DNA from: the human T2T-CHM13v2.0 reference genome, Homo sapiens
Direction: 5' to 3' (one strand)
DNA length: 64,000 bases
Assembly: GCF_009914755.1 (NCBI RefSeq)
Contig: NC_060925.1
Made by a program: the position numbers and the translations under genes. The notes beneath the pieces were generated by a model. The model saw only the letters and a program-made list of their open reading frames with translations. It ran no database searches and had not been told where the DNA came from. This document shows, piece by piece, positions 1 through 64,000 of the stretch; within the stretch, counting starts at the first letter, position 1; every line of letters begins with the position of its first letter.

Positions 1-1766
1 ATGCCCAGTTGTAGAAGCAAAGAGAAGTAGGCAGCACAAAAGTTGACCAGATCCACACAGCCTAAAACTATAATAGCTTATTCCCAATCTAGATAAGGCT
101 GCTTCTTAAAAGATCCCACCTACATGTTCGCAGACTCCTGGCTCCAGGAGTAAATATCTCTGGAAAATCTACATGTCATGTTTAAGTTCCTTTCCCAATC
201 TTTGCAGATAATCAGAGAGTCACTAGCTGTCAACTAGAAAGCTTGGTGTCTCTCTTCCTGTCTTTCCCACTTTCACCTGGGTACGGAATAGGAGAGAAGA
301 AATTAAGTTTTTGTTTGGTACAATCAATGAATCTCCTAAATCCCTCCAGACTTCATTGCAGCCCTGTCTCTCCCTCCCTAGGTACTGCACAGTCCACTGT
401 AGCCCCTCATTCATATACTCAGAGTCACTCTTCTGGCTGTGGCGAGGACATCCTGTGACATGATGCCTAGAGAGTCTGGAAGAATGTTCTCCAGAACTTT
501 TCCAGCCCTATCCAACAGAATTCTTGGGTGGGAACTTGGAGGCATTGGATATTATCTTTAAATGAAGAGATCAAATTAATAAATTATTTTTAAAATTAAT
601 GTTTATATTTATTTATTGAACACCTATAAAGAGTAAAATTTGTGTAGAAAAGAATAAAACCAGAATGGTCTGAAATGTGTGGAAAAGGTTAAAGGAGAAA
701 TGAGTTTTCTTTATTAGCTATCTCTGTTTCAGAAGACTAGAATGGGAATTTCACTGCTGTGGGAAGGTAAGAAATATTAATAGATAGTGAGGATGTAGAA
801 TTCCTTGACTTCCATTACATGCTTAGGAAGAACAGAAAAACTGTCACATGTGAAAGGATTGCAGAATAAAATCTGAATGTTTTAAAATGAGGACAACTTA
901 CCATACCAGGTGAGCTTCACTCAAGAGAATGACAGAACTCGTGAAGAGCACGCTTGCCTCGAGCCTGGAATATAGCCATTCTGACTACTGTGAGATGATA
1001 TCTCACTGTAGTTTTAATTTGCATTTCTCTGATGATTAGTGATGTGCATTTTTTCATATGTTTGTTGGCCGCTTGTATGTGTTCTTTTGATAAGTGTCTA
1101 GCCATGTCCTTTGCCCATTTTTTAAATAGGGTTATTTGGTTTTGTCTTGTTGATTTAAGTTCCTTATAGAGTCTGGATATTAGTCCTTTGTCAGGTGCAT
1201 AGTTTTCAAATATTTTCTCCCATTCTGTAGGTTGTCTGTTTACTCTGTTGATTATTTCTTTTGCTGTGCAGAAGCTTTTTAAGTCCCATTTGTCAATTTT
1301 CGTTTTTGTTGCATTTGCTTTTGAGGTCTTAGTCATAGGCCAATGTCAAGAAGAGGTTTTCCTAGGTTTTCTTCTAGCATTTTTATGGTTTGACGTCCTA
1401 TATTTAAGTCTGTAAACCATCTGAATTAATTTTTGTATATGGTGGGAGGTAGGGGTCCAGTTTCATTCTTCTGCATTTGGCTAGCCAGTTTTCCCAGCAC
1501 CATTTATTAAATAGGGTATCATTTTCCTCATTGTTTATTTTTGTCAACTTTGTTAAAGATCAGTTGGTTGTAGGTGTGTGACTTTATTTCTGGGTTCTCT
1601 ATTCTTATCCATTGATTCATGTGTCTATTTTTGTGTCGGTACCTTGCTGTTTTTGTTGCTATAGCCTTGTAGTATAGTTTGAAGTTAGGTAATGTGATGC
1701 CTCTGGATTTGTTCTTTTTGCTTTGGATTGCTTGACTATTCGGGCCGTTTTTTGGTTCCATGGGGA

Positions 1767-2065
1767 TTTTTTTTTTTTTTTTTGAGACAGGGTCTCACTC
1801 TGTCACCCAGGCTAGAGTGTAGTGGCATGATCTCGGCTCACTTCAACCTCTGCCTCTGGGTTTAAGTGATTCTCCCACCTCAGCCTCTTGAATTAGCTGG
1901 GACTATAGGTGTGTGCTACCACGCCTGCTAACTTTTGTGTGTTTTGGTAGAGATGGGGTTTCACCGTATTGGCCAGGCTGCCCTTGAACTCCTGACCTCA
2001 AGTGATCCTCCTGCCTCAGCCTCCCAAAGTGCTGGGATTACAGGTGTGAGCCACAATGTCCAGCC
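1767..2065 (-). mobile_element. Alu (antisense) inserted in L1
   Basis: Poly-T, then gagacagggtctcactc...cccaaagtgctgggattacaggtgtgagccac. Confidence 0.95.
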
Positions 2066-2320
2066 CCATAAGAATTTTATAATTTTTTTTTTAAATTCTG
2101 TAAAAAATGACATTGGTAACTTGATAGGAATTGCGTTGAATCTTTAGATTGCTTTGGATAGAATGGTCATTTTAACAATATTGATTCTTCCAGTCCACAA
2201 GCATGGAATGTTTTCCCATTTGTTTGTGTTGTCTATTATTTCTTTCATCAGTGTTTTGTAGTTCTCCCAGTAGAGATCTTTCACCTCCTTGGTTAAATAT
2301 ATTCCTAGGTGTTTTGTTTA

Positions 2321-2322
<2 letters not shown>

Positions 2323-2358
<36 letters not shown>
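2323..2358. repeat. (TG)n microsatellite
   Basis: About 18 TG units. Confidence 0.95.
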
Positions 2359-2359
<1 letters not shown>

Positions 2360-4540
2360 CTATTTTAAATGGGATTAAGTTCTTGACTTGGCTGTCAGCT
2401 TGAGCATTTTTAGTGTATAGAAATGCTACTGATTTTTGTATGCTCATGTTGTAACCTGAAACTTTACTGAACTTGTTTTTCAAGTCTAGGAGTATTTTGG
2501 AGGAATCTTTAGAGGTTTCTAGATGGAGGATCATGTCTTTGGTGAACAGAGATAATTTGACTTCCCTTTTTCCTATTTGGATTGCTTTTATTTCTCCTGA
2601 CTGATTACTCTGGCCAGGATTTCCAGTACTGTGTTGAATAGGAGTGGTGAGAGTGGACATCCTTGTCTTGTTCCAGTTATTAGGGGGAATGCTTCCAACT
2701 TTTGCCTATTCAGTATGATATTGGCTATGGGTTTGTCATAGATGGCTCTTATTATTTTGAGTTATGTTCCTTTGATGCCTGGTTTGTTGAAGGTGTGTAT
2801 CATGCAACGGATGTAACATTTTATTGAGTGCTTTTTCTGCATCTATTGGGATAATAGTATGGTTTTTGTTTTTAATTCTGTTTATGCAGTGAATAGCATT
2901 TTTTCTTTGCGTCTGTTGAACCATCCTTGCATCCTAGGAATAAAGCCCACATGATCATGATGAATTATCTTTTTGATGTGCTGCTGGATTCAGTTTGCTA
3001 GTATTTTGTTGAGAATTTTTGCATCTGTGTTCATCAGGGATATTGGCCTGTAGTTTTCTTTTTTTATTGTGTCCCTGCCAGATTTTGGTATCAGGATGAT
3101 ACTGGTTTCATAGAATGAGTTAGGAATCCCTCATCCCCAATTTTTTGGAATAGTTTTAGTAAGATTGGTACCAGCTCTTCTTTGCACGTCTGGTGGAATT
3201 CAGCTGTAAAATTCTGTCTGGTCCAGGGCTCTTTCAGATTAGTAGAATTTTTATTACTGATTCAATTACATAACTCATTATTGGTCTGTTCAGGATTTCA
3301 ATTTCTTCCTGGTTCAATCTTAAGAAGCTGTGTGCTTCCAGGAATTTAACTATTTCTTCTAGGTTTTTCTAGTTTGTGCGTGTAGAGATGCTCATAGTAG
3401 TCTCTGAGGATCTTTTGTATTTCTGTGATATGAGTTGTAATGTCACCTTTGTAATTTCTGATTGTGCTTATTTGGATCTTTTTTTCCTGGTTAATCTAGC
3501 TAGTGGTCTATCAATCATTCAAATAACCAACTTTTCATTTCATTGATCCTTTGTATTTTTTTTTTTATCTCTGTTTCATTTAGTTCTGCTCTGATCTTAG
3601 TTATTTCTTTCCTTCTCCTAGCTTTGGGTTTTGTTTCTTCTTCTTTTCCTAGTTCTTTAGGTGTGGTATTATGTTGTTAATTTGAGATCTTTCTATCTTT
3701 TCAAGGTAGGTATAGAGTGCTATAAACTTTCCTCTTAACACTGCTTTTCTATATTCCAGAGTTTTTGGCACATTGTGTCTCTACTTTCATTTGTTTCAAT
3801 TTTTTTTTATTTCTGCCTTAATTTTATTGTTTACCCAAAAATGATTCTGTTGTTTAGTTTCCATGTATTTGTGTGGTTTTGAGAGTTCCTCTTGGCATTG
3901 ATTTCTGCTTTTATTCTACTGTTGTCTGAGAAGATACTTGATATAATTTCATTTTTTAAAAAATTTATTGAGACTTGCTTTATGACTGAGTATGTGGTCA
4001 ATCTTAGAGAATGTTCTGTGCACAGATGAGAACAATGTATATTCTGTGGTTGTTGGATAGAGTATTCTATAGACATCTATTAGGTTCATTTGGTCAAGAG
4101 TCCAATTGAAGTCCAAAGTTTCCTTGTTAGGTTTCTGCCTCAGTGATCTGTCTAGTGCTGTCAGTGGGATGTTGAAGTCCTCCACTAGTATAGCATGGCT
4201 GTCTATTTCTTTGCTTAGGTGTAGTTGTATTTGTTTTATAAATTTGGGTGCTTCAATGTTAGGTGCATATATATTTAGGATAGTTAAATCTTCTTGTTGA
4301 ATTGAATGCTTTCTGATTATGTAATGCCCTTCTTTGTCTTTTTTCTTTTTTTAACTCTTGTTGGTTTAGTCTGTTTTACTTGATACAAGAATAGCAACTC
4401 CTGACCTTTCTTGTTTTCCATTTGCATAACAGATCTCTATCACTTTACTTTGAGCCCCTGGGGGCTATAAAATGTAAGATAGGTCTCAAAGGCCATGGAA
4501 AGTTTGATTTTTTTTTTTTCCCAATTTGCCACCCTATGCC

Positions 4541-4880
<340 letters not shown>

Positions 4881-7629
4881 TGAGGTGTTATTTCTGTCAT
4901 AGTGTTAAGCTAGTTGCTTTGTAGACCCAATTATATATTGCTTTATAAGGTGTACGAGCTTTGTAATTACATGTGCTTTTATGGTAGCAAGTACCATCCA
5001 TATTTAGAACTCCTTTGAACATTTATTATAGAGACTATCTGGTGTTAATGAATTCCCTTAGCATTTCTCTGTCTGGGAAAAACTATTTCTCCTTCATTTA
5101 TGAAGCTTAAATTGGCAGAGTATGAAACTTTGACAGGCAGTTTTTTTTTTCTTTTAGGTGGCTAAAAATAGGCCCCAGTTTCTTCTGACTTGTAAGATTT
5201 CCGTTGAAAAGTTTGCTGTTAGTCTGATGGGATTTCCTTTATAGATAATCTGGCCCTTTTCTTCAGCTGCCTTTAAGATTTTTTCTTTCACATTTATCTT
5301 GGGAAGTCTGATGACTGTATGCTTTTCACTGGTTATCTTGTATAGTATCTTGCAGAAGTTGTCCAAATTTCTTGTATCTGAACATCAATCTCTCTTGAAA
5401 GGTTAGGAAAATTCTTTCCTGAATTATTCCTTCAAATATGTTTTCCAGGTTGCTTACTTTTCTTCTTCTCTCTCAGGAATGCCAATAAGTCATAGGTTTG
5501 ATCGCTTTACATAACCCCATAATTCTCAAAAGCTTTGTTCATTTTTAAAAATTCATTTTTCTTTACTTTTGTCTGACTAGGTGAATTTGAAAGACCAACC
5601 TTCAAGCTCTGAAATTCATTCTTCTGCTTGTCTAGTCTATTATTAAAGCTTTCAATGTATTTTGAAATTCCTTTAGTGAATTTTTCAATTATAGAAGTTC
5701 TATTTGTATTTTTCTTAATATAGTTTTCTTGTCTTTCATATTCTGTATTGTTTTTCTGATTTCTTTGCATTGGACTTCAACTTTTTCTTGGATCTCATTG
5801 AGTTCCCTTGCAATCCGTATTTGGAATTCTTATCTGTCATTTCCGACATTTCAGTCTGGCTAGGATCCATTGCTAGAAACTAGTGTGATCCTTTGGAAGT
5901 GTGTAAATACTCTGGGTACACTGGAGTTATTGCACTGATTCTTTCTCATCCGAGGAAGCTGTTGCTTCTTAGTTTTGAATTTGGTATTGTTTGGATGAGG
6001 ATTTTTAATGTTTTTATTCTTTTTTTCCCTTGATGGTATGACTGTGGTGTATGTTGTGTATGATTGTTTGGCTTCATTTCTGGGTGCTTTCAGGGAGCCC
6101 TAGCTTTGTATGGGTTTCTTGGTTGTGGATAGCTTCTGAGCAGTAGCTTTCTCAGATGCTGCTTGTTGTGGTGATGTATTGGAAGTAAAAGCTAACACAC
6201 TAACCCTTGTTGGGGGCTGAGGGTACGGAATTCTCAGGAAACTTATCTCATGGACTAGCACTAAGCCCTTTGGTAGCAGGGTTTTTGAATTCAGTGGTCC
6301 AGTTTAGGATGCAGTCCAGTAGATGGTGCTTAAGAGTCAGGGCTGTTACGTAGGCTGGTGTCCAGTGGAAAAACCTGCCCTGACAGGATGGTGGGAAAGA
6401 GATCATGTCGGGGTGTGCTGAGGTCTCAGGGGAAGGGGCAGAGGTGCACTAGCTCCTCCTCCTGAGTAGGCAAGAATGTGATCCGCTTCCCTATCATGCC
6501 CTGTCACAGAGCTCACAACCTTCATTTTATAAAGACTTTGTCCTTTGGTTCCTGGCTGTGGTGCAGCTGAAGTCTGTGGATATGGCACTCTGACAGCTAC
6601 CACTAAAATGGGGTTTAGGGCAAAGCCTCTTCCCCGAGTCCAGGGCAGGCAACTCCATGGTCTGTCCTCCATTGTCAGGGCACTGCAGCTCTGTATAGGG
6701 AGGGAGAGTTGGGCCCGTCCTTCCTGAAAGCCCAAGCAGCACAGGCTCACTTTCAGCCTGGGTGGTGCCACCATGAATAACGTGCATAATGTTCTCTCCT
6801 GGTGCATACTCACTGGGTCCTGGAGAAAAGAACCACTGCTATGTCTGCAGCCATATACGGGGTAGGGGAGAGATGATCCCTGCTTTTCCTGCTTTTCCAC
6901 TCCTGTTCCTGGGTGTCAATGCTGCCCTCTTCTGCGATTGGTGCCATGCCAGTGTTTTCTTTGTCCCTAGGAGGGCTTTGGGACAGTGAGCAAACAATTG
7001 TTCTGATAAACACAATTTAACCCGCGACCCTTGGCTCGCTCAGGTCGTGGGGTTGGGCCGCCTTTGCGCTTTTCCTTTGGATCTGCCCTTCTTCTGGGTT
7101 TGTTCTCTCGAGCTAGGGGAAGGCCTGGGTCCCCTCTCTTTGGCTCCTCTTGCCGTATCAGAAACCTCACACTCCTTCCTTTTCCAGAGAAGCTTCAGAG
7201 TGCTTTGTTGGGTTTGCTGGAACTCGGCAGGGCGCAAGTATGTGGGGATGCGCGCTGTGAGTCTCTGTTTCCTCCGCTGTGACGGCTCTTCCCGCTCCTG
7301 TAGGAAAAGGCAATGCCCCTTTTGTCTTGTCTATGTGGGACTCCAAAGGGTCCAGACGAGACAGAAAGGGGGCGAATCCTCTCAGAGTGGGCAGGGGAGG
7401 AGATACAATGTGGGAATGGGGCGGTAGAGGGGTGGGATTTCATGAAATTTCCTGATTTAAGGCGATCATGAAGTAGGCCTCTTTGGGAGGTTGGCCCTCC
7501 AGTCGCTGGTAAGGGTAACAGCCCACCAGTCTCTGGTGAGGTCCAGTCGCGTCCCCCGACTGCATTTAGAGCCAAAAGCAGAACGAGGCCGGCGCTGCGG
7601 CCTGGCGTCCAGTGACCCAGCTGTCTGCA

Positions 7630-7699
7630 TATTCCCCAGGGTGCAAGCACTTGGACTTCAGGTGTGAAGGCAATGCGGTCACCACCGCAGTAAGAAAAG
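7630..7699 (-). pseudogene. Highly decayed tRNA-Val(CAC)-like relic
   Basis: Reverse complement cttttcttactgcggtggtgaccgcattgccttcacacctgaagtcc aligns loosely to the Val-CAC 5' half; paralog at 24810. Confidence 0.5.
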
Positions 7700-7732
7700 C
7701 AACTAGGGAAAATGGCACCTTCTTCTCCCAAC

Positions 7733-7789
7733 TTTTTTTTGAGACTCTCGCTCTGTCGTCTAGGCTGGAGTGCAGTGGTGCGATCTTGG
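7733..7789 (-). mobile_element. Short Alu 3' fragment at a deletion junction
   Basis: ttttttttgagactctcgctctgtcgtctaggctggagtgcagtggtgcgatcttgg; no TSD seen. Confidence 0.85.
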
Positions 7790-7863
7790 ATTTGGAAACT
7801 ATAATAGAAACGGCTGATCTAAGATTTTCATGGTTATGTTTTGCCGCGCAGGTTCCGCGTGTG

Positions 7864-7936
7864 GTTTCCGTAGTGTAGTGGTTATCATGTTCGCCTCACA
7901 CGCGAAAGGTCCCCGGTTCGAAACTGGATGGAAACA
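7864..7936 (+). tRNA. tRNA-Val(CAC) variant
   Basis: GTTTCCGTAGTGTAGTGGTTATCATGTTCGCCTCACACGCGAAAGGTCCCCGGTTCGAAACTGGATGGAAACA. Four substitutions versus major Val-CAC, A and B boxes intact, T5 terminator at 7941. Confidence 0.93.
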
Positions 7937-9226
7937 TAGGTTTTTGTTTTTTTTGTTTTTTTTTGTTAGCCCTTAAATTTAGTGAGTTTACTCGAGGTTG
8001 GAAAACAGAAAAATAGTTGAACCTGTGACTACATTTTAGACCTCATCAATCTATACAGATTGTCGACCAGGCTACAATTTCCACTGGTCTGCCAGGAAGA
8101 GGACGTCACAGCAGGCCTGCTTAATATTAACTTTGGTTCCAGCAATTCCTTAAGGTTCTCTTCATTCTCTTTATCGCCTGAATTTTCACAGGCAGACACC
8201 GAAAGTGGATGACATGTTAGCGCATTTCCTAAGGGTCCAGCTTGGCTTCGCTTTACTCTGATACAGTTGCAGATCTGGCTGATTTGCGAGACAACAAAAA
8301 CAAAATGTTTTTTAAAAACGTTCCAAATCTGCATCTGGAACTCATGGAGTCAATATTCCGAAATCACACGAATTATGTACATACATTTGCATGCATACCC
8401 CTTCCCCAAATAATCCTCAGAAAACCGGTAAGCGTCCAAACTACTCTCCGGAGGCTTAGGTAATCAACAATTTAATAAATACAATTGCTAATGTATGGTG
8501 TACAGATCCTGTATTGCCCACCCTTCTCTATTGCTTTGTCCCCGCGCGCCCTCTGTTTTGCCTAAATGGGTTCCAGGCCATAGCCACCGACTCTCGCTTT
8601 GCCTTCTGGCCTCTCGGCAGTGCGCTTCAGCACCATTGCGCCAGGTGACGCTGCTGAGAACAGCTGAGTGGCCGGCACTAGTGCAGCTGGAAGCCAAGGC
8701 CCAGAATTCTCAGGAATCTGCACTTTACCCAGGCGAAAAGCCCAAGGGCTCTCCCCACAGCTTCCCAACATCCCTCTACAGAGTTTTTAAATATTAGACT
8801 TATTAACCTGTAGAGATGGAGAGAATCAAAGAAATCACAAGGTATCTCTGAGGGAAAAAGAAGAGCACCAGCAGTAAATCACTTAAGAGTATTGAACCAG
8901 CAAGCCAGGGATAGGAGAATGGAATGGAAACTGACAGGATGACTGCAGAGGATGGTACTGAGGGTGGATGCGAACCACTACTTACTATTAATATATTGAG
9001 CCAAGCACACTAATGGGGGCATAACCAAAATACTTAATAGGGCACTCTTTTACCCACCATGTGTTTTACAATATAGTTGCTAAAGGATGTATCACCCTAC
9101 TGGTTCTAGAAGCTTCTGGAGCCAAGGAGCCAGAGCATGAGAGCATAAAAATCCTGTCAATTGAAGCCTTGGGCTCTACACTGCTAAGCCTGGCCCAGAG
9201 GCTGGATTGCAAATGCAGGTGCTAGT

Positions 9227-9602
9227 GTAATGGAATGGATGTTTGTGTTCCCTTCATATTATATATTGAAGCCTTAACCCCCAATGTGAAGGTATTTTGG
9301 AGGTAGGGCCTTTGGGAGGTAATCAGGTTTAGATGAGGTCATGACCATGGGATCTCCATGATGAGATCAGTGTCATTATAAGAAACAGAAGAAAGACGAA
9401 AGTGCTCTCTTTCTCTCCACCATGCGAGGACAGAAGGAGAATGTAGCAGTCTGCAAGCCAGGGAGAGAGCCCTCACCAAGGAGGTGAATCCGCTGGCAGT
9501 TTGATCTTGGACTTCTCAGCCTCTCAAACTGTGAGAAAGAAATTCCTCGTGTTTAAGCCACCCAGTCTGTGGTATTTTGTTATGGAAGCCTGAGTTAAGA
9601 CA
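9227..9602 (+). mobile_element. MaLR solo LTR (MLT1A/MST-like)
   Basis: TG...CA ends; gggcctttgggaggtaatcaggtttagatgaggtc and gatcttggacttctcagcctc...aagccacccagtctgtggtattttgtta motifs. Confidence 0.85.
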
Positions 9603-9761
9603 GCTGGTTCACTGGGGAATCCACTGGTGTGAACCTGTGAAAAGTTTGTGACATGTGAAGTAGTTTGCTGCTCCTGGATTTGAGTATTGGCAAGAGCTGT
9701 TAGAATGATGAGCATAGAGTGAAGAAGGGTACAGAGAATATGGTATTAATCATTGTACTGA

Positions 9762-10212
<451 letters not shown>

Positions 10213-11579
10213 AGGAGTCCAGTTTTTTGTCTGCTTATGTTAATGGATGCAAGAGCCGATAGATGGAAAAGTGTGGTAATAAAGTGGCAGTAAGCTTGTG
10301 GAGTATCCAATAAACTTAAACGCTATTTTTTTTGAATTGAACTGAAATTGTTGTGTTATGAAAATGAGAGAGTTTATCCAAAGAAAGATCTGGCTTGGCA
10401 AATAGGATAGATGGTGGTGAGGATAAGTGTGCTAGGCAGGGCTAGAAACAGGTTTTAGTGATCATTGAAACACCCAGGGCAGTGCACTACTCTTTGGGAG
10501 ATGCTGTGCTTGAGTCTGATCATTGGGTTTTGAGGTAGAGGGTGGTACATATTGCTGACAGGGAACTCACCGGTGTGTTGAGTTTTAGCATCTGTGACTC
10601 TGAGATGCATATGAGGCCTTTGTAAATTTAGAAGTTGAGAGTAGAAAGTACAGGTTTGTATTTTAGAAGGAGATTTGGGAATAAATGTAGCTCTGGTTGA
10701 TATAGATAATATGTTAAGGTTTGTTGGCCAGAGCTGGTGTGTGTCTTGGGTGTTGGGCAAAGAACAGAGAACAGTCAAAGCTCTGTGAGGTCAATGTGAA
10801 GGGTGATTTCCTTGTTGGGCTCAAGTTTATGACCCAGCCTGGACCTAGCTTGGCTTCTCAGCTAGAGAAGAAGCATGATTCCATGTCACAACTCCTGTCT
10901 TTGAAAAAGTCATAATGACTCACAGACCCAACATGTGGGGCAAACTCTCTGAATTTTTCTCTTCAGTTTAATCTCTCCAGGGAAAATTGAGAAAAGAAAT
11001 CTCTCTATTTGAACTTCATCAAAAGACTAATATGTTAATATTTTGACCATCAATATTTCCTTAAACTAGTCTACTCCTTACATAGCTAATACATCAAAGC
11101 ATATTAACTTAGGAAATTGGATTCTCTCTAACAATGAAATATTGACTGCAGGCATTATTAATCTTTTTATATCACATTTCCTTTAAATGCTTTATACATC
11201 TTCAAGCAGACAAATAACAGTATTATGGTTACAAGACCGATCATTACTCTTTTGCCAAAAAAACCAGCGACAAAAGACTAACTCAGTGGACCAACCTTTG
11301 TTTCTTCATTATCTCTACCTTGATTCTGTCCTTTTATTTCCTCTTTCCTCTAATTCTAATTCTGCTTCTGCTTCTTATTTCCTCCCTGGATTAGAACTTT
11401 ACTTACCTAAGCTACCAGTTAGGTTACCTTCTCAGAACCACTAAGGCAGCAGTTTGACGTTGACAATTGAAGATTTAGGATTACAAAAAAGAAACATGAA
11501 TGAATTTGTGACGTTTTATTATAGGGGTATGTAATGCAGGTAGAAAGACCTTTTTCAGAGTTAAGAGTTTGATCCGACA

Positions 11580-11715
11580 AATGAGCTATTTTGATATTTA
11601 TAACTTTGTTTAGTAAAAGTTTCCTATAAAAACATTTGGTTTGGATGAATGAGCTATTTTGATATTTATAACTTTGTTTAGTAAAAGTTTCCTATAAAAA
11701 CATTTGGTTTGGATG
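11580..11715. repeat. Perfect 68-bp tandem duplication (2 copies)
   Basis: aatgagctattttg...ggtttggatg at 11580-11647 and 11648-11715. Confidence 0.95.
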
Positions 11716-11816
11716 TCTTTGTTAGCTTTGAGTCGACACTTGAAAAGGCCGCTTGGAAGTTTCTAAGTCTTTCTGGATACTCTTTCCGGTAATTCTCCAA
11801 GGGTTGCTGGGGAGAG

Positions 11817-11887
11817 GCACTGGTGGTTCAGTGGTAGAATTCTCGCCTCACACGCGGGAGACCCGGGTTCAATTCCCGGTCAAGGCA
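11817..11887 (+). tRNA. tRNA-Gly(CCC) body with CAC (Val) anticodon; probable pseudogene
   Basis: GCACTGGTGGTTCAGTGGTAGAATTCTCGCCTCACACGCGGGAGACCCGGGTTCAATTCCCGGTCAAGGCA. Anticodon CAC at 11849-11851, two acceptor-stem mismatches, T7 terminator downstream. Confidence 0.92.
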
Positions 11888-12523
11888 AGAGGTTTTTTTG
11901 CTCTTCACTATGGCTCTTTACCCTTCTGCCCTGCAGAATTACACTGCATAACCTAATAGTGCATTTAAGGGCTTGGCCACCACAAGGTAAACTGACAACA
12001 ACGCTGACCAAAGTAGCAGCAAAAGACATTCAGGAGACTAACCCGGGACCCACGCAGTTGTTGGACTCAACAAACCGCTAAGCAAAGTGGCAAGCACGTA
12101 GTGTTTCTGGTGAGTCACTGCAGTTTTGATATTGGTACCTGTTACTTTCATCTGTTCTCTGGGCGGATTCCTGCAAACCCAAGAACCATCAGTTTCCTGA
12201 TTCGTGTGCTGGACCTTGGGCTTACCGCTGAGCCACTACGGAGAGGAACAAGAAATGAAGCTCCCGGAAGGAGAGAAGCTGCGGGCGGGGCAATCACCTC
12301 GGAGGTCCAAGAGGCCTCAGCGGCCCAAAGAAAGGGGAGGTGTGTGCGGGAGAATCTCAATGGAGATGAGGAGAGCAGCGGTGACTGGTCCTTGCGCAGA
12401 GTGGTCCTTGCACAGAGGTAGCCAATGGACCCTCGAGGCTGTACCCCAGACACCGCGAACCGAATTTGCTAACATCTTCAGCCACCGTGGCCTCCGCGTG
12501 TTTTGTGGGCCCATCGGTGTTCA

Positions 12524-12979
<456 letters not shown>

Positions 12980-13129
12980 TTATGTAGCGGAATGGGGAGA
13001 GAGTAACGGAGAAGCGCATGAAAGAGAGAAAAGCACGAAAATCTGCAGACGTTCGAGAATAAAGCAGAGAAAATAGTATGAGTGTTTTTACATAAAAAAA
13101 TATAAGAAGTACAATGGTTGTCAGCAGGC

Positions 13130-13201
13130 TTTTTGGTCGTGTAGTGGTCAATACTTGCAGCTGTGGTTGCCGCAACCTGGGTTCTAATCTGAGTCACAGT
13201 A
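13130..13201 (+). pseudogene. Decayed tRNA-His(GTG)
   Basis: ggtcgtgtagtggtcaatacttgcagctgtggttgccgcaacctgggttctaatctgagtcacagta is colinear with His-GTG; acceptor stem destroyed. Confidence 0.8.
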
Positions 13202-13640
13202 GTGTTTTCTCTCCTGCGATTGTAGCTAAAAGACCTGTCGTTTGCTTTGCCTTTAATCCTAGCAGCCTCCAGAGAGCGGAGTAAACCGCTGGCCCGGAAG
13301 GGCGCCAGCTTCTGGAGTTTAGCCCACAGTGCGTAAACTAGGGGGCGGCCTGGCCAAAATGAAAACTCGGACATGCTCTTTGTCTCACAATGGAGCAGAA
13401 AAAATTCCCATAGGTGAAGATGCCGCCTCTCAAGGGCCCTTTGTCTGTAGCTTCCACCGATGAAATAATACGGTTATAGTCTCATCTGGTAGAGAAAACG
13501 GCTGTATCAGTGGGATTTTTTAAAAACACAAAACGAGAACGAGCTTTTAATGAGTTTACAATAAAATCTAAACTAGTTGTCATGGTCTACACCGGCTTGC
13601 CTCCATTCCCCATCCCCTAATTTTTATGAGAACAGTAAAT

Positions 13641-13749
13641 TATTACTATTACTATTATTTTTGAGATGTAGTCTTGTTCTGTCACCCAGGCTGGAGTGCC
13701 ATGGCTCAATCTCGGCTCACTGCAACGTCCCGTTTCCCGGGTTCAAGCA
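13641..13749 (-). mobile_element. 5'-truncated Alu with 15-bp TSD
   Basis: TSD atgagaacagtaaat at 13626 and 13750. Confidence 0.9.
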
Positions 13750-13764
13750 ATGAGAACAGTAAAT

Positions 13765-14770
13765 AAACTACAGTTCACATAAAGTGCACAAATCTTTAGT
13801 GCAGTTCGTTTATTTTTGATGAATGTAATCACCACCCAGCTCAAGTTATAGAAAATTGCCATCATCTGAGAAAGGCCTGTTAGAGCCCCTTTCCAGGCAA
13901 TTCCCACCCTGTGTCCTCTTAGTTAATCACTATTCTGATGTCTATTCCCATAGGTTACAATTGCCTGTTCTTAAAGTTCACATGAGTGAATGGACATATC
14001 TTTTGTATCTGGCCTTTTTTCTGCAGGTATGTTCATTATACTCATGAGATATATCCACGTAGTTTCATAGATCACTTCTCAATTTTGGTGTTATTGAATT
14101 CTTGTGATGAATATTCTTCTACAGGTCTTTTTGTGCACTTGAGATTCATGGAAGTACTTCAATTGCTGGGTCACGACCTGAGTACAAGTTTAACATTAGT
14201 ATAAATTGCCAGTCTTCTAGAATGTTTTTTCACCAGCAATGACAGTTGAAGTGGCACCAAATTCTTGTCAGCATTTGGTGTACTAACTTTTTAAAATGTA
14301 GCTATGCTCTCAGACCAAACTGGCCAACATGGCGAAACCCCGTCTCTACTGAAAATATAAAAATTAGCCAGGCATGGTGGCATGCACCTGTAGTCCCAGC
14401 TACTCAGGAGGGGGAGGTTGCAGTGACTCAAGATTGCACCAATCGCACCATTGCACTCCAGCTTGGGTGAGAGAGACCCTGTCTCAGAGAAAAAAAAAAA
14501 AGTAGTCACACACTGGTGATTGGTTAGTGGTATCTCAGTGTGGAATTAATTTGTACTTGCCTAATGAGCAATACTATGAAGCATATTTTCTTATGGCTTC
14601 CAGCATATAAGAAATTCTCCTTTGCAAAGGCCTATTCGAATATTTTGCCCGATTTTATTTGGCTTAGCTCTATATTACTGATTTATGAAAGTTCTTATAT
14701 ATTCAGGAGTTGAGTCATTTTTCAAATAAATATATTGCAAATGACTTTTCCCAGTCAATGACTTGACTGA
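13765..14770 (-). mobile_element. Ancient L1M fragment (contains the Alu at 14312)
   Basis: Decayed L1 3' region motifs (gtggtatctcagtgtggaattaatttg, ttgcaaatgacttttcccagtc). Confidence 0.65.
14312..14501 (+). mobile_element. Truncated Alu
   Basis: ggccaacatggcgaaaccccgtctctact...gcactccagcttgggtga plus A tail. Confidence 0.9.
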
Positions 14771-14781
14771 CAACTGAAAGC

Positions 14782-15394
14782 TGTCAACTGAAAAATCACA
14801 CAATTTATAAATTTAGAAAGGAGATTTTATTTTTTTATAAAGGGTTACAGCCTGCAAGTGGCCATTCTGACAGACTGGGAGGCATAGCTTCCTGCTGAAA
14901 CCCGAAAAGTAGGTTTCCAGGGAGGGGAGGGCGAATAGTGATTTACGTTGATCTGGCTGGCCACATATACATATTCAACAGGGAATAGGGGGAGCTCTGA
15001 ATATTTGTGAAGGGATCCTGCTGCATGCATGCTGAGTAAACATGCCTGTTACATGCAACCCATGTTCACTTTGGGGTGGAGACAACATTTAAATACATTA
15101 TAATTAGGCCCTATGCTTCAAAAGGTGAAGCAGGGACACAAAGGCAATCAAGTGCATAGCTTCTGTAAACTGTCCAGAACCCGCCCACGGCCAGTGGTCT
15201 CTTATCAAGAGAAAACTACTGAAATCAGTCTCTTGTCCAATCAAAGCAGTAGTTACGGCTTGTGTAGGGAGGGCTCAGTCAGTTTATGGTAATAGGTGAG
15301 CTGCAAGTGCTTCAGCATTGCTTATCTCAAGGCCAGTGCTTGTTTAGCTAGAGAAAAAAAGGAAGAAGAAAAAAAAACTGGCAATTAGAACATA
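14782..15394 (-). mobile_element. Partial ERV1 LTR (MER4D-like, 3' portion)
   Basis: Colinear with the complete copy at 28310-29207; begins tgtcaactgaaaaatc; minus-strand AATAAA at 14826-14831. Confidence 0.8.
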
Positions 15395-15512
15395 GTGCCT
15401 ACTGCCACACACATACCACCAAATCCTGCACTCCAAGCTTCTCCTTCTGCACCCTGGACTCCCAACCTCCAGTTAGACAATCCACATCTTCCCACACCTG
15501 CCTCAGGCTCCA

Positions 15513-16022
15513 TCAGGCCACTGTGCCTCCCATAGCAACCAGGCCAGGGGGGATCTTGATTCCTATTACGTTTCTGAAGAAGGTGGTCAGGGGGTGTGGA
15601 GGATGTAGGTGGGAGGGGGTGAGGTTGAGGGCAGAAGTACACTGTGGTCTTCTGTCTTCTACCTCATTGGCCCAGGTGCTGCTCTCCCTCCGGTTGTCTG
15701 CTTTCAGCCCTTCGTGGGAAATCAGGTCTGCACCCTGATCTTCCTGACTCTCATTTTGTGAGGAACCTGAACGGATGAGACGTCGCTCTTGTCCCACAGG
15801 TTCTGTCCAAAAGGTGCCCTCCTCTCTACTTGCTCGGGGGCCTGCCCACTGAGCTCTGGCACTCAGGCTGGGATGCCGCCCAGTACAGAGGCTCTGCAGC
15901 CCTGCAGGGGTCTGACTGTTCCACACCAGCAGGATACAGGCCACAGGGCATGCTGTGGTGGAAAAGCATTCAGAGGTGTGGGCTGAAGGCTTCTCTTTCC
16001 ACAGTCCCTTTGAAGATCCCAT
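15513..16022 (-). CDS. FAM231D: FAM231-family putative protein (169 aa single-exon ORF; coding status doubtful)
   Basis: MGSSKGLWKEKPSAHTSECFSTTACPV...GIKIPPGLVAMGGTVA recognised from memory as FAM231 family; ATG at 16022. The exact paralog is uncertain. Confidence 0.6.
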   Translation of the reverse strand: MGSSKGLWKEKPSAHTSECFSTTACPVACILLVWNSQTPAGLQSLCTGRHPSLSARAQWAGPRASREEGTFWTEPVGQERRLIRSGSSQNESQEDQGADLISHEGLKADNRRESSTWANEVEDRRPQCTSALNLTPSHLHPPHPLTTFFRNVIGIKIPPGLVAMGGTVA

Positions 16023-16569
16023 GGAAGTAAGCACCCCTTTGAGGAACAAGGTGGCCCAAGGCCTGGCTTCACATGCAGGCTCTTGTGTCCCAGTGGGTCC
16101 TCTCTGTGCCTGGTATAGCCGACTGCTTCACACATCTTACCCGGTTTCCTCTCCTCCACCACCCAAGATCCTCCTCGACCTCCTTGCTCAGCTGTCCTTA
16201 GGACAGCAAGATCCCCAGCCCTTGGAAAAGCCCTATCTCCACTGCTTGGGGAGGGAGTTGGGTTCAGGTCTTCTAACCACAGAAGAACAGAGAACCTGAG
16301 GCAGGAGGGAATCCCTTCCCTTGCTGGGTCTCTTGGCACAGCCCATCTAGGGGTCTGGGTCAGGGTCCAGGTATCCTCTACCCTCCTTGAGGACCTGAGG
16401 TTTCAGGTCCCCGGGGTTTGTCAACGTAGAGTCTTTCCCACTGTTCATCTGGGAACTGTAGGAATATCCCATGGGGCCCTCTCTTACTCATTAGAGACAC
16501 CCAGAAAGTACTCCTGCAGAAACTGGGTGCAGTGTACCAGACCACAATAATTCTAATTACAGGATGTGG

Positions 16570-17070
16570 AGGTCAGATACGTTTTGTGACTATTTTCTCT
16601 CTGTCTGTGGCTTGCTTGCCTTTTCACTTTCTTAGTGGTATCTTTTGATGAGAAGGTATGGCTAATGTTGATGAAGTCTAATTTATCATGTCTTTTATAT
16701 ATATTTTTTCAGTGTCCTACTTGTTGGTAGGCTAATCTTTACCTACAGAGTATCCTTGAAATGCTTTATATCTTTAACTTTTAAGTTTTGGTGTATAATG
16801 CACCTCAAATTACTTTTGTATGTAGTGTGAGGGAGAATAACATTGTTGGTCTCCCCCACCTCCATATGAAAGTCCATTAATTGAAATGATTTATTTTCTT
16901 CTATTGAACTGCTTTCATTGAAAGCTCATTTATTGACTGTATGGCTGTGGATCAGTTTCAGGTCTCTTAACTCAGTCTGTTTATCTATTTGTCCCTCCTG
17001 ATGCCTTGTCTGTAATAGCTTATAGTAAGCCTTGAAGTCAGATAGTACAAGTCCTTGTTCTTTTGCACAC
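16570..17070 (-). mobile_element. Ancient L1M ORF2 fragment
   Basis: Translation LVLSDFKAYYK resembles L1 GLTLPDFKTYYK; continues the L1 at 13765-14770. Confidence 0.7.
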
Positions 17071-17104
17071 ATTGCAATAACTGGGTCTGGATTTAGTCCC
17101 GTTA

Positions 17105-17338
17105 GTCTGAGTGGGACTAATGCCACTATAAAAGGGACCCCAGGGAGCTCTCTCTGCCCCCTGAGGATACAATGAGAAGGTGGCAGTCTACAACCAGAAA
17201 AAAGTCCCTCATCATAACCCTACCATGTTGGCACCTTGATCTCGGACTTCCAACCTCCAGAACTGTGAGAAATAAATTTCTGTCGTGAATTAGCCACCCA
17301 GTTTATGGTATATAGTTATGGAAGCCCGAACTAAGACA
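17105..17338 (+). mobile_element. MaLR LTR 3' part (MLT1/MST-like)
   Basis: ggcaccttgatctcggacttccaacctccagaactgtgagaaataaatttctg...aactaagaca. Confidence 0.85.
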
Positions 17339-18221
17339 GAGATGGAATCCCATGGAGGGTCTCTAATTTGCTGAGCTGGTCATCAGGTGGGATGTTGCAA
17401 GTTAGAAACAAGAAGAGCTGACATTTTGTGCATATGAAAGAAGATAGTGGACAGGCCCATTGTCGTCGGCTTTGTCCGCCTTGGCGAACTGGAGACGGAA
17501 GCTAGATTCACCTTCGACAGCCACGGGAGGACCGGGAGGACCTCCAGAGGAGGTTAGGTCGACCTCATGGTAACTTTAGATCCTGAAAACTCACAGGATT
17601 TTTCTTGTCTTCCCTTTGATCTCTCTTCCGCCTACTCAACAGGACAGGACTCACCGCCTTTCTTTCCCGTCAGAAAGGGATCCCTTCCGGACAGGACAGA
17701 AGTGAGCAGATGGTTTCCCCTACGTGTCTTTCCGGGCCTGGGCGTCTCAGGAGCTCAGGCTGACCTGAGACCTAACTCCTGGCAAGTGGGACCAGCAGGA
17801 GCCTGGAAGAGCGCGCGCACCGGGGTGGAGGTTGGGCGCCGGGGGTGGAGAACCGCAGTCAAATCCTCTTCTTCCCCGCGCACCGCGCACCTGCCCCCGG
17901 GGATGCCGAACGAATTGGCCCATAAAGCTTCTCTGCAACGGAAAGAAGCCTGAAGCTCCAGGAGGTGCGAGAGGAGCCTCGTTGAGCGAGCCCAGCCCTC
18001 TGCCCGGCTGGCCCTGGTCAACAGGCTCGGAAGAGGCCGATTTGGAGGACAGAACGGAAGACAAGACCTAAAGGTTTCGAATCTCATGATGTGGAGATGT
18101 TAAAGCCTAAATCCTAAGGTCCGACTGTGAGGGGGAGCGAGGGTGTCTCGAGCTGGATCCACCCTTGAGCCTTCACCTGGAGAGTCCTCTGCACAAGTTC
18201 AGAGAGAAGGACTACGCGCAG

Positions 18222-18441
18222 CAATGGTTCTCAACAGGGGGCAACTTCGCCCTCACATGCCTCTCCCAACCCCGCTGGGACACTAGGCCGCGGCTGGGGG
18301 AAGCGGGAGGGAGAATGTTATCCCCCTGGCATGTGTCTAGTCAGCGGAGGAGACAGATGCTGCTAAACACCTTGCAATCCACGGTGGGAGGGCCCCTCCC
18401 CCACCCCGAAGTAGCCATTCGGCAGAGGTGGAGAAACTCGC
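18222..18441 (+). mobile_element. MER20 (hAT-Charlie) DNA transposon relic
   Basis: caatggttctcaacagggggc...gatgctgctaaacacc...gaggtggagaaac. Confidence 0.75.
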
Positions 18442-19120
18442 GTGTAGATCAATGCCCACGCACTTGGCCGACGGAAATCACGAATTGGTGACCAATTGGA
18501 TCTTGGATCTGAGGAAAAAGCTCCAGCTTCAGAGGGAACTCTCGAAGTTTTGCCCAGAGCAAACGGAGGGGTTGCGTTGCCATCGCCTAAAATGGGAAAA
18601 TGGCAGGCGTCACAGGTTGCAGGGGAAGGTTGGAGACCAGTTGAGTGCCCCGGAGCCTTCCTGGAAAGAGTTTCCTATCCAGCCCGCCTCGGTTTCCGCA
18701 TCCGTCTGATTCCTTATGATGTTGAGGGTGCCGGGGTCTGGGTCCTTTATGATGCAGAGGGTGCCCCCGTCTCACCTCGGGCGCCTCCCCGCTCCCGCCT
18801 CCTCCTGGCAACCTGGTGGGCGGCTCCGGACCCGGCGACCCGCGACCATCTTGTCAGTTGCTGCCGCCTGGCAAAGGGCATCTCTAGGCCAGTGGTGAGC
18901 TGCGGCCGCGTGGCCGCAACTCGCTCCAGTACTCAGGACTCCCTCGTGGAGCCCTTGGTGTGTCGCCTGCAGGTTCTTTTTTTGAAGAAAGCAGGGAGTG
19001 AACGGCCTTGTGAGACGACTCCAGGAGCAAAGGGAGACTCTCACAAGACCCAAGTCCTCCTAGAGCACAGGAAAGTGTCGCTTCAGGTCGAAGAAGGGAG
19101 AGAAAGCAGCTTTCCGCATC

Positions 19121-19192
19121 TGCATGGTTGTCTAGTGGCTAGGATTCGGTGCTGAAAGCGCCACGGCCCGGGTTCGATTCCCGGTCAGGGAA
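19121..19192 (+). tRNA. tRNA-Glu(TTC) body with GAA (Phe) anticodon; probable pseudogene
   Basis: TGCATGGTTGTCTAGTGGCTAGGATTCGGTGCTGAAAGCGCCACGGCCCGGGTTCGATTCCCGGTCAGGGAA. Loop CTGAAAG, GAA at 19154-19156, intact B box, T4 at 19196. Confidence 0.92.
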
Positions 19193-20163
19193 TTGTTTTG
19201 CACTGGCCGCCCTCCCGCAGAAATCTTCCTTTACCACGCTGTCAGCCGGCCTGCTCCAAGGGCCAGATGTAGAACAGCCTCCGCAGCGAGGGGCAAACCC
19301 GGGCAAAGGAGGGCAAGTCGTGGTGGGCCACCTCTCACGTTTATCTCCGTGTCTGTCATCCGCAGAAGCGGCTTTAGAGAGCGACTGAGCGTCTCGCTCA
19401 GGTGTACACAGCCGTGCAGAGGCCAGTCCCCGTGGAGCTGCACTTAATAAGCGCACCCTCTTTGCCGTCGCCGCCCCAGAGGTGCCTATCGGGCTGAGCT
19501 TGTGAATAACTAAGAGAGAGGCCAAGCCAAGTCATGGCGTTTGTGCGTGCCCTGGACATGGGCACCGGTCAGTCAGCGGAGCCTCCTCACCTCCGTTCGC
19601 AGCTAACATGCTCGTTAGGCCTTCGGAAGAGGCGACCGGAGGCGATGCCCGCGAAGTTGGGAGGGGAGTGAGCCGCGGGTGAGGTCCTCAAGGGCGGTCC
19701 CTTTTGCTGATTGAGCGGTAGAGGGAGGCGATGTTCGCTGACCCAACAAAGACAGCAGGTGGAGTAGGCACAAACGGAAAACTGTTGCCGGTGCCCTAAG
19801 CAGAATGCAGGTGTAAAAATTAGCACTAGGACGTCAAAGCGATGGTACCACAGTCAAATCCCACAATGTCTACACTCTACCAAGCACTTGCGCACGCTCC
19901 CCCTTTTCCATTCAGTATTCCCAAGAGGGGTTTGGAAGAACCCCGCGTCCACTGTAAGCTCAGGGGAGAGCGGGAGCCAGGGAGGTGAAGTGCACAGACT
20001 GGACAGAGGCGGCGGGCAGAACCGCGGGGGTGAGAGGGCGCGTGGTTGCGGGGCGGGAGCCACTGCTGAAAGGCGGCCTGGGTTGTCGTGTGGGGTGACT
20101 GTCGGTGGAATCTTTGGCAGAGAGTGGTTTGGAAGAATGGCGAGGGGGGCAGTGGGTAGGGTG

Positions 20164-20183
20164 GTGACCCTGAGCGTCCGACC
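20164..20183 (+). promoter_or_regulatory. snRNA PSE-like element
   Basis: gtgaccctgagcgt at about -64 from the U1 start; resembles the U1 PSE GTGACCGTGTGTGT. Confidence 0.6.
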
Positions 20184-20227
20184 AGGGCGAGGACGCTGTG
20201 CTGTCCCTGCAGGGCATGCGCTCATTC

Positions 20228-20377
20228 CCACTTACCTGGCAGGAAAGAGACCGTGGTCACGAAGGGGGTTCTCCCAGAGTGAAGCTTCTTCATCGCACTC
20301 TAGAGTTGCTGATCTCTGTGATTTCTTCAATGTGGGAAACGGTGTTTGTGCTAGAAGAGGGCTGCGCTCTCTACCTA
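20228..20377 (+). ncRNA. Diverged U1 snRNA variant / pseudogene (RNVU1 or RNU1-P type)
   Basis: acttacctggcagg..ccgtggtcacgaagg..catcgcactc..tgctgatc..aatgtgggaaac..tttgtg..gctgcgct is colinear with U1; short deletion before the Sm site. Confidence 0.9.
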
Positions 20378-20387
20378 ACATAACGGG

Positions 20388-20399
20388 GTTCAAAACTGA
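20388..20399 (+). terminator. snRNA 3' box-like element
   Basis: gttcaaaactga about 10 nt after the U1 body; resembles GTTYN0-3AARRYAGA. Confidence 0.55.
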
Positions 20400-20862
20400 C
20401 ATCGCCTCACGCCTACCCGAAAACGTTTACGTGGCTTCCTTGTCTCTTTGTTTTTTCTGTCCTAAAGTCGCCTTATCCTCACACCCCCTCACGTTTTTCT
20501 TCCACACTCGAGAGTGTCTCTCCGTCTCATTAAAAGCCCCACCAAATATTTGAAATATCTCAACCAGAAAGGCTGCAATGAATACAGTATTTCATTTGTG
20601 GAAGCTACAGACCAGCTAGGTTGAGAGTTGCTTGATATTTTCTGCTAAACCGTGAGGCATAGAGCACTTGGAAGGTTTCTCTTTGGGCCTTTGTTTGTGT
20701 ACTATTGGGTTTCCTTCTTTTCCCCAGACCGTATGGCGCTGTGGGGCCAGCGGTAAACCCTGCTTTCTGGCTGCAGATAAAGGCCGCAGCTGGTGCAGGA
20801 ATTAAAAGCAAACCAAAAGACTCGTGGGTTCGCCCCAGTGGGTCCAAGATAGAGTCTGACTG

Positions 20863-20934
20863 TACCAGGATTCAGATTAGAACAGAGGTTGCTGCAGGCA
20901 CAAGGCAGGGTACTAACCACTATAGAATCCCAAT
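20863..20934 (-). pseudogene. Decayed tRNA-His(GTG)
   Basis: Reverse complement attgggattctatagtggttagtaccctgccttgtgcctgcagcaacctctgttctaatctgaatcctggta. Confidence 0.85.
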
Positions 20935-20977
20935 GCGCCCCACACCTACTGCCCGTCGTTTTGCTTCCCCACCCCTC

Positions 20978-21290
20978 TTTTATTTATTTATGCATTTTTT
21001 TTTGAGAGACAGAATTTCGCTTTGTCGCCCAGGCTGGAGGACAGTGGCGCGATCTCGGCTCACTGCCACCTCTGCCTCTCAGGTTCAAGCGATTCTCCTG
21101 CCTCAGCCTCCTGAGTAGCTGGGACTACAAGCGTCGCCACCACACCCAGCTAATTTTTGTATTTTTAGTAGAGACGGGCTTTCACCATGTTGGCCCGGCT
21201 GGTCTCGAACTCCTGACTTCAAGTGAGTGATCCACCCACCTCGGCCTCCCAAAGTGCTGGGATTACAGGCGTGAGCCACTGCGCCCGGTC
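20978..21290 (-). mobile_element. AluS
   Basis: Full antisense Alu. Confidence 0.95.
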
Positions 21291-21972
21291 CCCCGATTTT
21301 TTTTTAATGTAAAAACATTTATGCGATTTTTACGTGTTTATTCTTGGGCAGCTACAGGTTCTTGTGATTTTCCCTCACGTCTTCTCCAGTCCATTCTGAT
21401 ACGTGTCCCATCTTCTCTGCATCCAGCCGGTGCCCTCTGCACCGGCATCCTGGGCTGTCCCATTGTCTCGTCCTGGTCTCCCCTGCTTCTTCTCCCTCCT
21501 TCTTTTCAGGTTTTCCCTTTTGACTCCCCTGCCTCTTTCCCGCTCCCGCCCCACCAACCCCATCTACTGAAGCCGAGTTGAGTGAGGGGATAGCAAGCGG
21601 AGTAGATGATTGCCTGAAGGCGGCGCAAAAAAACAGAAAGAGCTACCTACCATGAGAGCCGTCGGGGCGTTCAGCTTCCCTTGGGCCCTACTAGGCTCAG
21701 GCTGGGGTCGCAGATCCAGGCATTTCCAGAGGCACTGGCTTCTGAAGGAGGCGAGGGTTAATGGAGGGTGAAGGCCATTCGGCCGCCCTTCTGGTTTCAG
21801 AGTCAGGCAATGCAAGCGTTTCTAACGTGCAACAACACGATTAGTCGACTCAGCCTCTCCGGTTTTCCGAAGCTTTGTAGTCTGCACAGTTGTCCTGCAG
21901 AAAGCGAATGGCAACCCCTAGAGTTTAGTGATTGCTTAATCTATGTTGAGATGAAAGCGACCAACTGAGGTT

Positions 21973-22046
21973 ATCTCCGTGGAGCAATTGGTTAGCGCGT
22001 TCGGCTGTTAACCGGAAAGTTGGTGGTTCGAGCCTACCCAGGGACG
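21973..22046 (+). tRNA. tRNA-Asn(GTT) variant, probably impaired
   Basis: ATCTCCGTGGAGCAATTGGTTAGCGCGTTCGGCTGTTAACCGGAAAGTTGGTGGTTCGAGCCTACCCAGGGACG. A1-C72 and C6-A67 mismatches; T4 follows. Confidence 0.92.
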
Positions 22047-22070
22047 TGCTTTTAAATGTTGGTTAGTTGT

Positions 22071-22200
22071 GGTCAGGCGCGGTGGCTCACGCCTATTAAT
22101 CCCAACACTTTGAGAGGCCGACGTAGGGGAAGCCTCGCCTGAGCTCAGTTCAAGACCAGTGAGAATCCCATCTCATTAAAAAAAAAAAAAAAAAAAAAAA
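22071..22200 (+). mobile_element. Alu monomer (FLAM-like) with A tail
   Basis: ggtcaggcgcggtggctcacgcc...agttcaagacc plus A23. Confidence 0.85.
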
Positions 22201-22353
22201 TTGCAGTTGTTTCTCCTCAGGCCTATCACTGTATTTAAAAAGTGAGAGATTGTTCCCTTGTGTCTTGTGCATCCTATAAGTACACAAAGCAAAAGGTCCC
22301 CCTCCAAGCCTCCTATAAAATAAGATCCCTCCAGATCAAACTAGGTTCCAGAT

Positions 22354-23174
<821 letters not shown>

Positions 23175-23367
23175 GGCTTTGTGTTTCATAATCTTTTTTT
23201 CTGCAGTGTCTAATCTGCTGTTAATTGCATCCAGTGAATTTATTATCTCAGATGTTGTAGTTTTTAATCTCCAAAGTTTGATTCTGACCATTTTTATATG
23301 TTTGATACCTCTGCTTAATTCTTTGGACCCATAGAATATTGACATAATAACGGTTTTAAAGTCCTCT

Positions 23368-23658
<291 letters not shown>

Positions 23659-24809
23659 CCCTCACAGTTCCTGGCACAAGACATATTCCTGAAATGTTAC
23701 CATCTGCTGTTTTTAACTACTAGGGTTTCCAATATAACAAATTCGACTGCTTTTCAAAATTTGAGTGATAAATACGGCAGGAAACACAATCCCTCAGGCA
23801 GACAGGCTGAACCCTCATTTACGGTTCCGCGCCTAGCCCCGAAGCCAAGACCCTAGGGACCCCCAATCTGGCTTCGGGATCCCGCATCTCATGCAGGGTT
23901 TCCAGGAACTGAGTGCCCGTGTGTGGGATTCTCCCTGCTGACTCTCTGGCTCCCAGAAGCTTCAGGAGCTGGTGGAGCCATGAGTGTCCCGTGCCACACA
24001 GGAGTGTGGACGCCGCCCCTGCAGGGCTGCTGACTGCCCCTCGGGGGCCCTTTCCCCGGCGCTGGCCATTAGGGCTCTTGGCTCTTGACAGGCGATCATG
24101 CTTCGGGTCCTCCCAGGAACCATAGGACCCTCCCTGCCTGCTCTTCCACCAGGCTGAAGGGCCTGACCCGCACGCTCTTTCCTTGCTAGCCCTTTGGCCT
24201 CAGCACCTCGAATCTTCCAGAGGGCATCCTTCACTGCCACTCTCGCTGAGTCTATTCGATTCAATGTAAGCTATATTTATCCACACGTTGAAGTTTTAGC
24301 AGGTACTATAGCAAAGGCTGTGTCTCAAGGCATTTCACTCTTTGAAAATATAGAGCATCCAACCCAGGCCAAACTGTGCTTCTTGGCCTGCACTGAATTC
24401 GTTTGAAGACCAGGGCATGAAGTTCATAAAACACAAGGGTTTCAGAGCCATCACCACTGAAGGACACAGGAGCAGCCTATTCAGATTTCATGATCACAGG
24501 ATCTCCACCTCCATCTTGAGATTTTTTTTAAAGGCAGTTTTATTGCATTCTTTCATAATACTTGAAACTTTTTATTTGCATTTTTGATGTTCCTACTCAA
24601 CAGATCTTGAAGTGAATTATAACAAAGAGGTAAGGGCAGTTTTCAGAGAAAGGCAGTGTCTGTGAACTTTTCAATTTTGTCTCACAGCAAAAGATCAACA
24701 GGCAGAATTTCCTTTTGCTGAAAGATGTTAATGTGGTTTCTAAGGTGTTCCTTAGACATGAGTGTAAAAACAAATTTGGGGAAGAAAGTGCCATTTTCTC
24801 CAGCAGTTG

Positions 24810-24879
24810 CTTTTCTTACTGCAGTGGTTACCATGTTTCCTTCACATCCAAAGTTCAAATGCTCCCACCCTGGGGAAAG
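24810..24879 (+). pseudogene. Highly decayed tRNA-Val(CAC)-like relic
   Basis: gcagtggttaccatgtttccttcaca versus Val GTAGTGGTTATCACGTTCGCCTCACA (20/26 by eye). Confidence 0.55.
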
Positions 24880-25615
24880 TGACAAAATGTTCGTTGGATG
24901 CCAGGCTGCAGTGTCCAGCTTTGTTCTGCTTTGGCTCAGACTGGAGACTGGGACTGGACTGGACTATGTCTCCCTCACTAGAGACTGGGAGCCCAGTTCC
25001 AGATGAGGCAGGCATCATGGTAACTTTTGATTAGGCAATTTTGTGACATCTTTTTCTGCTTTCTTCCCTCTGAATTCTCTCTCTCTCCCTCCCCACTGAC
25101 CCAGAGGAGAGGATTCACTGTCTTTCTGACTCAGAACATTCTGGGGTCCTTCCTGGACAGAAAAAAAAAGGCAATTGCCCTTTAACCTACAGGAGCAGAA
25201 AGGGCTGCAGGTAACTGGAGACCCACAAACTCACTTCGTGGGCCACTGCACATCTGTGCCTTGTGGGATCCTAGCATACCCAAAACTGTGCGGCTTGAAG
25301 CTTCTCTGCCCGCTGAACAGGAAGTATGGGGTTCCTGACTCTTCAAGAAGAGCCACACAGAGAGGTCTTAAGCATGCCTCTGGACCTTGAACACAGGCCA
25401 GAAAGAGGCTTGAAGGTGAGGGCAGAGTCAAGAAAGGGTGGAAAGACAGGCCAACCCACTCTCCCAAGGGTACCTTCTTCAGGACAGTGATTTACTCTAA
25501 TTTAGTGATCAGGAAAGGAGAGGATTGTGTAGAGCAATGTCCGTACTTGAAAACATGAATTCCTACCTAGATGTGGAGTCCGAGTAAAATATCGGCATCA
25601 AAAAGAACTCTGGTT

Positions 25616-25883
<268 letters not shown>

Positions 25884-26225
25884 CCTGTGATTTTTTTTTC
25901 TCTGCGTATTGCAAGGATGAGAACAAAGAGCTCCAACTAAGATGGAAACGGTACAGATGCGAAAGGATTTAGGGGGAAACCTCTGGTGTTCTGTCAGGGA
26001 CCACTGGCCTTGCTTGAAAGAAATTTCATCCAGGCTGTCTGGTTTCCTGCATGTGTCTCAGGCCTGCTGTTGGTGGTCCCAGGGGCTGAGTGCTTAGCCC
26101 CTTCTCAGCTTGGGTGCCTCCCCTTTTGCCTTCTCCCAGCAACCTGGTCCACTGCCATGGTTCCTGTGGCCATCTCTCCAGAGCCATGCTGTCACCTCGA
26201 AAAGGGGCATCTCTAGATCAGTTTT

Positions 26226-27557
26226 TTTTCACTAAATTGGAATATGAATATATGTATTAGCATGCTCACAAAATAAATGACACATTAATTAGCACTCTCC
26301 TCATATGATAAAGAATACATATGACCCACACTGTGGCAGGAAACAGGGGTAAGGGCTATCAGAGCTGGGACTAAGTGTCCACTGAAGAAATCTTGATTCA
26401 CCGGAGAGAAGTTGTTTCCTTGGATTCCATCATCTCTGCTCTAGCTACCAGCCAGGTCTCCACAACCTTCCCAGAATCCTTCATTCCAGCACCAGTTCAT
26501 GTTCTTTGCCCTGGCCACTCCTGACTCTTTCAAGACCTGAGTCCACTTTCCCATGTCTCACTCACCCACCTCTGAAATCTTGCAGCACATCTCTTTGGTA
26601 TGCTGCTGCCTGGCCACCATTGGGGGCACAATTGTCAGGTGGAGGAAGAACATACATACCGAAAGCAAAGAGCAGGGATACATTAGTAAATGGCGCTTGG
26701 ACATAAACTAAACAACCTCACAGAATACATGCTTCCTCCCAAAATGATACATAATCCCCTAGAAGCAAAGGAAACCCTTCGGTCAACATGTATGAATGAT
26801 TCTGTATGCCAGGCACAGGGGATATATAGTGGGTGGTGTTTACTTCCATTGTGCCCTGCACACAGCAGAAAGTTAGTGACTGGAAGACTGGAAGCTAGAA
26901 CCAGGTCTGTATCCCCGCTCCCATCAGGTTCTCCTGGCCCTTCCTGCCTTTGATGGTGCCACCACTCTACTTCCTCTGTTCTGAACATTTGTTCATTTTT
27001 CAATAGAGAGTTGAAGAGGATGCAGGATGGCAGAGAAAGGGTGGGCATGGAGAAGGGGGAAAACAACCCTGTAAAACAGAACAAAAACTATACAAAACCC
27101 CAGAAACCAGATTTAGTACTATAATATTTTATAGCAATAGAAAGTAGCTGAGAATAACCTCAGGGGGAGGAGTCAGCAGAGATTGTGCAGCAGAGGCCAC
27201 GGGTTTAGACGCCACAGGTTTAGACTAGAAGCCTTTCAACGGACTGCTGAATGGACTGGATCAGCTGTGAGCCTTCTTTGATGGTGACAGAACAGGTGAT
27301 GACAGGACTGGAGACCCCACAGGCCCGCCCCAGGGCCCGCCTGGAGTGCGCAAACATTCCAGGCAGGCCCAGCACATTCTTCTCTTCACACAGCAGTGGG
27401 AGTGCAGAATGCTCTCTTGCAGCGTGGTGTCTGCAGCCACCACAATGAACTCACAGATGCCTCTGCTGAGGGTTTTGATGGCCTCATTGGTTCCTGTCTG
27501 AAGCTGCTTGTGGTTCCAGTGGCTCCGCACTTCTCAAGGAGCACAGCGTACTTCAGA
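26226..27557 (-). pseudogene. SNU13 (NHP2L1/15.5K) processed pseudogene with 3'UTR, poly-A remnant and 17-bp TSD
   Basis: [29 protein letters not shown] matches SNU13 [29 protein letters not shown]. C-terminus VERLLV* (stop at 27220-27222). Intronless and frameshifted. TSD atctctagatcagtttt at 26209 and 27558. Confidence 0.92.
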
Positions 27558-27673
27558 ATCTCTAGATCAGTTTTGACTTGTGCATCTGGCGGGCTTCGTG
27601 AGCATTGCAGACAGGTTCACCTTTTGGAGAAACCTTTGGAAGGCAAGAGGAATGAAAAGTGCTTGCTGTTGTT

Positions 27674-27746
27674 TCCGTGGTGGTCTAGTGGCTAGGATTC
27701 GGCGCTTTCACCGCCTGCAGCTCGAGTTCGATTCCTGGTCAGGGAA
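27674..27746 (+). tRNA. tRNA-Glu(TTC) variant
   Basis: TCCGTGGTGGTCTAGTGGCTAGGATTCGGCGCTTTCACCGCCTGCAGCTCGAGTTCGATTCCTGGTCAGGGAA. TTC at 27707-27709; 1-nt insertion and a G4 mismatch. Confidence 0.92.
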
Positions 27747-28309
27747 TACATGCTTTGTAAGGTCTCCAAAAGCGGGCGACCTTAGCCCTTGTTACTGGAA
27801 CTTGCGATGTGCCCCAAAGCCCACTGCAGGAGAGTTTCTGTAGTCTTGGGTGCCAGAAAACTCTGGTGAAGAAGGGGAGTTAATGGCGACCCTCTCCCTG
27901 TTTCTCATGCTCCTGACCGAAAATCTTGTTACCTACTCTTTTCTCCCTTGGGCACCCTAGCACTCCTGTTCTTTTCATATCTCCATTTCTCATACAGCAG
28001 TACTGACTTCAGAGGTCGACTAAGCAGCTTGCTCAAGGTTATACAGCCATGCATTGATCCACACCTGGGTGGGGCTCCTGCCCTATTTGCTGGGTTGCCA
28101 TTACTGACAGAATGAGATCTGCATCTGGTAATGGCTTCTTGCTGCTTTCAGAGTAACTCTCCCACAGATAACGACTATAAACTAGAAAAATTTATTTCAT
28201 ATATATATTATATAATTTGAAGGTGCTGGAAGACTGAACAAAAGCAGGCGGACATATGGAAGAATGGCAGGTAGTGAGTATCCCATTTTGCAAACTTTCA
28301 GCAGAGGGC

Positions 28310-29207
28310 TGTTAACTGAAAAACCATACAATTTGTGAGCTTACAGAGGAGAATTTATTTCTTCTAAAGGGTTACAGCATGTAAGGTGGTCATCCTGACA
28401 GGCTGGGAATCGCGGGAAGCCCAGAAGCAGGCACTTTGAGGGAGGGAGGGGCAAGACAGGAATTTAAGTTGAATGGGTGGGCCTAAAATACATATTCAAC
28501 AAGTTATAGGAGGATTTATGAATATTTGTGAAGGGGTCCTGATGCATGCTTATTGAACAAACATTCACGTAATATACAACCTTGTTCACCTTGTTATGGA
28601 TACTTAGCATTTAAATGCATTACAATTAGGCCCTATACACAAAGGTCTTTTCAGGACACAAAGGCACTCAAATGCACAGATACTGTAAAACTGACAGAAC
28701 CAGTCCATGGTCGCTGGTCTTCTCATCAGAAGAAAGTTACTGAAATCAGTCTCTTGTCAGTCAAGGCTGTAGTTATGGCTTGTGGAACAGCGGGGTTCGG
28801 TATCTGGTGAGGGGTGAGCAGCAAGTGCTTCAACACTCCCTATTCTCAAGGCCAGTGCTTGTTTAGCTGCTAGAGAAAATCCTTGTGGCAGTTAGAACAT
28901 AGTTTATTCTTTGCATATATGGGGTGTGTGAGTTAATCCTTGCCCGGAATGGTCCTAAGTCCTATTTATAATTTGGTGTCTTATTGCCATAAAGAGTCTG
29001 TTCCGTCAGTCTTATGATCTCTGTGATAACATTAATGTTGGTCAGTTTTGTCTAAATTGCAAAAGGGTGGGAATATAATGAGGCTTGTCTGGCCTCCCGT
29101 TCCTTCTTGGCCTGGGACTCAGTTTATAAGGTTTGCCTAGGGTCCCGTTGGCCAACGGGGGGTCCATTTAGTCAGTTGGGGGACTTAGGATTTTATTTTT
29201 CGTTTAT
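28310..29207 (-). mobile_element. ERV1 solo LTR (MER4D-like, about 900 bp)
   Basis: Reverse complement begins tataaacgaaaaataaaatcctaagtcccccaactgactaaatggacccc (MER4-type start) and ends ttcagttaaca. Confidence 0.8.
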
Positions 29208-29356
29208 AGAACAAACTTTGCTCCCCCTTACTTGGATTAGCTAAATTACAATACAAAACCAAACTGTCTTCCTAGATTAAAGGAACAGAGGACAAAGTTT
29301 TAGACAACCACAGCAGTTGGAACATCAAGGGGTTAGGTGGAATCTCAGAAAAGAAA

Positions 29357-30035
<679 letters not shown>

Positions 30036-30601
30036 TGTGGTGATGATTTAATGTGTCCATACTTATTTCCAATCTCAGCAAATTGTGTTCATTACATATG
30101 TACAGCTTTTAGTATACCAGGCATACATCAATAAATTGTTTTAAGAAAAAAATAAAGAAAATAAGAAAATATAGTTATTATAATTGTTCTGCGGTGAATA
30201 GATGCCAAATAGAGACAAATACAAAATCTAAGAAAACACAGAATATTTGTTGATAAATAGATTCGTACAATAATATTCATGCACAGCAGCCTTCTTCATA
30301 ATAGTCCAAACTAGAAATAACCAAATTGTCCATCAACAGTGGTGTATTCACATATTGGATAACACTCACCAGTTACACCCAAATAAACTAGATACATATA
30401 ATAATATGGATACATTTCAAAGATGTGAAAAAAACGCTAACACAAAAAGTGAATTTATATGAATTTCAAGAAGAGAGCAACATAATCTATGGTGATAAAC
30501 ATCAGAATAGTGATAAACCAAGGGGAGAAGGGTGGGGATTGCCTGGAAAGGGACTCTTGGACCTTTTTAAATATTTTTTATTTTTTGAATTTGAAAAAAA
30601 A

Positions 30602-30724
30602 TTTTTATAGGGATGGGGGTCTTGCCATGTTGCCCAGGCTGGTCTCAAATTGCTGGGCTCAGTCAATCTTTCCGCCTCAGCCTCCCAAGTGCTGGGATTA
30701 CAAGCATGAGCTACCGTGCCTGGC
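30602..30724 (-). mobile_element. Alu monomer (FLAM) within old L1 debris
   Basis: gggggtcttgccatgttgcccaggctggtctc...gctgggattacaagcatgagc. Confidence 0.85.
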
Positions 30725-31525
30725 ATCCACAGACATTTTTGGGATGATGGAAATTTTCTATAACTTGATCTGGGTGATGATTTCATTTGTCAATATTTAA
30801 TAACCTGTCCTAGTTAATATATTTGAATTTTACACTGTGTGAATTACATTTCAATAGTCTGCTCTTTAGCATAAACATGGGGGGTGGGGGATGGAAGATG
30901 GAGACAAGCCAGTGTAGACCATGGCAAGGAGTTTGGATTTTATTTTAAACTCAGTAAAAGCTCACTTTCATCCCCCCTCACCCCCCACAAAATCCCTCCT
31001 AATATCTCAAACAGAAGAACAGCTATGACTCACAATTTCATTAGTGGAAACTGCAGGCAAGCCTCTTTGAGAAGAGGCATTTCACCTTGTGTGGTGGTTC
31101 AATGCATGCCCAGATGTAAGGCACCTCCAAAGTTCCCAATGATCTAGTGCAGGTGTGTTTTTGATGGCCCTGGCTGTATCATGCTGGCAATTCAGTGGTA
31201 AGCCTTGTTCTCTAGTCACAAATAAGGGTTGCAGCCATTGTAAGGAACAGTAAAAACCAGTTATGACCACACCACTGCATTAGTGGAAGCTACCAACATG
31301 GCGGTTTGAAAGGTGACATTTTACCCTTTGGGATATTTTCTGCTCAATGGTGAGACATAGGGCATGTCCTGGGCCCTAGGTATGTGCAATGTGGGGTCTC
31401 CTTTTTGCCTGACTGCACTGCATTGCAGGAGTCAGTGGTAAACCCTGCTAAAGGACTCAGTCAGTGCACGGATTGAAAACAAACCAAAAGACAGCTCAGT
31501 TTCTCCCCAAAAAGATGCCACACAC

Positions 31526-31594
31526 TGCCATTTTGGATTGGAATCAAGGTTCTGCATTCACAACACAAAGTGCCAATCACTATACCACCGTGGC
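31526..31594 (-). pseudogene. Decayed tRNA-His(GTG)
   Basis: Reverse complement gccacggtggtatagtgattggcactttgtgttgtgaatgcagaaccttgattccaatccaaaatggca; shares its 3' flank with the copy at 20863. Confidence 0.7.
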
Positions 31595-31978
31595 ACGCCA
31601 TAAACTTGCTGGCAGATGCTGAGTTTTCTTTAACACTTTCGATGTAAACATATTCACAATATTTTGTTCTTGCATCACTTGCTTTCTGACAGGTTGAGTG
31701 GTAAGAAGCACAAATTCCTATATTCTGTTCTTTCCAAAAATGTTTAGTTTGATCAGAATGCAGGATGTTGAACAAGATAACTAGCCTATCCACTTCAAAA
31801 ACTTAGCAACAAGGACAAAGAAATGGAGGGACAGCTCTAGGTAAGTAAAGTGCAATTGAGGAACTTTACTTGGAACCTAGGGAAGCAACATCAGTACCAC
31901 AAGTCACTTCTCTCTCTCTCTTAAATAAATATTATATATACACATACATATATATATTACATGTGTATATAATATATA

Positions 31979-31980
<2 letters not shown>

Positions 31981-32012
<32 letters not shown>
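31981..32012. repeat. (AC)n microsatellite
   Basis: About 16 AC units after TA-rich low-complexity sequence. Confidence 0.95.
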
Positions 32013-32013
<1 letters not shown>

Positions 32014-32017
<4 letters not shown>

Positions 32018-32350
32018 TTAATTAAGCAAAGAAGAATTCCTGAATCAGAAATTTCCAGAACCAGAATAGGTTCAGAGAGGTTCCAGTGCTACCATGTGGT
32101 AGAAGAAGATTTATGGATGGAAAAGGGAAAGTGACTTACAGAAAACAGAAGTGAGGTACAAAAATAATCGGATTGGCTACAGCTCTGAGTTTGTCTTATT
32201 TGAATCCAGTTTGAACAGTTGGCCACCTTTGATTGGCTAAAACTCAGTCATTGGCTCAAGAGTAGGTTACAGGTTGTTTACACATCCAGTTAGGTTACAG
32301 TTCACTACATATGGAGAAACCTTTAATATATGGATAGAGGCAGCTTCCAG
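32014..32350 (-). mobile_element. ERV1 LTR (MER57-like)
   Basis: tttgaacagttggccacctttgattggc...gtttacacatccagttaggttacagttcacta. Confidence 0.75.
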
Positions 32351-33394
32351 CTAATGATATGTATATATCTTTAAGATATTGATGCATATAAATATTATTA
32401 AATTAAAACATTTATGCATATGTAATGTGCATGTGTGTTATATATACACATACATACACACATGCACACACTATGTATGCATAAATATCTATATACATGC
32501 ACATATATGTGTATAGATGTGACATTTTCTAAACAGAAAATTTTTATCTGGACTATATATTAGATAATGTTATTGAATAAATGTTAATATCCTTAGGTTT
32601 GATAATTGAATTGTATTATAATTATATAGGATAATGTCCTTAATCTCATGAAATACATGCTGAACTATTTAGGGATGAAGTGGAGTTTTTTTGGTCTGCA
32701 TTTACTATGAAATATGAATGTGTGTGTAGGTGTGTGTAGACAGAGAAAAAAGGTAAAGGAATGTTAACTGTTGAACTTGGGTGAATGGTGTAGAGGAGTT
32801 CTTTTTTTTTTCAATTTTTCTATAGGTTTGAAGTCTTTCAAAGTAAATGATTGTGGAGGAAAATGTAAAACATGGAAGACTGTGAAGAGCTGGCTGAATT
32901 CTAGGCTAAAATTTGGCTCTCTCTGGGTCTTGGCCTTGCAGGAGGGGGGACGGATCTCAGTACCTCTCACTGCTAGAAGAAAGTGTAGGTTACCAGCCTG
33001 GTGTACAAACCTATCTAAAGGATCCCCTCCTGTTACCCAGGATATGGGTGAAGTGTCTTCTTAGTCCTTCTTACATGAATCAGCCTTCTAGCCTGGAAGT
33101 CTGGTAGGTAAGTTTGAGGCTAATTTGTATGTTTCAAAGCTTCTGAAGAAGATGTCCCACTTTTACATTGGATTGCAAAAGACAAGTCAGTGTGTGTGAA
33201 GAATTTATTTTCAGAAAAAGAAATCCAAAGGAGAGTAAGTTAGTTGAAATCTAACAGTCCCATTGGAGTATACTGTTTTTACTTGTTGGTCCTTCAGAAA
33301 TCTCAAGGGTGGGAATTTGGCCTATACAGGAAGATTTTTCCAGATGATGAGTAAACAGCAAACTTTCAAGATCATTCTTTGGCAGAGATTCTAC

Positions 33395-33869
33395 TGAGGT
33401 AGGAAAGTGGCAGGACTTATTTGCGGTTGTGGCCCAGTTGATCAGAGCAGGATCTGGTCCAAACAGGGTGCAGTAAAGAAGCTGACCAAAACCAGCAGAT
33501 GGAGACAAAAGCTACCTCTAGTTGCTCTCACTGCTCATTAGCATAAAGACACTCCTACCAGTGCCATGACAGTTTATAAATGCCATGTCAACATGCCATG
33601 GCAATGGCCAGGAAGTTACCTTATATGCTTCTGGAAACTCCTCATCCCTTTTCCAAAAAGTTCTGAATAACCCACTTCCTAATTAGCATCTAATTAAAAG
33701 CATCTAAATAAATACAGCTAGCTAGCAACCCACACACTGCCCATAGGTTAGCCTTCCTCCACGAGAAGCAGTACCAGTTTAACAAAAGTTGCTTTCTTTC
33801 ACCGCTGGGTTGCCCTTGAATTCTTACCTGGGCAAAGCCCCAATTTTGGGGTTGTCCTTCCTTGCATCA
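33395..33869 (+). mobile_element. 5' LTR of ERV1 provirus (MER66/MER41-group-like)
   Basis: TGAGGTAGGA...TGCATCA ends; agcataaagacactcctaccagtgccatgacagttt motif; followed directly by a PBS. Confidence 0.8.
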
Positions 33870-33871
33870 TC

Positions 33872-33887
33872 TGGTGACCACAAAGAC
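33872..33887 (+). promoter_or_regulatory. Retroviral primer-binding site, tRNA-Arg(TCG)-like
   Basis: TGGTGACCACAAAGAC resembles TGGCGACCACGAAGGGAC. Confidence 0.65.
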
Positions 33888-33898
33888 AAGACAAGATG

Positions 33899-33941
33899 GG
33901 ACAGGACATGATATAACACAGGACAGGACAGGACAGGACAG
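33899..33941. repeat. (GGACA)n short tandem repeat in the ERV leader
   Basis: caggacaggacaggacaggacag. Confidence 0.8.
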
Positions 33942-34774
33942 AGTCAAGAACTGTTTAAGGCAGGACACTTGGTCGTGAAAAGTCCCTTACTGTGCTGACC
34001 CTGAGATGCCAAAGTCACATTGTTCAGTGGCCCCTAACTTGGCCTTTGGGGTTCACCATTGCCTCCCCTGCAGTTTCAGCATTCAGTGTGGGGACCATCA
34101 CTGGCTGATACTTGGGTACTCTGGGTTTTTGGCATTTCGTTGTGGTGAGAGTTCCACTGTCACTGTTGGCCTCTCCCTGGATGCTCTGGGGTTTTCAGCA
34201 TTGACATTCCCTATAGGATTGTGGATTAGAGCTCCTTCCCTGGAGGAGTGTGGATGTCATCTTCTCCGCCCTTAAATTAAAAGATTACGATTTTCCATAA
34301 CAGCCAGTTGTGGGCCCCCTCCTACGTGACTTTGCTCAAGCCCATATTGAACTCTTGGTCACAGGGACCAGGGGTTCCTGAATCCCTGGCCCAAGTGACA
34401 ACTACCCATAGTGGCAGACAAGCAGCAGCCACCCAAACATTTTGCCCAAATATTTTTCCTCAGTCTCTGTGGCTGCTGGGTAGATTTTCTGGCACCTCAG
34501 TCTGGACAACGCTGTTCATGCTTTCCCTTCCTCCCTTCCATGATCACCTTGTTTCTTTTAACCCCTCTTTGCCCAAACTAAAATGCTTTCTTCACTCTGT
34601 GGAATTCAGACCCATCATTTTACTTCGCATTCATATTTCATAATCTACTTTCATAACACTTTGCTAACTGTACTTACATCTTCTCTGCAGGAGGTGGGAA
34701 TTTGAAAGGGAAAGTAACTGAGCTTTTGCTAGACTTAGAAAAACTTCTGGGTGTAGTAGAGATCCTTGTTAGAC

Positions 34775-36290
34775 ATGGGGACAAAGGCGAGCATCCCAAA
34801 GGACTCCCCACTAGGGTGTCTTTAAGGCAATTGGAGCAAATTCAAATGAGATGGCTCAAAGAAAAAGAAACAATTTTCTTGAGAGAACAAGAAATTTGGC
34901 CTGAAACTTGTTCTTTACATTATCATACTATTTTACAATTGGACTTGTTCAGTAAAAAGGAAGGAAAATGGGGAGAAGTTCCTTACGTACAGGCTTCTAC
35001 GGCCCCCTACCAGGATTCTGACTTAAGAGTCAACTGCAGGATGTGTCTGGCTCATGTTACTTCCAGGCACCAAGAAACCGCGTGGGATATCCTCGATGCT
35101 CCCTTCCTGGCGGCACCCCCTGGAGGGCCCATGCCCTCTCCAGGGTCTTCTCAGTCCCCCAGTTCTGCGAGGGGTCCTGCCAGTTCTCCAGTGTGGGATT
35201 TCACCCCAATGTCATCAGAAAACCCTCCCTTTTATTTAGCTAGCTCCAGCCTGTATCCCCCACTGCCCAAGGAAGTAAGCCCAACCAGAACCACCAGGAG
35301 TGGAGCTCTCTATCAGCCCCTGAAATTGAATCTGTGTCCATTGCTGGAGTTAGCTGGCAGAGATAGGGGAACAATCAGAGTATATGTGCCATTTCCTTTG
35401 TCCAAATTGGCTTTCTTCAAGGAGAAATATGGCTGGTTTTTGAAGGATCCAGGGAAGTTTATAGAGGAGTTTGTCAGGTTGATGATGTCCTTTGATTTAA
35501 CTTGGCACAACTTGCAAATATTATTGTCCTCTTCCTGTATTATAGAGGAGAAGAGAGGGATTCTGGGTACTGGCCTGTGAATATGCAGTTAGAGTAGCTG
35601 CTCATATCCAAGGCCATACCATTTATGTAGGGGGAGATGCAGTTCCACATAGAGACCCTCAGTGGGATTACCAGAAGGGTTCCCAAGAACTTGAACATAG
35701 AAATCACATGCTAACTTGTTTAATAGAAAGTATGAAAAGGTGTGTGATTAAGCCAGTTAATTATGACAAGGATAGAGAAGTAACTCAGTGGAAGGATGAA
35801 AATCCCATTCTGTTTTAGGGCTGCTTGGTTGAGGCACTCAGGAAATATACTAATGTAGACCCAGACAACCCGGAAGGGTGGGCTCTTCTAGGCATGCGTT
35901 GTATTACTCAATCTATCCTTGACATTAGGAGGAAGTTACAAAAGGCAGGAATGGGACCCCAAACTCCATGAGCCAACTCTTAAACATGGCCTTTGGAGTT
36001 TACAACAATAGGGACAAGGCAGAGGAAGAGGATAAAACCAAAAGAAATAGCCAAAAAATGCAATTGTTTGCAGCTGCTTTCAGCCTCCTACTGCTTTTGA
36101 GCTGCCCATCCTGAGAAAGTGTTGCAAGAGTGGCTTTGGGATGCCCAGACAAAAGCCAGCTCATCATCCCCTAGGCTGGAATCAGTGTGCCTTCTGTAAG
36201 CAAGAGGGCCACTGGAGGAAAGACTGCCTCAGTCTCCAAACGGAGTCTGAGCTTCTCGGACCCCTAATGGCTAAGAGAACAGAGGACTGA
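34775..36290 (+). pseudogene. ERV1 gag (HERV9/W/HUERS-P3-like), disrupted
   Basis: MGTKASIPKDSPLGCL start; TILQLDLFSKKEGKWGEVPYVQA (MA); VPFPLS..SFDLTW (CA); CAFCKQEGHWRKDC zinc knuckle near 36186; TGA at 36288. Confidence 0.9.
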
Positions 36291-38685
36291 CAGGGCCCAA
36301 GATTCCCTACAGCTTCCACCAGACACCTTGCCATCTCTACAGAAGAGCCTCAGGTAATTCTTGACATGGCGGGTAAAAATATTGAGTTATTGGATATGCG
36401 AGCCGCCTTCTCAGTTCTGATCTAGTCCTTGGTGCCGCTGTCTTCCAACTCCTGTACTGTAATGAGGATTGATGACCAGCTAAAAGCTAGGAGATTCACC
36501 CATTCATTTAGTTGCACTGTGGGGAACCATGTTTTTCCACAGATTTTTGCTTAGTCTTGAGTGCCTTATTCCTTTACTGGGAAGAGACTTACTTTCCCAA
36601 TAACAGGCTGCAGTTCAATTTGGAGCACCTCAAGAGAAGGCCACAGGCTGGGAAGGGACACTTCTCCTAGCTCTAAGTTCATGTCTTAACACAGATAAAG
36701 AAAAGTCGTTCCTTCCATCAAATATTACTTCTCAAGTAGACCCGTCTGCTTGTGACATGGTAGTTCCTGGAAGAACTGCAAATGTTCTCCCAGTCCAGGT
36801 TATTTTGAAACCCAGTGTTAATTATCTATGGGAAAAAAAATATCCTTTTAAGTGTGGTGGCCCATGCTTTTAATCTCTGCACTTTCGGAGGCCAAGGTGG
36901 GCATATCACTGGAAGCTAGGAGTTTGAGACCAGCCTGGCCAACAAGGCAAAACCCCATCTCTACTAAAAACACAAAAATTAGCTAGGTATGGTGGTGTAC
37001 ATCTGTAATCCCAACTACTCAGAAGGCTGTGGCAGGAGAATTGCTTGAACCCGGAAGGCAGAGGTAGCAGTGAGCCTTGCGCCACCGCACTCCAGCCTGG
37101 ATAACAGAGCAAGACTCTGACTCAAAAAAAAAAAAAAGAAAAATCCAGTATCCTTTTAGACCTTTGGCTCCAAGGGGCATCCATCCCCTGATAATGAAGT
37201 ATGGATTATTGCAATCCTATCAGTCCCAACATAACACCCCCATTTTTCCTGTTAATAAGCCAAACGGGGAATATAGATTTGTTCAGGATCTTAGGGCAGT
37301 TAATGAGGCATTAGTTCCAGTCACCCAATAGTTCCTAATCTTTATAAAATAATAACTCAAGTCCCTGAAGATGCTTATTGGTTCATAGTATTAAATTTAA
37401 AAGATGTTTTCTTTCACACACCTTTACACCTGGACACCCAATACATTTTTGCATTTGAATGGACTAATCCAGACACTCATGCTGCATCTCAGCTTACCTG
37501 GACTGTCCTGTCCCCAAGGTTTTCGGACAATCCCCATCTGTTTGGCAATGCATTGGCAAAAGAGGTATGGGAACTACAGTTAATTAATGGATCCCTCTTA
37601 CCATATGTGTATCACCTATTAATTTCCAGCCCTACTAGGGGAAGACTCTGAGATACATACAACTTCAAGTCCTTAATTTTGAAACAAAACAAGGGTATCA
37701 GGTATCCCCCCGAAAGGCCCAAATTTCTGTCCAAAGGGTCACGTATTTGGGACACATTCTCACTCCTGGGACCAGGATCTTGACCCAGGGATGAAAAGAG
37801 ACCATCCTGGCACTCCAGGTCCCTCAAATTCCTTTTTGAGAATAGCTGGATTCTGCTGCGTTTGGATTCCCAGGTTTGGGCTCGTAGCAAAACCACTCTA
37901 TGAACCTCCAAAAGTGAGTGGTCATAAGCCTTTGAATTGCAATGGAGACTGTCAAAAGGCATTCTTAGCCTTAAAAGAAAAGCCAGGGACAGCCCCTGCT
38001 TCAAGACTCTCGAACTTAGAAAAACCTTTCATCCTCTATGTGGATGAATAACAAGGGACAGCTTTGGATGTTCTAACTCGAAGGGTCAGGAATTGCCTCA
38101 GACCAGTGGCTTATTTCTCTAAACAGCTAGACCAGGTGGCAGCTGAGTGACCAGGAAGCTTGAGATCTGTGGCTACCATCACTCTATTGGTAGAAGAAGC
38201 CAGTAAGTTTACCTTGGGACAACAAGTAGATGCCATACCACCCCCGCCCCCCACCACCCCATGAAGTACAGTACAGAGGGTCCTAGAGGCAAAAGTATAC
38301 CAATGGCTAATAGGGGGCCAGTTACTTAAATATCAGGCTCTTCTGCTTGACACCCCAGATGTTACCCTTAAAGTATGCTGATTTTTAAACCCTGCTACTC
38401 TGTTGCTGGACCTCACATCCCAAGAAACAGATCCCCAACTCATTGACTCCTGGGTGGAAACCATGGAAGAGATCTACTCTAGAAGGTCCAACCTTGAAGA
38501 CAAGCCCTTGTCTAACCCCAGTGTTGAGTGGTTTAGAGATGGAAATAGCTTTATTCATGAGGGAGTAAGAAAGGAAGGTTAGCTAACAAGAAGTCATTGA
38601 GGCCAAGGGTTTACCTTCTCAGAATTCTGCTCAAAAAGCAGAATTAGCTGCTCTAATCAGGACCTTCCAACTGTGAAAAGACTTA
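36291..38685 (+). pseudogene. ERV1 pro-pol (protease, RT, RNase H), disrupted and truncated
   Basis: LDMRAAFSVL (LDTGA), NTPIFPVNKPNGEYRFVQDLRAVN, PYVYHL (QYVDDL), GFCCVWIPRFG, WFRDGNS, SAQKAELAAL. Confidence 0.9.
36851..37143 (+). mobile_element. Alu inserted in ERV pol
   Basis: Dimeric Alu flanked by the repeat tatcctttta. Confidence 0.93.
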
Positions 38686-38686
38686 A

Positions 38687-39007
<321 letters not shown>

Positions 39008-39268
39008 CTACAGTATACTCTTCCAACTTATCAGATTCTGTCATTGACATACGATGTTGCATCAATACTTGTGTAAGGGGTTTAACACTACTACTATATA
39101 TAATATATGTAATATATTTTATATATATATGTATATATATATATAACACTAAGGTTTATTAAAACAACTCTCAGTAAACAGATGCCCCTGATGTTCCAAC
39201 AAAATAACCTACTATTATTAGAAACCAAATAAACTCCTCCTCCTATGAGGAAGAAGGTAAACAACTTC

Positions 39269-39656
<388 letters not shown>

Positions 39657-39684
39657 TTATCTATTTTCAATTCTAAGTGGCTTG

Positions 39685-40235
39685 GTATAGGTTTAGGCAG
39701 GCTACCTGGAAAGAAAGAAATAAAGAAGCAGAATGTACTGAGCCACCCCCTCCACCTTCCTTCTTTCCCTTTCACCCAGTGGCCAGGCATCTATCGGTGG
39801 GGGCCCCCTCATCTACCCCTTCCCCACTCCACAAAGAAATTTAGTTTAAGCTAGCTTGCAACATAGATAATTGTACCCTCTCTTATCAGCTAAGTGCAGC
39901 CACTAGAGCCGTAAGTCAAATGTTTGAAAAATCCTGAGAGTCATAATGCATCGTGTGCTGCAATAAAATGCAGCAGAAAGACCCTAAAGAATGTACTTGA
40001 AGAACAATCAATAGGTGATGTCTAGGAAGATTGTGGAAGGCTAGTACTCAGCCTATGAGGAACTGAGGGAGGGGCCTGTGCACTAGGGCGTAAATTGCTT
40101 GTTGAAACTGTGCTGGGTGTGCCTGCATGCCAGACACCCGATCTTGCAAGACCGTCATTAAAAGTCTCACTTTTGCTGTTCTCTGGGTCTCTGAGTTCAT
40201 TGTTTGGGTTTAGACGGGTGAATTTGTTTCTCACA
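39685..40235 (+). mobile_element. ERV1-type solo LTR (subfamily uncertain)
   Basis: attaaaagtctcactttt...gggtgaatttgtttctcaca 3' end; 5' boundary approximate. Confidence 0.6.
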
Positions 40236-40824
40236 AATTTGATTGGATTGAAGGATGAAAGTATTGATCCTGGGCGTATCTGTGAGGGTATCTCCTTGCC
40301 AAAGGAGATTAACATTTGAGTCAATGGGCTGGGGAAAGCAGACCCACCCTAAATCTGGTGGGCACAATATAATCCACTGCCCATGAATATAAAGCAGGCA
40401 GAAAAACATGAAAAGGCAAGACTGGCCTATCCTGCCAGCCTACGTCTTTCTCCTGTGCTGGATGCTTCCTGCCCTGGAACATCAGACTCCAAGTTCTTCA
40501 GTTTTGAGACTTGAACTGACTTTCCTGCTCCTTAAGCTTGCAGACAGCCTATTGCGGGACATTGTGATTGTGTAAGTTAATACTTAATAAACTCCTGGCT
40601 GGGTGTGGTGGTTCACACCTGTAATCCCAGCTCTCAGAGACGCAGAGGCGGGAGGATAGCTTGAGCCCAGGAGTTGGAGACCTGCCTGGGCAATATAGCA
40701 AGACCCTGTTTTCCACAAAAAGTAAGAAAAAAAAGACAAAAAAAAAGTAAGTGTAATACTTAATAAACTCCTTTGTATATCTATCCTATTAATTCTGTCT
40801 CTCTAGAGAACCCTGACTAATACA
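40236..40824 (+). mobile_element. MLT2A (ERVL) LTR, interrupted by a FLAM at 40596-40747
   Basis: gccaaaggagattaacatttgagtc...ctctagagaaccctgactaataca; FLAM TSD taatacttaataaactcct. Confidence 0.88.
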
Positions 40825-40848
40825 GAGTCAATTAAAATATGAGCCTCA

Positions 40849-41150
<302 letters not shown>

Positions 41151-41154
41151 GCCT

Positions 41155-42830
<1,676 letters not shown>

Positions 42831-43356
42831 ATGGCTAAGCCAACATATAGCATTCTTGCTGAATGCAGGGTGATCAGACATCACCTAGCAGATGGTGAAG
42901 GATGAGGAGCCCTATTAGATATTATGAGTGATCAGCTATTGAAGATGGGGAATTCTGGCTAAATTGACTGAGAAGGATTCTTGCTGAGATTGAACAATGC
43001 AGAGAGGAACACAGAAGCTCAATAGTTGAGGCCTAGTGAGAAGAGGACTCAGAAGAGCCTGATTAGTTTGGCCAAGGAGATGTCAACCTGAAATAAATGA
43101 AAGGTTCAGAATTCAGTGTTAAAATGTTTATTCATTCTGCTTGTGGGAACTAATGGTAAAAATTAAAAAAGAGTTTATTCAAACAAAAATCTGGGAATAG
43201 CCAATCAGGGCACACAGACTCCAGAGAAATGGGGTCAGTGCTGCAAAGTCAAAAGTGAAGTTCTTGCTTACATAGAAAGAAAAAAAATTAATAGGATCAC
43301 AACATTTTCTATATAAGGCTGCTTTAAGAGTTACAACAAATTAATTAGTTGCAGAA

Positions 43357-43675
43357 TTTTTTGTTTTTTTTTTTGTTATTGTTGTTGTTCTGAGATGGAG
43401 TCTCACTCTGTTGCTAAGGCTGGAGTGCAATGGCATGATCTTGGCTCACTGCAACCTCTGCCTCTTGGTTTCAAGTGATTCTCCTGTCTCAGCCTCCTGA
43501 ATATCTGGGATTACAGGTGCCCACCACCATGCCCAGGTAATTTTTTGTATTTTTACTAGAGATGGGATTTTACCATGTGAACCAGGCTGGTCTCAAACTC
43601 CTGACCTCAAGTGATCCACCCACCTCAGCCTCCCAAAGTGCTGGGATTACAGGCATGAGCCCCACTGTGCCCAAC
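43357..43675 (-). mobile_element. AluS
   Basis: Full antisense Alu. Confidence 0.95.
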
Positions 43676-43911
43676 CTTTTTCTCTTTCCATACTACTTGT
43701 TTTCTTTCTTTATAGCTGGCTCACATTTCCTTTCCAATTTAAAGGAGTGTATTTAACATTGCATCTTAAGACAATGCAATAGCCATGAAGTCTTTATGAG
43801 AGCAAGGTAAGAAGGAAGTTAATCTATAATGAAAGTCAGCAGTGCAGAGGGAAGCAATCTTACCTGGCACCCTTCAATAATTTATATAACATGTTAGAAA
43901 ACAATGCGTGT

Positions 43912-44642
<731 letters not shown>

Positions 44643-44847
44643 CATACTCACATTTTTTTAAGGCTCACAGTAATTTGGAATTCCAACAACTTACATTTTA
44701 AATTACTTATTTTCACAGAAAGAATCTTTGTCAGTTGTAACTCGCTTATTTCTCCAAAGACCATAGTCCTGTCCAGTGATCCTCCCCAAGACAATAGCTC
44801 TCTCTAGTAACTATAGTTTTCCTTTCCCATTTCAATTTCCACTCCAA

Positions 44848-45243
44848 TTGACTGAATTGTGAACACCAACTCCCACACTTAAATGTTGAAGCCCTAACCC
44901 CCAGTGTGATGGTTTATGCAGCTGGGGCCTTTGAGAGGTAATCAGGTTTAAAAGAGGTTATGAGAGTGGGGTCCTCATGCTGAGATTAATGCCATTATAA
45001 GAAGAGACACTAGAAAGCTTGCTCATCAGCCTTCCCTATGGTGCACAAAGAAATGGTCACATGGGCACACAGTGAAACTACAGCCACTTACAGGCCGTAG
45101 GAAGAGATCTTAGAAAGAAATCCGCTTTGCTAGCACCTTTATCTTGGACTTCCCAACTTCTAGAAGTGTGAGAAACACATTTCTATAGTTTAAGCCACTT
45201 GGTATATGGTATTTTGTTATGGCAACCTGAACAGACTTATACA
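44848..45243 (+). mobile_element. MaLR solo LTR (MLT1A/MST-like)
   Basis: tgttgaagccctaacccccagtgtgatgg...ggtattttgttatggcaacctgaacagacttataca. Confidence 0.85.
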
Positions 45244-45358
45244 ACAATTAAGTCCTAGAGGCAATACAACTTCTCTGCTGATTCCAGATTCTGAGCGCCT
45301 CTCAGTCCTTTGTTGGGTTATTTTGATCCTGTCCATATATTTATAAATATTCTCTTCA

Positions 45359-45903
<545 letters not shown>

Positions 45904-46177
45904 TCTGTCACCCAGGCTGAAGTGCAGTGTTGCAAGCTTGGGTCACTGCAACCTTCACCTCCCAGGCTCAAGTAATCCTCCCACCTCAGCCTCCTGAGTA
46001 GCTGGGCCACAGGTGCTCACTACCATGCCTGGCTAATTTTTGTTTTTGTTTTTTTTTTTTTGGTAGAAATGGGGTTTCACCATGTTTCCCAGGCTGGTCT
46101 CAAACTCTTGGACTCAGGCAATCTGTCAGCCTCCTGAAGGAGTGCTGGGATTACAGGCATAAGCCACCGTGCCCACC
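45904..46177 (-). mobile_element. AluJ-like
   Basis: cccaggctcaagtaatcctcccacctcagcc. Confidence 0.9.
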
Positions 46178-46229
46178 CCCCAAATTCTACTAATATATAT
46201 GCATAATTAAATAGTTACCAGCCATCATT

Positions 46230-46817
46230 TTCTGATACTTTGGCAATTGGTTGAAAGAGTTTATCTAAAGACCTGGAATCCATAGAAGGCAGTCTCTGTG
46301 TTAAGGGGTTGTTCTTATTATGCAGATGAAGCCTCCAGGTAGCAGGCTTCAGAGAGAATTGATTGTAAATGTTTCTTATCAGACTTAAAAAGGTGCCTAG
46401 ATTAGGGAAAAGACCTGGAAAGGGATTCCCTGTAGCATGTAGACTTTCCCCACAAGAGACAACTTTGTAGGGACATTTCAAAATATGATAACAAATATAT
46501 TTTAGGGTAAAATATTTGTATTTCTTTCAGGGCCTGCTATCTGTCATGTAATGCTACACTAGAGTCAGGCTGGAATTTGGTGTCTTATTGCTACAAAAAG
46601 TCTTAAGATCTCTGTTGTAATGCCAGTTGTGCCTGGTCGGATGTGCTGGTCAGTTGTGCCTGAATTCCAAAGGAAGGAGGGTATAATGAGGCATATCTGA
46701 CCCCTACTTCCCATCATGGTCTGAACCAGTTTTTCAGGTTAACTTTGGAATGACCCTGGCTGAGAGGAGGGGTGCATTCAAATAGTTGAGGGGCTTGGAA
46801 TTTTATTTGTGGTTTAC
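46230..46817 (-). mobile_element. MER4-family LTR
   Basis: Reverse complement begins tgtaaaccacaaataaaattccaagcccc. Confidence 0.8.
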
Positions 46818-47758
46818 ACTATAGAAAGTATTTTTCCAGTATTACCTGGACAATGTGTCTCCCTGTCAGTATCCAGGGGATGGCACCTGGATCAAGCATT
46901 TAGTGTTCAGTTGCTACACTCTCACCTAATCCCTCATTTTCAATATTTTGCCATGTTTTCCAGTGACCCAACTGGCCACCATGTCACAGACTTTATGGTC
47001 TCCAAGGGAGACCCCTCCATTTCATGTTTTGTGATTTGAGCAACAGACTGGAATCTACTTGAAATTTGCAAATGGTCTTTGACTTGGGCTTTCCAATTTT
47101 GCTCTACTTCACAGTGTTTTCTGGGTTATATACAAGGGAGATGATCCAGTCATTTGTTAAGCGCCTCAAATAAGACATGCCCTAGATGTTTTTTTGTTTG
47201 TTTGTTTGTTTGTTTTGGGATGGGACATGGAATTTACACCTAAAATAATCAGCGTCTGAAAGGACGTCCCCTCTCTGGATATGGAAAAGGAAGAACTGCA
47301 GGAGTTGTATGCAGCTGACTTGCAATCCCATGGGAAACAATGCTAGCTCACAGGAAGGCAAAAGCTGACTGTTGAAAAGAAACCAAGTCCTTGAAGACAT
47401 TGTTAGGCCCCAAACCAATCAACCCAGAAACCCATTTACCACTGAATCTAGAGTTAAATAAGCAAGAAAATCCCCTTTTATTTAATCCAGTCTGAGTTGG
47501 GTATTCTGTCATTAGCAAATGAAGGCATCCTGACATGTGGGAATGTCAAGACACACAAGCTCTTGTGCAGTTTTCCATGCATGGGGACAGTGCCCTGGCA
47601 TTCCAGAAATCCTGGCTTACTTATCACCACTCTCTAATCAACTGCAAATAACATTTTAAAACTAAGTGCAAAGAGAATGATCAGGAATATCATAAAATCT
47701 GCATTTATTTAAAAAAAAAAGGAGCTTACAGTGAAGTAGTCTCAAGCAATTGCTTTCT

Positions 47759-48603
47759 TTTTTTTTTCTTTTTTTTCTTTTATTATTATACTTTAAGTTT
47801 TAGGGTACATGTGCACATTGTGCAGGTTAGTTACATATGTATACATGTGCCATGCTGGTGCGTTGCACCCACTAACTCGTCATCTAGCATTAGGTATATC
47901 TCCCAATGCTATCCCTCCCCCCTCCCCCCACCCCACAACAGTCCCCAGAGTGTGATGTTCCCCTTCCTGTGTCCATGTGATCTCATTGTTCAATTCCCAC
48001 CTATGAGTGAGAATATGTGGTGTTTGGTTTTTTGTTCTTGCGATAGTTTACTGAGAATGATGATTTCCAATTTCATCCACGTCCCTACAAAGGACATGAA
48101 CTCATCATTTTTTATGGCTGCATAGTATTCCACGGGGTATATGTGCCACATTTTCTTAATCCAGTCTATCATTGTTGGACATTTGGGTTGGTTCCAAGTC
48201 TTTGCTATTGTGAATAGTGCCGCAATAAACATACGTGTGCATGTGTCTTTATAGCAGCATGATTTATAGTCCTTTGGGTATATACTTCTCAAAAGAAGAC
48301 ATTTATGCAGCCAAAAAACACATGAAAAAATGCTCATCATCACTGGCCATCAGAGAAATGCAAATCAAAACCACAATGAGATACCATCTCACACCGGTTG
48401 GAATGGCAATCATTAAAAAGTCAGGAAACAACAGGTTCTGGAGAGGATGTGGAGAAATAGGAACACTTTTACACTGTTGGTGGGACTGTAAACTAGTTCA
48501 ACCATTGTGGAAGTCAGTGTGGCGATTCCTCGGGGATCCAGAACTAGAAATACCATTTGAGCCAGCCATCCCATTACTGGGTATATACCCAAAGGACTAT
48601 AAA
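47759..48603 (-). mobile_element. Young 5'-truncated L1PA2-like element with 5' inversion (48284-48603 on the + strand)
   Basis: T-tail; 3'UTR with actaactcgtcatc (GAG type) and gtgcacattg; TSD aagcaa(t/c)tgctttct at 47744 and 48602. Confidence 0.93.
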
Positions 48604-51600
48604 GCAACTGCTTTCTAAGTGGGATGGCTGAAGCAAGAGACCTTAAATCACTTGACCGCCTTCACAAAACAGAACTGAAGCAGAACCAGAAGTCCCCTGA
48701 TAGCCTTTCAGGGACACCACCTACAAATACACCGTAATCCCTCATACTCCACACGCCACTTCAGGGAAAGGGACATGAGGCAGGAATACAAATATATACC
48801 ATCTGTGACACTTCCTAAGCTCCTGGCTTCAGAGTAGCCATCCTGATAATTATTTTTTAAAGTCCACATTATAAATGTGCAAGTTAAGTGAGTTATGGAA
48901 ATCATTCCAGATACTGGTTCACCAGTAACATCAGTTTAGCCCTAAATATTGTCATAAGTTCTCTGATAGGCTCATGTGATTTAAGCTGGTGCTCTGTCAA
49001 GACTAGACTTAGGCGTTTTATCCTTTTTATGACATTATGTATGTTGAAGAGAATATATGAATGCATTTTATATATATGAATATATATAAAACCTTCATTA
49101 TCACATTATTCTCAATCCAGCATTTTCTCAGCCCCTGATTTTCATGTTAGTTCAGCATTCTTACATCTTTACAGATTTTCATCTAAGACTACATTTCTAT
49201 TGTTTTATATAATCAGCCCCCCTAAGATCAACATGTCCACATTTTTTGGCAAAGACAAAGCCTACTGATTTCAGGGTCATTATTTTCCTTTTTCAAAAGC
49301 ACAAACCCAAACTGAGAAATAAATCAAGAGAAATTCTCCTTTTTTCTATGCTAATTTAGAAGTAGAGTCTTTATTTCTTTTCAAACCCAAAGAGAATCAG
49401 ACATACAATATGAATTTATCTACTTTCGCTTGCTCAGACTGAGAGGAAAGATTAATATTTTCAGGCTGTTAGTCAAAACTGTTCATTCAAATATTATTTA
49501 ATAAAATCCAAGAACCAGATAAAAAGTCGCTTAAGCTAAGAAACCTTCACCAGCCTCATGGGAAATTGTGTACAGTTTTCTACTAGAATAGCCTATAAAT
49601 GCTTACTGAAAATGTCTAAGTTCATATCTTGGTAACTAACATTTTAATTCAATCTGCAGAATAATATATGCTTCTTTAGTGCTAAGATATGAATATTAGA
49701 GGCATTCTTTCTTAAAATTTCTATTTAGTTATACTTTCACAAATAACTATATAATATTAAAATTCTGCATGTGGCATAAAACATATTTTAATGGAGAAGG
49801 TAATGTGTAGGGAGTTTATTTCTGTTTGCTATTAGAACTTGTGTTTATTCTTGGTTAAAAAAACTGCACTGATTACAACATAGAAAAAAACAAAAGTATG
49901 TTGTATATCTCTTACAGTAGAAGATAAAGAGTAGTTCTAAATTTAGAAAGGAAAAATAAATATACACAGTGAAAATATGTGTCAGTGAGATGTTAATCAA
50001 AGATCAACTATTGCTGAGACCAGCAATATTAAATCCCTGCACAATTACTCATAGTATAATGAGAATTTTAAAAAGAAAATATGAACACATAACATAATGA
50101 AGGCAGAAGTCACTCTCATCCTTCATCTTTGTATTCCCAATTCAGGAAGCTGGTATAGTATCTTCATTATAATTACTATTCAACAAACATTTGTAAAATG
50201 AATGAATAAGGAATGAATGATGAGAAAAATGATAAACATCTCCCTCTGTCTCCTGGGAGTTAACTGCACTACTTTCTTTTAAATTTAATTAATCCTCAAT
50301 GTCCTTGTAAAATAGCCAAAGGGAAAATGTATTTACATTACTCTAAATATTGATGCAATCTACAAAAAGGGTTAAACAACTTCCTCAAAGTAAATAAAAC
50401 GTTCACAATCCAGCTAGGATAAAAGGATTTAAATCATTTCCTAGGTAGAGGGCTTTCAATTAGAGCCCCTGCTGCATTAACCATGGGAACTCATCTCACT
50501 CTCTTCATGATGGAGCCCTGAGTGTTGCTGCTAATCTGTACTCTACCATTCTAATGCTTTTAAGGTTCCTTTTCAGCCCTTCCTCCTCGTAATCCACAAA
50601 TACTGAGACCAAGGCATTTTTTGGGTCAGTCCTAATTTCAAGCATTCTATCCTGCCCTCCCCAAATGAACTCACACTTATTAGACCATATGTTCCTATAT
50701 TAGTTCAGGAAGGGGGAAAAAATGTTCATCACACTTGTATATAAGAGATCATAGAAAAACAGTTTACTAACCTGTGAAAATACCATTCATTCTCTGTTTA
50801 CCTCTGGTCCACAGCTAAGCAATCAGTAGGATATAAATGTACCCTATGTTCACTATTCAGTATTCATAAGTATACTACTTATGAATTGGAAATATGACAC
50901 AACATTTACATGACCTAATTTTGAAAATTTAAAATAGTGTAAGGCCCCTAGGCTTAATTTTACAGGGGAAAGATTAAAGGGACACAAGCAAACATATATT
51001 CTCTCTCTGTGCTGTGGGACACTGGTAATTTTTTGACTTAAAATATTTGATACTTAAGATGCCAAACTTCTACATTTCTGCAGTAACAAGGCAGTTATCA
51101 TATTGAATACCATTTCTTTCTCTCCAGTAAGTAGAGTTAATATTAGCACATGAACTGAAAATATTAAGTGATTATAAAAAAGTCCAAATAAATTCATTAA
51201 AATTTAGCTTGGCAAAATGTTAGTTTCATGTTCTTGGTAGAAGTCCTTTTATATTTATATTCAAATGAAATGAACAATTTACAAGCAAAGGAAATGGCAT
51301 CAAATATTTGACACCCTGCCTCCCAAGGTGTATTGATTCATGCTTTTTGCTCAGATCTAGGTTTCTCCACTCAGGAAAAGAGGAGAATGTACCCATACTT
51401 GGGAAAACAAGTTTCCGATGGCACAGCTTTGATCAAACAGCAAAATTCTATCCATCTATGTATTGCCATCTGACAGTATGACAAATGGTCCCATGTGCGA
51501 TATTCACACTGCATTGCAGTCAAACCTGTAAGTCAAAGGATATGAAATAATAGTAACTACACATTAAGCACAGAAGAAAATGAAACAAACAAAAAGGTTT

Positions 51601-54600
51601 TAAACCAACCAAACATATGTCTTATTTTGGATGTTCTATATGTTCTTACATTCTCTCAGGTCTTTTGTGTCATTATGAACACAATTCTAACAAGCTTGAT
51701 TATTTTATTTCCATTCACATATTACAGGCAACAAGCTGAAAAAGTAGAACGGGGTGTAGAGAGACAGGACAAAGTACAGATAAGGGCTTGAAGTGCCCCT
51801 GACCAGTCGACAGCAACCACATGGAATAATGACTCATGTGCATTAATGATCACACTAAATGATATTTGTTTTTTACCTAGTCCTTCAACTGACAGCTTAA
51901 AGAACTTCAGGTTGTTCTGATTCTTGAGTCTCCTCTACAGCTTCAGAGAGGACTTTCATTTTATTTTGGATCAAATGCTCCACAACTAGTTGAAACTGGA
52001 ATTAAATTTTATATGAAGTTCCTAGATGATTTAAAGCTGTAAGAAGAAGAATAATGAATCATAAGAAAACTTGCTGCTACAGATATCAAAAAGGAATGTT
52101 ACCATCCCTCATGCTAATCCTTTTCATTTTAAATAAACAGGATCTAAAAAAAATAATGCTGGGAAGTCCTAACCACATCAAGAATGCCTCAGATCAGTGA
52201 CCCAAGGAACCTTCCAGAATGGATGAAATAGACCCAAAGCTGAATTCACCTAATTTTAGGGCCAAAAACCCAAAAAACAAAACAAGACCAAAAAAATCTT
52301 CAGATACTGGGAGAACAAATCTCAATTGCTCAATTGTATCTTATGAAAACAATTTTTCAAAATAAAACAAGAGATATTTAAGATTCATTAAGTTCTTGTC
52401 ATTTCAAATTTTAAGAAAAATATTTTCTAATGGAATTACATATATTTGTATGATTCTTCTAGTTATATCCATGGTAATAAATACTCTTTTCAGTTGGAAA
52501 TAAAACCCATTTGTGCTATATTATTAGGGAAAATATCTACATAAATTAGTTTTTAATTTAACTAAAGTCTATCTTTTGAATTCATAAGCATAAAATTTTA
52601 ACCACTTGCAAAATTTATAACACACTTAAGGTAGTCAGATGCCTTGTCAAGTAGTTTAACAAAAGTGATTTTCACCTGTTTGTTTTAATAACAGTGCATC
52701 GATTTTATGAAAATCAGGCATGCCCTCGGGTCCTAACAAAGTATACGAAGCTGAATGGATCTATGCCAAATATGCCAGATTTTACTTTCTGAGTCTGATT
52801 TTATACTTCTGTCCTCTTTCTTACCACATGGCTTCCAGTATCACTTACAGACTAACCCTTCAAAAGGAGAAGGCTAAGTTACTAACATTTGGAAGGCTTA
52901 TGAAAATGAAGCATAGTTATGAGCCAGCAATGTTTTTATTTATGGAATGTGTGCAAACCATACACTTAAGCAAGCTCTGGGGAATGAGAGTTGGGGGGAA
53001 TCAACTCTTTTATTTGCTAATTGGTATTTCCTTTAAAAGATAGAGTTCTTCCAGATTTTAACTGTGTTAATAGTTACTCTAGAAAAATTGGAGATTTGTG
53101 TGCATATATTTTATGTTGTAAACAGACACATACCCAGAGACACTGAGAGAGACAGACAGACAGTAAACAGAGGAGCACTAACCACAAACGGTTTACAAAT
53201 GACCTCTGTGCTCATTCACCTGTCTGTTCCCCACCTTGCCTTTTATAGCAACTATAGCAACAGCCATGAGAGTCATTGTGGAAAGAAATAAAATAAAATT
53301 TAAAAATCCTGGAAGCTTGTAAAGAATGTGAGCAAAGGGGAGGAAGTTGTGAAAAAAATGAATAAAGGGCACCGATCCAGAGTATTGAAGAAGGCAGAGT
53401 GGAGAGCCTAGTAATGAGTATCTGGTACCCCAGTATCCTCTCCCACAGAATCTGTACAGCTCTCCGTTTATGACAGTTTAAACTTAATTTAAATTATCAA
53501 ACAGACACTTTCCTCAAACATATAAATGATGAGGCAGTTCATTCAGGCTGTATGTATAAAGTTGTTCCAGCCACCTTTTTCTAACGGCTTCTCTATATCT
53601 TTTACATGGAGACAATGAGAGATTTGCTTAGGACAATTTGACTGTAATTTAGAAGTAGGAAATGGGAAGTATTTGTATCTTCTTTGCCTAACTCACATTA
53701 GTTACTCAAGTAAGCATTTCTTCCGTTATTGCATTTTCCTGATTACAAGTTTTATGTTTTCTCTAAAACACATATCAAAAGAAATGTCCTAAGCACTATG
53801 CAGGGGGAAGCCATGACATTTATCCACCACTGTCAGCAAAAACATGAACTTAGCCCTCAACAGAATATTTCACTTCATTCTAGTGTCACCTCTGCGTCAC
53901 CTGCACTGGAGTCACCACTTGCCTGTTGGGTAAGACCAGGATGCACCGCTGAAATAAAAAGGGGTCAGACAATACAAGAAAAGCCAGTAGAAATTGCCAA
54001 ATGTATCAGAATACACACAGGCTTTCTAAGGATATGGCCCAAGAGGAAGGCTCTAGAGCCCACCCTGAAACAGGATTTTTGACTTCACAGAGAAATTATT
54101 TAATTTTCAATAACACAATTCAATTAAAGAAAGGGAAATACAAGGCTAAACAAATAAGAAATGAAGACAAAAACCCAACCTTTCAAATCTAAAGAAAATA
54201 ATCTGTTTTAAAGACACAGATGAAGATCAGGAACCCAAAACAGAAGAAAGGAAAAGCAATTAACGCTGGCATCTGATAACAACGAAAAGTATGGAGTCTG
54301 GAGAATCGCTAGACTCTAAAAATTATAAAGGTTTAGACTTGGACTTTCTACACTGAAGAAAAGAAAACTGCATGCATTTATACTGACCAATGTACACTAT
54401 TGCTGCTTTTTAACTTTTGTGTATATGTAGGGTAGATTTTTTTTAAGTGAAAGCAAGCTTATTAAGAAAGTAAAAGAATAAAAAGGTGGCTTCTCCATAG
54501 GCAGAAAACTAGCGTAGTTTTTTTATTAGAAATTGTTATTCAATAATAGTACATGTTACAAATAAATACCATTTTAAACTGAAAAAATTGTAGACTTTCA

Positions 54601-54752
54601 AATCAGTTAGGGTGGTCACCCTAAAAAAGGGCATTTTTTTCCCCTTAGTCTCCTTGTTCATGTTGCTCACAACAAGAAATGGGCTCATGCTATGAATAAT
54701 AATAACAAACACTGCCTTCTGTCAGGCCCTGTGCTGAATACCATCTGCATAT

Positions 54753-54985
54753 GTATAGGAAAGGGTTAACTCAGCAGGTCTTGTTTGCCCAGACTCTGTA
54801 CATTTCCAAGAAAGGTCTGCCTTTAGGACTGGTCCTTGGCCAGCTCCTGGAGAATGAGCTCTCAGCTTTTAGAAAATTCTATCTGCTAAGAATAGTTTTG
54901 CATGTCTCAGGTCTTGGGCCACAAAATATCAGTTTAATCAGATGGTTTATGTTAACAAGTATGATTTATGGCAAACATAGATCTC
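54753..54985 (+). mobile_element. Old ERVL-type LTR fragment (MER68/MER77-like)
   Basis: aggaaagggttaactcagcagg...ggccagctcctggagaatgagctct. Confidence 0.5.
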
Positions 54986-57944
54986 TAATCTCCATTTCTC
55001 TCTCATATATCTATATTTATCTATCCATATATATGTACCTATATATATCAAATATGAAGATATGTTTATAGCAATTGCATATACATAGAGAGATAGTATG
55101 TAGTATGAAGAGAGACATAGATATTATTCTTCATTTTAGAATGTTATCTTGGTATGTTTAAAAGGAAAAACTTAAGATGTGTTGCAATTGCAGTATGAGT
55201 TTCAGGTATGTACATGTTATGTGTGTGTGTGAGAGACACACACAAACACATTTCAAACATGTTTTATGTTTAAGCTCAATATTCAAACACAGAAATATAA
55301 CATCTATTCTTAGTATGTTTTATGTAAGTACAGCAGCAGCATTATTAAATACTGTATTTCTATGGTGATTGAAAATTAGTAGGCAGAGAATTTTTGTAAT
55401 GGCTCTTAATAATTTTTGTAATAGTAAATGATTACTTTTTGTTTAGTATAGTTTTATAATCTATACATGAATAAAGTGGATATTTCTATTCATATAGAAA
55501 TGTGATTTACTCTCATGTACTTATCTACATGCTAAAACCATAAGTTATCAATTTTAGTTCTGTGCCAAGGCACTTTTACTGAATAAAAATAATCAGCTAA
55601 TTTTATATTTTCCTGATTCAAATTTATATGCCTGTGTAATGTTCCGGGATTTTTTTTTTTAATTTCTGTAAATCAGAATATTCAGATGTTGAAAAAGTCT
55701 TTGCCTTCAGATTTAAAAGATACCTTTGAAATGTAGCATATCCCAAAATGCAACCCAGAGGCTGGCAATGTCAACATTTTTCTGTTTTAAAAAACCTCTT
55801 ATGAAAACTATTGCCATACTAAATTTTTTACTTGCTGATGACTTACAGCTGGAAAGGATTCTGTACATATAAGACATCAAATATTGAGGATACTGGAACT
55901 TTTAAATTAATGGAAAAGAAAGTCAACAAAGGAAGTTCATATGAAATCAAACTAGTAATATGATTACAAAAAAAAAAAGTTTAAAATTTTTCTTGGCCCC
56001 AGTCTTATCATTTCTGAGCCAAATACAATTCTATCGAAATCACCTGAAACTGAAATCACCATTCTAGGCTGGTTTTCCCATAAAGATGGACTGCTCCAAA
56101 AAGAGGAATCAAGAAAGAATTTGGCTAATTATTCACTTTGTCTTAGTTAAGTAAAAATAAAATCTGACTGTTAACTACAGAAATCATTTCAAATTCTGTG
56201 GTGATAATAAAGTAATGACCGCTTTTCAGCTGGAGGGACTAACTTTTTTTTTTTTTTGCTGCATATATAGCTGTGGTACATTTTAATGTGAAATGATGAC
56301 TGCATCAGCTTATATCCATGGAGCAGATTTTAGCATTCAGCTTGGGTCTCCCAGTCAATATCTACGAGTCTCTTCTTAAGGAGATCGATGACACAGATAC
56401 ATACAGACTAACAAATGTGATACCAATAATCAAGAATTCACTCAGTTAAGATTTTGCCCACTGATTTCCACACAAGAAACCTAGAATTTACTAGATTCTT
56501 GTGCCTGTGAGGCTCCACTCATTTCCCTGAATCACAAAAGCTACAGAGTATTTAGATAGAAATATACCTACTCTTAACATGAACCATTTTAAATATATGT
56601 ATTACTGTGTCCACAGGAGTACACTTTAAAGCAGGGACTTCACTCTTCAATCTCTCCAATCACGTGTTACCTAAAGTGGCATGTGGTTCCCTAAAGCTTA
56701 ATAACTGACATTGCCTTAAAAAAGGGGTTTGCTTCCCGACTAATGTGGAAAAAGTCTGAAAAATGATTTTAAATCTTTCACTAAATTTCTCATTTGGTCA
56801 CGTGGAGGAAAATGATTTCACCAAATAGATACTCTCATTAATTTTTTAATGTAATTTATCAAAGAAATGAAATATTTAGATAAATTCCAGATTTCCCCCA
56901 CCATGAGCTTCTCCGAAAGTATACTCCATCACAGACTGCTCACTAAGAAGCTCTACTGCAGTCAAAGTGACCGAATTTAAGGGGACATAATGACTACTTC
57001 TGCTACACAGAAACATTATCCATCTCTAACACTTCCCTATGAGACAGAAGACGGACTTCTAATCAGGTACCAGAGAGGGCTCTGCCAACTTCAGGGCTTT
57101 GATGAATAAGAATGGTTCAGAGCGCTCATCATAAATGAATTCAGTATAACTGAGTGAGAAAGTGAGAGAACCAGAGAAATAAATCCTCATGTAGAAAATT
57201 TAGGGGCATGAAATGCCAAATGCCAGTTAACCAAAGCTTTCTTTGTCATAAAGCAACTTCTATAAAAATTGCTGAAAATAAATTCTTCATGGCTCAATGT
57301 GAATCAGTAATTTCCATTTCTATTACACTTTTGTTTACCCAAAAACTATTTTTAATGACTAAGACTCAGAGTTTGCCAGAGTGTTTTCCACAAAACAACT
57401 GTTTTGAGATACTCCAGATCTGTAATCAAGTAAGTCTGAAAAACCCCAAATACCTCACTCACCTCTTGGATATGCATAAAGCACACTAATATATAACGTT
57501 CTAAAAAGCCAATCATTAAAACTGTTTTATATTGTTTAAGCATTTCCTAGACATATTTGGCTACAAATCTAACATCTAATTAAACAGTTTGGGAAATGCC
57601 ATCACATAATGTAGGAATATTACTAGTCATTTAAGAAACTAGAAAATATTTACTATATTCTAGGCAGTTGGCTAGCAGTTGGAGTTCTAGTCTCTAAACA
57701 AAATACTGACTTATTTCTGTGACTTTTTTCTTTTAAGCAGCTCTGTGCTTCACAATTTGTTTTTCCTGGTTTGTTTTCCACTTTTGTCTGTACTTTATTC
57801 CTTCACAGATGTGAAAGGCTAACAAATGTAAACTAGTTATATTAATCAGCCTCTGCCTCAGTTCTACACTTCAAATACAGTATATACTCTATCAACAATT
57901 CTTGGATAATAACAACCTGTACTTGTTTTTCAAACAATAAAACA

Positions 57945-58254
<310 letters not shown>

Positions 58255-58849
58255 CTAACTACAGCACTTCAGAGTTAGTTGACAAATCCACCTTTTCAAT
58301 CTACATTTCAAAATGTTCAGAAAGACACCATCCTAGGGGAAGTCAACCAGCAGCAACCTCTCTGCTAATTTTTGTACACAGAAACTTGACCTGACTGCAC
58401 AAAGATTTCAATAGATGTCTCCCTCTAAAATTAATATTGGATGATTTGTCATCTTCCATTTAATACCAAAAGGGTATCAGCCACAAACTGAAATATCACT
58501 CATATGCAAATAAATAACATTCAAGACTTTTATCGTTGTGGTTATTAATCTTGTAATGGATGGACATAAATCTATTTACATTCTCATCCTATCCTCAAAT
58601 TTCACTATCCTCTCCTCTCATTCTTACTTTGTTCTACTCATTTTCTCACTCTATCCTCCTATGCATAAAATATTATGTATTCTAATGAACAGAGATACCA
58701 TTCATGGGCAAGGAAAAAACACAATGAACTGCTCTTTATAATAAAAACCATGATCTTGACACAGATATTATCAATCAATAAACTTTACACAGCTTTACAC
58801 TAAATTAATACAAACTGCTGATGAGTGGGTGGGGGGGGTCACTAAGCAA

Positions 58850-59420
58850 ACAGAAGCATGTAGGTGTTAGGAAGCACGAGAAACATATATCAGTGGGTAG
58901 GGAAGGCAGCTCTCAAAGGCCAAGAATATAAGTTTTAGGTCTATATGGAAAAAGCTGTGGTCACATTCGAAGGCTTCTGAACAGAAGAATGATTAATTTC
59001 ATGCTTAAAGAGTTCAGGTGTAAATAAACTGGATGGATAAGAAACTCAAAATCAAGAATTTTAAGACACTGGGTTAAGGTGATTGAGCTAAGTCAAAGCC
59101 AACAGGGCATGGGCTAAATATTGACATGGGATGGGATGAAGAGGCCAACAATGTTTCAAAGTAGAGGTTGCCGGAGCTTCAGGAACCAGAAGAGGAAGAC
59201 TTGAGGTGAAATCTGAAACTGCAATCCCCATGCCTGGCTCAAAAGATGTGATACTGACTAGGAAAAGGCTGGAGAGAGAAGCTTCTTTTAAAGAGGTAAT
59301 AAGGGATTGTTTTGATGTGCTGGGTTGAGGTGAAAATGACAAATATTCAGGTGGAAGTGTCCAGCATTCAAGTAGGATAACTTGGAACAGAAAGCCCAAA
59401 TTATGTCATGGTGAAATGAG
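58850..59420 (-). mobile_element. L2 fragment
   Basis: gaaggcttctgaacagaagaatga, aatattcaggtggaagtgtccagc. Confidence 0.5.
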
Positions 59421-61142
59421 GATAATGTCTTATTAATAAAAACACGTCTTACTAGTCTTTCCTGGGGAACATGAAAGATAGAATTTCAGAAATTTAGAGA
59501 ATGAAAAAGGAAAGATTACAAGGCAATAAGTTGATTAAAATAGACTAAAATAAACTAATCAGTGGCAGCTATCTTAAAGCAAGATATATCTTCTACAGCA
59601 CGATCTACCCAAATGCAAATCTGGGCAGAGAAATACAAAATATTTTTAGGACTGACAAAATTTCAGCTATCTGTCTTTTTAAAAATGCTGCAGAGAGAAA
59701 TTTAGATGGATTGGACAAATATTTGCATAAGGATTCCACAGCCAACGTACACAATTTTCCAACTACTATGGTTAGCACTGGGCTCAGGCACTACCTTTGC
59801 CAACCAGCAGATTTTCAGTATTGCCCCTGGCAGACATCCCACTAGCAATCTCTCCCCATTCCCAAACATTCCCAACTATTCTAGTCATGCCAATTCAACC
59901 AATGTCCCTTAAGCCTTACATAAACATTGACTTACACCGAAATGTATCCTATGGCTCTTACTAACTGTAACTTACTTAAATCACCCAAGCCTCTGTTTTC
60001 CCTGCTATAAAATGTAAAATAGCTGACAAAATACCTATTTGTATTTTTTGGAAACACGGGATAAAGCAAGGCAAGCAAAAAGAACAGCAGAGACAATGCT
60101 TAATAAATATCCTAGTAGGATCACCTTAATCCATGAAGAAAATGGAGTTTAATTTTTTTAATACAAAAAAACTCAATGAAGTTATACTTACGTTAAATTG
60201 GTGGTTATTTTAGGTCAGTGGTTTTAAAACTCAACAATGAAACTGTTTTCAAAAAGAGTTGTTATACAGAACAGAAAAAAGCAGCCACAATTTTAAAAAA
60301 GATATGAAGACCCAGATTCTGACTAACTCATTCAGCTCCCTTCATACTCCCTCCCCACAGCCACCCCAGCTCCTGAGGCAGGTTCCCAGGGCTCCAAGGA
60401 ACATACTTTTAAAAAATCAGTATTTTGAATATATAATAAGTGATGTAACTTAAAAGTATGGTGAGAAAGTCCCATTGCCAAGAGAAACATGTTAATTTTT
60501 TATTTAAAAAATCATCACTCTTTTCATTGTGACATCTTGAAGAACGCTGAATGGCTTCAAAATAACTGCATATGCCAAGATTTCTGGAGTGGGCACGTTT
60601 GATCTTCTTTCATAATGAAAACTGACAAACCTTTTTAGGGGGATAGTATTGTTTCTTCACTCTCCCCCCTCCTCACCCCTGCACACACATACATTTCTCC
60701 TTCCTGGGGAACTCCAAAGAAAACAAAGGCCCTTTAGCAATCAAGTAGATTGTCTCTCTTGATGGCATCCCATGAGTTATGGAATTACATACTGCAGGCC
60801 CCGGTGGATTAGGGCCCCTAGAAAGTTTGCTTGATCAACAGAGTGCTGTTGATTTTTTCAACTGAATTAATTACTCTTGGAGTCCAAACTCTCCAGTGTG
60901 CCACAGTCCTCATCACTTCCTGTATCTTAAATATTGCATTATCTGTCCCCTAAAAGTATTTGAACATGTGACCCAGAGAAGAGGACTTACAACTTGACTA
61001 GGCAACTTCTGTCACACTGGATTCATATGAAATTCCACTGCAAGTGACATCACCAGATCGGGGACCCTGAAGTGTTTGAGTATCTTCTCCACATCTGGTC
61101 ATTTAGGCTAAGAAATTCCTTCTTGTCTACCAGGTCTTTTAG

Positions 61143-61510
61143 CATTCATTTTGTAAGTCATTCAACACCTACTTACTGAGAAGGAATACTGGGCTAGACA
61201 GTGTGCTAGGGGCTGGGGAAACCGCAATGCATAGGAGAGAATTCCCATCTCCAAGAGGCTCACAGTCAAACAGACATAAATAGGTGATTACAATATACAC
61301 TAACAACATAGTTTTAGAAACAACTAGCAGAATTATATAGACGAAGATGCCAGGAAAGGCTTCTCAGAGAATCTGGCTTGGCAAATATCTCAACAAAGAG
61401 GGCTGAGCAGGGATGAGCTGAAGGAGAGGATGGAAAGTAGGTTGTGGGTGAGTTTTCCAGGCAGCATGTGCAAAGGTCCAGGAGAAAGAGGAAGGAGCCT
61501 GTACTTGGAG
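61143..61510 (-). mobile_element. L2 3' end
   Basis: cattcaacacctacttactgag...gtgtgctaggggctgggga...cagcatgtgcaaaggtccagg. Confidence 0.7.
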
Positions 61511-62799
61511 GAATATTCGATTACTATTATCAGTGTCACACTTGCTATTCATCTAGACAGAAGCTCCTGAAACAAAAAGGATACACTTCAAAAGATGCCA
61601 ATATATCCATGACCACACAAAAGAGTGTCTAGTCATATAATAAAGGGTGTACATATGCAGGCAACTCACATCCTGCCAAATATTAAATTTCTAATTTTAT
61701 TATAATTTCTAATAAAACATTAGATTTATTATTATACAGAGTCATACTCCTTGATTGGGAAACTCTCAACACAATAAACATTCTTTAGTCTCATGTCTTT
61801 TCTAAAGGAAAGAAATTAATGTTATATTCTTGGGTGAAAAAAAATGTGAGGTCTCAAAAGAGTATAATACAATTTGGGGATGCATATATATTTTACATGT
61901 ATATAGACACATAAAAATCTAAAAGAATAAATTTTAATATGTTAACAGAAGACAGAAGTCATGTATTTTTTACTTTCTTCTTTTTGGCATATCTCTTTTT
62001 CTAACTTTTTTTTTTCTTTTTACAAAAAACAATTGTTATTTGTGTACTTTTAAAACCTCACAGTAATATTTTCACACTACCTTCTTGGCTGAAAGTTCAC
62101 ACTCGGAATTCCAGAGCAGTCCATGGCCAGGCCCACTGGGCTCCCCTTGCTCTCTCCTTGGCTTTGGTAACCACTGGCCCCAGGGACTCAGCCTGCTTTC
62201 CTATCCATCCCCTCAGTAGCTGTCACCATGCAGGTTACCCCTTCTGTTTCTTCTACCACTAACTCCATGTCTGACTGCAAGTGAAAGGAACAGAAGCCCA
62301 AACCTTTGGGTTTTAAGGAGTTTATTGCTAATCTGTAAAACAGAAAGAGACAGGAGATAAGCATGACAAAATATAGGGAAGAAATGACTTTTGCCTAAAC
62401 TTCCAAACTGTGTACAATTGAAGCCTCTGCTTTATAGCTCTTAGCACACCTCTCAAATAAGAAGGCAGTACTGGGAAGGCTCTGAACCTGTGGCAGAACC
62501 ACTGATAGCTGTGGAGCTATTCCAAGGAGTCTGGGAATCAGGGGGATTATCAAGATCATTGTTAGAATAAATTAATCTTACTGTATATATAGCAGAAGTT
62601 TTCAAGCATATGTAAATGCTACTAATAACCAAATAATTACACCTTGTTTTTCTTTAAACTGTAACTCTCAAGTATGTCTCTACAAAATTTTTTGATGGTA
62701 GTGTCTGCATGCTCAAAAAGCTTGAAAACACTACTGGAGAAGAAGGTCTCGGGAGTGTGATGAAATACGTTTACATGGCAGCTTCATCATTTAATTGGT

Positions 62800-62865
62800 G
62801 AAAGTGACTATGTGTCTTAAACTCTCTGAGCCTCAGTTTGCACATCCAAAAGCAAGGATATAATT
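62800..62865 (+). mobile_element. MIR core fragment
   Basis: cttaaactctctgagcctcagttt. Confidence 0.55.
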
Positions 62866-63654
62866 CCATGAACCTTTCCACCTCAAGTCCACAAGGCAGA
62901 ATAGCAAGATGTTAACTGCCACTCTGAGGACCACCAAATAAAAGGACAATTTATTAGGCCACTTGCCAGCATGGACACAATCGACTCTTGGCATTTCTTA
63001 TTATCCACAGAAAAATTAAAAGTATAAATGTAGAACAAAATTATCGTGTTTTTTTTAATAGTAACATGTAAGATCAATCTTTGTCTTTAAAATACCGTGT
63101 ATCTCATTCTTGGAAAGCGTCAAAATGAAAATGGTATAGTAAGTTTTATCTACAACTTGAATTAAAATTATTCTTGAAATACGTTCTGAATGGTTAGATG
63201 AAATGGTAATTAAATACAAATAGAGATAATCATATACTCTCTCTCCATAAGGCTCCCACCTCCTTCAATGAAGTCTAGTTCACCTAAAATGACACTATTA
63301 ACATTAATTCAATATTCTAAGTTGATAAGCACATTAAATCAAAACACAGCAAGATTATTTTAAGAGTCTGACTGAAATGTCAGGATGAGAAATAGATTAA
63401 TAAATATTGGCTTCTAATGTCGGTAATGAAAACAAACACGTTATTTTCAGAAAATAAAACGTCTTCGCCATTAGGTACAAATCATAAAGGGATTATCTAC
63501 GGTTACTACACTGTAACAACTTTTTACATATTGTATTATAGAACAAGCTTTTGAGAAGACAAAGCAACACATCAGCAGTTTAACCAATTGTCTTTCTCTT
63601 TTAACAGGCTGGTCTACATTAGATTAGATATAAAAGGCCCAGGTATTACTTGTG

Positions 63655-63684
63655 TTCGATCTTAGCCAAATGGCTGAGAAACAT
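63655..63684 (-). pseudogene. 3'-truncated U2 snRNA retro-fragment (nt about 1-30)
   Basis: Reverse complement atgtttctcagccatttggctaagatcgaa versus U2 ATCGCTTCTCGGCCTTTTGGCTAAGATCAA; ccaggta direct repeats at 63639 and 63685. Confidence 0.75.
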
Positions 63685-64000
63685 CCAGGTACATTTAAAT
63701 CAGTGACAAAAGAAAACATTATCCCTTAGTAAAATTACATAAAATAGGAAACATCTCTTACTTTAAGAGCAACCATGGTACTTGTTCCTATGGTGAAAAC
63801 TGATGTTATCTCGATTAGTTAATTATTCATCCCAACACCTGGTCTTGCTCCCTTTTCCACCTCTAGCTATGTTAACACTAGAGTTCAGTAATTTGCTGAT
63901 AAAGAATCTTAACTGCAGTATCTAACAGATCTTAGTGATTAAGCATATGACTTACTCTTTGTACAGATAAGTAAACTGAGGCCAAAAGAACTGAGGTATC

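What the first reader, a model, noticed from the sequence alone, without database searches (positions are those of the whole stretch)
11817..11887. Second anticodon switch: tRNA-Gly(CCC) body with Val anticodon CAC
Seen: Gly-CCC sequence with C35 changed to A. The resulting 14-mer tcgcctcacacgcg (11843-11856) is identical to the anticodon arm core of the Val-CAC gene 4 kb away (7891-7904), so micro gene conversion is an alternative to point mutation. Known: A35, C36 and A73 are major ValRS determinants and C35 is a GlyRS determinant, so one change could switch both decoding and identity. A3-G70 and C4-A69 mismatches argue for a dead or non-translating gene. Two switches within 8 kb suggest this cluster is a nursery for alloacceptor shifts.
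Basis: partly seen in the sequence, partly recalled or inferred. Interest (0 to 1): 0.7.

Follow-up and report, generated by a model that had tools for sequence, protein, structure and literature searches.

The report
Decaying glycine tRNA copy reading valine
This is a young duplicated copy of a glycine tRNA gene whose stem was already damaged before one base change gave it a valine anticodon, so it is most likely an ordinary decaying gene copy that is probably still transcribed.

Summary
Window 11817-11887 (+) is a 71-nt tRNA-Gly-CCC body with anticodon CAC (A35 at 11850). It differs from the canonical 1p36 Gly-CCC genes at four positions: T4C, C35A, C66T and T70G.

The 14-mer shared with the Val-CAC gene at 7864 is real but carries no information. 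The two anticodon arms already matched at 13 of those 14 bases.

CHM13 holds four close paralogs, 0.5-0.9% apart. Two are identical CAC copies (window and chr1:142.87 Mb). A third CAC copy at 148.83 Mb has four more changes. The copy at 121.03 Mb keeps CCC but shares C4, T66 and G70.

Outgroup polarisation and an ML tree place the CCC copy as sister to the three CAC copies.

The gene and its flanks vary 10-27 times more than background among the paralogs. So does the neighbouring Val-CAC gene, but three other tRNA-like elements nearby do not. This fits transcription-associated mutagenesis without purifying selection, which makes an anticodon hit unsurprising (about 0.26).

Verdict: an ordinary recent alloacceptor remolding in a pseudogenising tRNA copy. 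Low interest.

The parts
11817..11887 (+). tRNA-like gene: Gly-CCC body with anticodon CAC, 71 nt
   Evidence: ARAGORN. Rfam RF00005, 53.4 bits. 4 of 71 differences from the canonical 1p36 Gly-CCC genes.
11849..11851 (+). Anticodon CAC; A35 at 11850 is the derived base (C in the 121.03 Mb paralog and in every 1p36 copy compared: 5, 4)
   Evidence: The Gly-type arm carrying CAC occurs at exactly 3 places in CHM13.
11820..11820 (+). C4 (T in canonical copies): gives the C4.A69 mismatch and creates a competing 5' hairpin
   Evidence: Shared with the CCC paralog, so older than the switch.
11880..11884 (+). T66 (G7.U66 wobble) and G70 (A3.G70 mismatch) on the 3' strand of the acceptor stem
   Evidence: T66 is in all four paralogs; G70 is in three of the four, including the CCC copy.
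11824..11834 (+). A-box region, identical to that of the canonical Gly-CCC genes
   Evidence: Sequence identity. The box consensus and its position are recalled knowledge.
11866..11876 (+). B-box region, identical to that of the canonical Gly-CCC genes
   Evidence: Sequence identity. The box consensus is recalled knowledge.
11893..11899 (+). Run of 7 T, 6 nt past the gene: a Pol III terminator-like site
   Evidence: The paralogs keep 5 or more T.
11787..11816 (+). 5' flank substitution hotspot among the four paralogs (8 of 30 sites vary, 27 times background)
   Evidence: The derived states are almost all absent from the 1p36 copies.
7864..7936 (+). Neighbouring true Val-CAC-type gene, the proposed conversion donor; it is also a substitution hotspot

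Best explanation
This is a pseudogenising copy of tRNA-Gly-CCC carried in the recent chr1 (1q21/1p11) segmental duplications. The founder copy had already lost regular acceptor-stem pairing (T4C, C66T, T70G) before it multiplied to four copies. A single C-to-A change at position 35 then arose on the branch leading to three of the four copies, including this one and its identical twin at chr1:142.87 Mb. The locus keeps the internal promoter regions of the canonical gene and a T-run terminator. It shows a sharp local excess of substitutions in the body and near flanks. I read this as Pol III transcription-associated mutagenesis acting without purifying selection (inference), so the anticodon change is one of many hits rather than a special event. 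The predicted RNA does not favour the cloverleaf and lacks a regular acceptor helix. It is therefore unlikely to be matured and charged efficiently. If it were charged by ValRS through A35 and A73 it would read GUG as valine, with no change in decoding. Shown here: ancestry, the order of events and the hotspot. Inferred: transcription, lack of function and the mutational mechanism.
For: Ancestry: 4 of 71 differences from the canonical Gly-CCC genes. The flanks are homologous to seven 1p36 Gly-CCC loci. Paralogs: there are four close copies, 0.49-0.86% apart over 10 kb. The states are CAC/CAC/CAC/CCC, with C4 and G70 in three copies including the CCC copy, and T66 in all four. Order of events: over about 6.2 kb with four 1p36 outgroups, 9 sites (6 with unanimous outgroups, the anticodon among them) show W144+P142+P148 sharing a derived state, against 1 site for P121+P148. 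The ML tree is (P121,(P148,(W144,P142))) with UFboot 74 and 73. Lack of constraint: the CAC copy at 148.83 Mb has 4 further body changes and the CCC copy has 2 more that break pairs 1-72 and 2-71. Body versus flank variability is 7/71 against 10/60, Fisher P=0.30. Hotspot: body 7/71 (10 times background, P=7e-6), 5' flank 8/30 (27 times), against a background of 95/9672. From the tree length 0.78 changes are expected in the body and 7 are seen (P=2e-5). Three other tRNA-like elements in the same duplication show no excess, at 0.7-2.1 times background. Derived states are almost all absent from the 1p36 copies, so conversion from those copies does not explain the cluster. Thornlow et al. 2018 (PMC6130373, abstract and passages) report 7-10-fold elevated mutation at active tRNA loci, peaking in the 5' flank. 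Folding: the cloverleaf is -17.5 kcal/mol against an MFE of -24.4, whereas the canonical gene gives -25.0 against -28.3. Chance: at the observed body rate, P(at least one anticodon change) is 0.26, and 0.17 for an alloacceptor change. Literature: recent primate alloacceptor remoldings map to terminal branches and are judged to be pseudogenes (Velandia-Huerto 2016, PMC4981973, passages).
Against: Tree support for the CAC clade is only moderate (UFboot 74). Six unpolarised sites group W144 with P121, so there is some inter-paralog conversion or lineage sorting. The two copies closest to each other (the window and 142.87 Mb) have identical bodies while their lineage collected 5 changes in 60 flank bases and 0 in 71 body bases (one-sided Fisher 0.018, post hoc). 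This is compatible with weak constraint or with homogenisation. RefSeq annotates the locus as a tRNA, not a pseudogene (hub table). Small-RNA studies list fragments identical to its first 27-31 nt, so an RNA product may exist. No direct transcription, processing or charging data were available to me. No ape genomes or population data could be searched.
Confidence: 0.75

Rival explanations
1. It is a working alloacceptor-shifted tRNA. C35A removes the GlyRS determinant and creates the main eukaryotic ValRS determinants (A35 with A73). On this reading the RNA is valylated and serves as a new human-lineage Val-CAC isodecoder, or, if residually glycylated, puts Gly at GUG codons.
For: A35 and A73 are listed as the eukaryotic Val determinants, and C35/C36 as Gly determinants (PMC9976931). 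The promoter regions and terminator are intact. Two identical copies show no body change while their flanks diverged. The hotspot suggests transcription.
Against: The third and fourth acceptor pairs are A.G and C.A. The same review notes that even G.U pairs at these positions impair valylation in E. coli and that a regular acceptor helix is needed. The cloverleaf is 6.9 kcal/mol above the MFE. The damage predates the switch. The third CAC copy decayed further. Body and flank rates do not differ overall.
Confidence: 0.06
2. The base change was made by micro gene conversion or template switching from the Val-CAC gene 4 kb upstream, not by point mutation.
For: The resulting 14-mer equals the Val gene's arm. 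A donor lies in cis in all four paralogs, and no variable site falls in 7889-7924. The neighbouring Glu-type copy at 19121 looks like a loop inversion, so template switching may act in this cluster.
Against: Only one base differs between donor and recipient within the tract, so the outcome cannot be told from a point mutation. Flanking identity is only 7 and 6 bases, and the two genes share 45 of 73 aligned columns. The locus is a substitution hotspot that makes a point mutation likely.
Confidence: 0.07
3. It has a non-translational role: the locus persists as a Pol III-bound element or as a source of tRNA-derived fragments with a distinctive C4 5' end.
For: Fragments equal to the first 27-31 nt are reported in at least four human small-RNA studies under ValCAC/GlyCCC labels (PMC6935952, PMC7957983, PMC13141492, PMC7976566; passages read). 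That 31-mer exists at only 3 places in CHM13. RefSeq 'enhancer' features abut the gene (hub table).
Against: The fragment differs by one base from the very abundant Gly 5' half and rises and falls with it in those lists. It may therefore be a read error that happens to match a genomic tRNA. No constraint is seen on the body across the four copies.
Confidence: 0.1
4. It is an assembly or sequencing artefact at 11850.
For: None found.
Against: The same A35 is present in three separately assembled paralogs with distinct flanking variants.
Confidence: 0.01

Closest known systems
Recent alloacceptor anticodon shifts (tRNA remolding) in primate nuclear genomes (Rogers & Griffiths-Jones 2014, PMC3923123; Velandia-Huerto et al. 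2016, PMC4981973)
   Same: Homologs defined by their flanks carry different anticodons. The change is a single substitution at position 35, which is the commonest class for alloacceptor shifts. The event is recent and accompanied by other damage, as for the terminal-branch remoldings judged to be pseudogenes.
   Different: The comparison here is among human segmental-duplication paralogs, not across species. I could not see whether this particular Gly-to-Val case is in their lists: the main-text tables are not itemised and Additional file 2 is a PDF that I could not read.
Anticodon/isotype-model disagreement ('IPD') genes flagged by tRNAscan-SE 2.0, e.g. human tRNA-Leu-CAA-5-1 with a Met-type body (PMC8450103)
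   Same: A body of one isotype carries the anticodon of another, and annotation pipelines name it by the anticodon (hub table calls it TRNAV-CAC).
   Different: Leu-CAA-5-1 is described there as a high-scoring gene. This gene has two adjacent acceptor mismatches. I could not run tRNAscan-SE or see its GtRNAdb entry.
Transcription-associated mutagenesis at active tRNA loci (Thornlow et al. 2018, PMC6130373)
   Same: There is a sharp local excess of substitutions confined to the gene and its inner flanks, strongest in the 5' flank, mostly transitions.
   Different: At active functional tRNA genes the body is conserved while the flanks diverge. Here the body varies as much as the flanks, as expected if selection is gone. 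Their analyses excluded genes in segmental duplications (PMC6961574).
Canonical human tRNA-Gly-CCC genes at 1p36 (loci L005-L007)
   Same: 67 of 71 bases are identical, the A-box and B-box regions are identical, and the flanks are homologous.
   Different: The anticodon is CAC, pairs 3-70 and 4-69 are mismatches, and 7-66 is a wobble.

Membership tests
Functional cytosolic tRNA-Val(CAC) | Anticodon CAC with A35, and discriminator A73 | tested here: met
   The determinants are as listed in PMC9976931.
Functional cytosolic tRNA-Val(CAC) | Val-type body, related to the other Val genes | tested here: not met
   All 30 genome matches read by sequence are Gly-type, and the neighbouring Val gene is not among the 40 scored matches. 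45 of 73 aligned columns are identical to that Val gene.
Functional cytosolic tRNA-Val(CAC) | Regular 7-bp acceptor helix and a stable cloverleaf | tested here: not met
   A3.G70 and C4.A69 are mismatches. The cloverleaf is -17.5 against an MFE of -24.4 kcal/mol.
Functional cytosolic tRNA-Val(CAC) | Aminoacylation by ValRS and use in translation | not testable with these tools
   No charging or tRNA-seq data could be queried.
tRNA-Gly-CCC gene family (by descent) | Body and flanks homologous to Gly-CCC loci | tested here: met
   67 of 71 bases identical. The flanks are 83-93% identical to seven 1p36 loci.
tRNA-Gly-CCC gene family (as a working Gly tRNA) | C35 and C36, and pairs G1-C72, C2-G71 and 3-70 | tested here: not met
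   A35 replaces C35 and 3-70 is A.G. The 1-72 and 2-71 pairs are kept.
Alloacceptor anticodon shift / remolding | Homologs defined by flanks that carry anticodons of different amino acids | tested here: met
   There are four paralogs with more than 99% identical flanks, three with CAC and one with CCC.
Alloacceptor anticodon shift / remolding | The shifted gene is retained under constraint (a functional recruitment) | tested here: inconclusive
   Overall the body and flank rates are alike (P=0.30). The W144/P142 lineage shows 0/71 against 5/60 (P=0.018, post hoc), while the third CAC copy has 4 more body changes.
Actively transcribed Pol III tRNA locus (TAM signature) | Elevated divergence of the inner flanks relative to surrounding DNA | tested here: met
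   The 5' flank is 8/30 and the 3' flank 2/30, against a background of 95/9672. Three neighbouring tRNA-like elements show no excess.
Actively transcribed Pol III tRNA locus (TAM signature) | Pol III occupancy or nascent transcripts | not testable with these tools
   No ChIP or expression data could be searched. The only evidence is indirect tRF listings.

The most novel reading that the evidence does not exclude
The CAC-bearing Gly body would be a human-lineage-specific, transcribed Pol III gene kept in two identical copies. Its RNA would then be used in one of two ways. It could be a valylated extra Val-CAC isodecoder made by a single identity-switching mutation. It could also be the source of a distinctive C4 5' fragment seen in small-RNA data. 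Either would make it a live example of alloacceptor recruitment caught within the last few million years.
Probability: 0.08. Interest if true: 0.6.

Novelty: new member of a known kind. Interest (0 to 1): 0.2.

Why it matters
As it stands the finding matters little. It is one more recent anticodon change in a decaying tRNA copy, and annotation by anticodon alone (TRNAV-CAC) overstates it. Two points have some use.

First, the four young paralogs give an internal clock. It orders the events (damage first, switch later) without needing other species.

Second, the same comparison shows a 10-27-fold local substitution excess at two of the five tRNA-like elements in this duplication. That is an indirect readout of which copies are probably transcribed in the germline, in a region where short-read expression and ChIP data cannot be mapped uniquely and which earlier surveys excluded.

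If the gene were shown to be charged, it would be a rare natural case of a one-step identity switch in humans.

Tried and rejected
- **GtRNAdb-style names:** searching for Val-CAC-10 to -14 and Val-CAC-chr1 found 7 papers. The two I read concern true Val-type bodies, not this gene. One lists a Val-CAC-chr1-93 fragment with a Val-type 5' end. The other describes Val-CAC-11 with a weak T arm. I could not establish this gene's GtRNAdb name.
- **Prior description of this particular Gly-to-Val shift:** searches found none. Rogers & Griffiths-Jones do not itemise their shifts in the text held. Velandia-Huerto's event list is a PDF supplement that I could not read. bioRxiv supplements, such as the T2T tDNA table of 10.1101/2025.06.09.658696, are closed.
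- **Gene conversion from 1p36 Gly-CCC copies as the cause of the substitution cluster:** rejected, because the derived states are almost all absent from those copies.
- **The CCC copy as a back-conversion:** considered less likely, because it keeps C4, T66 and G70 within 35 nt on either side and is the sister lineage by 8 other polarised sites.
- **CpG decay as the cause of the body changes:** none of the 7 variable body sites is at a CpG, by my own inspection.
- **Not available:** population variation, ape orthologs and expression tracks are not in any tool I had.

Full report
**1. What is in the sequence**

Window 11817-11887 (+) is a 71-nt tRNA-like gene. ARAGORN reads it as tRNA-Val with anticodon cac. 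Rfam's tRNA model matches end to end at 53.4 bits and marks two non-standard pairs in the acceptor stem.

Read directly, the features are:
- C34, A35 and C36 lie at 11849-11851.
- The discriminator A73 is at 11887.
- The 3-70 and 4-69 pairs are A.G and C.A.
- The 7-66 pair is G.U.
- A run of seven T starts 6 nt past the gene.

A search of the whole assembly with the 71-mer returned only glycine-type bodies among the 30 matches I read base by base (40 were scored, from 54 candidates). The Val-CAC gene 4 kb upstream is not among the matches. Aligned to that Val gene, only 45 of 73 columns are identical.

Against the canonical Gly-CCC copies at 1p36 (L005-L007) there are four differences in 71: T4C, C35A, C66T and T70G. 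The stretches where the A and B boxes lie (positions recalled) are identical to the canonical genes.

**2. The 14-mer**

The 14-mer at 11843-11856 does equal 7891-7904. However, the unswitched Gly-CCC arm already matches the Val arm at 13 of those 14 bases, with 7 identical bases before and 6 after position 35. The identity follows automatically from the one base change. It cannot separate conversion from point mutation.

**3. Paralogs**

CHM13 has four close copies of this unit:
- W144: the window copy.
- P142: chr1:142.87 Mb.
- P121: chr1:121.03 Mb.
- P148: chr1:148.83 Mb.

There are seven older relatives at 1p36, between 15.99 and 16.67 Mb. Over 10 kb the four differ by 0.49-0.86%.

Their tRNA bodies compare as follows:
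- P142 is identical to the window gene.
- P148 has CAC plus C4G, G70A and two A-to-G changes in the D arm.
- P121 keeps CCC, shares C4, T66 and G70, and adds G71A and C72T.

The Gly-type arm with CAC occurs at exactly three places in the genome.

**4. Order of events**

I polarised about 6.2 kb with four 1p36 outgroups.
- Nine sites show W144, P142 and P148 sharing a derived state while P121 keeps the ancestral one. Six of these have unanimous outgroups, and the anticodon is one of them.
- One site groups P121 with P148.

The ML tree is (P121,(P148,(W144,P142))) with ultrafast bootstrap 74 and 73. On this tree C35A needs one step.

On any rooting, parsimony puts C4, T66 and G70 in the common ancestor of all four copies. 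The acceptor damage therefore predates the switch.

There are caveats. The bootstrap support is moderate. Six unpolarised sites group W144 with P121, so some exchange between paralogs has occurred.

With recalled substitution rates of 0.5-1.0e-9 per site per year, the four-copy ancestor dates to roughly 3.5-8 My, and the switch falls between that and about 2-4 My. This is a rough inference only.

**5. A local mutation hotspot**

Among the four copies, 127 of 9936 ungapped columns vary.

| Region | Variable sites | Fold over background | P |
|---|---|---|---|
| Background (outside both tRNA genes) | 95 of 9672 | 1 | |
| Gly/Val gene body | 7 of 71 | 10 | 7e-6 |
| Its 5' flank, 30 nt | 8 of 30 | 27 | 4e-10 |
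| Its 3' flank, 30 nt | 2 of 30 | 6.8 | 0.035 |
| Val-CAC gene at 7864, body plus 30 nt each side | 15 of 133 | 11.5 | 6e-12 |

The two densest 130-nt windows in the 10 kb are exactly these two genes. From the ML tree length, 0.78 body changes are expected and 7 are seen (P=2e-5).

As a control I aligned a further 15 kb. The three other tRNA-like elements there show 1-3 variable sites per roughly 135 nt, which is 0.7-2.1 times background and not significant. These are the Glu-type element with GAA at 19121, Asn-GTT at 21972 and Glu-TTC at 27673. The densest window elsewhere in that stretch reaches 7.

Nearly all derived states near the gene are absent from the 1p36 copies, so conversion from those copies does not explain the cluster.

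The pattern matches what Thornlow et al. 2018 describe for active tRNA loci (PMC6130373; abstract and passages). They report 7-10-fold elevated mutation, highest in the 5' flank and tied to transcription. The difference is that at functional genes the body stays conserved. Here the body and flanks vary alike (7/71 against 10/60, P=0.30).

My reading, which is an inference, is a unit that is still transcribed and no longer under selection.

On the older branch to the 1p36 copies, fixed differences are 6 of 30 in the 5' flank, 3 of 71 in the body and 249 of 4945 elsewhere. That hints the body was once protected, but the evidence is weak.

**6. Was the switch improbable?**

At the observed body rate, 0.30 changes are expected in the three anticodon positions over this small tree. 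That gives P=0.26 for at least one change. About 0.17 remains for one that changes the amino acid, since six of the nine single-base changes of CCC do so. At the background rate the figure would be 0.03. The switch is therefore no surprise once the hotspot is known.

**7. Can the RNA work?**

- For this gene the cloverleaf with the mismatches opened evaluates at -17.5 kcal/mol, against an MFE of -24.4.
- In that MFE structure C4 helps form a competing 5' hairpin and the acceptor stem is not formed.
- For the canonical gene the figures are -25.0 against -28.3, and its MFE keeps the acceptor stem.

Giege & Eriani 2023 list A73 and A35 as the eukaryotic Val determinants. They list C35, C36, G1-C72, C2-G71 and G3-C70 for Gly (PMC9976931; Table 1 and the Val and Gly passages).

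The same text notes that irregular pairs at the third and fourth acceptor positions impair valylation in E. coli, and those are the two positions broken here. It also says no identity set is known for higher-eukaryote tRNA-Gly. If the RNA were valylated it would read GUG as Val, which would leave decoding unchanged.

**8. Expression hints**

Fragments identical to the first 27-31 nt of this gene appear in several human small-RNA studies under MINTbase-style labels assigned to ValCAC and GlyCCC:
- Breast cancer tissue: PMC6935952.
- Thyroid cancer, with qPCR: PMC7957983.
- Asthma epithelium: PMC13141492.
- Gastric cancer plasma: PMC7976566.

I read only the passages around the hits. The exact 31-mer exists at just three places in CHM13: W144, P142 and P121.

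The fragment differs by one base from the very abundant Gly 5' half and changes in the same direction in those lists. Read error matched to a genomic tRNA is therefore a live alternative, and I count this as weak evidence.

**9. The 'nursery' idea**

The other switch is real. Window 19121-19192 is a Glu-TTC-type body with GAA, present in all four paralogs and with a broken acceptor stem. A further Gly-type body with a TTC anticodon lies alone on chr2. These are what decay of redundant tRNA copies produces anywhere, and I see no property of this cluster that favours identity changes beyond local mutation rate and lack of selection.

**10. Comparison with what is known**

- Alloacceptor shifts among primate tRNA genes are documented. 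Position 35 is the commonest site (Rogers & Griffiths-Jones 2014, PMC3923123; passages).
- Recent shifts map to terminal branches and are judged to be pseudogenes (Velandia-Huerto 2016, PMC4981973; passages).
- tRNAscan-SE 2.0 flags anticodon/isotype disagreement (PMC8450103).
- Genes in segmental duplications were excluded from the activity-prediction work (PMC6961574).

I found no paper describing this specific gene. The supplements that might list it were unreadable or closed.

**11. Verdict**

The best explanation is a pseudogenising, probably still transcribed Gly-CCC copy that picked up C35A after its acceptor stem was already damaged. It is a new member of a known kind and of low interest. 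The modest added value is that young paralogs expose a transcription-type mutation hotspot at two of the five tRNA-like elements here.

Noticed in passing
window 19121-19192 (+), inside a LINC01145 exon on the opposite strand: This is a Glu-TTC-type body that ARAGORN reads as Phe (gaa), and it is not in the hub gene table. The loop bases that read TTTCA in the 1p36 Glu-TTC copies read TGAAA here, which is their reverse complement. With one further change, this suggests a hairpin-loop inversion or template switch rather than four separate substitutions. It is the same in all four paralogs, and its acceptor stem is broken.
   Followed up: partly
window 7834-7966: The true Val-CAC-type gene and its near flanks are also a substitution hotspot among the four paralogs (15 of 133 sites, 11.5 times background). 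The window copy carries extra changes in the D arm, T arm and acceptor stem.
   Followed up: partly
window 21972-22047 and 27673-27747: The Asn-GTT and Glu-TTC tRNA-like elements show no substitution excess among the paralogs (1 of 136 and 3 of 135 sites). This suggests they are silent, in contrast to the two hotspot genes.
   Followed up: yes
L064 (G000:C2:203846289-203846359, minus strand): An isolated, decayed Gly-type body carries a TTC (Glu) anticodon. It is a further alloacceptor-type change outside any tRNA cluster, and it matches the 5' fragment that tRF papers label GluTTC.
   Followed up: partly
L065 (chr3:15.51 Mb), L066 (chr5:16.11 Mb), L067 (chr5:86.86 Mb): These are copies of only the 5' half of a Gly tRNA. 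Homology stops at the anticodon loop, as if tRNA halves had been inserted into the genome.
   Followed up: no
window 11786-11887, W144 and P142 lineage: Since splitting from the 148.83 Mb copy, this lineage has 5 changes in 60 flank bases but none in the 71-base body (one-sided Fisher 0.018, post hoc). Chance, homogenisation between the two copies, or weak constraint could each explain it.
   Followed up: partly
window about 29040-29280: This is the densest non-tRNA cluster of paralog differences in the 25 kb examined (7 per 130 nt). Its cause was not examined.
   Followed up: no
window 6817-16887, four-way alignment: Six sites group the window copy with the 121.03 Mb copy, against the main tree. 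This hints at exchange between paralogs or incomplete sorting.
   Followed up: no

What the first reader, a model, noticed from the sequence alone, without database searches (positions are those of the whole stretch)
19121..19192. Anticodon loop apparently flipped by a hairpin micro-inversion: tRNA-Glu(TTC) body now reads GAA (Phe)
Seen: the body is Glu-TTC but the loop is CTGAAAG. The Glu paralog at 27674 has CTTTCAC, whose reverse complement is GTGAAAG. The observed loop needs 4 substitutions from the forward loop but only 1 from the inverted loop. 19153-19162 (tgaaagcgcc) is the exact reverse complement of 27701-27710 (ggcgctttca). It also differs from the real human Phe loop CTGAAGA, so it was not copied from a Phe gene. 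Inference: template switching within the anticodon stem palindrome inverted the loop and changed all three anticodon bases in one step. Acceptor mismatches (G2-G71, A4-G69) make charging unlikely. The locus may already be catalogued as a low-score Phe tRNA; the mechanism is the new point.
Basis: partly seen in the sequence, partly recalled or inferred. Interest (0 to 1): 0.85.

Follow-up and report, generated by a model that had tools for sequence, protein, structure and literature searches.

The report
Flipped anticodon loop in tRNA pseudogene
A dead copy of a human glutamate tRNA gene had the middle of its anticodon hairpin copied backwards from the opposite strand in what looks like one replication slip, which turned TTC into GAA; the mutation mechanism is well known, but seeing it rewrite a whole anticodon is a neat and apparently unreported example.

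Summary
Window 19121-19192 is a tRNA-Glu(TTC)-type body with the loop CTGAAAG.

The T2T genome holds four near-identical segmental-duplication copies on chr1, and all four carry this loop. All 8 paralogs with homologous flanks keep CTTTCAC.

On the branch leading to the four copies, four transversions fall within 5 bases. The derived TGAAAGCGCC is the exact reverse complement of the ancestral GGCGCTTTCA in place. Of the 81 possible four-base replacements at those sites, only the observed one gives an 11-nt inverted source.

A one-sided template switch of the inverted-spacer type (type 3-1-2-4, Löytynoja & Goldman 2017) needs no extra substitution. It also creates a new C32-G38 pair.

The product is a pseudogene:
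- It has two acceptor-stem mismatches.
- It scores 28.7 bits on the Rfam tRNA model, against 56.2 for an intact paralog.
- Its arm is predicted to close into a GAA triloop.

The mechanism is established for human DNA, rRNA and miRNA hairpins, and my searches found no tRNA anticodon case in print. I class it as a new member of a known kind, of moderate interest. Ape and monkey orthologs could not be examined.

The parts
19121..19192 (+). tRNA-Glu(TTC)-derived pseudogene that nominally reads GAA
   Evidence: ARAGORN calls it tRNA-Phe(GAA). It scores 28.7 bits on the Rfam tRNA model, under the 29-bit gathering score. It matches Glu-TTC genes at 90% over positions 5-72. Its flanks are homologous to those of intact Glu-TTC genes.
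19147..19163 (+). Anticodon arm, CGGTG CTGAAAG CGCCA (inferred ancestral form CGGCG CTTTCAC CGCCG)
   Evidence: As RNA it is predicted to form a 6-bp stem with a GAA triloop at -8.3 kcal/mol. The ancestral-type arm forms 5 bp with a 7-nt loop at -6.2 kcal/mol.
19153..19162 (+). Tract TGAAAGCGCC, equal to the reverse complement of the ancestral 19148-19157 (GGCGCTTTCA): the footprint of the template switch
   Evidence: 10 nt, holds all 4 differences. (11 nt on the ancestral background; unique among the 81 alternatives).
19154..19158 (+). The four derived changes T>G, T>A, C>A (19154-19156) and C>G (19158). 19157 (A37) is unchanged under either reading.
   Evidence: Polarised with 5 sister and 3 outgroup paralogs.
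19150..19150 (+). C30>T, a CpG transition in the 5' stem, separate from the inversion
   Evidence: Shared by all four copies.
19163..19163 (+). G43>A, a CpG transition in the 3' stem, separate from the inversion
   Evidence: Shared by all four copies.
19122..19129 (+). Acceptor-stem changes C2>G and C4>A, and G9>T. They give the G2.G71 and A4.G69 mismatches.
   Evidence: 19124 could not be polarised because the outgroups differ.
19171..19181 (+). Intact B-box-like GGTTCGATTCC. A TTTT run at 19196-19199 could act as a Pol III terminator.
   Evidence: Read. The consensus motifs are recalled, not tested here.
20228..20373 (+). U1 snRNA pseudogene 1.1 kb downstream, part of the same ancient tRNA-Glu + U1 unit
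   Evidence: Rfam U1 55.9 bits. U1-like matches sit at the same relative place in L035, L036 and L041.
27674..27746 (+). Glu-TTC pseudogene (TRE-TTC10-1) with the forward loop CTTTCAC.
   Evidence: 29.9 bits.

Best explanation
The locus is a non-functional copy of a tRNA-Glu(TTC) gene. It belongs to an old chr1 repeat unit made of a tRNA-Glu gene with a U1-like gene 1.1 kb downstream. The event happened after this copy split from the lineage of the intact Glu-TTC genes at chr1 15.98-16.68 Mb and before it was spread to four places by recent segmental duplication. A single replication template switch took place inside the anticodon hairpin. The growing strand left its template in the loop after position 32/33 and primed on the other strand through the 5-bp G+C stem. 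It copied positions 36 to 32 backwards (and possibly on into the stem), then returned within the 3' stem. This replaced TTCAC (34-38) by GAAAG in one step. TTC became GAA, the loop length was kept, and a new C32-G38 pair was made. The switch is of the 3-1-2-4 kind (inverted spacer) in the four-point model. Shown: the ancestral and derived states, the reverse-complement identity, the clustering, and that all four copies share the change. Inferred: that it was one event, its exact switch points, and that it arose in replication. The product does nothing as a tRNA. Its acceptor stem is broken, and the arm is predicted to close to a triloop.
For: (1) All 4 copies in the genome carry CTGAAAG, and their 3.9-kb flanks are 99.1-99.6% identical. 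(2) 8 of 8 flank-homologous paralogs outside this clade keep CTTTCAC. They are 5 at 91.3-91.5% identity and 3 old decayed ones. All 26 further Glu-type genes printed have forward loops, either CTTTCAC or CTCTCAC. (3) On the branch to the four copies there are 128 derived changes in 3610 polarisable sites. Four of them fall at 19154, 19155, 19156 and 19158 and all four are transversions. T>G and T>A are each only 2 of the 128. From that branch's own spectrum, the chance that four hits at these sites give exactly these bases is (2/17)(2/17)(11/51)(10/51), about 6e-4. This figure does not depend on the local mutation rate. (4) The derived TGAAAGCGCC equals the reverse complement of the ancestral GGCGCTTTCA in place. 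In 200,000 simulations that placed the branch's 128 changes at random over 3.85 kb, 21 gave any cluster of 4 or more differences with an inverted source of 10 nt or more. (5) Of the 81 possible replacements at the four sites, only the observed one gives an 11-nt inverted source. The next best is 7 nt, in 2 of 81. (6) The ancestral-type arm forms a stable DNA hairpin on both strands, at -5.5 and -7.0 kcal/mol. (7) Spacer inversions of exactly this type are documented in human-chimp comparisons (PMC5453318, passages read). Loop inversions are documented in rRNA and in MIR633 (PMC8794818, passages read). (8) The sister branch, used as a control, shows no cluster of 4 differences with an inverted source.
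Against: The ancestral state was inferred from paralogs in one genome, not from orthologs, so stepwise intermediates in other primates cannot be excluded directly. The branch is long, about 3.5% per site. The 30 bases around the 5' end of the gene are very diverged: 8 of the 13 bases just upstream differ from the sister clade. Local mutation was therefore not uniform, as the simulation assumes. A fully symmetric inversion would leave one mismatch at position 32. The one-sided version needs priming across a C.C mismatch two bases from the 3' end. A direct 6-nt copy of GAAAGC (19102-19107) also covers the four changes. No other inverted loop turned up in the three tRNA families scanned, so there is no second case to show the process recurs in tRNA genes.
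Confidence: 0.85

Rival explanations
1. Symmetric inversion of the whole 7-nt loop (CTTTCAC to GTGAAAG), followed by a separate G32>C substitution or by patchy repair of the heteroduplex.
For: The stem is a perfect 5-bp palindrome, so switch points inside the stem are the easiest to prime. Complete loop inversions are the form described for rRNA.
Against: It needs one more event, a transversion (G>C is 5 of 128 on this branch). The one-sided switch explains the loop with none, and also explains why positions 32 and 38 now pair.
Confidence: 0.1
2. Four independent point substitutions in a decaying pseudogene happen to mimic an inversion.
For: The branch is long (128 changes in 3610 sites). The gene's 5' end is strongly diverged. 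301 of 20,000 simulations gave 4 changes within 5 nt somewhere in the 3.85 kb.
Against: All four are transversions of the rarest classes. Given hits at these four sites, the chance of these exact bases is about 6e-4 (counts). Only 1 of 81 alternatives gives the inverted match. The three much more decayed paralogs still keep CTTTCAC.
Confidence: 0.02
3. One multi-base error (for example by a translesion polymerase), or a short direct copy of GAAAGC from the 5' flank 50 bases upstream, produced the cluster without any inversion.
For: GAAAGC at 19102-19107 matches the derived 19154-19159 in direct orientation over 6 nt.
Against: A 6-nt direct match is not exceptional: another of the 81 alternatives reaches 8 nt. 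The 11-nt inverted match is unique. There is no flanking homology around the 6-mer. An untemplated cluster would hit the inverted pattern in about 1 of 81 cases.
Confidence: 0.03
4. The loop is an assembly artefact, or was copied by gene conversion from a true Phe or other tRNA gene.
For: None was found here. The region is duplicated and hard to assemble.
Against: Four separately assembled copies share the loop, and each differs elsewhere. A pattern scan of the whole genome for the inverted loop in a Glu arm context found only these four. The 5 other hits carry one mismatch and hold no tRNA. Both stems flanking the changed tract remain Glu-type.
Confidence: 0.01

Closest known systems
Short template-switch mutations of the four-point model, type 3-1-2-4 (Löytynoja & Goldman 2017, PMC5453318; passages read)
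   Same: A cluster of nearby differences is explained by one reverse-complement copy of adjacent sequence. There is a pre-existing inverted repeat, the spacer is inverted, the length is kept, and the repeat becomes longer (C32-G38).
   Different: Those events were found in unique human-chimp sequence. This one lies in a segmental duplication, is older than the duplication, and hits a tRNA gene's anticodon.
Loop inversions in RNA hairpins by template switching: rRNA loops and MIR633 in the baboon lineage (Mönttinen & Löytynoja 2022, PMC8794818; passages read)
   Same: The loop of an RNA-gene hairpin is inverted with the stem kept. Asymmetric 'loop to stem' variants are also described there.
   Different: The paper reports 69 loop-only inversions in rRNA, mostly 4-nt and partly self-complementary loops. 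It gives no tRNA case; 'tRNA' occurs only in its reference list. Here a 7-nt loop changes its decoding triplet.
tRNA anticodon shifts and alloacceptor remolding (Rogers & Griffiths-Jones 2014, PMC3923123, passages read; Velandia-Huerto et al. 2016, PMC4981973, passages read)
   Same: A tRNA gene whose body belongs to one isotype and whose anticodon belongs to another. Flank synteny is used to show the common origin.
   Different: The passages I read describe shifts by anticodon substitution in genes that score as functional, and pseudogenes were excluded. Here three anticodon bases change in one event, and the gene is dead. No Glu/Phe shift appears in the main text of PMC3923123. Its tables and supplements were not seen.
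Minute hairpin inversions in chloroplast non-coding DNA (recalled: Kelchner & Wendel 1996; only a listing of plastome papers was seen)
   Same: Flip of a hairpin loop between short inverted repeats.
   Different: Organellar spacers, often recurrent flip-flop, with no change of a coding or decoding element.

Membership tests
Template-switch mutation (four-point model, inverted spacer) | Cluster of two or more differences within 10 bp relative to the ancestral sequence | tested here: met
   4 derived changes within 5 bp at 19154-19158.
Template-switch mutation (four-point model, inverted spacer) | The derived segment equals the reverse complement of nearby ancestral sequence, with length kept | tested here: met
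   10 nt in the present sequence and 11 nt on the ancestral background, unique among 81 alternatives. The loop stays 7 nt.
Template-switch mutation (four-point model, inverted spacer) | A pre-existing inverted repeat that can prime the switch | tested here: met
   The ancestral-type arm is a 5-bp G+C stem. DNA hairpin -5.5 kcal/mol on the sense strand and -7.0 on the antisense strand.
Template-switch mutation (four-point model, inverted spacer) | A single step: no intermediates along the orthologous lineage | not testable with these tools
   No primate genomes are held. The genome has no paralog between 99% and 91.5% flank identity.
tRNA-Glu(TTC) gene family | Body and flanks homologous to Glu-TTC genes | tested here: met
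   63 of 72 positions equal the intact chr1 16.5 Mb gene (read). Flanks are 91.5% identical over 3.9 kb.
tRNA-Glu(TTC) gene family | Anticodon TTC and an intact cloverleaf (a working gene) | tested here: not met
   The anticodon reads GAA. There are two acceptor mismatches. Rfam gives 28.7 bits against 56.2 for the intact paralog.
tRNA-Phe(GAA) gene family | Anticodon GAA | tested here: met
   ARAGORN call. This is nominal only, because the arm is predicted to close into a triloop.
tRNA-Phe(GAA) gene family | Body related to Phe tRNA genes | tested here: not met
   All genome matches to the 72-nt body that were read (30 loci) are Glu-type genes. No human Phe gene was in hand for a direct alignment.
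Functional alloacceptor anticodon shift (tRNA remolding) | The shifted gene remains a working, expressed tRNA | tested here: inconclusive
   The structure argues against it. Expression and charging cannot be tested here.

The most novel reading that the evidence does not exclude
Template switching inside the anticodon hairpin may be a general, overlooked one-step route by which tRNA genes jump to the reverse-complement anticodon (TTC to GAA, CTT to AAG, GCC to GGC and so on). Most tRNAs have U33 and A37, so an inverted loop keeps both and still looks like an anticodon loop. On this reading some 'isotype-mismatch' tRNA genes in catalogues, some alloacceptor remoldings (notably in mitochondria), and perhaps the old observation that tRNAs with complementary anticodons resemble each other (recalled: Rodin and Ohno) would stem from such flips. 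A few of them would yield working tRNAs.
Probability: 0.15. Interest if true: 0.7.

Novelty: new member of a known kind. Interest (0 to 1): 0.45.

Why it matters
The locus shows that one ordinary replication error can rewrite all three anticodon bases to their reverse complement while leaving U33, A37 and the stem in place. That is a jump between distant codon boxes which point mutation would reach only through three steps. Here it happened in, or made, a dead gene, so there is no consequence for human translation. It does give a concrete search image for catalogue-wide scans: body of isotype X, loop equal to the reverse complement of X's loop. It also warns that anticodon-based naming of low-scoring tRNA predictions can mislead, as with the 'Phe-GAA' call here.

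Tried and rejected
- Inverted-loop members of other families: pattern scans for Val-CAC and Asn-GTT arms with an inverted loop found 0 matches at up to 2 mismatches. The Glu scan found only the four known copies, plus 5 one-mismatch hits that hold no tRNA.
- I fetched 40 of the 63 top Rfam tRNA hits to widen the scan and to obtain a Phe gene. They were Lys, Cys, Thr, Arg, Ala and Ser genes, none Phe. I did not run more patterns, so the scan covers 3 families only.
- A source for the strongly diverged 5' flank (19107-19125) was sought on both strands of the window, and nothing came within 3 mismatches.
- A possible second template switch at 19109-19114 (GCTTTC from GAAAGC at 19102-19107) has only 6 nt and 3 differences, which is too weak to claim.
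- The catalogue name of the locus was not found. A search for tRNA-Phe-GAA-7 to -12 gave one unrelated paper, and one search gave nothing useful.
- Literature on anticodon inversion: no paper holds both 'template switch mutation' and 'anticodon'. 'anticodon' + 'small inversion' + 'hairpin' gave 5 plastome papers. Searches gave no tRNA case either. These searches cover only the held CC-licensed PMC papers and bioRxiv.
- My first fold of the paralog arm used wrong coordinates (rows for L036) and is disregarded. It was repeated correctly.

Full report
WHAT IS THERE. Window 19121-19192 (+) reads TGCATGG TT GTCT AGTGGCTA GGAT T CGGTG CTGAAAG CGCCA CGGC CCGGG TTCGATT CCCGG TCAGGGA A. ARAGORN calls it tRNA-Phe(GAA), and calls the paralog at 27673-27747 tRNA-Glu(TTC). 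On the Rfam tRNA model it scores 28.7 bits, just under the gathering score of 29. An intact flank-homologous Glu-TTC gene scores 56.2 bits.
- the loop CTGAAAG;
- the paralog loop CTTTCAC;
- the exact reverse-complement relation of 19153-19162 to 27701-27710;
- the G2.G71 and A4.G69 mismatches.

None of the 40 high-scoring human tRNA genes I fetched was a Phe gene.

COPIES AND RELATIVES IN THE SAME GENOME. A search of the window's own assembly with the 72 bases gave 40 scored matches. Four match over the full length at 99-100%: chr1 121018927 (-), 142864829 (-), 144293121 (+, the window) and 148825470 (-). All four carry CTGAAAG. Two have one further private change in the 3' stem. Over 3.9 kb the four are 99.1-99.6% identical. 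The neighbouring Glu pseudogene lies about 8.55 kb away in at least three of them (coordinates). They are therefore copies made by recent segmental duplication. The hub's table places SRGAP2B and FAM72D just upstream. That these belong to human-specific duplications is recalled, not tested.

A search with 872 bases around the gene found eight more loci with homologous flanks. Five lie at chr1 15.98-16.68 Mb (L035-L039), and the three I compared are 91.3-91.5% identical to the window copy over 3.9 kb. Three old decayed ones lie at 142.72, 146.64 and 147.73 Mb (L040-L042, 60-74% identical). All 8 of these 8 keep CTTTCAC, even the most decayed. The 26 further Glu-type genes printed (5 TTC, 21 CTC) also have forward loops. 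The search tool scores only its best candidates, so the copy counts are lower bounds.

POLARITY AND CLUSTERING. The five 1p36 copies served as sister group and the three decayed copies as outgroup. Of 3847 aligned sites, 3610 could be polarised. There are 128 changes on the branch to the four copies, 114 on the sister branch and 62 ambiguous. On the four-copy branch the tRNA carries these changes:
- C2>G, G9>T, C30>T and G43>A; the last two are CpG transitions;
- the four loop changes T34>G, T35>A, C36>A and C38>G, at 19154, 19155, 19156 and 19158;
- C4>A, which is ambiguous because the outgroups differ.

The D arm (19130-19147) and everything 3' of position 43 are unchanged. All four loop changes are transversions. 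T>G and T>A are each 2 of the 128 changes on the branch, these two included.

IS IT MORE THAN CHANCE? I ran three tests.
- (a) Random placement of the branch's 128 changes. 4 or more changes within 5 nt appeared somewhere in the 3.85 kb in 301 of 20,000 runs. A cluster of 4 or more differences that also has an inverted source of 10 nt or more within 60 nt appeared in 21 of 200,000 runs.
- (b) A test independent of the local rate. Given one hit at each of the four sites, the branch's own spectrum gives (2/17)(2/17)(11/51)(10/51), about 6e-4, for exactly these bases (arithmetic on the counts).
- (c) Exhaustive enumeration. Of the 81 possible four-base replacements at these sites on the ancestral background, only the observed GAAG yields an 11-nt reverse-complement source. 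The next best is 7 nt, in 2 of 81. A direct 6-nt match to GAAAGC at 19102-19107 is not exceptional, since another combination reaches 8 nt.

The sister branch, used as a control, has no 4-difference cluster with an inverted source; its best is 7 nt with 3 differences. The simulation assumes a uniform rate, which is not true here: the 200-nt bin that holds the gene is the most diverged, at 15% against 3-13% elsewhere. Tests (b) and (c) do not depend on that assumption.

MECHANISM. The inferred ancestral arm is CGGCG CTTTCAC CGCCG. A one-sided switch gives CGGCG CT GAAAG CGCCG, which is exactly the observed loop. In that switch the growing strand keeps positions up to 33 and then copies the other strand backwards from 36 to 32 and on into the stem. 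The two CpG transitions in the stem came as separate changes.

In the four-point model the switch points fall in the order 3 (27-31), 1 (32/33), 2 (36/37), 4 (39-44). That is type 3-1-2-4, which the authors illustrate as an inverted repeat separated by an inverted spacer. They argue it needs an inter-strand switch (PMC5453318, passages read).

The event lengthened the inverted repeat by one pair (C32-G38), which is the usual signature of such switches. The ancestral-type arm folds as a DNA hairpin on either strand, at -5.5 and -7.0 kcal/mol. The details remain inferred: one-sided or symmetric, which strand was nascent, and whether the donor was the locus itself or an inverted paralog with the same arm.

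CONSEQUENCE. The present arm is predicted as RNA to form a 6-bp stem with a GAA triloop (-8.3 kcal/mol; 0 of 200 shuffles fold as well). The intact paralog forms a 5-bp stem with a 7-nt loop. With the two acceptor mismatches and the sub-threshold model score, the locus is best read as a pseudogene, and 'Phe' is a name only. A B-box-like GGTTCGATTCC (19171-19181) and a TTTT run (19196-19199) remain, so transcription cannot be excluded. Whether the flip killed a working gene or struck one already dead cannot be told.

TIMING. The event lies between two points. The earlier one is the split from the 1p36 lineage, at about 8.5% divergence, of which 3.5% falls on this branch. The later one is the spread of the four copies, which differ by at most 0.9%.

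HOW NEW? Template-switch inversion of hairpin spacers is established for human DNA and for rRNA and miRNA hairpins, including 69 loop-only inversions and MIR633. Papers on tRNA anticodon shifts treat substitutions in genes that score as functional, and the passages I read name no Glu/Phe case. Their tables and supplements were not seen.

I found no paper that joins template switching with an anticodon. No paper holds 'template switch mutation' together with 'anticodon'. The 5 papers with 'anticodon', 'small inversion' and 'hairpin' are all on plastomes. Searches gave no case either. These searches cover only the held open-access library.

In the human genome the inverted loop is rare. In three families scanned (Glu, Val-CAC, Asn-GTT), only these four copies of one event were found.

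VERDICT. The locus is a new member of a known kind of mutation, in a dead gene, and is of moderate interest as a clean illustration and as a search image for wider scans.

Noticed in passing
window 19102-19124: The stretch just upstream of the tRNA and its first bases is far more diverged on the four-copy branch than the rest. 8 of the 13 bases before the gene differ from the sister clade, and C2>G and C4>A add to that. The changes create GAAAGC-A-GCTTTC, a new 6-nt inverted repeat (19102-19107 / 19109-19114). It may be a second small template switch or simply the high mutation rate of tRNA flanks. At 6 nt and 3 differences it is too weak to call.
   Followed up: partly
window 21972-22047: ARAGORN finds a tRNA-Asn(GTT), and Rfam scores it 39.5 bits, above the gathering score. 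It is not in the RefSeq table supplied with the finding.
   Followed up: no
window 20228-20373; L035 717-860; L036 3042-3185; L041 712-879: A U1-like sequence lies about 1.1 kb downstream of the Glu gene in the window, in the 1p36 paralogs and in an old decayed paralog. All score 52-56 bits, under the U1 gathering score of 69.5. The tRNA-Glu + U1-like pair is therefore an old repeat unit.
   Followed up: partly
window coordinates 19603-19609 of the alignment (change is in L035-L039, not in the window): On the sister (1p36) branch a cluster of 3 or more differences, CGAAGGC, equals the reverse complement of the ancestral GCCTTCG 10 nt downstream (7 nt). It is a weak candidate for another template switch.
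   Followed up: no
window 11817-11887: The second annotated tRNA-Val(CAC) shows two non-standard pairs in its acceptor stem in the Rfam alignment, although it scores 53.4 bits.
   Followed up: no
L033 (chr1 142.86 Mb copy) and L034 (chr1 121.02 Mb copy): Two of the four copies carry one private change each in the 3' anticodon stem, C39>A and C41>T. This shows the copies are separately assembled and still decaying.
   Followed up: yes
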